A stretch of 64,000 nt of DNA from Plasmodiophora brassicae (Eukaryota), in assembly GCA_036867785.1 (NCBI GenBank), contig CP145410.1, forward strand, positions 682,001 through 746,000, written 5' to 3'. The notes under the pieces were generated by a model. It was given only the letters and a program-made list of their open reading frames with translations. It was not told where the DNA came from and searched no databases. A program made the translations under genes and the position numbers. Of the stretch, positions 1 to 64,000 are shown in pieces. Each line of letters starts with the position of its first letter. Position 1 is the first letter of the stretch.

Positions 1-613
1 ATGTCGCGTATCTCTCTAGCACCTGTCGCATTAAGGGCCGCTTGGCGCGTTGGCACGCGGCGATAAACGTGCAGAAGAGAGCATCGCAGACATGACATCC
101 GCGTTTCACAGCGGCGTCCAACACATCTGGCGCCTTGCCTGGCAGGTGCCGCTTACAGAACGACATCATGACTTGGTAGAATCTTACATCTGCAGCCATC
201 CCCGTATCGACGACCTGCCGAAACACAGCCCAACCACGATTGCCGTCGCTCTCCACCTTCAACGTCCGAACGGCATGTGGAACAGATCGACAAAGACACG
301 TGCCCCCTTCCACAGTGTCGCTCCCGTCGACAGCAGCCCCTACAGCAGGCGCGCTGGTTGCTGTAGATCGCCCCCACCGTGACGCGGTTTGCCCTCGCCA
401 AATCGTCTGTCGAAGAATGAATCGAACTCGACCAAGCATCATCGCCCAGCTATAGCAGGGGTGCTGCAGACCGAACTGATGTGCCGCCGCACGGAGTTGC
501 CTCAGTCGTCAGTCAGTCATCAGTCATCACTCGCAGTCATCGATTGAAAGTTGCCATTGAAATACGATGCGGTTTACTGATTTTCGCAACCTGCAGCTGG
601 CTGCGTGATGCGG

Positions 614-1036
614 TCAGACACAATGGGGTTGACGGTCGGCCAGGACTCGACAGGACGACGGCGGCGGGCAGTCGTAGCCGAAGACCCAGTTGCCGAACGC
701 GTCGCATGCGTAGATGGTGCTGGCGTTGTTTGCGGGCGATTCGCCGCATCGATACTGCCCGGGTTTGCAGCCCTTGCCCGGCGGGACGCAGTGTGGGACG
801 TTGTCGGACAGGACGCGGCAGACGTGCGGTCCGCCTGGTGCCGACGCGCAGTCTTCCTGCGGGACCCATTCGCCCCATGCCGTGCACGCGTAGATCGTGT
901 CCGGCCTGGTGCCATTCCCTGTCACTCCGCACTGGTAATGCCCGGGTTCACATGCCCCGGTCTGGACAGCCGTTGACACCGCCACGTGGACGATGGCCGA
1001 CATCGCAACGTACACGACGACACTTCTCGCGTTCAT
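614..1036 (-). CDS. Small secreted cysteine-rich protein with two tandem 6-Cys repeats (effector candidate)
   Basis: ATG at 1036 gives MNARSVVVYVAMSAIVHVAVS, a signal-peptide-like start. Two repeats of CxPGxYxCG...TIYAC..xGxW...DC...CRVLxDxxPHCV follow; 140 aa, no intron. Confidence 0.75.
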   Translation of the reverse strand: MNARSVVVYVAMSAIVHVAVSTAVQTGACEPGHYQCGVTGNGTRPDTIYACTAWGEWVPQEDCASAPGGPHVCRVLSDNVPHCVPPGKGCKPGQYRCGESPANNASTIYACDAFGNWVFGYDCPPPSSCRVLADRQPHCV

Positions 1037-1291
1037 GCTGAACACGCTGTCTGTTCCGCGTCGTTTCAGTTCGAATTCTGGAAGTGGCACCCAGTAGCAG
1101 TGTGCGTCGTGGTCCACTGACGCGCGCCCAGTGACGGCTGCAACTTGAGGGTGCGTTGCACGACTTGCACCCACAGGGTGCGCTGTGGTCCTACAGCTGC
1201 AGAGCTGCAGCATCACGCGGAGCGACGGTCCTGCCCTGATGAACGTTCGTTTATTCACCAGGCGTGTTAGGGAGTCCGGTTAATTACTGCT

Positions 1292-1750
1292 CTACGGTCG
1301 ACGTATGTACGAGGTGCCTTGGACAGGGGAGCTGGCCAGGACACTGCGGCCTGGGTCAGGCGCCGGATCATCCTGGACCGGATCGTCGAGAATGGCGTCG
1401 ATGTGATATCCAGTGGGCGCGGTGACTTGAAACGTCTGCCCAGTCTCGGGGATGACCCCTATGGCTGTGGAACCCGCTGAGACGGACCCCATCGACACGA
1501 CGCCAGGCGCAAACATGGGAATGGCGGCGTACTGGACCGGTTGCATTACTGCAAGCGGTTGCGCAGCGGCCACGCTGGGAAGGCCAAGTACGTTCGTAGT
1601 TGTACCGACGTCGACAGGTGGTGCTGTGGTAGATGGCAAATCGGGCGGCCGTACAGTCGGTGGTCCCGCGTACTTCGTCGGCTGCCCCAGGGCCGATATA
1701 AGGCATACGTTCAGGCAAACCAGAAGCACATTGGCGTTCGGCACACGCAT
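1292..1750 (-). CDS. Small secreted Pro/Thr-rich hypothetical protein
   Basis: 152-aa ORF with a hydrophobic N-terminus (MRVPNANVLLVCLNVCLISALG) followed by low-complexity P/T-rich sequence. Confidence 0.6.
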   Translation of the reverse strand: MRVPNANVLLVCLNVCLISALGQPTKYAGPPTVRPPDLPSTTAPPVDVGTTTNVLGLPSVAAAQPLAVMQPVQYAAIPMFAPGVVSMGSVSAGSTAIGVIPETGQTFQVTAPTGYHIDAILDDPVQDDPAPDPGRSVLASSPVQGTSYIRRP

Positions 1751-1825
1751 TAGTTTCGCGAAATATCAGTGAAGTGTGGTACTGTCTCGTGAATCGAAGT
1801 TCAGGAGGCATGACTCACGGGTGTG

Positions 1826-4289
1826 CTAGGTGTGAATCACGCCGCTCAGGCTGGTCCAGTGGTACCTTTCGTTCGCACGCGCGCAATCGTTTCCAAGCGT
1901 CCATGTGCCCGATTTATGTACTGTCAGCAAGCCTCCCGAATGCGCTGATAACGATATCATGCGCTGCCTGCAGCAGACTTGCCGAATGCATGTCATCTGT
2001 AGCCAGTAGGTCAGTGCCCTGGATATGAGCACCGGCATATGCCAGTGCTTGCCTTGATGGTTCTGCAACTTGTCGTCAACTGCCTCGAGAACGGTGTGCT
2101 CCAAGCAGTCTAGGATCACGTCCTGGTCAGGGACCATGGCGCCTGCCGCCGTCTGATCCTCGACCGCGTCCGATGTGAGCCGCTTCACCTTCGCTCTGTC
2201 TCGGGCAACTGTTCCAGTTTTCCTCAATGGCGATTCGAGGACATCCGTCCGATTTACCCGACCTTCGCTAACGGCTTCTTGCACCAACGGGTCGAGGAAC
2301 AGCACCGTCGACTTATGCACGATATCATCGATCTGGGCGATCTGGCTCTGTAATTTCGCTCGCGCAGCGAACTGTTTCTGTCGATGGCCGGTCTCGGCCG
2401 CTTCCCTTCGTACTCGCGTCAGGTGTGCCCTCTCCATCAGGGCTTGCATCTTCTGCAACTGTTCCTGCGTCACGACGTCGCTTCGTAGCGTGTCGCACGC
2501 CTTCGATAGTATGGCGCCGATCGCGTAGTCCAGCACGAACCGGTTACATTCGTCAGCAGACAGCGTCGACGACGGACCGGTACTGCTCGCCGACTACAGA
2601 GACGTTAAGCTTCCTGGCAGTCGTTAGCAAGATACGTTGGTCACCTGTGGCTCGAGCAGTTCCCGAATAAGGTCGATGGAGTCGCGAATACCACGAAGCA
2701 TGTCGGCCTGGACGGCGCGTCCACGAAGCACGCGTTGCACAAGGCGAGCCGCAGCGTCGCGGTCCTGCTGCTCAGCGCCAACCGCCTTGGCCATGTCGAC
2801 AGGCGTTGTGGGACGCACGATGCCGACTGGCTTGGCGTACAGCTGGGTCGTCGGGATTGCGCTCCATGTCGACCCTGGTGCTGGACCCAGCTTGGCGCTC
2901 TTCAGGATCGCGTCGATTTTATCGATGTCTGCAACGATCGCCTGCCCCTGCCGGGTCTTCGTCAGCTCCGTTTGTATCTGGGGTGGCATTGGGTCAGTTG
3001 GGCCAGATTCCAGACGCCACTGCAGGCTGACCTTCTTGGGTTTCTTGACGGTCATGTTGAGGGCGTTGGGTGGGATCGCCATCTCGAGAGCAACGATGGC
3101 TTCGTAGGTCCGGGTCATGGCAGCGACCTGCTTGCGAACAACAGCATCCGTGTTGGGCCGGGCGATCTTCCCGTTGCGCTCGAGCGGGGCGTACACCGGC
3201 GACCCGAAGTCGCTGTAGTCGTTGACGATGTCGCGAGCGCCCTTGTTGAGCATTTCCAGGGGCAGGTTGACCCGTTCCCGGTTGATCTTCCGCATGGCAT
3301 TGTACCGCTTCTTCTGTATCTTGTCGAGGACCGTCGCCCGTGCCGCCGCGTTCTTGGCGGCGATCGCCTCCAGTCGCTTCCGGGCGATCGCGTCGCGTTG
3401 CGCCTCCCGATCCTGAATCGCCTGGACCAGGGCGGCGTGCTTCAGCTTCTCGACGGCAATGATCTGACTCTCCCGGTACAGGCACTCCTTCATCTCTCGC
3501 TCCTGCAAGAGCTTCGTCCGCCGCTGGAAATCCTCGTCCGTCGTCATCGGCGGCAGACTATCCTCGAAGGCGCGACGCGCCTGCTGCCTTTCAATCTGTT
3601 CAATCTCGCGTAACGAGATCTTGGTCGGGTGCTCTGGGACCCATTCCTTCAGGAGCAGGATGTCGGGCGGGTTGTTGCCATCGGCAATGACGTAATCGGA
3701 CGAGTATGGCATCGTCTGGCTGCTCTCATCCCTGTAGATCGACTGTGTGCCGACGGTGCGCTTCAGAGGTGCGGCATCGGGTGCGGGCGCCTCGGCACCG
3801 GCGTCTGCCTGGTGCGGCGACAGGATCACCTCGACGGGCACGGCCTGCATGTACGGCACCAGTGGACGATTGAAGAACATGTACCGGTCCTTGCCTGGCA
3901 ACGCTGTCAGACGGAAGCAGACGCGTCGGACGATCAATGCGAACCGGTAATGTCAACCGGCGCATCGTGCCGGGTTCGCAGAGCATCGCCGACGTTCACA
4001 GTTGGGATGGTGGCTCGCGCCTGCATCCGGTAGCCGAACGATGGGAACGTGCCGATCTCGGAGAACAGGTTGTTGAAGTCGGGGACGCGGACGATGTTGC
4101 TCATCTGGGCCCATGGCGGGTGAGCACCTCTGTGCATGCGCTGGGTACCTCGTGTGATACCATGGATCTCCTCAGGGTTTTCTGCTGGTCCACAACCGAC
4201 GACGCTGTGTAGATCGGGTCGTAGACGTGGTCGAAGGGTCGCGAGGCGGTGACAACGCGCGCCGGGCGCGACATGGCGATCTTCACCAT
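1826..4289 (-). CDS. CFAP91: Cilia/flagella-associated protein 91 (MAATS1/PaaSYMP family), multi-exon
   Basis: Family motifs RPFDHVYDPIYT, GKDRYMFFNRP, TVGTQSIYRDESSQTMPYSSDY and IERQQARRAFEDSLPP, plus an IQ-like AARLVQRVLRGRAVQ. GT-AG introns join ORFs 4101-4289, 3934-4326, 2624-3937 and 1826-2536. The 3' end is approximate. Confidence 0.8.
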
Positions 4290-4452
4290 GATGGGGTCGG
4301 CGGCGTCCCGACGACGATTCCCACACAGTCTACCAGTGGATTGGTACTCGAACGATCGCTGCAGTACGTAGGCCTAGGTAGACCGAGGCCCCGGGGACGC
4401 CCAGATGACGGACGACCAGCAACGCCAGTGTTGTGTCTGTGTATTGACCTGC

Positions 4453-5456
4453 TCAAATGCCAACGGCACTGGAGACGATGTTGACGCCAGTCTGTAAGGC
4501 GGCTGTGTAGTGGACGAGCGCCTTGGCCACCTCCTTCGTGGTCCGAATGCGCTCCTTGTTGCACTTTTCGAGTTCGACCTTGAGGGCCAGCAGCCGGTCG
4601 ATCGTCCTGTCGTGTAGGTGCTCGGCCTCGTTGCGGCGCAGACGCGCCTCGGCGGCGATCTCGTTATCAATCTCGCGGAACTTCTGCTCGATGGCGAACC
4701 GCTGCGACGTGAAACGGGCCAGCGCGTCCTGCTTGTTGTCGCGAATCGACACCAGCAGTTGGCGTTCGCGATCGGCGCGAACCGTCTGCTCATTGGCGAA
4801 CCGTGTCTTGAACTCTTGCAGTTGTTTCGTCAGCGCAATCGAACGCTCCTCGATCTGCTTAGGGAACGCTTTGCGATCCTCTTCCACCTAACATGTTGTT
4901 GGGCGTTATGCACTGTTGTTCTATAACGATTCCACGATTCGGACCTTCTTGTCGATGACGTCAATTTTCTCGTCGACGCGTTTGATGCTTTCTTCGATGG
5001 CGGTGAACTTCTCCCAGATCGGAGCCTCCATTGTCGCCATTAGCTTGGCGAGCGCCTCGTTAAACATCTACATCGGTCGGTGCGCTGAATCTCTCTCCCT
5101 AATTGGGACGAACAAGAATGTGTCGGAACCTACCGCTTCCATTGCAATGGCAGTTTCTTTGCGCCTTCTGGACTCATTGCTGAGGGAGACTTCGATCTCG
5201 CCAATATTCTTCACCAGCACCTGGATGCGGTGGTCGTTGTCGTCCTTGCGGACGGTCTTCTTGCTGATCAGTGCCGTCTCGAACCCGTCGAACGACTGCG
5301 CCAGGGCGGCGAACTCTTTCCGTAGTTCCGTCTCAAGGCTCACATCTACCGATGCACAGCAGCAGCATCTCGTCAGACCGACTGCACCCTGGACACGCCC
5401 GCAACACCACAACCGATTGATGGGACTTGGACCACGTCGGCGCCTTCATTGCCCAT
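4453..5456 (-). CDS. SF-assemblin / beta-giardin family striated-fibre protein, multi-exon
   Basis: Coiled-coil protein with LSNESRRRKE and the family-typical C-terminus EVAKALVHYTAALQTGVNIVSS. Start MGNEGADVVQVPSI at 5456, followed by an intron. Confidence 0.75.
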
Positions 5457-5613
5457 GACGCCGTCGCTACGATGGTGTTGCTTGTGGCGATTTAGCGTAA
5501 GGCCCTCCGATCGATCCCAGATGTACGGTGCATCGAGTATTATTTTACAGGAAGGCAGCCTGAATCGTTATGTATTCTGACAGCCGTGTCGGGGAAGTAC
5601 ACGGAAGTCACAA

Positions 5614-8600
5614 TTATGCAGAGAGCAACGTGGAGCATTGGCGAAGCAGGTCCTCATCCGACAGTTCATCAACGGGGATCGATGCAAATTGCTTCGTAAG
5701 TGAATCGTCCTTGGACCGTTGCTCACTATCGAAGCGTTCCAGCTCTTCAGCCTTCAGTCGCGCTTCTTCAATGACCTAACACGCTCATCATGGGTGATGG
5801 GTCAGAAACAACATGAACAAATACAAATCGTACCGAGCTTGGGAACTGTGCGATCTCAGCAACGTGTATACCAAACGAACGGTCACATGGGCCATCTTTA
5901 ACCTCGTACAACATGGTGATGGAGTTGGTGGATGCGTGCGCCGTGACGTGGCGATTAACGACAGCAGGGCACGAGTTAGCCAATTCGGTAAGCTCGTGAA
6001 AGTGTGTCGCAAATAAGCCCAGACATTCGACGCGCTTCGCGACATAATCTGATATAGCCCATGCCAGTCCAAACCCATCGTACGTTGACGTACCTATGCA
6101 GTAAGCCAGGTCAGCATAAGAACAACTTGCGGGGCGACAATCGAACATCACCTCTTCCCAGCTCATCAATGATGATTAGGCTATTCGACGTCGCTGTGCG
6201 AATCATTGTCGACGCTTCGAGCATTTCAGCATAGAAGGTCGAGATCCCCTTATGCTGCGCGTCACCGGCACCGACACGCGCGAGAACGCTATCGCACAGC
6301 GCGATCGTCGCGGAATCACAGGGAACGTACGATCCCATTTGAGCCATTAAAACAGTCAAGGCAATCTGGCGAAGGTAGGTGGACTTGCCACCCATATTGG
6401 GCCCGGTGATGATCTGGAAACGACGGTTGCCGTCGAGTTCTACATCGTTTGGGATGTACGACTCGACATGCGGTTGCATCTCGAGACATGGATGACGGGA
6501 ACGCACCAACGAAATGCGTCGATCACCAAGCGGCAACAGTTCAGGTCTGCAATATGGAATGGGAGCGAGATCCGCAACCGTTGCAAATGAGGACAGCACG
6601 TCGAGGCGAGACAGAATTCTGTTAAATTGGTCTATCACAGGGCAGTACGATCCTACGACGTGATGCGATAAATGAAATATAACACGCGTCGAAGATGTTT
6701 CGGCCGTACCGACGACGCTTATGAGCTTCTTGGCAATTTCAGACTGAAGCTCGGAGTAGACCGACGACACGGTGGCATACTCACGGTTGAGAGCGCGCAT
6801 ACGAGTCGTAACAAATCGGACACCATCCTTGCGCGTCTCCACGACCTGATACTGGGACTTCCCACGCAGAAGCTTCTCGTCTTTTCGGGACACCCGAAGG
6901 TGAAAGCCGATGCCTACGACATCGTCAGAGAGGCGGATATGTGGAGCCGCAGCCGACAGTATTTACCAACCGTCTTTGAAATTGGCGACGATCTTTCCTT
7001 TCATACCAAGATGAGAATCGGTTTCAGCCGCAATCTGGTCGATTTCTTTGGTGATAGCATCCTTCGCTTGTTTCGATTCAGTCAGTTCAGGAGTGAACGC
7101 AGCATTGATGAGGAATTCATGACGCTCGACAGCGTCAAGATCGATACTGGGCAACCACGTTACTACTCTACATTAAAACGATGTGAAGACAACGGGTGGC
7201 TTACGACTGTTCGATGAGCGATTCAAACTGAGCCATATTAGCTTTGGCCTGATCAAGCGGTCGAATAAACTTCGTCTGAAGCAGGTCAGCTGCTGCTCCA
7301 GGGATCGCTTTGATGTCTTCCAGAATGGAAAGGCAGATTGGAACCTCAACAACAAACTTGTAGAGCTGAACACCTGGAAAACGAATAAATCATAGAATTC
7401 ATGAAGCTGCCAATGTTGTTACAGTCTTCCAATTTCGCCTTGTTCTGACGGAATTTGGACGACAGTTTGGCTAAATCCGGGGTTCGCTTCAAGAATGTGT
7501 CTCTAGAGAAGATATACAGTCAGTTGCGAGCTTATTGTGACACCCAAAGAAGAACCCACCGCAAACTTGCACACAGCGACTGGTCTCCGAGGAACATCGA
7601 AACCAAATCCAAACGTTCATTGATTAGCGGGACAGATAAAAGAGGTTGCCTGATCCATTGATGCAGCAACCTGAAGGCAAAGATTCAGGCGCCTACCAAG
7701 GCTGGGATCACACAAATTGGACTGTGTACCTTGATCCGGCGTGAGTTTTACACTTGTTGAGAATCCCATACAACGACGATAGCGTGTTCGAATCAGAAAC
7801 GGATGGGAAGACATTGAGAGACCTTGCAGCATTATTGTCGAGCGGCTTCATGAACTGATGCAGCTCCAGTGATGTCAAGGAGCAGCGCCCGTGCACGTGC
7901 TCGTTGGACAGAAGTTTCACATGCCGAATAAGGCTAGCTACTGCTCCGAGCGCGTCCTTTTTGTCCATTTCAGCTACACGAAGAGCAGTCAGAAGTCTGG
8001 TACTGTTAGAAGCAGAGGGCAGACCCAGGTAATGTTCCAACGGTCCTGATAGGAGGCGGCGCAGATCTTGCTCAATAGTGGCCGTCGAAAATGCACTTTT
8101 CGGTTGAACTTCAAACGAGGACGTACGCTGTTCGAGCATCTATTGACAGCAGTCATAAAACGTTCATCGAACCCAACAATCGTTGCCAGACTTTTTCGAC
8201 GCTGGGCTGTATAGCTGCGTTTGTTTCAAGCAGGACTTCTTTCGGAGCGTGTTCACCAATTAGCGATTCAAGAAGCGTCAGATGTCCGTCATCGAGGAAC
8301 TCGCAGACACCGAATTCTTGAACGATGCAGTCGAACGTGGCGACGCATACCTTCATCTGCTGCTGTTTCGTCACGACGCGAACGGACATCACGATCGCAG
8401 AGGCCGGATCGGAACTACTCAAGTCTTGCCCAAGGAATGCGTTAATTCCATCAATGCAGCCTGCGTCAACCTAGAGCACACACCGTGAATCCAACGACTT
8501 GTGACGACCCGCAGCGACGTACCTTTATGCTCGGAAGCCATTCCTGGCCAGATGAAACGTAGAGCTGAACGTCGCGACGCTTGTTATTGACGAGGAACAT

Positions 8601-9016
8601 AAGGAGCTTCTCGAGACGACTTGGAAATATGTTTACGTAGTTCAGGCCTTCTCCGGGCCTCTCGCCTTCGTCAACCTCCATATCATCGCCCTTTGATGCC
8701 ACCGCCATCGTGCGGACGAACGACTTGTTCTGGAAGAACTCTTTTGCAACCATGTCGGCATCGCTACCGAACACGGTATAGATATCATCCTACATTGATC
8801 AAGTCCACGTTAGACCTCCGCGTGCATCGGGCCGATGTCGCCTACGGTTTGACGGAACACGAACAATGTCGTCCTGTCGGACGATGTCAACCCCCGGTAG
8901 AACCGTGAGAACGCCGCACGATCGGCAACCGCTGCCACAGAACCCAGTCATCATTCCGCATGCACTTCATTGGCCGCGTTCGACGCGCGCGTACCCATTT
9001 CGAACGACGTGGCCAT
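5614..9016 (-). CDS. MSH2: DNA mismatch repair protein MutS homolog 2, multi-exon
   Basis: Walker [41 protein letters not shown] and FATHFHELT. The N-terminus reads [22 protein letters not shown]...[19 protein letters not shown]. Stop after LLSA at 5614. Confidence 0.93.
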
Positions 9017-9188
9017 CGCCGGTCACCGTGCAGACGACTGCAGTCCCCCGCGCGTGCAGCAGATTTGTCCGCCGAGCGTCTGCGTGACGTTGCCGGCTTC
9101 AGGCTGGCTGCCGCTGGCCCCGTCCAAAATAACATTGCCGGGCGGGACAGGTGATCAAGTGGCCCGTCGGCCCCAGCTCGAAGGCGGG

Positions 9189-9514
9189 ATGGGGTTGGAG
9201 GCGCGCGTGGCGTATCGGGGCCTGTTGAGAGCAGCGCAAACAGCGTTTGCTGGGGACATGACGATGCTTACGGAGGCGCGGAAAACGATACGATCGGAGT
9301 TCAGGAAGGCGGATGACGATGGGTCATCGGCTGAAGACCGATTGCGGAACGCTGAGGATGCGCGCCAGTATCTATTGAAGAATGTGGTTCAGCTGGCCGC
9401 GAGGGGCGGTGGACGTCACGGTACATTCAGCGAGGGTATTTGTTGTCAATGATGTTTGACGTCGTCTGCATCGCAGCTATCAATTTGCGCCCAGAACACC
9501 TAACAAATTCGTGA
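9189..9514 (+). CDS. LYRM7: LYR-motif protein, complex III assembly factor LYRM7/Mzm1-like (2 exons)
   Basis: Sequence reads AYRGLLRAAQTAFAGDMTMLTEARKTIRSEFR...ARQYLLKNVVQ. Intron 9421-9476; the last exon gives AINLRPEHLTNS*. Confidence 0.8.
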
Positions 9515-9531
9515 ATTTATAACAGTACAAT

Positions 9532-9607
9532 AGCTCTTAACGTTCTCTCTGGTGCGGCTGACAGCAAAGCTCTTAACGTTCTCTCTGGTGCGGCTGACAG
9601 CAAAGCT
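9532..9607. repeat. Perfect 36-bp tandem duplication
   Basis: agctcttaacgttctctctggtgcggctgacagcaa at 9532-9567 and 9568-9603, followed by agct. Confidence 0.95.
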
Positions 9608-10269
9608 GAACCGCGGGCAGCGCTCTGCCGCCGTATCGTGTCAACCGTCAACATCTGCCAAGATAACCATACGGCTTGACCTCTGGCTAACGGTCATTGT
9701 CCCGCTTGGTTCGACCCAGTCTACCGGGACTCGTCCGTGAAAGGGATTCTCAGTAGGCTTGACGTCCTTGCTCTACGGAAGATATCAAAGTACAAAGTCT
9801 CCTAGTAACTCCTTCCAAAGACAGAGCGTCGCCGATCGATGCAATAGGCCTCCACGACACAGAACAAACCAACGAAGCCTCGGTCCCGCTTATCGTGCGA
9901 GGCGCTGACTGGATCCTAGCCAAATAAACGACGACCGATGCAGGACCCGACTAGGCAATGTGAGTCGCCGGCAAGGCGAGCTGAGAACGAGAACGCAGAC
10001 TAGTCGTGATGGGGAAGCATGCGCGTTGCTGGATTGTGCTCGGATGCAAACGGCGTCGCAGTGCCGTCGTCTGGCAGTGCGGCCTTCCATCTGGAATGTT
10101 CAACGAGGGCCGCGGCCGGGCATGATGCCGAGTCTCTATGCTGTGGGTACCCGTCACACAACTTTCTCGAAGGTTCGTTGCGGCCGAATTAAGTGCGAGG
10201 TACCTAGCTGTCCATAAACACTTTGCCCGGTCAACGCCAATGCACGTTTGCAGGTTCGTTCGTGATTGG

Positions 10270-11785
10270 ATGGCAGCCTGGTTTGGGCGTCGGCGTACCT
10301 GTCGTTGGCCTCGTCTGAGGTCGCCCGCGGAAGATGATCTCGCGTCGTTTACGCGATCCGTCCAGGCGGGTTACGGCCTCGTCAAGTCTCTAGTCGACTC
10401 TGGGCAAGAGAACTTGATCAAGCAATACCTACGGTCGGGTGCCTTCCTGAAGGAGGACCTGGGTGACTGGGTCGAGGTTGCGTGTAGCGAGAACGACCTC
10501 CTTGTCGTGAAGGCTCTGGCCGAACTCTACCCGATTCCCTCGAAGCATTTCAACCAAGGGCTCGTTCTCAGCGCACAAGCTGGCAACGACCAAGTCGTGG
10601 AATACCTTCTGAAAAAGACGGCCGCCGACCCGGATGCAACGTTCGAGTCGGATGATGGGTGGACGGTTGGAGACAGCGCCGCCCTTCGGATGGCTGCTCA
10701 TAATGGACATGGTCGGGTCGTCGCTCTTCTCCTGAAATCGGACAGATGCCACCCGAATGCGCTAAACAACGAGGTAGGGTGGCACTGGGTACTGCCAAAC
10801 TGATCTGACAACCGATACGTAGGCTATTCGCAATGCATCCGCCAACGGGCACGTCCACGTCGTTCAGCAATTGCTCGAAGACAGCCGAGTTAATGCAGCA
10901 GACCTAAACAGCGATAGTTTGACCAAAGCCGCCCAAGGTGGGCACGTTGAGGTCGCGAAGTTGCTCCTGCTTCGGTCACGCGTTGACCCAGGTGCACTTC
11001 GATGCACACCGCTGCGGTCGGCCTGCAAGTGCAACAACCCCAATTCTCGATTACCATTGGTTGACCTCCTGCTGACACACCTGAAAAGGTACGCGCAACC
11101 TTTCATTTGTGCTTCCCATGCCACATTGATAACAGTGGCTGTGGACAGCTATGACGTGAACGACTTGCCGATTTGCGAGGCGGCCGCGTGCCATGATCAC
11201 CGAGTTCTGCAACGTCTACTCGACTTCGCACCTGTTGATCCTCCCCAGCACTTGAACCGCGCTCTCTTGTCATCAGCGTCCGCTGGTGACTGGTCGGCCA
11301 TTAAGGTCCTGCTTCAAGACAAACGCGTTGCTGACGGCGCTCGCCGTCCCTTGGCGTTACGCGTTGCATGCCAGAACGGCCATTTCCGATGCATTCGTCT
11401 CCTGGCACAGCACGAATCGATCACCCCTGAGCTGCTCCACGATATCGCCTTGTCAACCCTCCAAGCAGCACACAGCCACAGAACGTTCGCTGAACTATGC
11501 TGGCTGTACTCGGAAGCAACGGGCCGCCCCAGGCCGGCGATCAACACGAGCGTCCTTGCTGCCCGTTCCCTGAAAATGTACTGGAAGGTCTTCAAGAACA
11601 TGCAAACCCAGAGGGAATCCGCTATCCGTACCGTTCTGCTCGCCGACCGAGCCTTGAAGGGCATCCCTCGCGACATCGTCGACCAGATCGTGATCTTCGC
11701 GTGTGGCGCCCGACTTGGTGGCCTGTCAACTAGCGCCGTACACGACATCCGCAAGATCAGATCCTACCGAACCGTAGCACTTTAA
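10270..11785 (+). CDS. Ankyrin-repeat protein (2 exons)
   Basis: Repeated ANK-like units ALRMAAHNGHGRVVALLL, SLTKAAQGGHVEVAKLLL and ALRVACQNGHFRCIRLLA. Intron near 10773-10822. Confidence 0.85.
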
Positions 11786-11927
11786 TCAGAACACACCCAT
11801 TGTAACCAGATCGTGATCTTCGCGTGTGGCGCCCGACTTGGTGGCCTGTCAACTAGCGCCGTACACGACATCCGCAAGATCAGATCCTACCGAACCGTAG
11901 CACTTTAATCGGAACACACCCATTGTA
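11682..11927. repeat. 123-bp tandem duplication of the ankyrin gene 3' end
   Basis: 11682-11804 and 11805-11927 are identical except for one a/g difference; the unit includes the stop codon. Confidence 0.95.
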
Positions 11928-12084
11928 TTAGTAAATGTAAAACATGGCAGTGATGCGTGCTGTCTTCTTCCAGGTCTGTTCAGGTACTTGCTGCCGGGTT
12001 CTGCGCGGATTCGCGAACGCACTGTGCGGATTGCGTGCGCTGATTCGGCCGCATCGTCAGGCTGCGCGCGGCTGCACGGTCGTC

Positions 12085-13002
12085 ATGGATGCAGGCGAAC
12101 TTGCCTGTGCGAACTGCGGCGCGGCCGGCGTCGCCGTTCAGGGCGACAGGCCTCTCTGCGGGTAGACGTCGGCGTTTATCGAGCGAATAACCATGAACTG
12201 AGCGAGTGTGGGCAGGGCGTGCCTCGAGGCGCTGATACTGCGAAAGTTTCGCCAGACTCTGCGCGCTTCACGACTTCCTCGTGGCGCGCGTATTGTTGTT
12301 GGACATGGCGCGTCGACGTGCTCTACTGTGCTCACAGAACTGCTGGCGCGTTCGGTCCAGTCTGACGATGCGCTGTCTGTTACGGTCGTCTCTGCGGGCG
12401 ACGTACCTGTTCAAACGATGCCTCGCGACTGGACGCATTGCTCGATTCCAGTACGAGATGATGAAAGGCAGGGATTATGCGGCAATGACGTGTTCGAGTG
12501 GCGACGAGGTCGGGTTCTTCGGGAACTGATCGACAAGGCGCACTATGATAATGCTGTGGCTGTTCTGCTCGGCGACTGTTCCGACAGAATCGCTTGTGAG
12601 ATGCTGTCCTGCATTGCGACCAAGGGGCGTGCGCTCGGTGCTGTTGAACGATCCCAGCCGTTGTGTGATGTGGACGGGATCAGGGTCATTCGACCAATGA
12701 TTCACCTGACCCGTCAACAAATTCACGCCTGGTGCCGACATCGAGGACTCGCTATTCGCGAACCCGACACCGGCCTGTCTGGTGTTCGGCAGATGACATC
12801 GGAATTTTTATGTCGACTGCAAGCAACGTTCCCGGCGTGCGTCTCGAATATCATCAGAACCAGCGCCAAGCTGGAACGCCCAAAGTCTTCGACCCCATGC
12901 CGGCGTTGTTTCGACCCACTCCCTGATTCCGCCAGCACCGTCTGTCCTGCATGTACCCATCAGGGGATCGACCTGCCCATGAATACAGACGATCCCCGGT
13001 AG
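12085..13002 (+). CDS. CTU2: Cytoplasmic tRNA 2-thiolation protein 2 (CTU2/Ncs2)-like
   Basis: N-terminal CANC...PLC|xAC zinc motif, VLLGDCSDRIACEMLSCIATKGR, VIRPM, FLCRLQATFPACVSNIIRTSAKL and C-terminal CRRC...CPAC. Confidence 0.75.
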
Positions 13003-13217
13003 TGTTCTGTGAATGCTGCCGAAATTTGATGTGCCACGTAGTTAGGCGCAAAGTGGTCACGTTCAGTTTCGATGTATACGTCAACCTATTCGCTACTCGC
13101 CAATGCGTAACACTACAAATTGAGCTTCGTTGAATCAAACAGGGCAGTAGAACTCGGATAATGCCAGTCGGAAGGGTATGGCAGGTGCACAGTTCATAAA
13201 CAACAAGAGATATCTCT

Positions 13218-14704
13218 TCAAGTGGCATTCGCATTCTGCACCATTACGTCCTTCGTGGTCACGATTGCTGGGCGAAAGGGTTTCGGTTTCGCCATCATTA
13301 TGTGGCACAAACTTGTCAACGACCGTGTCGTCATTTCGACCGACCAGAAGAGCGCCCAACCAATATGCGTGAATAGGAACATTGTAGCCCCGATTGGCAG
13401 CACAGCGATGTGTAACAGCTTGGCCAGTGCTAGGCAGAATGTCCACTTGCTCAACCGAGACAGAAACATGTCCATTGAGGGGCCAGATGTTGCACTACGC
13501 GTCTTGCGGGCCTGTTCCTCAATCAGTTTGGCGTGGGTCTGGAAACGTACAGATTGCACAAGGAAATTCGATCCAACGACCAGCTGAAGGAAGAAAATTA
13601 ATACGGGCGTGAGGTTGAGCAGTAGGCCTGGACGATGCGGCGCGTATACCCAGGCGACTGACGTGGCAGTGTCCAGCGCAAGTGGTACCAGGTATAAAAC
13701 GTATCGTAGCACGTGGTACTGATCCAGGGCACGTCCCAGCCACGATATCGGCATTTCCGGCGCGCTCTGTTTCAGAGCCTGGCCCCAGAGGAGGGCCGCC
13801 AGAATGTCACAGGTGAATCCCCAACCAGACAATACCGTGATAAAGAATTGGCAGACGCCGCGCGATATGTTCGGCGTAGACAGCCATCCTCCGACCCCAA
13901 TGACAATCGCCATGGCGAGGCACGTGCTAATCTCAATCAGCAGGATCAGGTAAATGTGCGACCGCTTCTTCAATCCTTCGACAAATTTGTGCCAGGAGAA
14001 CCTTTGGTTTGCCATGGCCGCCCCAGGTGGCGACCGAATGCTGGCGGTTTGCCGCAAGTGTTGTACCAGATAAAACCATGCCCACAGGGTACACAGTGCA
14101 AACAGCATCGTTGGAATCCACCGAACTGTCAGCTGCACAGGCCACGTGTGATAGAAACCGTCCCAGTCGTTGACGTCCGGTGCTACATTGACCCATCAAC
14201 CCCATTCTGTGCGTTCTCCATCGCGAACGTCAATAGGCCATCGTAAACGCTGCCGAGGAACAAGTACGTCATCGGGTCGGTGGACCGATCCCGGTCGCCA
14301 ATAGGCGGGTAGTTATGGTCGAACGGCTGACTTGTGTCGGCGTACAGTGCCAAGTCTATAACCGCTGCTGCTCCAGCATTGCTGAATCGATCGTATATGT
14401 TCTCCATAGTGCAGTATGCACTGGCACCGGAGATCGCTGCGGCAAACATGATCGCTCTGCCCCGAACCTCCGTCTCGTTCAGGACGCCATTGTCGCAGTA
14501 TGCCCCAGTGTAGACATAAACTTGCAGAGTCGTGTTCTTCGACGGGTACTGCGGGCCAATGTACCGATTGTACGTTGGCGAGTACAATGGCGGACCTCGA
14601 GCGAACACGGAATCGGCCGGCGACACAACCGTGACAGACGACTGGCAGCGAACCAAATGGAGGGCGACCCAGACGGCGACCCTCGGTAACGCTGGCCACG
14701 ACAT
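13218..14704 (-). CDS. Signal peptide + PA-domain-like ectodomain + 7TM membrane protein (GPCR-like)
   Basis: Signal MSWPALPRVAVWVALHLVRC, then PA-like EVRGRAIMF...CTMENIYDRFSNAGAAAVI. Seven hydrophobic segments lie in ORF 13218-14138. The junction near 14133-14200 is either an intron or a frameshift. Confidence 0.6.
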
Positions 14705-14920
14705 GCTGTCCATGGGCGAGGCGATATCTCGCATGCGCTCTCGCGATCGCCCATCGTACTCTGCCAGGATGGGCCTATATCTTCAAGTGGCGTTACGTTC
14801 GTGCGATGCAAAAATGAGGGCGAAAAGGAGGACGTGCAGACAACGGGCGACAAGCCGATCCTAACTGGGTTGGCAGCCCGGCCCGACTGGCCCAGGCGAA
14901 GCAGGACAACAATTTTGCGG

Positions 14921-15735
14921 ATGGCGGAGAGGGACGAGGCCGAGGCCAGCGGCGAACGCCCGGCTCTGAAATTTATCGACAGGCGACTGTCGGATCCGCA
15001 TGACGCCCGTCTCGTCGGCGCGCCGCTGTCGGCGGCCGATGACGGCGACGACAAGCTGAAGCGCATGGCCGACGCGTTTTCGACGATCATCGAGTGCCTA
15101 GGCGAGGACCCGCAACGGGACGGTTTGCGACTAACGCCGATGCGCGCGGCGAGGGCGCTTGCCTTCTTCACCAGCGGCTATGAGACATCGTTAAAGGGTA
15201 ATGACGGCCATGGGAGTTGGAGAAGCCACTTCTAAGGCAAGTGGTAGAGATCGTCGGCGGGGCCATTTTCGACGAGAACATTGATGAACTGGTTGTCGTC
15301 CGTGATATCACGATCCATTCCATGTGCGAGCATCATCTCGTGCCGTTCGTCGGCAAGGTTCACATTGGGTACAACACTTCACCCTGGTGTCCAATATTTT
15401 CAATGGCATAATACCACGAACTTGCCTCTAGGTATATCCCTCAAGGCTCGGTTCTGGGTCTATCCAAGCTTGCTCGAATCGCTGAGATGTTCTCTCGCCG
15501 TCTTCAAGTTCAGGAAAGGCTCACAAAGCAAATTGCTGAAGCGATCCAGCAGATCATTAACCCGAAAGGTGTCGGCGTCATCATTGAGGCGCAGCATTTG
15601 TGCATGACGATGCGGGGCGTGCAGAAAGATGGGTGCACAACGGTCACTAGTTCCGTGCTCGGTAGATTCAAAAGTGACCCGAGGACGCGAAGCGAGTTCT
15701 TCAATCACGTCGGGCGCCCCATGTCAGTCCTATAA
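14921..15735 (+). CDS. GCH1: GTP cyclohydrolase I, multi-exon
   Basis: [57 protein letters not shown] and [11 protein letters not shown]. Confidence 0.95.
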
Positions 15736-15810
15736 CGTACAGCGACTGTCGAGGGACGCTGTTGATTGTTGGAAATCGCTTTTACATACCCAGATGATAA
15801 AACGCTCCCA

Positions 15811-16759
15811 TTATGCCATCACAATGTAGATGGCAACAGCAAACAGGATGCAAAGGGTAATGATTGTCCACATGCTGGTTTCCCCATTGGCTGCCGCCTT
15901 CTGGACGGCGTCCATGCCTTGTTTCGTATCGTTTCGGACCGCTGAAATGTAACTGTCAATGTCATCTGCGAGGGTGCGTTCATCGTTTAGCACGCTGAGC
16001 ACTGGACGTGAAACGAAACGTTACTCAATAGCTGGCCTTGCTGAGCCGTCATTTCTGCGAAGTCCTGGAAAACATCTTGGACGATCGACACCTTCTGGTT
16101 GATCGATTTGATCGCGTTCTTCCGCTCCTGGTCAAGCTCCGCATCGAGTTGTGCCCCTTCTTCAAGAAGCACGAGTTCGTCTTCACCCGTTGCTTGGTCG
16201 CTTGCAAGCAGGCCCTGGTTTTCGCCATCGGCCTCGTCGCTGCCATGAACAAGATCAACCGACACCCGTCCGTATGGAGTATATAGTTTTACCGGTCAGC
16301 AACTGGGACATTGTGCTCCCTGGACTTTGCTTCGCGGCTGATCTGGTCGAACTCTTTTCTCAGCTGAGATAAGTCCCGTAATAGACGCTGCTGCCGACGT
16401 CGACGAACACTCTTCCATCACATATCAATCGGTGCCAATGGCGCCGCCCGACAAGCGTACATACTTCAGTTTTAGAATTCGCCGTGCCGACGAGTTTCCC
16501 CAGCGCCGTGGTCTTCTCCTCAACAGACCGTGCTATGCTCTGGATCTCTTCGCAAGCATCGCGTCTACAGCGACATTAATTCGCGATGAAGCGTCCGCAC
16601 AGCATCCGACTGCCTGTACATTGAACGACGAAGAACCATGTTGTCAGTTGAGACGCGTGAGGCTAGTTTCGAGAACGCCGACACGTTCGCACGGATCTGG
16701 TGCAAGTCTTGCTGCACGTGTTGTGCAGATCGTTCAAACTCCTCCTCGGTAATCGGCAT
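15811..16759 (-). CDS. Syntaxin (Qa-SNARE, SYP2/Pep12/STX7-like), multi-exon
   Basis: Habc-like N-terminus, SNARE motif QERKNAIKSINQKVSIVQDVFQDFAEMTAQQGQLL..DDIDSYI and a C-terminal TM segment MWTIITLCILFAVAIYIVMA. Confidence 0.85.
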
Positions 16760-17099
16760 GGCCACAACGACGAATCCGGCTCCTGAAGGAGCAACGTCGG
16801 TTGTTGGCGTTGAAGCCGTTCGACGGCACAGCGCAAGCTTCTGCACACTGTGACGGGGCGACTCCCGCATGTGAAATGCTCTCCAGATGACACAGGCTTG
16901 CATGCTGTTGTCAGCGGTAGGTTTGCACATTTCTACCGATGTTTGTGGAGCTTGTATGGCGGCCAATCCGGAGTACCGCCAACCACTCCATACTCTAGTG
17001 GAACCACCCTAGCCACGTAACGGCTACGTGACTTGGCCTTCACTATACTCCGTTGCGATGCACAAACCCGTCTACAAAGGTGATTGCCAGTTGCTATCG

Positions 17100-18619
17100 T
17101 TACAATTTAGAATGGGTCCATCCGACAAAAGCGCCAAGTGCGACGACAATGATCACTGGGATGTGAAGGCTGTCAACGCTGACGAAAGCGATTGCACTCA
17201 GAGCCACAAAGAACGGATATCCGCCAAGTGCGGTCGCCGTCGATGTGCCTGCGACGATGATCGCTTTCTGCCACAGAATGTACACGGCGCCGAACACCAT
17301 GCCGACCGCGACCGCGTTGAATCCCTGGTCATCGTTCAGTTGAACTCCAAACAGCGGTAATACACGTGCTTACCTTGAATACAGTCTGGACCTGCGGCAG
17401 ACGTCTAGTATTCTGCCACATAGAGAGCACCCCAGCCTTGATCATGAGACCAGGAAGGAATATCCCACACCAGGCAACCATCGATCCGACAACCATGTTG
17501 GATTGTCTGGCGGCCAGTGTACCACAGTATGCAGCAAAGTTAAAGTTAGGACCTACAACGGTTTTAGTACGCCCATCACAAACGGCACCGGATAAGACAA
17601 CGAACCTGGCATGGAGTTGATGATCGCCAGTCCGAATAGGAACTCGGCATCCGACATCCAACCTCGCACGACGACGGATTGATACAGCATTGGAATGACA
17701 ACAGGGCCGCCACCGAAGACAATACAGCCGACAGTGTAGAACGTGGCGCCGATTTGTACGAGCAACGGCACTTGAGCCGTCTGTAGCGGAATAGTGATGG
17801 CTAAGAGCACAACAGCCAGCGCTGTGAGCATTGCGCCAGTTCGAGCCGAATAGGTCGTCAGAAGGACGGCCTCGGTTACTTTCGAGTCGTGAGCCGCCAC
17901 CTCAGCGGCACCACTACCGGCCCAGTCCTTGCGCTTCTTTGCTGCGAACGTGACAGCACCGCCAGCAGCCATCATAGTTGGAATCAGCCAGGGAACCGAC
18001 GTGAAATTAATGAGGAATGATGCAGAAAGGACAGCCAGACACGTCTCGACACGGTCGGTTAGGATTTTAGATCCTAGGCGGTACGCCGCCAAAGCGACTA
18101 AAGCGACCGCAACAGCACCCAAACCGTTCTCGATACTGACCGCACCATCTGGCATGCCATTTGCACCGAGATGATCGATCGCGAAAGCAATACCAGCCAT
18201 GGCGATAGCCCCTGGGACGCTTCGACCATCATTTTAGCGGCCAGGGCAATACCGAATTCGAACAAGTTACTGTTTACCTCCATATCAGGAAGCATAGGAT
18301 ACCAGCAAGAGGGCCACCTTTGAGCAGGGCGATCGAGAACGCGATCTGAGTACTAGCCGGCCCGGGCAGTGCATTGGAAATGGCCAGGATTTCAGTGAAT
18401 ACCGATTCGGAGAACCATCTATGCCTGACCACAAACAAGTCGAGCATAATGGCGATGTGTGCCTACAGGTCTACCTGTTCAAATACACCTAGAATCGAGT
18501 ACACCACATCCGAACGAATACCTGAGGTCCCCCGAACGTTATGAAGGGAAGCGGTAGATACAGCTTGATAATATCAAGCAGGGACACCGTGCGCCGATCA
18601 CCACTGGATAAGGCGACAT
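17100..18619 (-). CDS. Chromate ion transporter (CHR family, two-domain), multi-exon
   Basis: Second domain has FGGGPVVIPML, GWMSDAEFLFGLAIINSMPG and GIFLPG. The first domain has TFGGPQ and LAISNALPGP on the minus strand near 18350-18545. Confidence 0.88.
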
Positions 18620-19331
18620 AGTCAACGCGGTCTTGCGCTCGCATGCCAACTGGCCGCGCACACGGTTGCGAGAAGCGCCAGGTGATGTGCTGGTGTCACC
18701 GAGATCGACTCTCTACTGGCCGGCCTGTCGCAGGCTCTGGTTCCGCGCGGAGCCTCGACGCTGCCCCAGGAATAACTGGTGCAGTAGGGGATCGACCCCA
18801 AGCAGAAACGTGCCTGCAAAGGCACCGACATGCCCGGTGTCAAGTGCCAGCTCATTTGTTGACCTCGTCGTCATGCGAATCATGTGGCCCTACCGTCGAC
18901 ACGGTCTACAGGTAGAAACCCGCCCAGTGGGCGGATGGCTGGACCACTGGGGACTTAACGAAAGTGGAACGTCGTAAAGGCGAAACCTGCAACGGCTGAA
19001 CTGCATCGTCAGTGGCCAGCAGCCCCAATGAGAACTTTACGAAACCTTGTTAAAACCCAACCGAGCCGTCCAATGGGCGCGGTTGTTCACGCCGTTTGCC
19101 GCAAGCCCGCGACTCCCCCGCCTCTTGACCCTTCGGTAGTGCCGTGCGGATGATGAGGGCGCCGCATGGCGACTGGCGCAGCATCCAGATTTGGATCCCC
19201 CGACCGGGGCTGCCGTGACCTCACGAACTGGTGGGTGGGGCTGGACACTCCGCGTTTGTGCTTGCTGCGTCTGGTCTGGACGCGTGGTACAACCCGGGGA
19301 GTCGTGGAGAGCTCTGGCCGGTCCTGCTGCA

Positions 19332-21043
19332 ATGCAGATGCCCCCGATCATGTCGATGATCTTTGCCGCTTTCCTAATCGTCTATGTCCGCGCAGGTATC
19401 GACGACCCTGTCGACGAGGACGACGTCGTGGACCCGCATGTTCCCCTCACCGCGCACTCTGTGGAAGCCTACGACCAACTTCGCAAACAACTATGGACAC
19501 CTGATTTTGACAAGCGATTGCATTCACTTGCTGTGCTCTTCGATCTAAAGAGGATGTCACAGGAAGAACAGAATTGGCATGATTTCTGGAGCTTATTCCG
19601 ATCGACGCCTCGGGTTTGACGGTGATTGCTTGCTATTGTAGAAAGTTTGATTGGCGAGTCCAGGTCGACGAAATGGAGAAACTCTTCCTCGCTGTTCGAA
19701 ACGATCCGTATTTGTCGCAATTCTTGGTGATCAACGCCATGCTTGCAACTGTGTGATGCGGTGCTGACAATGAATAGAACGAGGGCCGCGCTGCCTACTT
19801 GCAAGAGCAGCAGGACCGAATGGCAATGGAGGAAGTAAGTGCCGAATCCAAGGCACGGTAACGACAGGTTTTCACCCGTTGCAGGAACTGGCATCAAAGA
19901 CCAAACTGATTAGAGACCAAACGGTAGCAGCTGTGGTTCCAGTTGCAAACGAGTTACTGACGTCCTCTTCAGACGCTTATTAAAACAACGTCTGAAAGCA
20001 TGGCGTCTCTCGTGTGGAAACTCGCTCTCGCTGAACAGGAGGCGAGTGAAGTCAAGACGCTGAAGGACGATATTAACCGCATCACTGCGTCCCATGACGA
20101 ACGTTCGAAGGAGATTGCACAGCTTCATGCGGCCCAAGCACTTGACGCTATGCGCGCGCAGAACTTGGTATGTACTGACATTAGCGTCCGGTCGAAATGT
20201 TAACACGAAGACAGAGTGCAACGATTGACGAACTGTCGAACAAGCTCCATACTGCTACCCTAGAGTCGCAGAACCTGGCAGGGCGCTCACCTGGCACCAG
20301 TCTTATCGTTGCAACTGACTACAGCGTCGCTTCAGCGGTCGCAGCTCAAGGCCGAGGCCAATATGAATGAAGAGCTTCTCAAGACAAATGACGACCTCAA
20401 GGCTAAACTGGAACAGTCTAATGCCGAAATCCAGGTATTACGACAAACGTCGCGTTGCCACACATAGCGCGTCTAACTGTCTGTCCACAGAAACTGCAAG
20501 GGTTGTCAATGGCGCCATTTCGCCCGCAGGAACCATATCGTCATGGGCCACCACCGGTGCCATGTTCTGTGCATAACTCGGGTTGCGCGTCCATCTCACA
20601 TCGCTCTGTTCACCAGGTTGAGCCCACCAAGGAGGCGGAAGAATTATCGCTCGGTGGTAATGTCCCGTTAGCCTCTTCAGCTTCTCTGTCGTCGCACCCA
20701 TCGTCTGGGATCGCATTGGAAGAGTACAACGGCCAGTAGCGATCTTACTCCGGAACTTGATTGCTAGGTCGTCAAGTGAATCCGAGACCAAAGTGACGTC
20801 GCCGAAATCCAGCCGATGGTCCGGCGTGGTTACCCGTTTGCTTACGAAGACCAAGTCCTCGTCCAGTCTGTCGAGAAAGTGATATTCGCCGGCACGTTAT
20901 GGCCACTCTCCTCGCATTACACGCCAGCACAGGCTCCGTTGTCAACATCAGCTCCTGGTAACTTCGTAGCCCGCGTGCTATGTATGTATGTACTGTAGGT
21001 AGGACAGCGACCAAAATAGGCAGTCATCGTCATTCCCGAAATA
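19332..21043 (+). CDS. Hypothetical protein with signal peptide and coiled-coil exons (multi-exon, ends uncertain)
   Basis: N-terminus MQMPPIMSMIFAAFLIVYVRAG, then coiled-coil exons such as LAEQEASEVKTLKDDINRITASHDERSKEIAQL, separated by GT-AG introns. Confidence 0.45.
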
Positions 21044-21131
21044 GAATCTGGGTCGTCCTGGGCGCCGCCGCCGTCGCGTCAACACTAGGCGTCGTTGTAG
21101 CATCGAATAGCACCTAGTATACATCAAATTC

Positions 21132-22761
21132 ATGACGACCGCATCGAACGTCATCCCACACGATGATGATAACCTGCATGCGCGGTAGGTTGACCTGTCG
21201 CCCCTCTGCTCCTGCTTCGTTGTGCTCACATTTTATTCAAGGCAGCGCTCTGAGACGACGCTGTCGTCCGTCTGCACGTACGCCACGTTCACTGGATACG
21301 TGTCTATCCTCGTTGTCGCGAACATCGACGCCGGTGGAGTGCCGGCCTCATTAGAAGGCATAAAGCGCTCTGTACGTAGTTTGGCTGGATTTCCTATCGG
21401 TATGATGATCTCTGACACGTTGTAGGTTGACCTGTCGTACATGGAGGAAGGCTTGCTCGGTGCCGTTGTATATATTGGCGTTGCCGGTTCGTCGATCGTC
21501 GCCGGTCCAGTATTTCATTTCCTCAACGTCAAATGGACCCTTGTGTTGATGACGATCGTCAATGGCGCCGCGTCAACCTTGTTCGCCTTGGGCAAATCCA
21601 CAATCGTCCTTCTGATGTCGAGAGCTGTCGTTGGCATCACGCAAGCATTCCCGATCATCTACGCTCCGGTATTCGTGGACACGTTTGCTCCAAAGGCGCG
21701 AGCAACGCTCTGGATGTCCATGGTTCTGCTGGCGTCGCCTGTTGGCATTATGTTGGGATACGCTGCTGGCGTATTCGCTACAAGTCTTGAACGGTCCTCA
21801 CCACTAGACTGTGTCCTGGACCCCTGGAGAGTGCCCTTGCTCCTGCAAGGTATTGTCCTGCTGGTTTTCGGCGCATTCGGGCTTCTGGTTCCTGAGAGGC
21901 ATCTGGTTGCCGGTCGAACCATGTCGCCCGGGCCACTCATGGTGCCGTCGTCAGCGAACGCGTTCCGCTCACTCGTATCGAACGGTGTCTTCGTGTGGAC
22001 GACTGTCAATCTGTCTATCCTGTATTTCGTGGTCACCGGTATCCAGTTCTGGATTACCGTGTACCTCACTGAAGTCGTCCATGCGGACCCTGTACAAACC
22101 GGCCTCGCCTTCGTTGCGATCAGTGCAACTGGACCGACGGGTGGCGTCGTCTTCGGCGGTTGGATGACCGACCTGATGGGTAATGGCTCCCACTGCGTTC
22201 CTGATAGCGTCGGGTCTAATTGTTGTCGAACTGTTGACAGGCGGATACAGTGGACCCCGTCAGACGCTGACGTCACTGAAAGTCAGCGCCGTCCTGAGCG
22301 TCCTGGCGATCGCTGCCTGTATCGGGGTCATGTTCGCCAACTCGCTTACGGTCGTCATGGTTCTCGTCTTCATCCTTCTATTTGCTGGAGGTAAGTCGCT
22401 GCGGTGCCGCCGTCTGTCTACCGTCGTCACCCATATCCATTCAGGCGCGACGGTACCGTCCTGTACCGGCATCCTTGTCAGCTCTGTGCCTCTATCGCTG
22501 CGTTCGTACGCGTCCTCTATCAGTCAGTTGTCGTTCAACATCTTTGGATACGCCCTGTCCCCGCTGCTGTCCGGTTTCGTGATGCAGATCACGAAGCAAC
22601 GGTCCTCGGGCTTCTACTCCGTTCTCCTGTGGAGCCTTTTATCCATTCCCGCCACAGCTTTCGGCCTTCGGGCCGCATCGCGACGGTTGCCCCAGTGCCC
22701 ATCGTCCAAGTCTAGTAACCCATCCACCGATCAAGACAAGTGTGGCGAAACGTCAATATAA
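21132..22761 (+). CDS. MFS transporter, spinster-like, multi-exon
   Basis: ANIDAGGVPA, SRAVVGITQAFPIIYAPVFVDTFAP, LYFVVTGIQFW and FNIFGYALSPLLSG; many TM helices. Confidence 0.85.
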
Positions 22762-22768
22762 GGTCCAT

Positions 22769-24733
22769 TCAACAATTGGTCGTCTGTCGGCGAAACCGGG
22801 CCAGATTTGGTCGGGGAGGCAAAGGTCTGCGACCCGCTCGGGTGATGGCCAGTGGGACGACGGACGGACGCCCATGGGCACACTGGAACGGGAACTTGCA
22901 CGTGGCCAGTCGACCGACAAGGGCCCCGCATTGCTCGACGCTAAGGACATCGCCGAACATTATGGCCGACCGGCACGCTTTCGACGCTAGGACCGACTTC
23001 AGCCGAGGTGGCACCGTCCCTGACGAATGTAGGGAGCGAACATAACCGAGAAGATCCTCGCTGGTCAAGCGCTCCCCGAAAATCACTGGTACTCGTCGCA
23101 ATGCGAACCTGCCCTGCAGGCCGACGACCTGAAATCCCCACTCCTCGATCCTGTCTTTGACTTGCTCGAGCAGGTCGAGGTCGCCGGACGACCAGGCCAG
23201 GGTTACGGCCGGACTGACCGTCATCGTCGTCAGTATGGCTTTCTGCCTACGTGCCTCCATCTCGTGTTCAAGTTGTTCCAGCCGGACGCCTGTAGGAGCA
23301 GTAGGAGCAGGGGATCAGCTAAGCACACACGTTCTCCATTGGTCCAAGGCTTACGTTCATCGGCGGCATGCTGGTCGATGACAATAACAGCATTGCCGTC
23401 GACGACCGCAACGATGAACTTGCTGTCCACCTGACGTAGGACACGCGCGTTCACCAACATGGACCGGTCCAGTGCGACCGGCGTCGTGTTTGGCGGCGAC
23501 GATGCCGACCCCCGACAGCAGAACCGCTTCGATCCCGACACCTGAACGCCACGCCACAGGCGCACCACTGATCCACCATCGGGCCGTTGCGTCCGTTTCG
23601 CTGCGATGGCGCTGCTCACAGGCGTAGGCGGACGCTGGCGACCCGTCGACCGGAACATGGATTCCAGGGCGTGGACGACTGCTGGTGCACGAACGGCAGC
23701 CTGGCCATATCGCGCTCGAATCGCATCGTGCACAGCACGCCGGAGGCACTCGACCAGATCGCTAGGCACCCTGCCCAGGTCATCCCAGTACACGCGGCAC
23801 GCTGGATCCCTCTCCGACCATACGACATCCCCTTGATCGTCGCCACCTTCAATGACTTGCATGCACCCGGAATCAGACCGTCGTTCGGCATGACACGTCA
23901 ACCAATAGCGGACCTGCAATGATCGTCGCCAGTGACGACGATGCCGGTATGCTCAGGGCGCGTTGGAGAGCGGCAATGACGCGCTGGAACGAGACGACGA
24001 CGTGCGGGGTGTCGGCCAATTGCCCGTTGACATACACGAGGTGAACGCATCGCCGATGATCGGTGTTCGTAAGGGACCCGATCAGGCCCCGGACACGATA
24101 TGTGGGACACGCCCAATGGAACTCGACGGCATCGTTGTCAGCGAACCCGAACACGTTGCCGAGGGCCGCTGCGATGGACGCGTTCTGGATGGGGCGCGTC
24201 GACAGTATGGTCTGGCGGCGTGGGCGATCTTCGACGATCCAGCGCACGTGGCAGTGCAGGAGGGCGACCCGCTGGACGGCCAGCCGCGTATGGGAGTGCG
24301 CCCTCGGGACGTTGTCCAGGGCGGCATCCAGGGCTCTGCGACGAACGGGAAGGTTGTGGAACAGGTTGGTGACATCGACTCGGGTCCCGGTCGGTGCCGC
24401 GCGATCCACCGTTTCCGAACGCGTGCCCGAATGGACATCCAGGGTGCAGAGGCGCCTCGAGTCGCCACATTTCGAGGTGACGTGGACATGAGCAATGTCG
24501 GCAAGCTGGGACAGGCCTGCGGCGACACCATTTAGGGCATCGGCGTTGAGGCCGTTGTCGCTGGAGATGACAGCGAACCCGCGTTGTGGGGCGTTAACAA
24601 GCACAGTGACCGTGGTCGGGTTCCAGTACATCGCCATGCGAACGACGGTCGACAGGGCGTGTTCGAACGAGGGCACGCGAGATGCGCTGGAGATGCGACG
24701 GGCGACATCATCCCTCAGGCGCTCACAGGGCAT
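22769..24733 (-). CDS. MLH3: MutL homolog 3-like protein with degenerate N-terminal ATPase
   Basis: Spliced DQHAADE|RVRLE endonuclease motif, SKACRSAIMFGD and FPFQCAHGRPSVVPL. The N-terminus retains GTRVDVTNLFHNLPVRR. Confidence 0.85.
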
Positions 24734-25045
24734 CGAGCCGACGGGCCAAATAATGGCAACCCGTCGGCCTGGTCACAGGAAGGAGAGTCGCCTAGGTGCC
24801 ACCGTCTGCCCCCTTCCCCAGATCGGCGGGGAACCCGCATCCAAGGCAAGCGCCTAAACGAAGCAAAGGCGATGGTGCCATCGTTAATGCGTATCGTGAG
24901 GGTGTTCACCTGTCAAATATCTTCTGTTGTGGCTAGATATCGCCTGCCTGCGTGGACACCATTGCATTCCAGCAAACAACATCGTGTCGCCGCTATCCCA
25001 CTACCTAACGGCACCACCAGACAAAGGAGGGGCGGCGCCCCGTTC

Positions 25046-26519
25046 ATGGAGACCGTCTTCATCGTATGGACGGCTGTGCTGATTGTGCACCTCCCAGTGC
25101 TGGCGCTGCCGATGACGTACTGGCATTACTCGGACAGGGACCCGATCCGCTGCCAAGGGCCCACGACACTCCTGTACCAGAGCGTACTGACCGTGCTGTT
25201 CACATCAGATCAGATCGTGCGCTGCCTGGTATCCAGAATGGTGCCCGTGGCTCTCGAGGTCCCCTTCGGGCAGTCGCTCCTCGCCCTAATGGTCCTCAAC
25301 ATGCTCTTCTACGTCGTGCGTCTGTACGTGGCGTTCTCGAAGACGGCACAGCAGATCGCAGCCCATGAAACGATGACGTCGGCGACCTCGCCGTCGATGG
25401 TCGCCATGAAACGTCATACACAGGTATTGAATCTCCTGATCGACCGTAGGACCGCCGTGCTGTACACCTTGGGGCACCTGCTCCTCCAGAACTCCCTGCA
25501 GGTCACGTACATGCTTCTGTATCCCGGCCTGGCATGGTCATCGCTGTACGTAGCGGAGCAGGCCCGACCCGCCCAGTTCGACACGCTCCTGAATATCGGC
25601 CTTGTGCTGGACATGTTCCCCGTCATTGCGTTCATTGTCCTCGCCTGGAAACTTGTGCGTCCCTCCACCGTTGTACAATCAGCGTTGCATAGTTGACGTG
25701 ATCCATAGCGAGTGGTCGTCGACGCGTTCGGAATCAAATCCATGTCGGACGAATAGGAACGTTGTCGGCGCGCGTGCCCGTCTGACGAGACTGAATGGGT
25801 ACAGGTTGCGTAAGATCGGATGGTGCTCGCTGTTCGCGTTCACAGTCTACATCCTGACAACGCTCGTCCTGAACGCTGTCAGCGATCTGTACATTCCATA
25901 CATGATCAGCGTCTTCAACCTCGACATGTTCATGTATTTCGCGTTCATCCAGCCGGTATGTCGCGCGAGACGCTCGCCACCACATGGAAAGGCGCAGGAC
26001 GGTGTCCGGCCCAGTGAGCTCGCGCGAGGCACGGAAGAGTTTATCGAGTTCCTTCGTTCCCCGCCCTGCTTGGCCGCGTTCGAAAAGCACCTCGAGGCGG
26101 AATTCTGCATCGAATCGCTGCTGTTCTGGGCGGACGTCGAAGCGTTCCGTTCACTGCCACAGGCCGACATGGTGGTTGCCAGTGAAGTGATCTTCGACAA
26201 ATATCTTCGGGTGGATGCACCGTTCGGGGTCAACCTGCCAAGCCGGTGGCTGCACGAATTTCGAGACGTGATGTTCAACAACGGGAAGGTCGACGCGGAA
26301 GGCGCGCTGTCGGCCACCATGTTCGACGGTGCTGCCCAACAGATTGTGGAGCTCATGTACAGCAACTCGCTGGGCCGGTTCAAGGAGGCGCACTCTACCA
26401 TCTGGGGCGATTTCCAGCACGCTCGTCATGAGCGGAACGTCCTCGCGAAGCTCAACACGAACGTCACAGGCGCTAGCAGGCGCTCCGTGTCATCCACGAC
26501 GGAATCCTCTTCGACTTAA
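25046..26519 (+). CDS. 7TM-RGS protein, paralogue 1 (3 exons)
   Basis: Seven hydrophobic helices, a 35-nt exon at 25709-25743 (RVVVDAFGIKSM) and the RGS box FEKHLEAEFCIESLLFW...IFDKYLRVDAPFGVNL...MYSNSLGRF. Confidence 0.9.
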
Positions 26520-26730
26520 ACAGAACACACACTCTAGCCGATTCTGGGATAGACGCCCCAAGGCATGGTACCTTTGGATTGACGTGCTGAAAGGGCGGTA
26601 GCGTATGCAGGTGTAGATATTTGACGATGTACCACTCGGTCGATTGTGTTCGTGGACGCCCTTGTACCCCTGCCGTTGAGCACCGTCGGTGGGTGCCTCT
26701 CTTCAACGACGCCTCAGTGTCGTGGACGCC

Positions 26731-28232
26731 ATGGAGGTGATCTACGCCGTGTGGACCGTCGTACTCGTCCTACACCTTCCGATGCTGGCGCTACCGTTCA
26801 TGTACAGCGCTTGCTCGGACAGGGACCCGATTCGCTGCCAGGGGCCAGCCATGCTTCTGTACCAGAACGTGTTGACCGTCCTGTTCATATTCGAGCAGAT
26901 CCTGCGTTGCCTGCTCTCACGCGTGCTACCTGTGGCTGTTGAAGTCCTTCTCGGACAGTCGCTTCTCGCGTTGATGGTCGTAAACATGCTGTTCTACGTC
27001 GTGCGCCTGTATGTGGCCTTCTCCAAGACAGCAGAGCAGACTGCAGCGCATGACACGATAACGAGCATGACTTCGTCGCAGCTCCTGGCGATCAAACGTC
27101 GGATCCATCTCTTGAAGCTCCTGGTTGACCCGAAGACGGCCCGCATGTACACTGCCGGGCACCTGTTCCTTCAGATATTCCTTCAGGTCCTCTACCTGAT
27201 ACGGAACCCGGGTCTGGCCTGGACGACGCTGCACGAGGCGGAAACGGCTCGTGCCGATGACTTCAACACGTTCCTGAACATCGCAATCGTACTGGACCTG
27301 ATTCCCCTCATTGCGTTTATTGTTCTCGCCTGGAAGCTGGTAAGTTGCCCCCCGAGCCTGATGTCATGGCCCTCCTGAGCCATTGACATACCTGTTGTCG
27401 TGCAGCGCGTTGTGGTCGACGCTTTCGGAATCAAATCCATGTCAGCTAAATGCGCCATCGTGTGCAATGTGACCGACGTTTGTTGCACAGGTTGCGGAAG
27501 ACGGGGTGGTCGTCGCTGTTCGGCTTCATCGTCTATCTCCTGACGAAGGCCCCTCTGAACGCCATCAGCGACCTGTACATCCCTTACATGATCAGCGTCC
27601 TCAACCTGGACGTCTTCATGTACCTGGCGTTCGTGCAGCCGATGGCGCGCGCGAGGCGCTCGAGACCGTTCGGGAAGACGATCGACGGGACGGTGTCGGC
27701 GGATGCCGTCCGGGTCACCGATGAATTCGTCGAGTTCCTTCGTACGCCGCCCTGCTTCGCTGAGTTTAATAAGCACCTCGAGAAGGAGTTCTGCATCGAG
27801 TCGTTGCTGTTCTGGGCCGACGTCGAGGCGTTCCGCGTGATGGCCAGAGCGGATATGGCGGCGGCCAGCGAGGCCATCTTCGACAAGTACCTGCGGGTGG
27901 ATGCGCCCTTCGAGGTCAACCTGTCCAGCAAGTGGTTGCGTGAATTTCGAGATGTGCTGTTCGTCGACGGCAAAGTCGACGTGGAACGGACGCTGTCGGC
28001 GACCATGTTCGATGGCGCCGCCAACCAGATGCTGACCCTGATGCGGGTCAACTCGCTGCAGCGATTCAAGGACGCGCACCCGGCCATCTGGAGCGACTTC
28101 CAGTACGCTCGCCGCGAGCGCAACGTCCTCGACAAGCTCAACAGTCACGTCACCACGAACAACAAGAGGACGTCGTCGATCAGTACGGCCGTAACGGCCG
28201 CCGGCATTCATGTCAATCAGACTCTGGCTTGA
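26731..28232 (+). CDS. 7TM-RGS protein, paralogue 2 (3 exons)
   Basis: Same architecture as paralogue 1; micro-exon 27406-27440; RGS box EFCIESLLFW...APFEVNLSS...MRVNSLQRF. Confidence 0.9.
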
Positions 28233-28520
28233 ATGGTTCCTGGCGCGCGACGTCCAGTTGTACGTAGCCTTGGCCAGCGCCTACGTAACTGACCGATACG
28301 GGCCCACAGGAATGTCAATGACTAAAACCTTGTGTGCCTGGACGCTATCGGCAGCAGTGTTACGAAAGGCCTGTTTAGGCAGATTACCACCCACACAGTG
28401 CACAATGGGATCGAATGGCGTACGATCGTGACCAGTTCAGCAAGTGGGCGCTAGCGTACCGTTCGCGATCAAGGGCGCCCTTGGACCCCTTATGGTCGGG
28501 GAACAACGTTGCCCGACGCC

Positions 28521-30010
28521 ATGGAGATGCTCTACGTCGTCTGGACGGCGGTGTTGGTCGTGCACCTCCCGTTGCTAGCGCTGCCGTGGATGTACAGGCA
28601 TTACTCGGACAGGGACCCCATTCGCTGCCAGGGGCCCACGACGCTGCTGTTCCAGAACGTGGCAACGGTGGTGCTGACGTTCGAGCAGATCCTGCGTGCC
28701 CTGCTCTCCAGAGTGCTGCCTGTGGCTGTCGAGGTGCTCTTGTCGGAGACGATCCTCGCGGTACTGGTCACCCATTTCCTGTTCTACGTCGTGCGTCTCT
28801 ATGCGGCCTTCTCGAAGACGGCAGAGCAGATCGCGATGCATGAAACGATGGCGACGGTGGCCCCCTCGCAGCTGTCGACAATGAGCCGTCGCATCCGATT
28901 CCTGAAGATCCTGAACAGCCCGTCCACCGCACGCCTGTACATCATCGCCCATGTCACCGTACAGAACGTCCTTCAGATCGTATACATGCACCAGCACGCC
29001 GGCCTGGCCTGGCTGACGCTCCATGAGGCGGAAACGACTCGTACCGACGAGTTCGGCACGCTGGCGAACATCGCCGTTTTCCTGGACCTGATCCCCGTCA
29101 TCGCGTTCACCGTCCTCGCCTGGAAGATGGTACGGTCCACGCCTTGCTGCGATTCGGTTCCACGTCAGATCAGCTGAACCTCGGGACAGCGCGTTGTCGT
29201 CGATGCGTTCGGAATCAAACCAATGTCGGGGGGCGATGCCGCCGTTCGCACCATGGGCGGGACAGTGCTGAACCTGTGTCGTACAGGTTGCGGAAGGTGG
29301 GATGGTGTACGCTGGTCGCAATCACCGTCTTCATCTCGACGAAGGACGCCCTGAACGCCGCCAGCGACCTCTACATCCCCTACATGGTCACCGTCAGCGC
29401 CCTGGACCTGTGCCTATATTTCCTGTTCATTCAGCCGGTGCTCCTGGCGCGGCGATCGCCGCCGCGACCCGGGTCGTCTAGCGACAACGTCATCCAGGTC
29501 GAGTCGGCTGGAGGCGGCGTCGACGAGTTTATCGAGTTCCTGCGTACACCGTCCTGCTTTGCTGCGTTCAAGCGACATCTCGAGACGGAATTCAGCATCG
29601 AGTCACTGCTGTTCTGGGCCGACGTCGACGCGTTCCGTTCGCTGCCGAAGGCGCAGATGACGGCCGCCAGTGAGGCCATCTTCGACAAATACCTTCGGGT
29701 CGATGCCCCCTTCGAGATCAACCTGCCGAGCAAGTCGTTGCGCCAGTTCCGAGACGTGCTGTTCAACAAGGGCAAGGTCGATGTGGGCAGGGCGCTGTCG
29801 GACACCATGTTCGATGCGGCTGCCCGCGAGATGCTGAGCCTGATGCGAACCGGGTCGCTGCCCCGGTTCCAGGAGACGAACCCGAACATTTGGAGCGATT
29901 TCCAGTACGCGATTCGCGAGCGCCACATCCTCAGCAAGCTGAACGCGCACGACACCACCGCCAGCCGCTGGTCGTCCTCCACAGCGGATGCATCCGTCAT
30001 ACACTTTTAA
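28521..30010 (+). CDS. 7TM-RGS protein, paralogue 3 (3 exons)
   Basis: Same architecture; micro-exon 29190-29224; RGS box EFSIESLLFW...APFEINLPS...MRTGSLPRF. Confidence 0.9.
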
Positions 30011-30167
30011 CACCCAGAGCGACCAGGTCTCGACGTAGGCTCTGGATATGACACCCAGCGCAAGGGTCTTCGTCGACGACGGAAACGTCTGATGTTGTTC
30101 ATTTCTAGTAGGAACACATCAAGGGCGACGATTTCTTTGGCACATTGTCAAGGAAGGCCGGCATCGT

Positions 30168-31663
30168 CTAGAATTCTCCAGCTGTGAACACCTTTGCATA
30201 ATACGGGTTGATGTACGGGTTGTGCAATTCGTAGATCGTGCAGCAGGCGGCAGCGGCCGGGTCACCGCTCGACGACAGGCTGCCCAGGTAGATTTCGTTG
30301 CCTGGGAAAGCGTTCCCGTCCCAGGCGTACGTGCTGAACAGCAGCACGTCCTCGTCGTCAACGTCGCACAGAGGGGACGCCGGATCTCGTTCCGAGAATT
30401 GAATCTGGACAGCGTTCCCGTTCGGCGCCTGAAACGTGCCGCCGTTGCTTACGTCGCCGCACGTCGCCGGTGATAACTTGAACCAGGCGAAATCGACGAT
30501 GGCGACGTTCGGATAAGCGACTCGCTGGAGAACATCGGCGACGGCGTCAACGAACCATCTGGTCTGCCAGCCATGGACCTTCCAGACACCCAGGCCCAAT
30601 CCGACCAGGTGTACATAGGCGCGCTTTCCTGCCGACAGCGCCCGATCGTTCGCGTCGGCGAACGCCGTCTCCAACGTGATCGTGATTCGCTTCTTGAAGA
30701 TGTCGGCATCGAAGAAGTTGGGCCCGAGACGGCTGAAGCGCTCCGATCCAGCCTCGAACGCGTGGCGAGCCTCCTCGTGCGTCGGGAACGAAGGCGTTCC
30801 GTAGAACCACGCCCAGATGGCTCGCAGGCCTTCATCGTACTTAGGCTTGCCCTTTGGGCGCCGCACGACGATGAACTGCGATTCCATGCGATCTGGGTGG
30901 TGGAAGCGGCACCCACCTGGAACAAGTCGTGTCAGTTCTGGGAACGAGGTGCGGGGGTTCGGTGATGACGCACAGAGGCCGATGACAACGCCATGTGAGA
31001 TGTACGAGCACGATGGCCCGCGCTTGCCTTCATTGTACCGGCCGCCGCTGTTGATGAATGTCGTCGGTGACGACACGCCGATCATCGCGCTGATCGCCAT
31101 CTCGTCGTATGACAGGTACGACGCCATTTGAATCGACGACTGCTTCTCTTCTGCCGTCCCGACTAACTTCCTGTCGTCGTTGTTAGCTGGCGTTCGTCCC
31201 GACCGTCATGGCGCGCCTCCTACCAGTCGGATCCCTTGGGGCGTATCTCGGTCCGAAGAAGCGTTCTGTCAGACGGACCTAGAAACGACAATGGGCGCTT
31301 GCAGATCAGCCGTGCAATGAATTCCGGCCGGGTCATGTTCCGGTAAATGTCCTGTTCCACCGCGGTTCCATGCAGGCGTTTGTACTCCAGGAACCGGTCG
31401 ATGAATTCCAGGACGCGTGCATGAACGACTACGCGCGTCGCGGCCGCATGCTGATCATGCGGCTCATCGGGCAGGTTCACCATCAGGTTGTCCTGCACCG
31501 GGCTCGGATGCAATTCGTGGAAACGTCTCGCATTGGACAGAAGCAGGTCGAGAGACGGCGACGATTCCGGGTCTGGCGGAGGCAGATCGGGCAACGCGTC
31601 TGGCTCCATGGGCTCGCGTCGTCGTCGTATCTTCATGGCATCGGCCGTTTCGGAGACTGACAT
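30168..31663 (-). CDS. DUF4804/MavL-like macrodomain protein (putative ADP-ribosylhydrolase), multi-exon
   Basis: Motifs FLEYKRLHGTAVEQDIY..MTRPEFIARLICKRPLSF, YLSYDEMAISAMIGVSSPTTFINSGGRYN, YVHLVGLGLGVW and YAWDGNAFPGNEIYLGSLSSSGDPAAA..IYELHNPYINP match my recollection of DUF4804. Confidence 0.75.
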
Positions 31664-31682
31664 TTGCACGAGACGTACGCCC

Positions 31683-34425
31683 TTATTGCGATCTGTCGTT
31701 CAGAGCCACTGGGCTCCAAGGGCGAGACCTCAACCGCGCGAATTCCTGTTTGCCAAATTTAGAAGAGCGATGGTTCTTCGAAGCCGAGCGGGCGGCACAG
31801 CTAGCGCCTACCTGTTGACCAGTGACGAGAAGCTGGACGAGCTGCTTGTGGCGGTTGTACTCGTCGACACGGGCGCGGTGGCCGACGTCGAACGCGGCCA
31901 TGGCTTGCTGGCGCTGGATCTCCATCTGGGCATCCAGCTCACGAGACGTCTGCAGCCGTGCCCGAGACGACCCAGGTGCGATCGCCCACTGACGCCCGTT
32001 GCGGATGAACTCGTGGACCGTCATCGCATTGAACACCTTCGTGTGCCGGCGTCGATGGAACGCCCTGGCAGACTTTGGCGGGATCGGCGGGAGTGATGCC
32101 CTGTTCGGCAGGGCGTCGTTGTCGTCGTTGTCGATGCGAAGTTTGCCGAGGTCCACACTGATCGAGCTTCTGGAAATGCGCCTGATGTACTTAGTCGTGT
32201 CGTCCGCGTCGGCCCCGTTTCGCAGTCGCCTCGAAAATGACAGCAATCGCAGGCGAGGCGTATGCAATTCGTCAGAGCACGCCGATGAGGAGTCGAACGA
32301 CAACACCCGATGTCGAAGATGTCGGCGACCGCAGTCGATGAACGCTTCAGCCGACATAGCCGTTGCCAGCATCGCCATCCATGTCTTCTGGATCGTTTCC
32401 CGACGCTGTGCGCTTGTGAACGGCATCTCCTGGAGCCCTTTGTTCCTCTGAACAGCCATCATCCGTCAATGAAACAGCCTGAAAGGCATTGGAAGGCGGC
32501 CGACCTGAATCCTTTCTCTGCGGATCTTTGCTAGTCGGGTGAGAAACTCGGTCCAGCGTTGAGGATCCGCCTTGATCTCCTCGATGCGATCGTGGAGGTG
32601 TCGTTTCAGTGTCTGTGGGGCGCCAAGCACCCCGCGCAGGCCGTCATCGTCGTTGTGGAGCATCTGCGCCCGCAACATCGATAAACAGGTCACTTCGGCG
32701 CTCACGTTCACGACCGTGACCAGCAGCGACTTGCACGTGGCGAAAGCGGTTAGGTCCACCTTGACGAACGTCCGCGATGATGGGGACGTTCTCCAGGTTG
32801 CCAATTCCGTTGTTGTTGGCCACTGGCGCCTGTCGGGCGTCCTGCTCATGCATGGCGCGATAAGGAGGCGGGCGGCACCTTGACGACAGTTCAGCGAGAA
32901 GCGCGCGGCACTGGGGCGCTTATCTCCAATCGGCATCTGAATCAGGACGGCGCCGTCGGGCGCGATGATGACACGGACACGATCGGTCATGACCTGGATG
33001 GGCAAGTCACCACCGCCGACTCGGGCGGCCATATGGAACAGGCCATCGGAGACCTGACGCATCAGGCCGTTCCACTGCGACTGTTGTGAACGTCGATCGG
33101 GCCACACGATATCCCCCTGGCAGTGCGCCGTTCGACACGCCTGGAACGTTCCCATCTCGTCGGCGTTCCTCTGACGGGTCAGCGTTCCCAGTTCAGACTG
33201 CAGAGATACAGGCAGCGGTCGTATGCCGCTTGGCACTGCTTTCAGCGACTCATTGTCATCTCGTTTGCCCTCCTCTAGATCTCCCCATTCGCCTTCGGCA
33301 TCGCTTTCGTCAGTGACCCTAAATTCGTATTCTTCCTCATCGTCCGGGTCGGGGTTCGTTGCCGCCAGTAAAGTGTCATCGGTGACGGTATCGGGTTGTG
33401 CCGGCGCACCGGTCTGATCCTGGCTTGGAGTTGAAGACAGTGCTGCGGCCATTGAGGGAGCGCGCGTCAATTCTGATCGGGGCGTCGATCCGCTCGCAAT
33501 GCTGGCGTAACGCAACGTGTCGCGGCGCAGGACCTTATGGCAGATGTCGCTAAGTAACTCGTTGGACATCGACAGGAGGTCGTTGACGGTAGCATCGTCC
33601 ACCACGGCCGCATCGATCGTCGACGTCGCCTTCATCTCGAACGTTCCCTGCAGGTACGAACATACGATCTCGCCGATATCCTTGATATCCGGTTCAGCGA
33701 TCGCCCGGTCCTGTCACTCATTTCAGGGCAAGGAACGGTTGACCAGACATTCTGCATCTGTCTTCATTATGGCCCAGTTCGCTGTCGTCTCATTCGCCAC
33801 GCGCGAAACGGTTCCTGAGGGTAGTCCTTCTTCAGGCAGCATTTCGTGAACCCCAGTCGCTCGTAAAGGCGAATGGCATTGGCGTTGCCGTCGAGGACAT
33901 GCAGACGAACTTCCTGACAGCCGACCCGTTCATTGCAGGCGTCAACAACGTGCTGTATCAGGCGTGTGCCGATGCCCCGCGTGCGATACCGCTTCTGGAC
34001 GGCGACAAAGAACAGGTCAAGGTAATCGGCCTTCGCCCGGCGTCGCCCGCCGCCAGTTCTCGCGCATCCGCACCGATGGTGGACGAAGATGACGAACCCT
34101 ATCGCCGATCGCGACTCGACGTCTTCGGCAACAGCGCACTCCCAGCTTTTGAACGCCTGCCGCTCTGGATCCTGCCAGGGCCGTCACGAAACATATTGCC
34201 CTGCGACATCGCCGCCATACCAATCGTTTCGCGAGCAATTCCCGCCCATACGGCTCGACCGACGACCCGCACAGGTCCGCCGTCATCTCCTCGTCTGCCC
34301 TTCCCCGTCAGCGCATGACACGTCCGGAGGAGCCGTGGCCCGCACGTACCCAGGGCGACGAGCGCATTCAGATCGTCCGGGGAGAACGCGCGCAGCGCAA
34401 CAACGGCCTTCGCAATCACATCCAT
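31683..34425 (-). CDS. Hypothetical multi-exon protein (5' structure uncertain)
   Basis: Long ORFs 31683-32462 and 32466-33635 can be joined by a GT-AG intron near 32448-32504. A possible first exon is MDVIAKAVVAL at 34425. No family recognised. Confidence 0.4.
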
Positions 34426-34669
34426 CAGTGACCTGTCGCTGCAACGCGCCGCACCATTGTCAAATGCAGTGGCGCGTACGTTGTAACACTGTGCGCGAAT
34501 GATCGGCGATTGCAGTCAACAGTCGCGACTCGGTACTGTACAGGTACAGATATAGTACGTACTATAGACTATTAACCAGGGGGTGGCGCACGGACGGGTG
34601 ACGGTGGGCGCTCTGTGAAGAACAGCGGTCGTCGCGAACCGGGTTGGTCTGGGCGCGCGACGATCGACC

Positions 34670-37018
34670 ATGGCCGACGAGTCGCTGGTGGCAGCCGGCA
34701 GCGATCGGGCGCAGAAGCTGGCGCAGCATTTGGAGAATCGCCCGACGCCCGAGACGCTCGTCGAGCACAACATTCTCAAGTGTACGTCATGGCGACGACC
34801 GACCGTCGAATGATGCGTGTGACTTTTCATCGTGGGGTAGCGTTTCGTGCCGACCCCAGCCTGCACGAGGTCATGCAGGCGCTCATCAGGACGAGACGGG
34901 AGAGCGAGCTGGGGACGCTGCTGAAACGACGTCGGTCCTTGCAGGACCTGATCGACAAGAACATTATCGTGGCAGGGCCGCCCGGTTCGCCCAACATGCG
35001 AAACGCCAGACAGAAGCTGTTGAAACACCTTCAGCGCAGCCAGCTGAGCAACTTCCTCGTCAACCGCCCATCGCTTGTCGAGGTCGCCAAGCTGAACGTT
35101 CTGGAAGGTCGTCCCCCCTCCCCCCTCACGGGCCGCCAGCAATGCACCTCCTGACGATCGGTGTACAGATACGTTGATTTGGACGCGGGTTCAGCAGTCG
35201 GGCACGATACCATCGCCGAGGAACTGTGGCATGCTGACTGCCATCGACGATAATATCTACCTGACAGGCGGGTTCTGTGCTGAGCACCGTGCCGGGATGT
35301 CGTCAGCGGAGCTGTTATCCTACAATCTGCCCACCGAGACATGGTCACGACCATTATGTGCAGGTAAGGGACGCGCGTCGTGCATCACAGGACCTTCTCT
35401 GAGGTGCAGATCCAGGGTCGATTCCCTGCAGTCGGTTTGCACATTCGAGTTCTGTAGTGGGCAAACAGCTCGTCGTGTTTGGAGGATGCACCGGTGATGG
35501 CCGATGGCTGAACGACGTCCATGTTCTGGATACCGAATTCGAGCAGCCGTTCGTCTCCAAATCCGCAGTATGTCCTTGTTCTCTGCCGTATGGCTCCGTT
35601 GAGAGAGGCCAACGCTGGCATAGGCTGCGAAGCATACGTGGAAGCAACTGTCACCACAGACCATGTTCCTGTGGTATGCTCCAGAGACGTCAGGCGCCAA
35701 GCCATGTGCTAGAGCGGCGCATACGGCAACGACAATTGGGACTCAGATCGTGGTCTTTGGCGGCAACGATGGCGTCCGACTGTAACCGTGTATCTCGTCT
35801 TGCAGTGGATATGACCCTCATTGTCCATCCAGGTTTAACGATATCCACATTCTGGAAGTGGAGACGATGGGCTGGTCGAAGCCGAAAGTTCGAGGGACAC
35901 CGCCGACGCCTAGAGCAGGACACGCCGCCGCTCTTGTGGACGGTCACCTGTTATTCGTGTTCGGAGGAGGATCTGCCCACGGCCCTACCAATTCCATACA
36001 TGTCCTCGATCTGGAGACGTTAACTTGGACAGACCCGCAAGTGTCTGGCACGCCCCCGAGCCCGCGTCTGGGGCACAGCATGCACGTAAGCCCGGTGGAG
36101 GTTGTAATGAACCGCACCTCTCCGTTCTGATGTTTACGTCAGGTCGTTCTGGGGCCGCGTCCTCAACTGTTGGTTTTCGGTGGCGGCACGGTTGACAAGC
36201 TCTACGACGACCTGCATGTGTTTGACTGTGCAACCGGTGTCTGGTCAAGACCCAGGGACACAGGAAGCGGTTGGTAACGCAGTCGACACGCTGGCATCGG
36301 GTCTGACAGAATGATTCTTATATCAGTGCCTGCCGCGAGAACGGGGCATGCGAGTTGCCTGTTAAGGGACCCTGTATCGAACCGCGAGTCGCTGTATTTC
36401 TTTGGCGGCGCGGGCAACCAAGGTCAACTGTTCAACGATTTCTACCTGTTAGACTGCGCCTTCTTCAATGAGCAAAGGTAAGGGTTCTCCGGAAGGCGGA
36501 AGTATGTCTTCCTCATGCGTTAACAGCCTAAGCACTCCGTCTCGCACGACGCCTGGATATGATGCTGAAGCCAAACAGGTTGTATACGAGGACAGCGAAG
36601 ACGTACCAGCAGAAAATGCCAGCCTTGCAGTGGAATGGAACGCACGGGTACGGCCGTACTACGCCTCTGGAAACGCTCATACCGAATGTACAGTGCAGGT
36701 GGAAGATACGAGAAGCAGAATAGAGGACCTGCTGGCAGGTGTTAAAAGGAGAATGCATCTTGTCCAAGACCAGGCTGTTGCTCGAGAGCGTCAAATGGCC
36801 GAAGCCATGCAGGTACGTGAGACCGTTACGGTCCTCCTCCAGTTCGTAACTGAGCAGAACGACAGAGATCGTTGGACGATCTCCGCGCTGAGGTCGATGC
36901 AATCTCAGCATGCGTCAGCAATGAGCTCAATGGCTTACTGCACAACGTGTCCCCGGCGGAAGACGATGGGAAGGAATCCGGAGAGGATGGCCCTACCGAC
37001 AATAACACCTACTGCTAG
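34670..37018 (+). CDS. Triple RPEL-repeat + Kelch beta-propeller + coiled-coil protein, multi-exon
   Basis: RPEL-like motifs LAQHLENRPTPETLVEHNILK, LGTLLKRRRSLQDLIDKNII and LSNFLVNRPSLVEVAKLNVL. Kelch blades PSPR..IYLTGG, LVVFGG..WLNDVHVLDT, PTPRAGHAA..LFVFGG and PSPRLGHSM. The C-terminal coil ends NNTYC*. Confidence 0.82.
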
Positions 37019-37322
37019 TAACTCCCGCCCATATTGCTGCTTGACCTATTTTCATTACAATCTGTTTGAACCTGGATACTTACAACGGTCATCTACCGTG
37101 TCAGACGTCAGCCATGCATCAGCGCATGTGGAAGTTTGCTGATCAACGCCCGCGGCGAGGGGAGTTTATTCTGATGCCGTACTTGCCGAATTGGAACTTC
37201 GAAGGGAGTTCAAAACGTTCCACCAGAGCGTCTACAGCGGACGCGACGTCCACCGATTCTGGGAGCGGCCGGTGGAACGCCGTTGTTCTGCGTTTCCTCC
37301 GCAGGTTCCGCGCCGTGGAACG

Positions 37323-37873
37323 ATGTCGGGAATGAAGAGGCGCAAGCGTGCTGTTGATGGCGACGCCGCCGTTAAGCGGGGACCAGCTGACCCGAGCATT
37401 GCCGGGAAGGTTGCGAGCGCTGGTTCCGACGCCGTCGTCAAGCAGGAGCGCGATGGTGCTGCAGATCATGAACAAGGCAGGGATGGTGTAGATCGCGAGG
37501 TTAGCGGCGATGTGATCGGCGATCACCCGGATCTCTTGTCGCGTACCACAGAGTCGATCGTGTTCCAGGTCAGATGCGGATGATGCTGCAATTCCACCAG
37601 GCGCAGACCGCTGGTTTCTGAGCATCATCTGATCGCAGATATCCGACAAGAGGCGCGTTTCGGTTCGCAAATGGAAGAAGAGTCTGTACGTAGATATTCG
37701 CGAGTATTATGAGAAGAATGGGGAAACGCTACCGGGTTCCAAAGGTACTCTGGACCTCACTGTCACTGCAGGGATCCTGACGGCGTCTAGGAATATCGTT
37801 ATCTGTTGCGCAGTGGCAATGGATTCGAGACAATGCCGAAGCGATCGACGCGGCTGTTGCTGAGATGACTTGA
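37323..37873 (+). CDS. SUB1: Transcriptional coactivator PC4/Sub1 (3 exons)
   Basis: Spliced FQ|ISDKRRVSVRKWKKSLYVDIREYYEKNGETLPGSK|GISLSVAQWQWI is the PC4 ssDNA-binding domain. The ORF track shows only exon 1. Confidence 0.9.
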
Positions 37874-37950
37874 AGGATTCGCATTGATTTGTGGCACACT
37901 ATTGTGTATTCGGAAATCTGTCAATCGTGAGGCGCTAGGGTGCCTGTCGG

Positions 37951-40900
37951 TCAATTCGTATCCATAGACTCGATTCTAGGCTGGTCTGCGTCAGCGTTGC
38001 TGACGATGCTGCGTGTCGAAGGCTCTCGTGTCAGAGGAAGCGCGACGGCTTCGGACATAGACGAGCCGATTGAGGACGCGTGTCTCAGCTTATCGCCGAT
38101 TCGTGGCGTTGCAGGGCTGGCACTACTAATCGAAGCTGACCGCGATTTCGACTCAATCCTGTGCGGGACGACCTGTACTTCGGTCTGCCCAGCCCTGCGG
38201 TCGCCAAGCAGGAAGACGAACTTCTTGAGCGGTTCGGATAAAGTCGCATCGAACATCTCGTCCAGGCGGGACCGCGCGTAATAGTCGCGCATGGACCGAT
38301 TGATGATCGTCATAGCTTTCTGAAGGTTCCGTCGGCGAATCTGCGTCCGGGCCCTGGTAATCCACCCGACGGCGTAGGCTCGCGCTATCAGGAACAGGCG
38401 CAGCATCGCGATCTTGCTGCGAATCGCAAACCCAAGGTTGTTCAGGTGGATGGCGTCGATCGGGTTCTGGTTGAAGAACGTGATCCTAGCACGTCGTCCT
38501 GCGTTGTCATCAGCAACAATGTCGTGTGCGTACATCAGGTTTGTGTCGCGTACCTCTCCAAATCTTTTGAAGCTTAGTCGCCTCTTGGTGCAGGATCTTG
38601 AGACGCTCCGGTCGGTTGCCGCCAAGCTTGACGTAGATGTAGTTGTGGCCGATTGCCATCGAGTTCGAGCGTTCGATAGCCTCCTGCCGTTTCTTCTGGT
38701 ACGTTTCCGTCTTCATGAACCGCCGAATCCGTCGTTGAAGGCGGATCATCTGCATGGTGAACACGTGGTATGGGACGCGCTTGCGCAGCACTGCGCAATC
38801 TCTCGTTGATATCGGGCACGTAGGCCGTAAGGAAAGCAGTGCACATACCAATGTTCGTGATGCGACGCGTATGATTGCCCCTGAACCGACGCTGGATAAA
38901 GAGCACGATCTGCATCGTGTTGCTTCGCATCTGCTGCTTGTCGCGCTGGATAACGGCCTGCCGGACGCGCATCAGGAACACGCGCACACCTCGCTGGATG
39001 ATGATCGCCGCCTGCATCATGCGGGTTTCCTCAGGCGGGAATGTGGAGAACGCGATCGGTGGTTCGCATTCGATGCTGTCGGTGAACTCGTCTTCGGTTG
39101 GGAACACGATTGCGTCCGGGCCACTCTCCAGGGCGCCGTCTCCCTGCGTGATCACATCACGAACCGACGTCTGCAGGACGGGGATCGGCACAAACTCGTC
39201 GCCGCTGCCGGGTACGCTCAATGTGTCTGCCTCGTTCGACATGATCCGAACACGTTCCACAGGCGTCGTCTCGGGGACCGGGAATGCGAACGGCAATTGG
39301 CCAAAGTTCACGCTGACTTGCGGTGGAGCACGTTTCTCACTGCTGGCCTGCGCGTCGTGGTCCATCTCGGCCGCTGGCCTACTGCTTTGGACCGTCGACG
39401 CCGTCCTCTGCCTGATGCCGGCGGTTGTCAGGCCTTTGATTGCAATAGCGGGCAGGACGGGCGACGACGACAGCAACTGGTACTGCTGCTCGACGCTGGC
39501 GGCCGGGAACACACGACTGCCATGGCCAAACAGGACGGCCACCTCGACACCGTTCTTGAACAACGTCAGCGACCCGTTGAACGTGTCAATGACAACGCCG
39601 ACGATATCGCCAGGTCGGTACCCGCTAGCATAGATCATGCTCTGCTGGTTGAAGTAGGCGCGGCCGTCAGATGCGACCCCCATGCTGAACGCGTCGGCGC
39701 CGAGGTACTCGGGCCGGGACAGCGGCGTCTCCGTCGTGACGCCCACCATCCAGTCGAAATGCGACCCGATGGCCACTGCCTCGAAGTAGAATCGACCATG
39801 GACCTGGGCCCGCTGCTCCATGTCCTGCACGAGCTCGATTCCCCGAGCGCGCAACACGATGTCGTCGTCGATCTCGTTCAGGTCGGCGCCCGCGTACCCG
39901 GTCATGTGCAAGGCCAGACTGAGCTCTTCGATCGAGTTCGTCAACGGCGCATCGGGGCCGTTCTCGCGCGCGATCAGTATATGCTCGTCGATGCACGAGT
40001 CTTGCACCATCGAAATTCGCCTGCTGAGCCGTCTGGCGTGATGTGGCGCCGCTGCCGAATCGAGGGACGTGACCGACGTTGCTCTCGAATGCGCCCTGGT
40101 GGACGGTGCGGTGCCGTCCAGCGCCGCTGCTGCCTTTCGACGCTCCGCTTCCTTCACCTTCTTCGCCTTCTCTGCCGACTTGACGTATTCGGTGTGGACC
40201 GCACGCAGGCACGACCAGATGGTCTTGACAATGTCGTCGCGCCCGGCGACCTTGGTGATGTCACGAAGCGAAGAGAGCATCATCTTCAAGTGGCGCCGCG
40301 CGTGATGATCAGGCAGGCGAGGGTACTGCGACACTGGGTTCGTTGACCGAATGACCGCCCAGCGCGGGTACTCGGACGGCGCATCCATGTGCATGGCCGT
40401 GTACCCTTCGTTGGCGACCGTCAGCAGCGGGTGGCAATCCTCGACGCTCAGCGTCGTCTTGTTGCGAATCGGTGTGTAGATCGACCCTGGCGTGAACGCG
40501 TTCATGTCGATATCGCGATACGACGCCATCTTGGTCAGGAACGTGCACCGCTGTTGGTTGAAGATGCGCTCGCAGGATAGGGCCAGCAGGTCGCCCGTAT
40601 GCTTCAGCAGGCTGGGCAGACGCCCGCACAGCAGTCGTGAGTCGCGGCGCTGCTTGTCGAAGTATTTGAAGATGTGGCCGTGCAACATGGCGCGATCCTT
40701 GCGGATGTCGCTGAGCGTGTTGTACTCCAGGAGCATACGCCGCTCCTGCGTCAGCGACATCATCAGCTTGCGCTCGTTGATGACGAACACGCTGGCGATC
40801 GCCTCGACAGTCAACAGCTGCTGTTCGTGTTTGCGCTCGATTTCGACCAGGGCATCCTCGATCGACCCCATCTCGTCGTTGTCATTGCTGACGGTCTGAC

Positions 40901-41180
40901 TGACCATATTCGACACGAGCGAGTTGACCTCCTCGCACCATCGTTTGGTCAGGTCCCGCTCAGCGCCGATCACATCATCCTGTAAACGCTTCAACGTGGA
41001 CAGGTTCGCGCCTCCCGACTTCCTCAGCAACTCCTGCCAGGGCTGGTCGTTTGCCTTGGCACCGATCTTCAGCGTCACTGGGCCCGACGCCTGTGCATGC
41101 GGCACCGTTTGCGCACTCCCCAACATCGATGCACACGACGAATCAGCAATGACACACTTCAAGGTACAGTACGATCGCAT
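37951..41180 (-). CDS. SPRY-domain protein with multiple IQ motifs (start may lie near 41226)
   Basis: SPRY core FYFEAVAIG..WMVGV..YLGADAFSMG..YRPGDIVGVVIDTFNGSLTLFKNG. IQ-like motifs AAIIIQRGVRVFLMR, FIQRRFRGNHTRR, LQRRIRRFMK and ATKLQKIWR|GRRAR. Confidence 0.78.
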
Positions 41181-41520
41181 GGCCGTATATTGATGATTTC
41201 ATACGGTTACTGCACAGACTCGTCATGGCGTCCGGCACGCTGGCAACGACAGCGATCCGGCGTGCGAATGCGTGTTCCACCTCGTGAGGTCCACGGTGGT
41301 GCCGGCGTGCGGCTGGAGTCCGACGGACGAGGAGGGGCCGAACGAGTGTAACACCCTGAGAGGTGTCCCGAGGCCCAGTCAATTCGGATATTGATTCATT
41401 TGTCTGGGGGGTCGGCGCGGCGCGCGTCTGCCATCGTCACAGGCAACACGGCACAGAGCCGCCGTGGGCCGCGACGTCACCACACCCGTCGAGGATCAGG
41501 CGACAGACGATTACCGCGTG

Positions 41521-44472
41521 ATGCTGGCTGTGGGCACGCTGCTCGGGGTGGCGGCTGGCGCCGCCGCGTACCGCGGCAGACCGGCTCCGATCGAGGTCGA
41601 TCCTGCCTATGTGGAGACCGACCCGGATACGTTGTCGGAATACCCGGATGCTAGTGACAAAGGCATGTCGATCGGGTCGGACAGATGCGACATTGAGTTC
41701 CCGGTCTTCTTGGCCAAGAAAGGGTACCGGGCGCTTGCACGTAGTTCGCCGTATCGGCGCTGACATCGTGCAGGACGGCTTCGGACGCACCTGTTACTGT
41801 ATCACAGTGGATGCAGCAGGCGGCACGTCAGTTCCCGAACGCCCCCGCTCTGAAAGTCGAGGAGAAGGTACTCGTCCCGGTACAATGCGTCATGACCAAA
41901 TCTGATGTGCTCTGGGCAGAACGCCACCGGCGATTTGGAGTGGACCGCGACCAGCTGGTCGGAATATAATGCCCAGGTTAGGACGGCGGCCAAAGCGTTC
42001 ATCCATCTAGGCGTCATGCAGTTCGATTCCGTCTGTATCATCGGGTTCAATCGTCCGGAGTGGTTGATCGCCGACCTGGGCGCTATCTGGTGCGGCGCGA
42101 AAGCCGCCGGCATCTACACGACGAACGAACCCGCGTCTGCTGCCTACATTGTGTCTCACTGCAAGGCCAAAGTCGTTGTCGCCGAGGACTGGAAACAGGT
42201 CAAGAAGTTCATTCAAGTCATCGATCAGATCCCCGAGTGTCGTGCGTTCGTTGTTTACAGGGTTAGGAGCAGTCGTATAGGACGTCGACCCTCAGCACGT
42301 ACTGATGATGCCCTTGCAGGACATTAGCGACAGTGAGCTAAAGGAGGCGCGCCTGCATCGGCCAACGTATAAATGGTCTGAATTCATGGCGCTTTCTGAC
42401 GATAGCGACAAGCTGGAGACTACGCTGAATGAACGACTGGCTGCGCAGCGCCCAGGCCATGTTTGCACCTTGATCTATACGTCAGGAACGACTGGACCAC
42501 CAAAGGCGGTCATGGTGACGCACGATGCCGTCACGTTCATGTGCAAACAAGTCGCATTCGCCTTGCCTGATGCGGGCACCGTCCAGGAAAGCTCGATCTC
42601 CTACTTGCCTCTGTCACATATTGCCGCTCAGGTGCTGGACATCTACGTGCCGATCTGGGCCTCGGCCCTTGGAACGCAGCCGGCCACGCTGTGGTTCGCA
42701 CGCCCGGACGCCCTGAAAGGTACGCAGCAATCTTTGTGGTAAAATCCCTGACCTGACTGGAGACATGGTTAGGGTCGCTCCCGGGCACGCTGGCCGCCGC
42801 GCGCCCCACTTTCTTCTTTGTATGCGAACGAGTTTCGCGAAGGAAATGTTCATTTCTGACCTCAGTGGCAGGGTGTTCCGCGAGTCTATGTACTATCGAT
42901 CGCATGGGTGGGCGCGGATAACAGAGGGTGACTTTGCGTGCAGGAGAAAATCGCAGAGCGGATGCAGGCAGTAGAGGCGACCAGCACAGGTTTGAAAGCA
43001 GCCATCGCGAACTGGGCGAAATCGGTGGGCCGGGCGTCATACCGTAACCGCCAGATCAACGGGAGTCACTACACGCCCTGGATGGAATTCATTGCGGACG
43101 CCTTCGTATTTAAGCAGGTCCAGAAGAAACTCGGCTTCGACCGGTATCTCGCGTGCCGTACCCGATGTTATTTACCCGAATATCGATAACATGGCGTCAG
43201 GTGTCGTGTCAAGTTCACAGGTGCCGCGCCCATATCTTTGGAGACACTCGAGTATTTGGCGTCTGTTGGTCTGACAGTACTGGAACTCTGTAGGTTACAT
43301 GGGTGATTGTTGTGGTCGTTCAACTGGACTGACCTGTGTGTGAAGATGGGATGTCGGAATGCACCGGTGCGTGTCACTTCAATACGGTGAAAGCTCAGAT
43401 GGCGGGATCAGTAGGCCGCTCATTGGAGGGTATCGAGGTCCGTCTCGAACATGTCGCTGGTCGTGATAAGCCAGGAGAAGGTACGGCGCGACATCCGTCC
43501 TTAGTGAACCTGCCTCACCTGGGCCCATTCGGCAGGTGAAATTCTGATTCGTGGCCGCAACAACATGGCGGGGTAAAAGAACTGGTCCTCAAAATTCTGT
43601 TAATAATCAAGTGATAGCGGTCGATGTTTAGTTACTATCTGGACGCTGAGAAGACTTCGCAAACGATCGACGCAAACGGTTTTATTCATTCGGGGTACGC
43701 GCCTGATTCGTGTCGAACCTTTGATCTTCATACGCATTTCCCTGCAGGGACATCGGGCGCAAAGATGAATACGGGTTCTATTATATTTCTGGTCGAATCA
43801 AAGAACTAATTATCACGTCAGCCACATTGGGACCCACTTTCAATGCCTGTCTGATCGTATCGTTAGGGCTGGTGGAGAAAACGTTGCTCCGATCCCAATC
43901 GAGCATTCAATCAAGTCCGAGTGTCCAGCGCTTTCCAACGTCATCATGATCGGCGATCGTATGAAGTACAATGTCGCGCTGTAAGACACCAACACGTTGA
44001 TAGCTTGGCACCCTCTAACATTTCGGGTGAACTATAGAATCACCTTGAAGACCAAGATATCACCTGACGGGACACCTCTTCCCGATCTTGATGGCCCGGC
44101 ACTGGACGTCAACCCGAACGTGAAAACCGTGTCCCAGGCCCAGAAGGATCCAACGTGGCGCGCTTACATCCAGAAAGGCATCGATGCAACCAATTCAGCT
44201 GTATCAAGACGGATATATCTGTCCGTTGTTAGAAATGCATTTCATTGACTGTATTCTCAGACGACATCGAACGCGTCTAAAGTCCAGAAATTCGAGATAC
44301 TACCATTGGACCTGAGTGTCGGCGGCGGGGAACTGACACCGTCATTGAAGGCCTGCCGGCCAGCGTAAGTCCACGCTGCATTGCTCGCTGAACGTATCGC
44401 TCCTGATGATTTGTAATGTCCAATAGGATTGTTCAGAAGTACAAAGACCTCATCGACAGCATGTATAAGTAG
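41521..44472 (+). CDS. Long-chain acyl-CoA synthetase (ACSBG/bubblegum-like), many exons
   Basis: IIGFNRPEW, YTSGTTGPPKAVMVTHD, SYLPLSHIAAQ, GMSECTG, AGGENVAPIPIE and GGELTPSLK. The start may extend upstream. Confidence 0.9.
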
Positions 44473-44612
44473 TCAGGCAAGCGGTGGCAGTGCTTGTTGT
44501 CCAGTGCACTGCCCCGGTTTCCAGGAATACACAAACCATAGCCTTCGTTCCCCAATTCAGTCGTGGACGGTAGCGACCAGCAGTAACCGTTTATTTCGGT
44601 AAGTGACCGTTC

Positions 44613-47600
44613 TCAGGTGAGCAGGTTGTCGAATGTGTTAGGGATCTGGGCAGCGATGGTCTCGATCTGAACGGGGTACGAACCCGGTCGGTAATGCTGA
44701 CCGTCTGCTGGGGTCGCTGCCAGTTGCCACTCAGGCCGACCCATTTCGCTGCGCGTGCCGTGTCGCCGGGTCTTCAGGACGGACCATAGACGTTGCATCG
44801 CGTATAACGCTCGCACTATGAAGCAGACGGCGATGAAGATGGACTGGATAGCCGACAAAGCAAGCGACGCCTGCACACGAACGGGGTCCGTCATCATACC
44901 GGGAATGGACCCGATCAAAAGGAGAACGACCAGAACCCGAGACCAGCTGGCAATGATGGTCAGGTAATGGTCGACGCGGCCAATGACTGGCTTGTAATAA
45001 TGATAGCTGCCAACGTAAGCGATCCTGACGAGAAACAACACGACAATCTCGGCGAACGTGTACGACTCCAGCGTAGCAACGACGATGGCATCCAGGGATT
45101 TCGCTGCCAGCTTCCAGCAGACAAACATGCCCTTATCGGGGTAGTAGTCGTTGACAAGCGGGCCGAAACGAGCGTTGAACACGACCGGGTCGTACAATGA
45201 CCTGCGCATGATGACCCAGGCGCTAGCGACGACGAAGACGACGGAGTACAGGATCGCAACAATACCAATCCCCAAGAGCACCAAGGACGACTCGTCGTTG
45301 ACAGAGACGACATGGACGCAGCAGGACACTGTTGTGATCTGGAACAGGTACAGCTGGACGCGAATGCTGTTGGCGACAATGAAGTCGACGATGTACTCGC
45401 GGTTGTTGTCGGGGAACAATCGCCGACGAACCGGGCCGATGAAGAAGGCCAGGCGGCCGAGGAGCCCGACCAGAACAACGGCGCATATCATGGTCAGGTT
45501 AATGATGATAGCGGCCAGGGCAAGGTTTCTCAGTGACACCTTCAAGCCTTCGCTGACGAAACGCAACTGGGTGGTCGTTACGCGCGCCGACCTGCCCTGG
45601 ACTCGGCCACGAACGCTTTCGAGGAATCGCTCCAACGGGAACAAGTTCGTAATGACGACTGGGCACCCGAACGTCCAGAAGCTGGACGATTCCGTTGTCG
45701 TGTCCGACAGGTTCAGGCTCTCCGACAGGGACCGCGTCACCAACGTGTGCTGGGCGAAATCGAACGCGATCCACATCGATGGGCCACGCGTCCTTGCTGC
45801 CGACATCGCCGATCCAGATGAGACGGCGGGTGCCGATGTTGCACTGGACATCGACATAGCTAAGGTCGAGGGCTCCCATTTGAGGACCTTGCCAACCGAA
45901 CACGACTTCCAAATGAAATCGTACCTTCTGCAGCTGCTGAGATGGTCGCCGTGGCACCACCAACAACGGAGACAGTCCCAGACCCGACCGTGATCGCCGA
46001 TACCGTCTGTGGCGATACGAACAGCTCGGATCCCTTAGGCAATGATGTGCAATTGCTGCAGCGGTCCTTGTGAGACGATAGAATCGCGGTTCGTGTCGTC
46101 ACCAGAGGCGACGCCCTCTGCTTGCGAACTGTAGACGACGGCGACGCCTTCTGCTTGCGAACTGTAGACGACGGCGCCGGCTTCAGGTACGCGTTTGCCT
46201 TTGTTGTGGAGATCGGGGTCTGGATCGCGAATTGGGTCAGGTGCGTGCAGGAACACAACGCTCGGTCAGATCCGGATGGTGGCACAATCGTGCACCCTGA
46301 CGTCGACCAGGACGGTGAGCCGGTCTTCGCCGCGTCCGTTGTCCCCGGTCGCCAGACGCAGCGCGACCCAGCTGGAAGAGGGCCTTTATATGCCGTATCG
46401 ATGAGGATCGCATCGGTGGCGTTCGTTACAGGGATCGTTGCGAGCGACGATGTGTTCAGCAGGTCCACGCTGGTGACCGGGGAAGCGATCCCGGCCGTTA
46501 TCGATGTCGACTGTCGAACGCGAACGTGAGCATCCGGCAAGCCTGCCAGCAATGTCTTTGGCACGCGAACGGGACATGGCCGTGTCGATACCCGGGGGCA
46601 TACATACGACGACGCGGTCGACGCCGTGAAGACGTCCGTGGTCCAAGCCTGCAGCGTGAACGACGTCCCGTTGAGGACGTTGTCGCAAGCCAGGCAGTCA
46701 CCAGTGGCACCGTTGACGACGGCTAAGGCGGCGCCAAGCGCGTCTAGGGCGGCATTGGGCGACAGCAGCGTCGGGTTCGCGTCGATGACGGCGGAGACGG
46801 CGTTCGAGAGGTTGCGCAGCTGATCGAATGATATAGTGGCCGACGTGACCGACGGCAGCGCCGCGGCCGTCGTGTCCAGCATCGCTTGCAGGGACGACGT
46901 GCTCATCGCACCGGCGTAGTACGCCATCGCCTGCATTAGGCCGACGACCTGGGATGCGTTGGCGGGCGTCGTCATGCCCGCCGAGGATACAGCCGACGTG
47001 ATCGTCTTCACGACGACGTCGATGCGCGGTGATGGTGAAGTCGCGTTCCATGAGAACAGCTGCGACAGCAGGTTCGACGCCGACGTCGACTGTGATGGCA
47101 GGGGAGAGGCGGCGTTCACAGACGGCGAGCTTACGACCCATGCGTAGAGCGACTGGCCGGTCAGGTCCTCATTGTAGACCTGTTTCGCGATTAGGGACAG
47201 GGTGTGGGCGTTACTGGCGTCGCCAGAGGGCAGAACGGTCGTCAGGGTTGCCGGGGAGTTCAAACTGGCACAGATTGTGTCGGCCAGCTGGACCTCGTAT
47301 CCGCTGGTGAGCACGGCGAAGAAGCGGACGCATCGCTGGCCGGTTTCCAACAAGTACTTGACCTGCAGTACGAACGGGGTCGACGAAGCGTTTCCCGATG
47401 CAGGCGTAACGGCGAACGACATGAACTGGCTGCTGACCGGCTGCATGGGGCTGAACGAGGTTGTCGTGGACGTGGCGCCAAGCCTTGGGTGACGAACGGT
47501 GAACGTGCAATCTACTGGGGCACCCTGGTACGCCATGAACTGTTGCGGGCCACTCGTTGTGATGTTGGTCGCAAATAACCCGCTCGGGAAGACGACAACC

Positions 47601-49107
47601 GGGTTGTTCGCTGTCGACGTCAGCAACGCCCGCCCGTATCGCTGGGCTAGCTGACTAACTGGAACGCCATTGCAGGCCCAGGACACGTTCGTCAACGTCG
47701 GGTCGCCTGCGCCCAGCAACCTGACGCGACCGCGTAATTTGACGGCTTGGTCCCAGGGAATCGATGCGGGGATCGGGTCGATCGACGCAGCGATCAACGG
47801 CACACTCGTCGATGTTCGTGGACCTGCCAGGACAGCCGTCGATCGCGTTGGGCCAGGTGTTGGCGCAGGCGACGGCCTCGGATACGGGGTCGGCGAGTTC
47901 GTGGTCAACGTCGTCGCGCGCTGGGTGGGCGGTTGCGCTGGGCAGGTTTTCAGGTTGCCGACCTGGTAATTCTTTGCATTGCGGATGCATCCTGTGGGCG
48001 GCGACGGGACGCATGTCAGCGCTGGAAGTTGCAACGTCAGGACAACGGGCGAGGACTGGCACAGGGCGGTCAGCGGCATGAACAGGGCAGGAGGCAGCCA
48101 CACGAGACGTGGGTTGTTGTACATTGCCCTGTTGAAACACACCCACACACGATCCTGTTCAGACTCGTGGTGGAATTACAACACGCACTGGAGTAGTACA
48201 AGGTCTGGATGCTGGTCAACGTGTCGAACAGACCAGCCTCAATCGACTGGATCGTGTTGTTGTTGATGAACACGTTGGTGACGGAAGCGGTAAACGACGA
48301 CGTGAGGTTGAACATCGAGCGGGTCAGCGCTCCTGTCAGACCCCTGTTGCTAACGTCGCTGTCCAGTGCCTCCTGTCAGAGCGTCGAATGTGTGACGACG
48401 ACCCGCCGAACCTACACTTGTCCAGGCAGGCAGGTCGTGTTCCACGCCATGTACCGATCGCAGATGCACTTGCCAGGGACGACGCAGAGGCCCGACGTGG
48501 CCGGACAGGTACGCGTCCCGGCCGGCGTCAGGTAGTTGCCCGCTGCCATGTTCGGCGGTCGCACAGGAACACACTTCAGCGACGACATCCCGTACTGCAG
48601 GTCGAGCTGGACCGTCGTCAGCGCCACACACTTGGCGAACAGATCCGGTGGCAACCACTGAATGTTCGGGTTGCTGTACATGTGCCTGTACGAAGCGACG
48701 CGCGTTATGTCCATCGTTGTGCCAGGGACGTGGGTTCCACGCTACAGTGTGCTGACGGCCGTCAGACTGTCGAACACGCCGAAATCGATGCCCGCGATCT
48801 GGTTGCCGTACATGTTGACGACGGTGACGCTCTGGGCGAACGACGCCGTGAAGGCGAACATCGGGACGGTGATGACGCCCGAGAGCCCCACGCCGATCAG
48901 CGAGCTATCCGCGGTGTTGGTGGCCGTTGCAGACGACGCCGGGCCACACCATCGAGCTTACATGCCACCTGGCGCGCAGGACTTCGGGTACAGATCGCAG
49001 ACGCAGGCGCCGGGTGTCGTGCAGTACCCCGATGGCTGGGCGCTGATCAGCGCGCAGAGCACCACCCATGCAAGGGCGGCCGCAGATGCTGGCAGGCGGC
49101 CCGTCAT
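44613..49107 (-). CDS. Polycystin-1-like receptor: signal peptide, LRR modules, REJ-like region, GPS motif, multi-TM domain
   Basis: Signal MTGRLPASAAALAWVVLCALISA. LRRs NMYGNQIAGIDFGVFDSL and INNNTIQSIEAGLFDTL; REJ-like FAVTPASGNASSTPFVL; GPS CVW...WSTSGC...CSCTHLTQFAI. The TM region contains ARFGPLVNDYYPD. Confidence 0.78.
46107..46176. repeat. 33-bp in-frame tandem duplication (encodes PSSTVRKQ[K/R]AS twice)
   Basis: ggcgacgcc(c/t)tctgcttgcgaactgtagacgac at 46107-46139 and 46140-46172. Confidence 0.9.
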
Positions 49108-49253
49108 GGCGTCCCAGCACCTGTTGTTGCCTTCAACGTTGTGCGCGCCCCGATACCTACCCGCCGTACGGTGGCGCGGTCGGCTCGTTCCAGTCATATC
49201 CCTGGAAATATCGTGTGCACGTTGCCCAGTCGGCGTGTGTATGGGGGGGATCA

Positions 49254-50285
49254 TCAGACCCAGTCCCGCAGGACCGACTCGAGGAGCGCTTCCAGTTCCT
49301 GTTCCCTGATGTCGCCGATTTGACGGATAACGTCGTCGACGACGTCGAGGACGCGTCCGGGTGCGTCGTCGACGACGTTGCGGCCGGCCTTGTCGACAAC
49401 GACCAGACTTGCATTCGGCATGCTCGATTGCTGCATGGTGCGAACAGACGTCGAGGGAACGACCGTATCCCACCAACCGACGACGATGGAGGTTGGAACG
49501 TCCAGGCTCGCCAATCGGGCAAACACGTCCGAGCGGTCCTTGAACTGGACCGTACACAGGCGGCTCCGTTTGAAATCATGTATCCTTGAGACCAAAGTGC
49601 CACGCAGGTGCGAAACGACGTCTTCGACGTAAGCCAAAGCCGCTTCCGGAAGCAGGTGGCGCCTAGCCAGAGAGTCCAGACACCGGAGCACGACGTGGGC
49701 TGCTGCTGATGTGGCAACCAGAGACGTTGACTGAATGTGCTCGTTGGCCGCCAGGTCATTCAGCTTTGATATAGCGACCACTGCTGGATTCCAGGGGCGA
49801 TGGTGTCGATTGACGGGAATGCCAGCGGGGGATACGAGGACGATGCCGTCAATGCGACGCGGGTAGGCTAGGGCGAACGCCGAGGACAGAATTGCCCCGG
49901 TTCCCACTCCGACAATAACCAGAGGAGCCTTATCGTGGTTGGGTTCGTCAACAAACCTGATCATGTTATGGATCTGGACAACCTGCGCGTCCGAGACAGT
50001 CCCGTTGGCGTCAGACGCGTCGAATAGGTCAAACGATAGCCAGCGAAAGGGTCGCGATGGCCGCGACCTATACGTCATCAGCAACCCTTGGAAATCGGAC
50101 ATGGACCCGGGCGTATCGTGCACGAACACGACCAGCGGTGACGACGCAACCGCACCGCACTCGTCATAGACGTACGAGCATGGGCCACCAGCCAGGCTGG
50201 CAACGCCGGCGCAGCTGTCCGCCGTCGCCGCCGCCGCCGCCGCCAATGACAACCCAACAACGAGGCCGCAGACCGCCAACAGCAT
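49254..50285 (-). CDS. Secreted alpha/beta-hydrolase-fold protein, probably catalytically inactive
   Basis: Signal MLLAVCGLVVGLSLAAA; fold motifs PLVVFVHD, IVGVGTGAILS..YPRRIDGIVLVSP, VPTSIVVGWWDTVVP and VVDKAGRNV. Confidence 0.75.
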   Translation of the reverse strand: MLLAVCGLVVGLSLAAAAAATADSCAGVASLAGGPCSYVYDECGAVASSPLVVFVHDTPGSMSDFQGLLMTYRSRPSRPFRWLSFDLFDASDANGTVSDAQVVQIHNMIRFVDEPNHDKAPLVIVGVGTGAILSSAFALAYPRRIDGIVLVSPAGIPVNRHHRPWNPAVVAISKLNDLAANEHIQSTSLVATSAAAHVVLRCLDSLARRHLLPEAALAYVEDVVSHLRGTLVSRIHDFKRSRLCTVQFKDRSDVFARLASLDVPTSIVVGWWDTVVPSTSVRTMQQSSMPNASLVVVDKAGRNVVDDAPGRVLDVVDDVIRQIGDIREQELEALLESVLRDWV

Positions 50286-50477
50286 CGCTGGGCGAACCGC
50301 AGCAGCAACTGCCTCGGGACGACCCAATTTGGCGCCGCATGCAGCAGCCGCCTCGTTACTCGGGATGAGATTTTCGAGAAGTGTCGGCGCCTGCACCGCT
50401 GCTCTATTTATAGCGCAGCCTCGACTGCGTCCGTCGGGGGTCGGGGTGCAGCCGCCGCGTCATTCGCGTGCTTCTGC

Positions 50478-53098
50478 ATGTCCGCGCGGACACTGATGGC
50501 GCAGGGCCTACGCCATCGCGGGCGTGATGCAGCGGACGAGCGGCTGGCGGGGAAGCGCGCGTCGCCGACGCCGTCCCGATCACCGATCCGCAAGGGGATC
50601 GACGAGGACGGCAAGCCGTTCGACGTGCCCGAAACGAAATCGGTCGTCGATTCGCTGACGATCCCGGCGCTGTGGTCCGGCCCGACGCTGATCATAATTG
50701 GCAGCATGGTTGCCAATGTTGTTGTTGCGTATGCGCTGCCGACGTCCGTCCCGTGTGCCATCGGAGTGTTCGCGTTCTTCCGCCTGGCGTACAACGTCGG
50801 CCTTGGCGTCGCTCTTCACTACCAGTCGCATCACCGGTCCCTATCGAGGTTTGCGTCGCGGTGCCTTCGACAGAAAGGCAGTCTTTCGTGCCGGTTCATT
50901 CACTGGCTTGCCGAAGGGCGTATGAGGCATGTTCCCGATTTTGACCCGGCTTTGTATCCTGACGCGTTCGTCACATGGTTGGCCTTCAAGACGCTTGTTG
51001 ATCTGATTCTCGTCAACGACGGATTGTGCTACTTGATACTTGTGACGAAGTGCTGGAACTTACCGGATCACGGTAGTATCATCGTGTTCCTGCAGTACGT
51101 GACTGGCATTCTGCTGATCGCATTCAACTACTGGGCCAAAGTCGACGCCCATCGATGCATCGGCGATTACTCGTGGTACTGGGGGGACAACTTCTTCATT
51201 CTTGAGCAGAACCTGACGTTTGATGGCATATTCGGTACGTGGTAGCGACGTTCTGCCATCATGCCATACTGTCTAACGTGTATATGTTGATAGCTCTTGT
51301 CCCGTGCGTTGTATATCTGTTCGTGCTTGATGCAACGTTCTCAATTTGATTCGTTAGGCATCCAATGTACACTGTAGGATACTCGTGGTACTATGGCCTC
51401 GCTCTTCTCTCTCAGTCGTGTATGTCCGCTTTCGATACTGTCGTCATGGCTGGATATTGATTATCGTCTTCTACAACCAGACGTTATCCTGATCGTATCC
51501 CTGATCGCTCACATGCTGCAGATCGGCTTCTTGGTCTTTGTTGAAAATCCCCACATTGACCGGACATGTAGGCTCAAATACGTTTGTGTCCTATCAGCAT
51601 AGCATTTCCGAACCTTCTGCTTTAGATGGCGGAAAGGAGAGTCCTAGGGACGCCTATGACGAGATCCTGTACGATCCCGTGGAAGGCTTGTTCCCCAATC
51701 GATCTGATGCTCTCCTGTTCCTTCGGCTTGATCCTTTCCGACCGAACGATGTTGCCCTCGTAATTCTCTCCCTGTACATGGTGGCGTTCAATTTCCTGGC
51801 TCCGTCGCCTACCTGGTCAGTCGTCCATGCGGCAGTGTGGATGTTTGTCCATTGGGTCGGTATAGGCCTCCTGCTGCGATATCAAAGGTGCGGCTCCTAC
51901 TCCATTAATTAGCATGTCTGTTCACCACTTTCTGCTGTAGTTCATATGGATGGTGGACCCAACAGTTTGCTGCCAAAGGCAAATCGCTACACGTTGCCTT
52001 CTCGTCAGTGTTCTGTTTGTACTCGGTGCTCGCTAGCAGCCTCCTTGTTGATGACGTGTGTATAGGAGCTGGAAGAACCTGTACAACTTGTCGCGTACAT
52101 TATACCTGCTAGCATTTGTCCTATGCGCCTTGCGATATTGTTGGATACCGTCCTCTTGGGCCGACATCACGAAGGGCTATGTCTCCTGCCTGATTGGCGG
52201 GATCGTGCTGGTGCTCGTCACGTTCTACAGCGTTGTATCATCGCACCAAGTGCTGGGAGATTTCGCGACTTTCTATGGCGACTTCTTCATCCCCACCGAT
52301 TTCTACCAGCCCAAGACTCGCTACGTTGGCATTTACCGCTTTTTGAACAACCCCGAATGTGTCACCGGCTACGCCGGCTTGCACGGCATGGCGTTGATCA
52401 CTCAGTCGTGGACGGTCTTCTGGTTAGCTTTTACGGCCCAAGCGCTCAACTTCATCTTCATCAAGCTCGTCGAAGTTCCTCACATGGAGAAGATTTACTC
52501 GGGATCCATTCGGCGCGAGATTCCTGCTGAAGAGGCCCTGATGAAACTCGTTCGCGAGCACGTACCTGATGAGCTCCTCGCCGAAGCTGAGCGCGTCCAA
52601 GAGCGAGCGACTCGCGATATCTTCTTGATCTACAAGCGTATCGCCAGCAGCCAGTTCGCCCAGGATACAAACGCCAAGGCCACTGTGTCCTGTCCCGATA
52701 TTGTCCCACTGCACACACCCATGACGTGCACTTGGCGAACGAACGGCCGCCACCCGGCATCCGACTGGCTAGGCATCTACAAGGTCGACGTCGAATCTGC
52801 ACCGGGCATGTCACGTGGGCGATGGATCCATGTCCCGGACACAGAGTCATGCTCGGGAGAGATCACCTTCCCTGTGGAGAAGATGCCTTCTGTCGGCGGC
52901 GTCTACGAACTTCGCTACCACACCAACCACTACAATGTCATCGCCAAGGCCGTCTTCTGCGTCCACGCGCCATCGAGAAGGTCATCCGTCGATTCAGCAT
53001 CCCGTCGAGGGTCGTCCTCGACACACCTATCCAGTCCTGGCTCTGGCCCGCATGTGAGCCAGTTGCCAAGCCCCGCAACGAACACGGCCGCGACGTAA
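50478..53098 (+). CDS. CHO2: Phosphatidylethanolamine N-methyltransferase, CHO2/PEM1 type (duplicated PEMT domains + C-terminal beta domain)
   Basis: GKPFDVPETKSVV, FRLAYNVGLG, DLILVND, WAKVDAHRCIGDYSWYWGDNFF, FDGIF|ALVP|HPMY, FYGDFF, GIYRFLNNPE and DWLGIYKV..YELRYH. Confidence 0.88.
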
Positions 53099-53229
53099 TC
53101 TGGCACAGGTGCCGGAACAATACAGTCCGTTGCCCTTCGTTACGGCCGCGTCTGCTGATCAACCCAGGGGTACGGGACGATCCACATGAAAAGATCTTCC
53201 AGGTGGGCCTACGAGGTCGGGCGGCGCAG

Positions 53230-54988
53230 ATGACGACGCGCCTGACGAAGTGGCTCGATCTGAAATGGATCGGCCACATAGCGCACGTCTTCATCCACAC
53301 CGGGTACACGGACCCGAACGACCTCTGCAATTGCTCGCAGGACGAAATCGACCATCTCCTGACGCTGATTGAACTGCCGGGCCACCGACTAAAGGCTCGC
53401 ATCCTCATCGATGACCTTCGGCAATGCCACCCTGTGTCGCCCGATGGGTCCAAACTGTCGCCGACGCAGTCCCCCGTATCGGCGCTGACCTCCGTTGACG
53501 ACGACCTGCATAATTCGTCAGCCACCGACGACGACGCTGGCAGTTCGAGCGACGACGACGACGACAACGATGACGACGACGACGATAACGGTGATGCGAG
53601 CGAGGGCGAGAAGCGACGCACGCGCATGTCGTCCAGCGGGCACGATTCCTTCGACACGGAATTCGCTGACTTGATGGATGCGGGCGGGCAGATCAAATCG
53701 TACCGCTTCCGAGCCTTCAACGACATCGCCAGCGAACTAAGAGGCGACGCTCCACCAGCGCGTCGTAGCTCGCGTCCCGCTCAGGTAGAGCCCAGGCCGC
53801 CATCGCCGCCGTCATCCGATCCGCCATCAGTTGATGAAGAGGACCCGGACATTCCCGTTGAGGACGACCTGCCACCAGAGCCACCCGTTCGACAACCGAC
53901 GCCGAACCGTTTCTCAGAAACAACAGCAACGTCGGCGACGAGCACCACGAATCGAGCACATTCGCGTCTGGATGATATGTCGAGGCGAGTGTCGGACATC
54001 TTTGGCGGCGAGAACGCCCTGGATGTCAGTGCGATCCGGATGCCGATCGTAACGCCGCCGGAGCCACCGGTGGAGACCAGACGGGCTGGTGACGGGAGAC
54101 ATCACCACCATCATGATTCCACGATCGCCGCCAAGGACCAGCCGGGCGCGATTCTGTCCGGGTATGCCATGTTGTGTCTGGCAAAGAGTTCCAAACACTT
54201 CGCAAGGCGGTACGTTGTCCTGATTGGCCAACAGCTGCTATGGTTCAAGGACGAGAACGACCTGTATCAGACCGGGATGGTTGACTTGAGGCGGGTGCGC
54301 GTCGCAGTCAAGCTTCATGAGCACTTCGAGGTCATCGTTGTGGAATCGAAGTCGACGTTCATCATGATACACACTAAGGACAGGCAGCAGACGGGCACGT
54401 GGTTCAGGGCGATTGATGCGGTCAGCAAGGGTGGCAACCCGGCCGGCGTCCTTCTGTCACCAGTACACAGCGATGCACCATCGCCGTCAACGACAGCAAC
54501 AACGGCGGGTCTATCTACGCCGGTCAGCGCCGTCCAGAGAGCAACCGAAAACTTGTGCAAAGGTATTCGTGTGTCACACCACGCAAGACTGTTCGACGAT
54601 TGACAATGGATGGAAAATAGGTGTCGTACTGAAGAAGTACACGAACGGCGTTCCCCACAAGCGGTTATTCTGGTGCTCTCCAGATCTGACCAGGCTGTAC
54701 TGGGGCAAGTCCACGTCGGAGCCACCCAGAGGGTCGATCCGGATCAACGAGATCGTCGCCCTTCGTCACGGTGAGACGTGTATCGTCATTATGCGTTCTT
54801 CACAACGGGTCCTGACAGTATGCGGCACAGGTTCCGCAAGCGCCGTCGACAAACAGAAATCGCTAACGATTCACGAGAGACGAACCATAACAGAGCTCGA
54901 GGCACCGTCAACAGACAAAGCGGTTGAGTTCATGAGCCAGCTTCAGGATATCATTGATTTCCGGAGGTCGGCCGGGCTCGATTCATAG
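53230..54988 (+). CDS. SAM + two PH-domain protein
   Basis: SAM LTKWL..IGHIAHVFIHTGY..LPGHRLK. PH1 LSGY..FARRYVVLIGQQLLWFKDE..WFRAI. PH2 GVVLKKY..PHKRLFWCSPDLTRLYWGK. Confidence 0.78.
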
Positions 54989-55025
54989 GCGAATAAATAG
55001 CGGGACGTCCTCCACCGGAGTGCAC

Positions 55026-57374
55026 TCACTGGATGTCGTCTGCGGAGGATGTCTGACCGCTCCACTTGAGTGTTAGGCACGCACGGGTAACATTCTGCCA
55101 TCGCCGTGAACAGCAACAGAAAAGCCGTTCCACTGGGCCCATTGTGGAACGAATCAATGGCACTTGTGAACGAATGGTTCGCCACCTATGCCTGGGGTCG
55201 TTGGCAACAAACATGACGAAATTACAGGGGTTAATGCATGGATACCACGAGCATGCTTCAGAATCACTGAAATCAACGTCGCCGCTGAGTGGAGTGATGC
55301 AATCGGATGCCGACTATGGAGAGCGTTGGCAAGGCTGGCATGGGCACCATGCATCGAGATCGACGATGCAATATTCCGAAGCACCGAACAAAACCAGGCG
55401 GGCATTGCACAGCCAGCGAACGATATGGGCTTGGAACGTGATTGGAACGGAACCGTCGACATTGCCATGGACGAGGTCCACGAAGAAGACGAAGTTGTAC
55501 AACGCGGGGCCACACTCGCTATCGTCATCTTCGTCAGCATAAGGCCAGCCCGTATCATCATCATCCTGTGCACTTTCTGATGGTTGCAGGAGTATCGCAA
55601 CAGCGGCACGGAGCCCATCAGGAGAGAGGCCGAATGAATACCACTCAACTACAAGAGCATCATGACACGTTGACGGTTTCAAGGTGGCATCTAAATTGTT
55701 CCAGTGAAGAGTTAGACAGCTCGTTCGGCGTCCATCGACGCCGCAGGACCGTATGATAAACTCGTTCCTGGTCAAAGGGCTGAGAAAAACCTGTCAGTAA
55801 GGTAGCCATTAGCGGGTTGGCATTGATGGGATACACTCCAACTAACCAGCTCAAGTCCATCCGGCGATAACTCCATCGGATCGCGTTGTCCGGCCGATGG
55901 CTCCAACAAATCTCTGCACAACGGAGACGCCATTGTCGACGTGTCTGTTACGGGTATGGTTTCTGTGAGCCGGAACAACATGATCGAGCCTGTCGCAGGA
56001 TAACTGAAAGGAACATCTTTGCGCTTAGGCCTCGGGATTCGAACTAGAAGGCTCCCATTGCAAGCGCAAACAAGGGAACAGCGACGAGTTTCAATCCAAT
56101 CGCCATCGAAAGAGCGCACTACGGGAAGAGGACCACGGTGCATATCACCGGTGTAAAGAAGATCCACCGAAGACTCACCCAGCAGGTATAGTTTAGAACC
56201 GCACGGGGAGAAACACATGCTTTGATAGGCACCTGGATGAACAACGACCGCGCTTGTCGTGAAACGCAGCAATGCTATACATGGATGCCTAAATCAATCC
56301 TTAGTCCAGGTTCGTGATGTGGGCTGGCCCGTTACTTACTGTTTACAAGCGATCGCGGTGGCAAGAATCGCACCACTAGGGGATAAAACCGCGCCAAAGT
56401 CAACACGTTTCACATTGCGATGACGTTGGCCATACGAAGGAACCTTCCACTGCCCGATTTGTTCGCCAGAGGCAGTCGAGAAGGCATTTACAGTGTCTGG
56501 GCTCACGAACTGAACGAGAAGCGTGCCGCATGCGGATGGTACAGCGTTTTCAGGAATTACAGAAGAGGCGACGTCTCGTTTGGAAAGCCGAAATCCTAAC
56601 ATGTCCTGAACCATGCATCGCAGGAACCGGCAAGAATGACCGAGGCTCTTGAGATCCCCAGCAAACAGAAACCGGGAGATTACCCTCCAAACATCACAGG
56701 AGAGAGCGCCAAATGACCTTGTCCCAGAAGGGGGGCACGGTGACTGCGAAAAGCCATCATCAATTCGAAATCGGTTCGCAAGTGACACCGATCTGAGGCT
56801 AGTGGCTTTTTCCTGCTGGTTCCAAACAGTCAAACGGTCGCCGTCGACACGCGCTTTGGTTGCATTCCACCCGAACCAGCTGTGCCTGTCCTTGCCGACC
56901 TCGAAGACAGCCACACCAACTCGATCGCGATTACGGTACATCGTCTCCATGCACGGCAGTGATGGCGAACCGGTGATAACAGCGATGAGCATTCGCTTGT
57001 CGGCAATGTACTGTACTAGGTCGGCGCGAATTCGGAAAGACACATCTTTCTGGTATACCCCTGCGGCCGCGTTAATGAATGCCGATGTCGTCAATACCGC
57101 GAATACAATGCTTACATGGAAGGCGCCATCTCCCAATGACTCCCTTGCCATCTATGATGGCGTGCAGCCAGTCGTCCCCCAAATAAGCAGGGTCGTGCCA
57201 AATCTTGATCTTCACATCGGAAGCGCCTCGCGTCTGCTCTGTTCCCCCGGCTGGCTGGCCAGCTGCATGACCCTTGCACGATCTGCATGTGGACGCACCG
57301 TCACCTCTGGCCCACTGCGACTGAGTAAACTCGCGACGCGCCTTGAGCGCACCGCAAACAGCGCACCGACGCAT
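55026..57374 (-). CDS. Stc1-like C4 zinc finger + internal F-box + beta-propeller-like repeats (3' end approximate)
   Basis: N-terminal MRRCAVCGALKARREFTQSQWARGDGASTCRSC. An intron gtaagc..ccgcag joins it to FGALSCDVWRVISRFLFAGDLKSLGHSCRFLR (F-box). Blade-like VLSPSGAILA, CFSPCGSKLY, LSPDGLEL and LSPDGLRA follow. Confidence 0.65.
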
Positions 57375-57942
57375 CGGAATGCCGGGACGGCAGCGACGGT
57401 ACAGGTAGCCCGACCCTGGACAGCAGCAGTCCAGTAAAATGGTGTCGTATGCTCGCAGCGCAAGTATACGGGGAGTTTTCGGGAACGAACCGGATAGGAA
57501 CCTCACTGCCAACTATATGATTGTAACGACAGCAACCTGCGGAGTGTGCTGTGCAGATGTGCGACACAGCGGAATATGGACAGTGACGGCGGTAGCGCCC
57601 TGGGACGACTGCAACCGCAGGAGCAGCAGCAGGGCAGACGACCGTATCTGCGCTCGTGATGGCTTAAAGACCAGCAAATATCCTCGAGCATTGACAGCAG
57701 GCTGCCGGCCTATATTACGCTCACATCGTCTCTGGATGTCCCTTCCTTATACGACAGGGGCACTGGGACGGCCTGCAGCCGCAGCAATTGTGTTTTGGTG
57801 CCACATTCGAAGGGTGTTCGGTGTTGCGGACAGGCGGACTACGCCTCTTATTGTTGGGGGTCGCGTCCTCCAATCGTGCTGGATCGTGGTCGGTGGGCGC
57901 TGGATGTCCGTGTCGTGAACTCGATTCGCCGCCCGGGTCGAC

Positions 57943-60900
57943 ATGCAGGAGAAGGCGGTCGCGTGGTCGCTGCATCGTATCGTCAGCGAAGCTCATGCCT
58001 TGGCCGAGCGCGCTGTTGACGATGGCGCTCGACGGCTGGCGAATCACAGCGCCGCCCTAGCCGTAACGATCTCCCGCGCTGCTGATGCGATCCATCAGCT
58101 CAAGAACAATCCGGTGCCTCTGAGTTCTGCTGCCGAGATGGACGCGGCGCCGCCTGCCAATGACCACGAAACGCCCGCGCTGGATCATGTCGAATCTCGG
58201 TTGAGTCGTTTCCCAGATAACGTCGGCTCGAACGATATCGCTATCGAAACAGCTACATCCAATTCCATTGGTACGGACGATGGTCTGGCACTTGGTGCCC
58301 GGCCGGATGAACCTGCCACGCCGACACAACGATCCACTGATGATGCCGCATCGCCTGCTGGCGATTCCGTGCACGTGACTGCTTCGGCAAAACTGGTCGC
58401 TGAGGACAGTCAACCAGCTGTATTAGCTCGTGAAGTGGCCGCCGATGCTATCGAGCAGCCCATTGAGGCGCGTGAATCGATTGTCGATGATGCAGATCAT
58501 GCCGCTGAGGCGCAGGAACAGTCTGAAAATGATGCTGGTATGGCGGAGTGCAATCCCGCATCTAGTACTGCACCAGTAGCTTTGTTCTCCCCACCTGCAA
58601 GACGAACCCGATCCAGGAGGAAAGCTGATACTGCTGTCGAACTCCCACCAGCCACGAAGCGATCCAAGCCTGAGGCCCGGACGAAGTCGAAACGCAAGAC
58701 TACCCGGAGGGAATCGGACGAGGTCAACAGCAAACCGCCTGAGCCGACGGCGATGCCTGCACTTGATGACGGTAGCGACGATATCATTCCTGTAAAGCGA
58801 CAGCGGAGGCCGCAAATTGCACAGCCCACCACCCCCGATGCCTTGCCGGAAGGCGCAAGTGATGAACATGCAACCGCAGATGAAACCTGTGGTTCTGCGA
58901 CCCAGGAAATGCAAGTCCTGGATGATCATCCGGCTGAAGAAGCTGCCGTCGTCCAAGATCAGGCTCCCACTAGATCACGGCGACGCGGTCGAGTCAACAA
59001 GAAGCAACAAGAGATTGAAGCAGAGCCGACAAGTGAGGTCGGGCAGTCCAGCGGTATTGCACTCGACTCCATCGACGACCGGGTGGAATCTACGTCTGAA
59101 TCCGTGCCTAACGTTGCGACTCGGAATGCGCCTGTTAAACGGCAGACTCGCAGAGGTGGCCGCCGACAACGTCAAATCGAAGACCGTGAGGAATGCTCAC
59201 AGTTGCCGCCGGAGAGCGTTGCGACTATTGAGGCACAGTCATTGAATGCTGAACCGGCAGACAATGTTGACGTCGCGATTTCACATGACAAGCCGTCTTC
59301 CGACCAAGGAACATCGGATATGATATCTGGTGGCAATCGGCGCAATCTTAGAAGTCGCCGCGCCAAGAGGAACCCTGACGACCAGTCAACACAGAAGCAG
59401 ACGCAACGCAACCGACGATATCGTAACAAGGCAGACGATGATGAGGGCCTTGATTCTGTTGCTGAAGAAATTGTGGCTCGTATTGGCCTGACAAACGGTG
59501 TTGCTGAAAATCAAGTGAATTCTGCGATTGAGGATGCCATGTCTCCTGGCTGCGCTGGCGCTTCTTCGATACCATCCGTACCTGAGGCCGGCGTACCTGA
59601 ATATCCCAGCTCCGAGCCCCTTTGTGGAGCTGCTGTCGGTACGCGCGAGCCGCTCATGCAATTGGCTCCAGTGGCGGACCCGCTTGTCGCTGAAAATTCG
59701 TCACTCCAGCAGAATGCAGATGTCGTTTCTGGACCTGCGTTTACATGCAGCACCAGCGAATCTGTTGAATTGGTTGTCGCTCTCTCGCAGGTCAACGATG
59801 AGCGGGAAGATTCGACGACACCTCTATCCCAAGCTGCCAACAGCGAAACCGATTCGCCGGCCCCGCTGTTAACTTCAAACGGGTTAGCATCTGACAGTCA
59901 AGATCTGCTGCAACCGTCTAGCAGCAACCACAGAGAAACAGCGCCAGTGGTTCGGGTGCGTGAGGTACTCAACGTTCCGTGAAGGTCTTTTGGTCAAATT
60001 CTCATTTGTATCAGGAGGCGGTGCAGGAGTCTCTTCAGCAAAGTATTGTGTCGTCCAGCTCTGCGCAGGTTCAGCCATTCCGGCATCGTTTTGTTCCCCC
60101 TGTGGAGCCCAGTGCCGAGGTACATTTGCGGCAAGGGGTGCTTAAGCTCCGCATTGAAACATTGTGCATCAGGTTACAGCAGTGAACGATGAAAGGAGAG
60201 AGGCGCCCTCGACTGCGACGCCCATCAGTCCTCGAACGGATGCAGTGCCTGTTTCGAAGAAGCGTGTTTCTACGGAAGAACGGTACACGCTAGACAGTGG
60301 ACCCTCTGGAGCTCATAGCGGCCGCGGTGGGTCAGAGGGCACTGCAGTTGCGGCGGCTTCGAAGACCTCCAGCGCCGCTAACGTTGTTTCGCGACATTCG
60401 TTCGCGACGCCTTCACATGATTCCATTGATCGACCGGCGCCGAGGGCCACGCCAGCGCAGTTTGCCAAATCGTCACCTCCGAAGTCGAGCGTCCTACAGT
60501 CTCTGCTGCGGCAGGCGCGTTCCGGAGTCAAATCTACTGCCAAGTCAACAAGCAGGCGCGCGAAGATTGAGTCGTATCGCTCGCAACTGCGTACGACCCA
60601 ATCTTCTGCGGACGAATCTCCCAAACCGTCAACCGACGACTTGGTCCACGCTACAACTCCACAGTCCAGCGCGCTAGAATCGTCAATTGGCACGTCACTC
60701 GGGTCTCTGGTCCCTGTCAAGCCTGGTCCTGAGGCGCGTCCGCATTCGAGTGAACCTCTCAACCTGTCAACGACGAACTCGGTCAACGATGCAGCCCCCC
60801 AATCCAGCAATCTGATTACCTCAGTCCGGACTTCGCGCGAACCTACAGCTCATGAGGAATCTGTACATCGTGAAGCACATTCCGCAGATCAGGAATCATC

Positions 60901-62646
60901 AGTTTCTGTGGGTGCATCAGCTTATGAGCAGCGTTGGGCTTGCGACGCTGTCAAGCCGGTTGAAGACGGGACATTAAGTGACCCGATGAATGACGTGCCG
61001 AAGCGTGCCCCTTCACCTGGCGTAATCTCCAGAGACGCTTCTCCACGTTCCACCCATCAAGGTGAACGCAGCATTGACGCCGGTGAGACTACTTCAGGAC
61101 CCGATGTCGTTGCCAACAACTGTGAGGACTCATCTACTCCTGGTTCTCCCGCGGTCCCTGCTCCCGCTTCTCCTCCCCGCACAATATGTCTGGAGACGCT
61201 GCCCATGGATGTCTCTGAACCATCGTCTCTTACTCAACCAACTGCGGAGGTCACCAGCAAAGTTTCGCACGAACCAGAGCCGCCTTTTGAGACACAGCTG
61301 CCAACCCGAGATGTCGTCGCACCTGTTGCTGATACCACCCAATCGTCGATTCCGGATGATGAGAGGTCATGCAGAGCAGCCTCTTGTGAGGCTGATTCTG
61401 TACCAGTGCAGGCAAAGTCCGGGCTCTGGGTACGTTTCACAAGCAGGTTATTGCTTCCCCATGGTGACGACTTTGTTCAGGAATCGTTGTACTCCAACTT
61501 CACGAACATCAGCACTGCGGTATCGTCGTTCGTGAAACCGAAAGAACCCGAGAAACCCACGAAACGTGCTGTCGAAGTCAAGGCTCTCAAATCGGCAGCC
61601 CTGAAGAAGCGCAAAGATGAGCAACGTGAAGAAGAGTTACGAGAGCGGAACAGAAAGTGTGTATTTGCATGCCTATGCGGTGAGCAATTCTAACCTGTGT
61701 TCCGTCAGGTACCACGAAGCAGGAGAACTACGGAAACGCAAGGCAGAGCAGGCAAAGGCCATCCGTGAGAACGAAGTCAAGAAACGAGAGGCGTTGCAGC
61801 AGGAGCTGCCCGCAGTTGAGCCTGTCAGAGCAAATGCGCCTGAAGCGAACCAAGAAGTTCGACTAATCGAGCTATCAACGGAGGAGCGTCTGAAACGAGC
61901 GGAGGAGCGAAGGCAGGCCCTTATTGAAGAAGAAAAGAGGAAGCGTGCCCAAGAAAAGGAGGAACGTCAGCGGCAGCGAGAACTCTTTCAACGACGCCGC
62001 GATGAGGAATTGGCGAAAAAGCAACAGACGAAGAAAGCTGCATCCGCTGCAGTTTCTGTACCCACGTCAAAGGATGCCTTGAAAGCATCGTCATCATCAT
62101 CATCAGTTGCGACTGGAGCATCGAAGCAGGCAGCCGCGCCTCCTCGCTCTGCCCACAAATTCGCTGTGCCTGCTGTGCCGCCATCTCCCGAGCCTGTTGT
62201 TGAAATCCCCATCAACGCGCCGCCGAGGTAAAGACTGGCCTGCTCTCGTTGACGCAACCCTTCTCCTGACTCGCGTTTATGCTATCCTAGTGACAGTGAC
62301 GAAGATGATGAGGATAGTGACCGGGAGCAACAGAAGAAGCGAATACCCAAGTGGGCCCAGCCGGCGGCGCTCCTGTCGTCATTGGCCGAGCAGGCCCGCA
62401 TTGATCCTGACACGATATTCCCGCCCGACTCTCTCAAGTCCTGCAATCTAGAAGGTGCAGTGCTGTTCGCTGCCATTTGGCCTATTGCTAGCATTCTGAC
62501 AGTAGTATATTCGTAATGTAGAAGTGTTCGTTGACTTTTCATCCAAGACGCGGTTCACTAGACGTACTAGCAGCGGGAATTGGGTTAGGGATCGTCTCGG
62601 CTGGAAGGAGGAGCTTGATTACAAGCGTCGCAATGGATACCTGTAG
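57943..62646 (+). CDS. INCENP: INCENP-like chromosomal passenger protein, multi-exon
   Basis: Long disordered region, an E/R/K-rich single-alpha-helix segment and the C-terminal IN-box RIPKWAQ..LAEQARIDPDTIF..SCNLE..RFTRRTSSGNWVRDRL..EELDYKRRNGY*. Confidence 0.82.
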
Positions 62647-62932
62647 TTCGCTACACTTCACATCTTGCTGCGAGTCTATTTAAAACAGTGAACGTTTTGA
62701 TTTATGAGGCAACGAATCTCTCAGATAACTGCATTGTAAGGGAATAGCAGGCTGCAGACGCAGACCCATTTCTGCGATATGAGAAATATACGCCGGTTTT
62801 GCTTTATTCACTGAATCTTTGATGGGCGTGTTATTACAAGTGATGACGCCAGAAAACAGTGAATAGACTGAAAGTCCACAATATAATTTCATTCGGGAGC
62901 AGAGTCGACTGGTACACTAGACGAATTAGGGT

Positions 62933-64000
62933 TCATGCATCAGGGCTGTTCGGTAGCTCTGCATCAAGATCAGAACCCCCCAGACTGTGATGTACATTGA
63001 GGACCAGCTCGTTCGTACTATCGTCAACCGCCGCGGCGTTCTCCGATTCAGATGCACCAGCAGCCATGTCGAGCAAGTGGGAAGTTGATGATTCGTTGTT
63101 GGCAGGTTCTTGACCGTCTGATGCTGATGGCGTTGAGGCGTGATCGCCGAAACCCGTGACGCTGCTGCCGTCAGGGGCACTGGATTCAGCAGGGTGCTCA
63201 ACCTGATGGTCAGCGAAGCTATCGCCATATAGCCCGACGTCATGATAGTCGTCGTTCGCCAGACTCTCGTGTTCGCGGCCACTTGGGGCGAGAGGGTGTG
63301 ATTCCAGCTTCAATCGCTTCTTGCTGTCCTCGGTGCCCGACTCAAACGAATGCAGGGCGCCGCCATCGTCCAGGCTGTCGTTGCTTCGCTTGTTCGACAG
63401 AACCGAGGGCGTTTCATCAGCATTCAAGTCGCTCCGTGCGTCGCCATCGGTCTTGTAGGACTCCATTTGCCTTCGGTAGCGCTCGCGGTCTGCCGACGCC
63501 CTTTCTTCGTAAGGCCTCTTCTCCTCTGACGACATTGTTCGCCATATTTCACCAAGCTTCGCTCCAATCTTTCCGAACGCCTGACGTGCAACACACATAT
63601 ATATCAGATTTGTAAACATATAATAGGAACGAGACCCAATTACCAGATCGGGATTCTCCTGCTTTAATTCCGCTCGTCGCTCTTTGCAGAAGATCATATA
63701 GGCATTAGATGCCGCTTTGGGCGCATTCGGATCCTTCTTCTTCTTCGGCGGTTTAGTCGGCATGACATTCCCATCGTGCAGCAATGTACCAGCAGCGCCG
63801 TTTGGGTTGGCGTTGGCACGATTCTCGCGCGCGTTCTGCGTGATCATGCATTTGGGGCACTGGATATACAGAGAATTGGCAGGGTGCGCTAGCAGCGTCC
63901 CGCATCCGATGCAGACAGTCTGCTGCGGCGCGTGCGGATTCTGTGTCATCTGGCATCGCGGGCATTGAATGTACATCGATCCACGCGGGAAAGACAACTG
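62933..64000 (-). CDS. LSD1-type zinc finger + HMG-box protein (5' end outside the window)
   Basis: Finger CIGCGTLLAHPANSLYIQCPKC and a partial upstream finger FPRGSMYIQCPRC. HMG box KKKKDPNAPKAASNAYMIFCKERR..|AFGKIGAKLGEIWR..EKRPYE. Intron 63581-63643. Confidence 0.8.
   Translation of the reverse strand, partial: QLSFPRGSMYIQCPRCQMTQNPHAPQQTVCIGCGTLLAHPANSLYIQCPKCMITQNARENRANANPNGAAGTLLHDGNVMPTKPPKKKKDPNAPKAASNAYMIFCKERRAELKQENPDLVIGSRSYYMFTNLIYMCVARQAFGKIGAKLGEIWRTMSSEEKRPYEERASADRERYRRQMESYKTDGDARSDLNADETPSVLSNKRSNDSLDDGGALHSFESGTEDSKKRLKLESHPLAPSGREHESLANDDYHDVGLYGDSFADHQVEHPAESSAPDGSSVTGFGDHASTPSASDGQEPANNESSTSHLLDMAAGASESENAAAVDDSTNELVLNVHHSLGGSDLDAELPNSPDA

Follow-up and report, generated by a model that had tools for sequence, protein, structure and literature searches.

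Structure of the gene and its transcript

The window analysed here is a 64,000-nucleotide stretch of Plasmodiophora brassicae DNA. On its forward (+) strand, positions 34670..37018 carry a coding sequence of 11 exons, which starts with an ATG at 34670 and ends with a TAG stop codon at 37016-37018. Exons 1-6 lie at 34670-34781, 34841-35107, 35169-35363, 35416-35567, 35624-35781 and 35833-36085, and exons 7-11 at 36143-36269, 36327-36477, 36527-36647, 36699-36812 and 36866-37018. All 10 introns are of the GT..AG type and are short (49-61 nt). The spliced coding sequence (1803 nt) specifies a protein with an N-terminal array of three RPEL motifs, a Kelch propeller and a long C-terminal helix. The translation is identical, at every residue, to a 600-amino-acid P. 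brassicae protein (P0001) whose NCBI name is 'Kelch motif' and nothing more. The RPEL-Kelch gene claimed at 34670-37018 in a preliminary description of this DNA was thus recovered with exact coordinates.

The transcript evidence consists of the spliced state of assembled contigs from sequencing runs whose types were guessed, no run being recorded as RNA. Two runs from two studies (X1 and X5) each provide one contig, of 1940 and 2181 nt respectively, from which all 10 introns have been removed. These contigs start at 34587 and 34500, reach approximately 37072 and join the RPEL exons to the Kelch exons. The single transcript that had been proposed for the two parts is therefore seen directly, with all 10 joints contained within single contigs in both runs, and the observation of a spliced RPEL-Kelch gene is confirmed. 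An unspliced form of the gene is present in run X15. The possibility that the gene model is an artefact which merges separate RPEL and Kelch genes is extremely remote: we found no support for it apart from a single 246-nt contig of run X13 (34623-34868) that retains intron 1. Exons 1-11, on the other hand, are joined in the spliced contigs of the two studies, the transcriptome-derived ORFs of three relatives (P0002, which is the orthologue of the non-pathogen Leptophrys vorax, P0008 and P0057) hold both RPEL and Kelch, and a metagenome contig (L003) encodes in one unbroken ORF (69-983) three RPELs as well as the first Kelch blades.

The protein has no hydrophobic run of at least nine residues and nothing resembling a signal peptide or a transmembrane segment. 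A role as a secreted effector acting on host actin was rejected for this reason, and nothing suggests an effector role in clubroot. P0001 is instead a candidate cytosolic protein for an ordinary housekeeping or signalling function in clubroot biology.

The RPEL array

The three RPEL motifs occupy the first 126 residues. Motif 1 (34709..34780, + strand; amino acids 14-37, with the invariant R24) is encoded by exon 1, motif 2 (34900..34971, +; amino acids 58-81) contains the invariant R68, with a core RR instead of RP, and motif 3 (35035..35106, +; amino acids 103-126), with the invariant R113-P114, ends two residues before the first strand of the propeller. The spacing from Arg to Arg is 44 residues between R24 and R68 and 45 between R68 and R113. 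Only motif 1 passes the Pfam model PF02755 (matched over amino acids 16-37; 31 bits when searched alone and 27.6 bits in the whole protein, for a cutoff of 23); motifs 2 and 3 have no match to this model. Using hhalign with the family alignment, the three blocks are nevertheless identified as in-register repeats (96.3-97.8 %; against motif 1, 96.8 % for motif 2 and 97.8 % for motif 3). The three RPEL-like motifs of the preliminary description are therefore upheld, motif 1 by Pfam and motifs 2 and 3 by their profile match and their register.

We compared the motifs with RPEL domains of known structure. A profile built from eight family N-termini retrieved 16 PDB sequences at E<=10, and each of the top 11 is an RPEL chain from either Phactr1 or MAL/MKL1. 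The best matches are 4b1z (9.7e-16), 3tpm (1.4e-15) and 2yje (1.9e-15), while ArhGAP12 (6gvc) aligns at motif 3 with an E value of 0.3. Profile positions 3-80 align with MAL residues 38-115 (RPEL2-spacer-RPEL3) without a gap and the 44-residue spacing is therefore the same in both. When only exon 2 is searched, which covers motifs 2 and 3, the match to MAL has an E value of no better than 0.05, compared with 0.059 for the unrelated 3b85. The spacer, like the spacing, also resembles that of MRTF, as had been suggested. Spacer 1 (34843..34899, +; amino acids 39-57, FRADPSLHEVMQALIRTRR), which falls within the model helix 43-66, aligns with MAL spacer 2 (AEPSLQAKQLKLKRAR..), and the same is true of the spacer ..SLHEVMQALIRTRRESEL quoted in the preliminary description.

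The MAL structure paper (PMC2583105) lists the actin contacts of MAL RPEL2 as L118, K121, I122, R125, P126, R128, L131, I136 and L137. The corresponding contact positions are L17, L21, R24, P25, L30, I35 and L36 in motif 1 and L61, L65, R68, L74, I79 and I80 in motif 2. All three motifs have Arg at position 0 and a hydrophobic residue at -7, -3, +6, +11 and +12 (motif 1, L,L,L,I,L; motif 2, L,L,L,I,I; motif 3, L,L,V,V,L), and in motif 3 the residues L106, L110, R113 and P114 are invariant in two family alignments (A1 and A2). A pattern defined by six contact positions matches P0001 at R24, R68 and R113. In 20000 shuffles of amino acids 1-126, three matches never occurred, two occurred in 2 shuffles and one in 479. 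The approximately 128000 six-frame residues of the window contain 6 further matches outside the three of P0001, and the pattern is present between one and four times in each of the 13 family members tested.

Non-consensus residues occur at +1 and +3. Motif 2 has no Pro at +1, a position where Pro is found in none of the eight members of alignment A2; the core of MAL RPEL1 is, from its chain sequence, also RR and this repeat is a solved actin binder (2v51). Motif 1 carries a Pro at +3, equivalent to P172 of MAL RPEL3, which the MAL paper ties to an approximately ten-fold weaker binding. AlphaFold2 models the N-terminus as three units of long helix, four-residue loop and short helix (5-22/27-32, 43-66/71-76 and 88-111/116-121) with a pLDDT of only ~50-70; according to the MAL paper, RPEL peptides are folded only when on actin. 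Taken together, the sequence comparisons support the view that the array is homologous to the RPEL domains with which MRTF-A and Phactr1 bind actin, and the N-terminal domain most likely binds monomeric actin, with one monomer for each RPEL.

The propeller, its junction with the array and the C-terminal helix

Exons 3-8 encode a six-bladed Kelch beta-propeller (35171..36466, +; amino acids 128-468). The approximately six Kelch blades of the preliminary description are confirmed by four Pfam models (Kelch_2/3/4/6), each of which reports 6 repeats, and by AlphaFold2, which builds a propeller over amino acids 128-465 with a pLDDT mostly >90. PF24681 scores 297 bits. On the whole protein, Pfam reports 13 families, all of which are Kelch-type, RPEL or weak chance matches, and no BTB or BACK domain. 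The top Foldseek match is the Kelch domain of LZTR1 (9mf0_D; E 1.8e-25, TM by target 0.86). TM values by target are 0.86-0.88 for LZTR1 and 0.73-0.84 for KLHDC2/3, and sequence identity with solved propellers is 22-25 %. P0001 resembles LZTR1, KLHDC2/3/10, rice GPA3 and the Rab9 effector with Kelch motifs in having a six-bladed PF24681-type propeller and no BTB, but these proteins lack RPEL motifs. It differs from the BTB-Kelch (KLHL) cullin-3 adaptors in that an RPEL array, and no BTB/BACK detectable with Pfam, forms its N-terminus.

The junction between the array and the propeller is tight. Intron 2 (35108..35168, +) is in phase 1, within the codon of D127, and lies exactly at the RPEL/Kelch boundary. 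A homologue in a metagenome locus (L059) has an intron at an equal position and in the same phase (G|AC, Asp). D127, T128 and W131 are invariant in a third alignment (A3), and the distance from the Arg of motif 3 to the Trp is 18 residues in 8 of the 16 family rows read correctly by a junction regular expression; P0001, P0007, P0011 and four further rows were read by eye. The junction is conserved and free of insertions and deletions.

A disordered linker separates the propeller from a long helix predicted by AlphaFold2 (36609..36946, +; amino acids 500-577, 78 residues, pLDDT ~75-80), which is encoded by exons 9-11 and spans introns 9 and 10. When compared with 5000 shuffles, the 3.6-residue (amphipathic) periodicity of this helix was reached by 15 and the 7-residue periodicity by 57, but the 3.5-residue periodicity was reached by 901 and is not significant. 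In the best register, hydrophobic residues occupy 9 of the 23 a/d positions. The proposed coiled coil is therefore retained as a long helix but not as a demonstrated coiled coil, since the heptad signal is weak. A two-copy complex prediction of amino acids 495-585, in which the supplied alignment was unused, scored 0.01 for a mark of 0.32 and makes no call either way. In the polarity/traffic proteins Tea1 and Kel1, a Kelch propeller is followed by a dimerising coiled coil. Compared with Tea1/Kel1-like and GPA3-like proteins, P0001 has the long helix 500-577 with its weak heptad signal, in a tail that matches no Pfam family. Plant Kelch proteins such as rice GPA3 also combine Kelch with a C-terminal helix, and structural rows of the Atlas that correspond to plant clusters extend to query residues 552-556, past the propeller. 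Their scores (0.81-0.83) are under the 0.9 asked for and these look-alikes are therefore leads only. GPA3 is described in PMC4588877 as a kelch-repeat protein that works together with a Rab5 GEF during post-Golgi trafficking; a possible trafficking link for P0001 comes from these weak Atlas look-alikes and has the status of a lead.

Relatives, function and evolutionary setting

The RPEL-Kelch fusion is not unique to P. brassicae: we found 16 RPEL-Kelch protein clusters, including three from named Rhizaria, and it is one among many uncharacterised RPEL fusions of protists. RPEL arrays of this type run to hundreds or thousands of sequence clusters (1804 at E<=1e-3), with many different fusion partners and with source names that include Foraminifera, a stramenopile alga, Colponema and a holozoan. 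A search for longer proteins with the A2 profile, whose reach was limited by a word index, gave six matches, all of them family members. The metagenome scan for related loci used alignment A3, which is closer than A1 (too divergent for this purpose); in viral contigs, 116 pattern matches included no relatives. In a tree of the Kelch domain (24 rows), the RPEL-Kelch proteins form two subclades, supported by SH-aLRT values of 97 and 99, which join a Kelch-only clade in a polytomy. Rows P0004-P0069 were left out of this tree if they spanned <250 profile positions or were outside 260-560 residues. As a result of the polytomy, a single origin of RPEL-Kelch is neither shown nor excluded.

The preliminary description knew of no characterised RPEL-Kelch protein, and the literature search agrees with this: none was found by title or start of the abstract among the matches listed. 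Searches for RPEL with Plasmodiophora or with non-metazoan found nothing, those for RPEL with protist found nothing relevant by title, and those for Plasmodiophora with Kelch gave articles that, by title and among the matches listed, mostly concern the host plant.

Of the characterised systems, MRTF-A/MAL (MKL1; 2yje, 2yjf, 3tpq and 3tpm) has in common with the array three N-terminal tandem RPELs, a 44-residue Arg-to-Arg spacing, the gapless RPEL-spacer-RPEL alignment, a spacer resemblance (DPSLxxxxxxLxRxR), one RR motif and the same contact positions. Downstream of the RPEL domain, MRTF carries a SAP domain and SRF-binding/transactivation regions. P0001, unlike MRTF and myocardin, has no SAP domain (Pfam, whole protein), its effector part is a Kelch propeller and helix, and it comes from a rhizarian protist and not from an animal; it resembles an MRTF in its sensor domain without being one. 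With the C-terminal RPEL domain of Phactr1-4 (4b1z, the best single PDB match) it shares a last repeat that abuts or overlaps the effector-binding part. It differs from Phactr in that its array is N-terminal, its neighbour is a folded propeller, and it has neither a PP1-binding tail nor an RVxF-type string (regular expression [RK]x0-1[VI]x[FW], whole protein). The likeness to the ArhGAP12-family rhoGAPs (6gvc), weakly matched at motif 3, is that an RPEL lies beside a folded effector domain; ArhGAP12 differs in having a single RPEL and a RhoGAP effector domain. Diring et al., in 2019, are said to have found that G-actin inhibits ArhGAP12.

We propose that the RPEL array binds G-actin and that actin on motif 3 gates the propeller or the whole protein, a reading to which we assign a probability of about 60%. 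Amino acids 1-126 form an MRTF-type RPEL domain with helical spacers, in which each actin would be held through its subdomain 1/3 cleft. When free G-actin is high, the array would be loaded with actin, and the bulky monomer on motif 3, a motif that leads straight into the first strand of the propeller (a protein-binding module), would hinder the binding or location of the adjacent propeller or of the whole protein. Polymerisation of actin would then release the array and free the propeller. Actin binding by P0001 is something we infer from its sequence; that actin gates the propeller, and which partner the propeller binds, are weaker inferences. Gating is plausible in view of the Phactr precedent: according to PMC7599070, the PP1-binding RVxF-phiphi-R-W string overlaps the last RPEL (RPEL3), and G-actin and PP1 consequently compete on Phactr and are mutually exclusive. 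The same paper states that cytochalasin D dislodges actin from RPELs.

Other functions can be envisaged for the same architecture. The array might bind G-actin as a recruiter or buffer, holding three or more monomers at a site and so feeding or restraining local filament assembly, while the Kelch-helix body positions the protein. Tandem WH2 proteins feed or restrain local filament assembly in this way. RPEL arrays close to that of P0001 in proteins with 10-19 matched stretches (P0121-P0125) and the fusion to cofilin/ADF (P0129) look more like actin handling than signalling, and the RPEL helix alpha-1 occupies the actin cleft of WH2 (PMC2583105). We nevertheless consider recruitment unlikely, since a tight, indel-free junction between motif 3 and the propeller would be needless for a mere tether and the characterised RPEL proteins are regulated by G-actin, and not the reverse, in the available text of PMC7599070. 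Rather less likely still is that these RPEL-derived helices have lost their affinity for conventional actin and instead recognise an actin-related protein or some different partner, or simply serve as a flexible arm. Two of the three motifs are under the Pfam threshold, residues at +1 and +3 depart from the consensus, and ARP5 is described as binding the N-terminus of myocardin (PMC9900090, abstract). However, retention of the Arg and of the five hydrophobic contacts, in three motifs and throughout the family, is hard to explain without an actin surface, and the RR core is shared with the actin-binding RPEL1 of MAL.

Control of localisation instead of the propeller, with bound actin masking a basic import signal as in MRTF-A, appears improbable. 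In the alignment, RTRR (amino acids 54-57) lies opposite KRAR in spacer 2 of MAL, whose basic residues are presumably the import signal, KRRR (66-69) lies within motif 2, and the family profile also matches 3tpm, which we take to be the MAL-importin complex. These basic clusters are, however, poorly conserved (for example, SAQRET/SNRET in P0007 and RTVQRD/KTRVT in P0014), and the propeller gives no hint of a nuclear role.

This small protist RPEL-Kelch family may couple the state of actin to another cell process. G-actin sensing by RPEL is described in the MAL paper and PMC7599070, as far as their available parts extend, for three animal families (MRTF, Phactr and ArhGAP12). Here, the layout of the MRTF sensor, repeat period and spacer included, is found in a rhizarian plant pathogen with a different output domain. 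If actin binding is true, the protein would provide actin biologists with a simple non-animal test case for how levels of the monomer are read out, and would raise the question of whether RPEL proteins in general use their last repeat as a steric gate. Tentatively, and as a possibility that we would not yet favour, RPEL-Kelch could add a fourth class, pre-metazoan in age, to the G-actin-regulated RPEL effectors, one in which the level of free monomer turns a Kelch adaptor on and off through steric occlusion at motif 3. A full MRTF-type sensor (three RPELs, a 44-residue period and actin-binding spacers) would then predate animals, and in Rhizaria and further protists exon shuffling would have wired it directly onto a substrate-binding propeller. 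The sensing of G-actin through RPEL arrays would, in that case, be a general principle of eukaryotic control, a reading that fits the related RPEL arrays found fused to cofilin/ADF, EF-hand/EH, RCC1, FYVE and p25-alpha.

Gene structure and transcript

The gene occupies positions 34670 to 37018 of the forward strand and has 11 exons. When these are joined by their coordinates (34670-34781 to 36866-37018), they give a CDS of 1803 nt whose translation is identical to P0001, a 600-aa database protein called 'Kelch motif [Plasmodiophora brassicae]' by NCBI and labelled as uncharacterised in UniRef. A search with exon 2 likewise leads to this protein, at 99% identity. Since no other in-frame ATG lies between the stop ending at 34618 and the ATG at 34670, and the translation agrees with P0001, the coordinates given in the preliminary description are exactly those of the CDS. 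All 10 introns are short (49-61 nt) and follow GT..AG. The G+C content of the window (50-62%) and its split reading frames fit a eukaryotic genome whose introns are short.

The stretch is present in 20 of the 24 public sequencing runs listed; the share of its sampled words is 0.62-0.63 in 19 runs and 1.00 in one. Four runs (X1, X5, X13 and X15) were compared with the window. As the kind of run was guessed, the conclusion rests on the spliced form. Runs X1 and X5, from different studies, each provide one contig (1940 and 2181 nt) extending from 34587 and 34500, respectively, to about 37072, in which all 10 introns are absent at the annotated joints. The same joints occur in separate pieces in X13, and X15 contains the collinear unspliced form. 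The RPEL exons (1-2) and Kelch exons (3-8) are thus carried by one processed molecule, as the proposed fusion implied. A 246-nt contig of X13 (34623-34868) retains intron 1, which is spliced out in the spliced contigs of the other runs; this may reflect intron retention or DNA carry-over.

Relatives support this independently: both parts are also present in their transcriptome ORFs (P0002 from Leptophrys vorax, P0008 and P0057). In metagenome contig L003 (69-983) a single unbroken ORF encodes three RPELs and, after them, the first Kelch blades, and metagenome locus L059 includes a homologous RPEL-Kelch gene in exons, all on the same strand.

A triple RPEL array joined to a Kelch propeller

Pfam alone would describe a protein with one RPEL, since only motif 1 (aa 16-37) exceeds the cutoff of 23 bits, scoring 31 bits by itself and 27.6 within the complete protein; exon 2, encoding motifs 2 and 3, has no Pfam RPEL match. 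Judged by three further sequence tests, however, all three motifs are RPELs, in agreement with the preliminary description. In the alignments of 10 homologues (A1) and of eight family N-termini (A2), the invariant columns (L17, L21, R24, L30 / R68, L74 / L106, L110, R113, P114) occupy equivalent positions in the three blocks, which also align with each other in register using hhalign (96.8, 97.8 and 96.3% probability).

The A2 profile matched 16 sequences at E<=10 among all PDB sequences, the top 11 being RPEL chains without exception. The best is Phactr1 (4b1z, E 9.7e-16), followed by MAL/MKL1 (3tpm, 2yje, 3tpq and 2yjf, E 1.4e-15 to 1e-14) and then by single-RPEL peptides. ArhGAP12 (6gvc) was aligned to motif 3 (E 0.3); the other matches are to LINE-1 ORF1p (E 0.13-0.17) and a designed filament (E 3). 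With exon 2 alone, MAL was again first but at E 0.05, with an unrelated protein adjacent at 0.059. MAL residues 38-115 (RPEL2-spacer-RPEL3) align without gaps to profile positions 3-80, so that the Arg-to-Arg distances in P0001 (44, then 45) are those of MAL. The spacer, too, resembles that of MAL (ADPSLHEVMQALIRTRR versus AEPSLQAKQLKLKRAR), which supports the earlier reading of the helical spacers as 'MRTF-style'.

The MAL RPEL2:actin contacts described in PMC2583105 are L118, K121 and I122 in helix alpha-1, two invariant residues of the R-loop (R125 and P126), and R128, L131, I136 and L137 in or after helix alpha-2. Positions -7, -3, +6, +11 and +12 from the Arg are hydrophobic in all three P0001 motifs. 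A regular expression for the contact positions matches P0001 at R24, R68 and R113 only and each of the other 12 family members tested one to four times; none of 20000 shuffles of aa 1-126 gave three matches. In 104 proteins (61546 residues) taken as Kelch-only controls there were three matches, two of them in proteins (P0019 and P0089) that proved on inspection to be RPEL-Kelch proteins missed by the precomputed Pfam labels.

The preliminary description had counted about six Kelch blades, and four Pfam Kelch models each find six repeats (PF24681, 297 bits). With the alignment of 10 rows as input, AlphaFold2 gave a model (mean pLDDT 74.8) that places the propeller at aa 128-465 (pLDDT mostly above 90). 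It is preceded by three long-helix/short-helix units (about 50-70) and followed by a disordered stretch (aa 470-499) and a single helix (aa 500-577, about 75-80). The top Foldseek match is the LZTR1 Kelch domain (E 1.8e-25, TM 0.86-0.88 normalised by target), followed by the Kelch domains of KLHDC3, KLHDC2, KLHDC10 and ciliary dynein heavy chains (22-25% identity). These propellers are of a generic partner-binding type. Pfam detected no BTB, BACK or SAP domain in P0001, and the protein includes neither an RVxF string nor a long hydrophobic run.

The C-terminal helix had been described as a coiled coil. It is long and amphipathic (its 3.6-residue periodicity was matched by 15 of 5000 shuffles and a 7-residue periodicity by 57 of 5000), but with no significant 3.5-residue signal and poor a/d occupancy, a coiled coil is no more than a possibility.

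In the model L125, the final RPEL3 contact residue, lies two residues before the first propeller strand (128-133). D127, T128 and W131 are invariant across the five closest homologues, and W131 in all 10 rows of A1. This Trp lies 18 residues beyond the RPEL3 Arg in eight rows recovered by a regular-expression scan and 16 beyond it in P0037; read by eye, the spacing is 18 for both P0001 and P0011, and 20 for P0007. The junction expression did not match P0089, P0240, P0249 or P0273; in the last three, the start of the Kelch profile follows closely on the final or nearest RPEL Arg. Taken together, the triple RPEL domain is conserved, of MRTF type and intact at its contact positions, and it is rigidly joined to a propeller.

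Intron 2 splits an Asp codon (G|AT) exactly at the RPEL/Kelch boundary, and the L059 homologue has an intron at the equivalent place and phase (G|AC). RPEL and Kelch parts thus meet at an ancient junction between exons, consistent with assembly by exon shuffling. Intron 1 (T|CG, Ser) is also common to both genes; L059 (3690-4260) has one additional intron, between RPEL2 and spacer 2.

Possible role of the array

In characterised families each RPEL binds one G-actin and occupancy tracks the level of free monomer, according to PMC2583105 and PMC7599070. We consider it likely (a probability of about 0.7) that G-actin also loads onto the P0001 array. The alternative, that its motifs no longer bind actin, is less probable given the contact positions. 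It might appeal to motif 1, whose Pro at +3 is equivalent to P172 of MAL RPEL3, a residue proposed in PMC2583105 to cause ten-fold weaker binding, and to motif 2, which has RR instead of RP (Pro is absent there from all eight A2 members). RR is also found in MAL RPEL1, which is a solved binder of actin.

If G-actin does bind, actin on RPEL3 might restrict access to the adjoining propeller or alter the location of the protein, a tentative reading that we would put at somewhat under even odds. Phactr provides a precedent: its RPEL3 overlaps the PP1-binding string, making actin and PP1 binding mutually exclusive (as outlined in PMC7599070). The array could instead act as a local recruiter of actin monomers, or actin could mask import of the protein. 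Among the nearest look-alikes are plant Kelch proteins such as GPA3, together with Rab9 effectors; at Atlas feature scores of 0.81-0.83, they serve as leads only. In PMC4588877 GPA3 is presented as a kelch-repeat protein that works together with a Rab5 GEF.

Distribution of RPEL fusions and genomic neighbourhood

A literature search, mostly outside subscription journals, found no published RPEL-Kelch protein and no account of RPEL proteins of Plasmodiophora. The database record of P0001 already bears both Pfam labels, so the architecture is probably listed automatically in InterPro. The architecture has thus been annotated but not characterised; its proteins are presumed members of the G-actin-regulated RPEL class.

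Both labels occur together on six proteins among the best 120 of 669 whole-protein matches. As the precomputed Pfam labels miss the RPELs of P0019 and P0089, such label-based counts are underestimates; we counted 16 RPEL-Kelch clusters, including these two and P0273. Searched exhaustively, the A2 profile matched 1804 cluster representatives at E<=1e-3, of which 526 reached 1e-10 and 42 reached 1e-30. RPEL-Kelch proteins make up eight of the best 150; the 145 scanned with Pfam (the other five were already known family members) included Kelch fusions in three of 44 longer proteins (P0223, P0240 and P0249) and in none of 101 shorter ones. The remainder are mostly RPEL-only, some with 10-19 matched stretches, together with single fusions to EF-hand/EH, RCC1, p25-alpha, cofilin/ADF, FKBP, FYVE and an AMPK carbohydrate-binding module. 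P0121-P0125, P0128, P0129, P0231, P0257 and P0259 are examples of such long arrays (up to 2423 aa) or fusions.

Three of the RPEL-Kelch clusters carry source names, Plasmodiophora brassicae, Leptophrys vorax and 'Cercozoa sp. M6MM', all of which we take to be Rhizaria. Of 80 metagenome loci kept, four (L001, L003, L059 and L078) have matches starting before query residue 30. In a Kelch-domain tree two supported RPEL-Kelch subclades (SH-aLRT 97 and 99) form a polytomy with a Kelch-only clade, which is compatible with a single origin of the fusion but does not demonstrate it. Similar RPEL arrays have foraminiferan, stramenopile algal, Colponema and holozoan (Syssomonas) source names, among them Nonionella stella, Chrysoparadoxa australica, Colponema vietnamica and Syssomonas multiformis. 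Such RPEL arrays and fusions make up a set of putative G-actin-binding proteins that is mostly unexplored.

Neighbouring genes in the window provide no functional hint. A GNAT acetyltransferase ORF (33770-34183, reverse strand; PF00583, E 2.2e-17) lies head-to-head upstream, with about 400 bp between it and the RNA contig, whose 5' end is at 34587, and an 874-aa SPRY-domain open frame (38577-41198, reverse strand; PF00622, E 1.3e-10) lies just downstream. Further upstream, three tandem ORF pieces (25593-30007, forward strand) each carry an RGS domain (PF00615, E 1.3e-12, 1.6e-13 and 2.1e-15), apparently a local triplication of genes for regulators of G-protein signalling. Two adjacent macrodomain ORF pieces (30171-31699, reverse strand) match the Pfam family 'ADP-ribosylhydrolase MavL-like' (PF16062, 232 and 50 bits), which is named after a Legionella protein and is present here in a protist genome.
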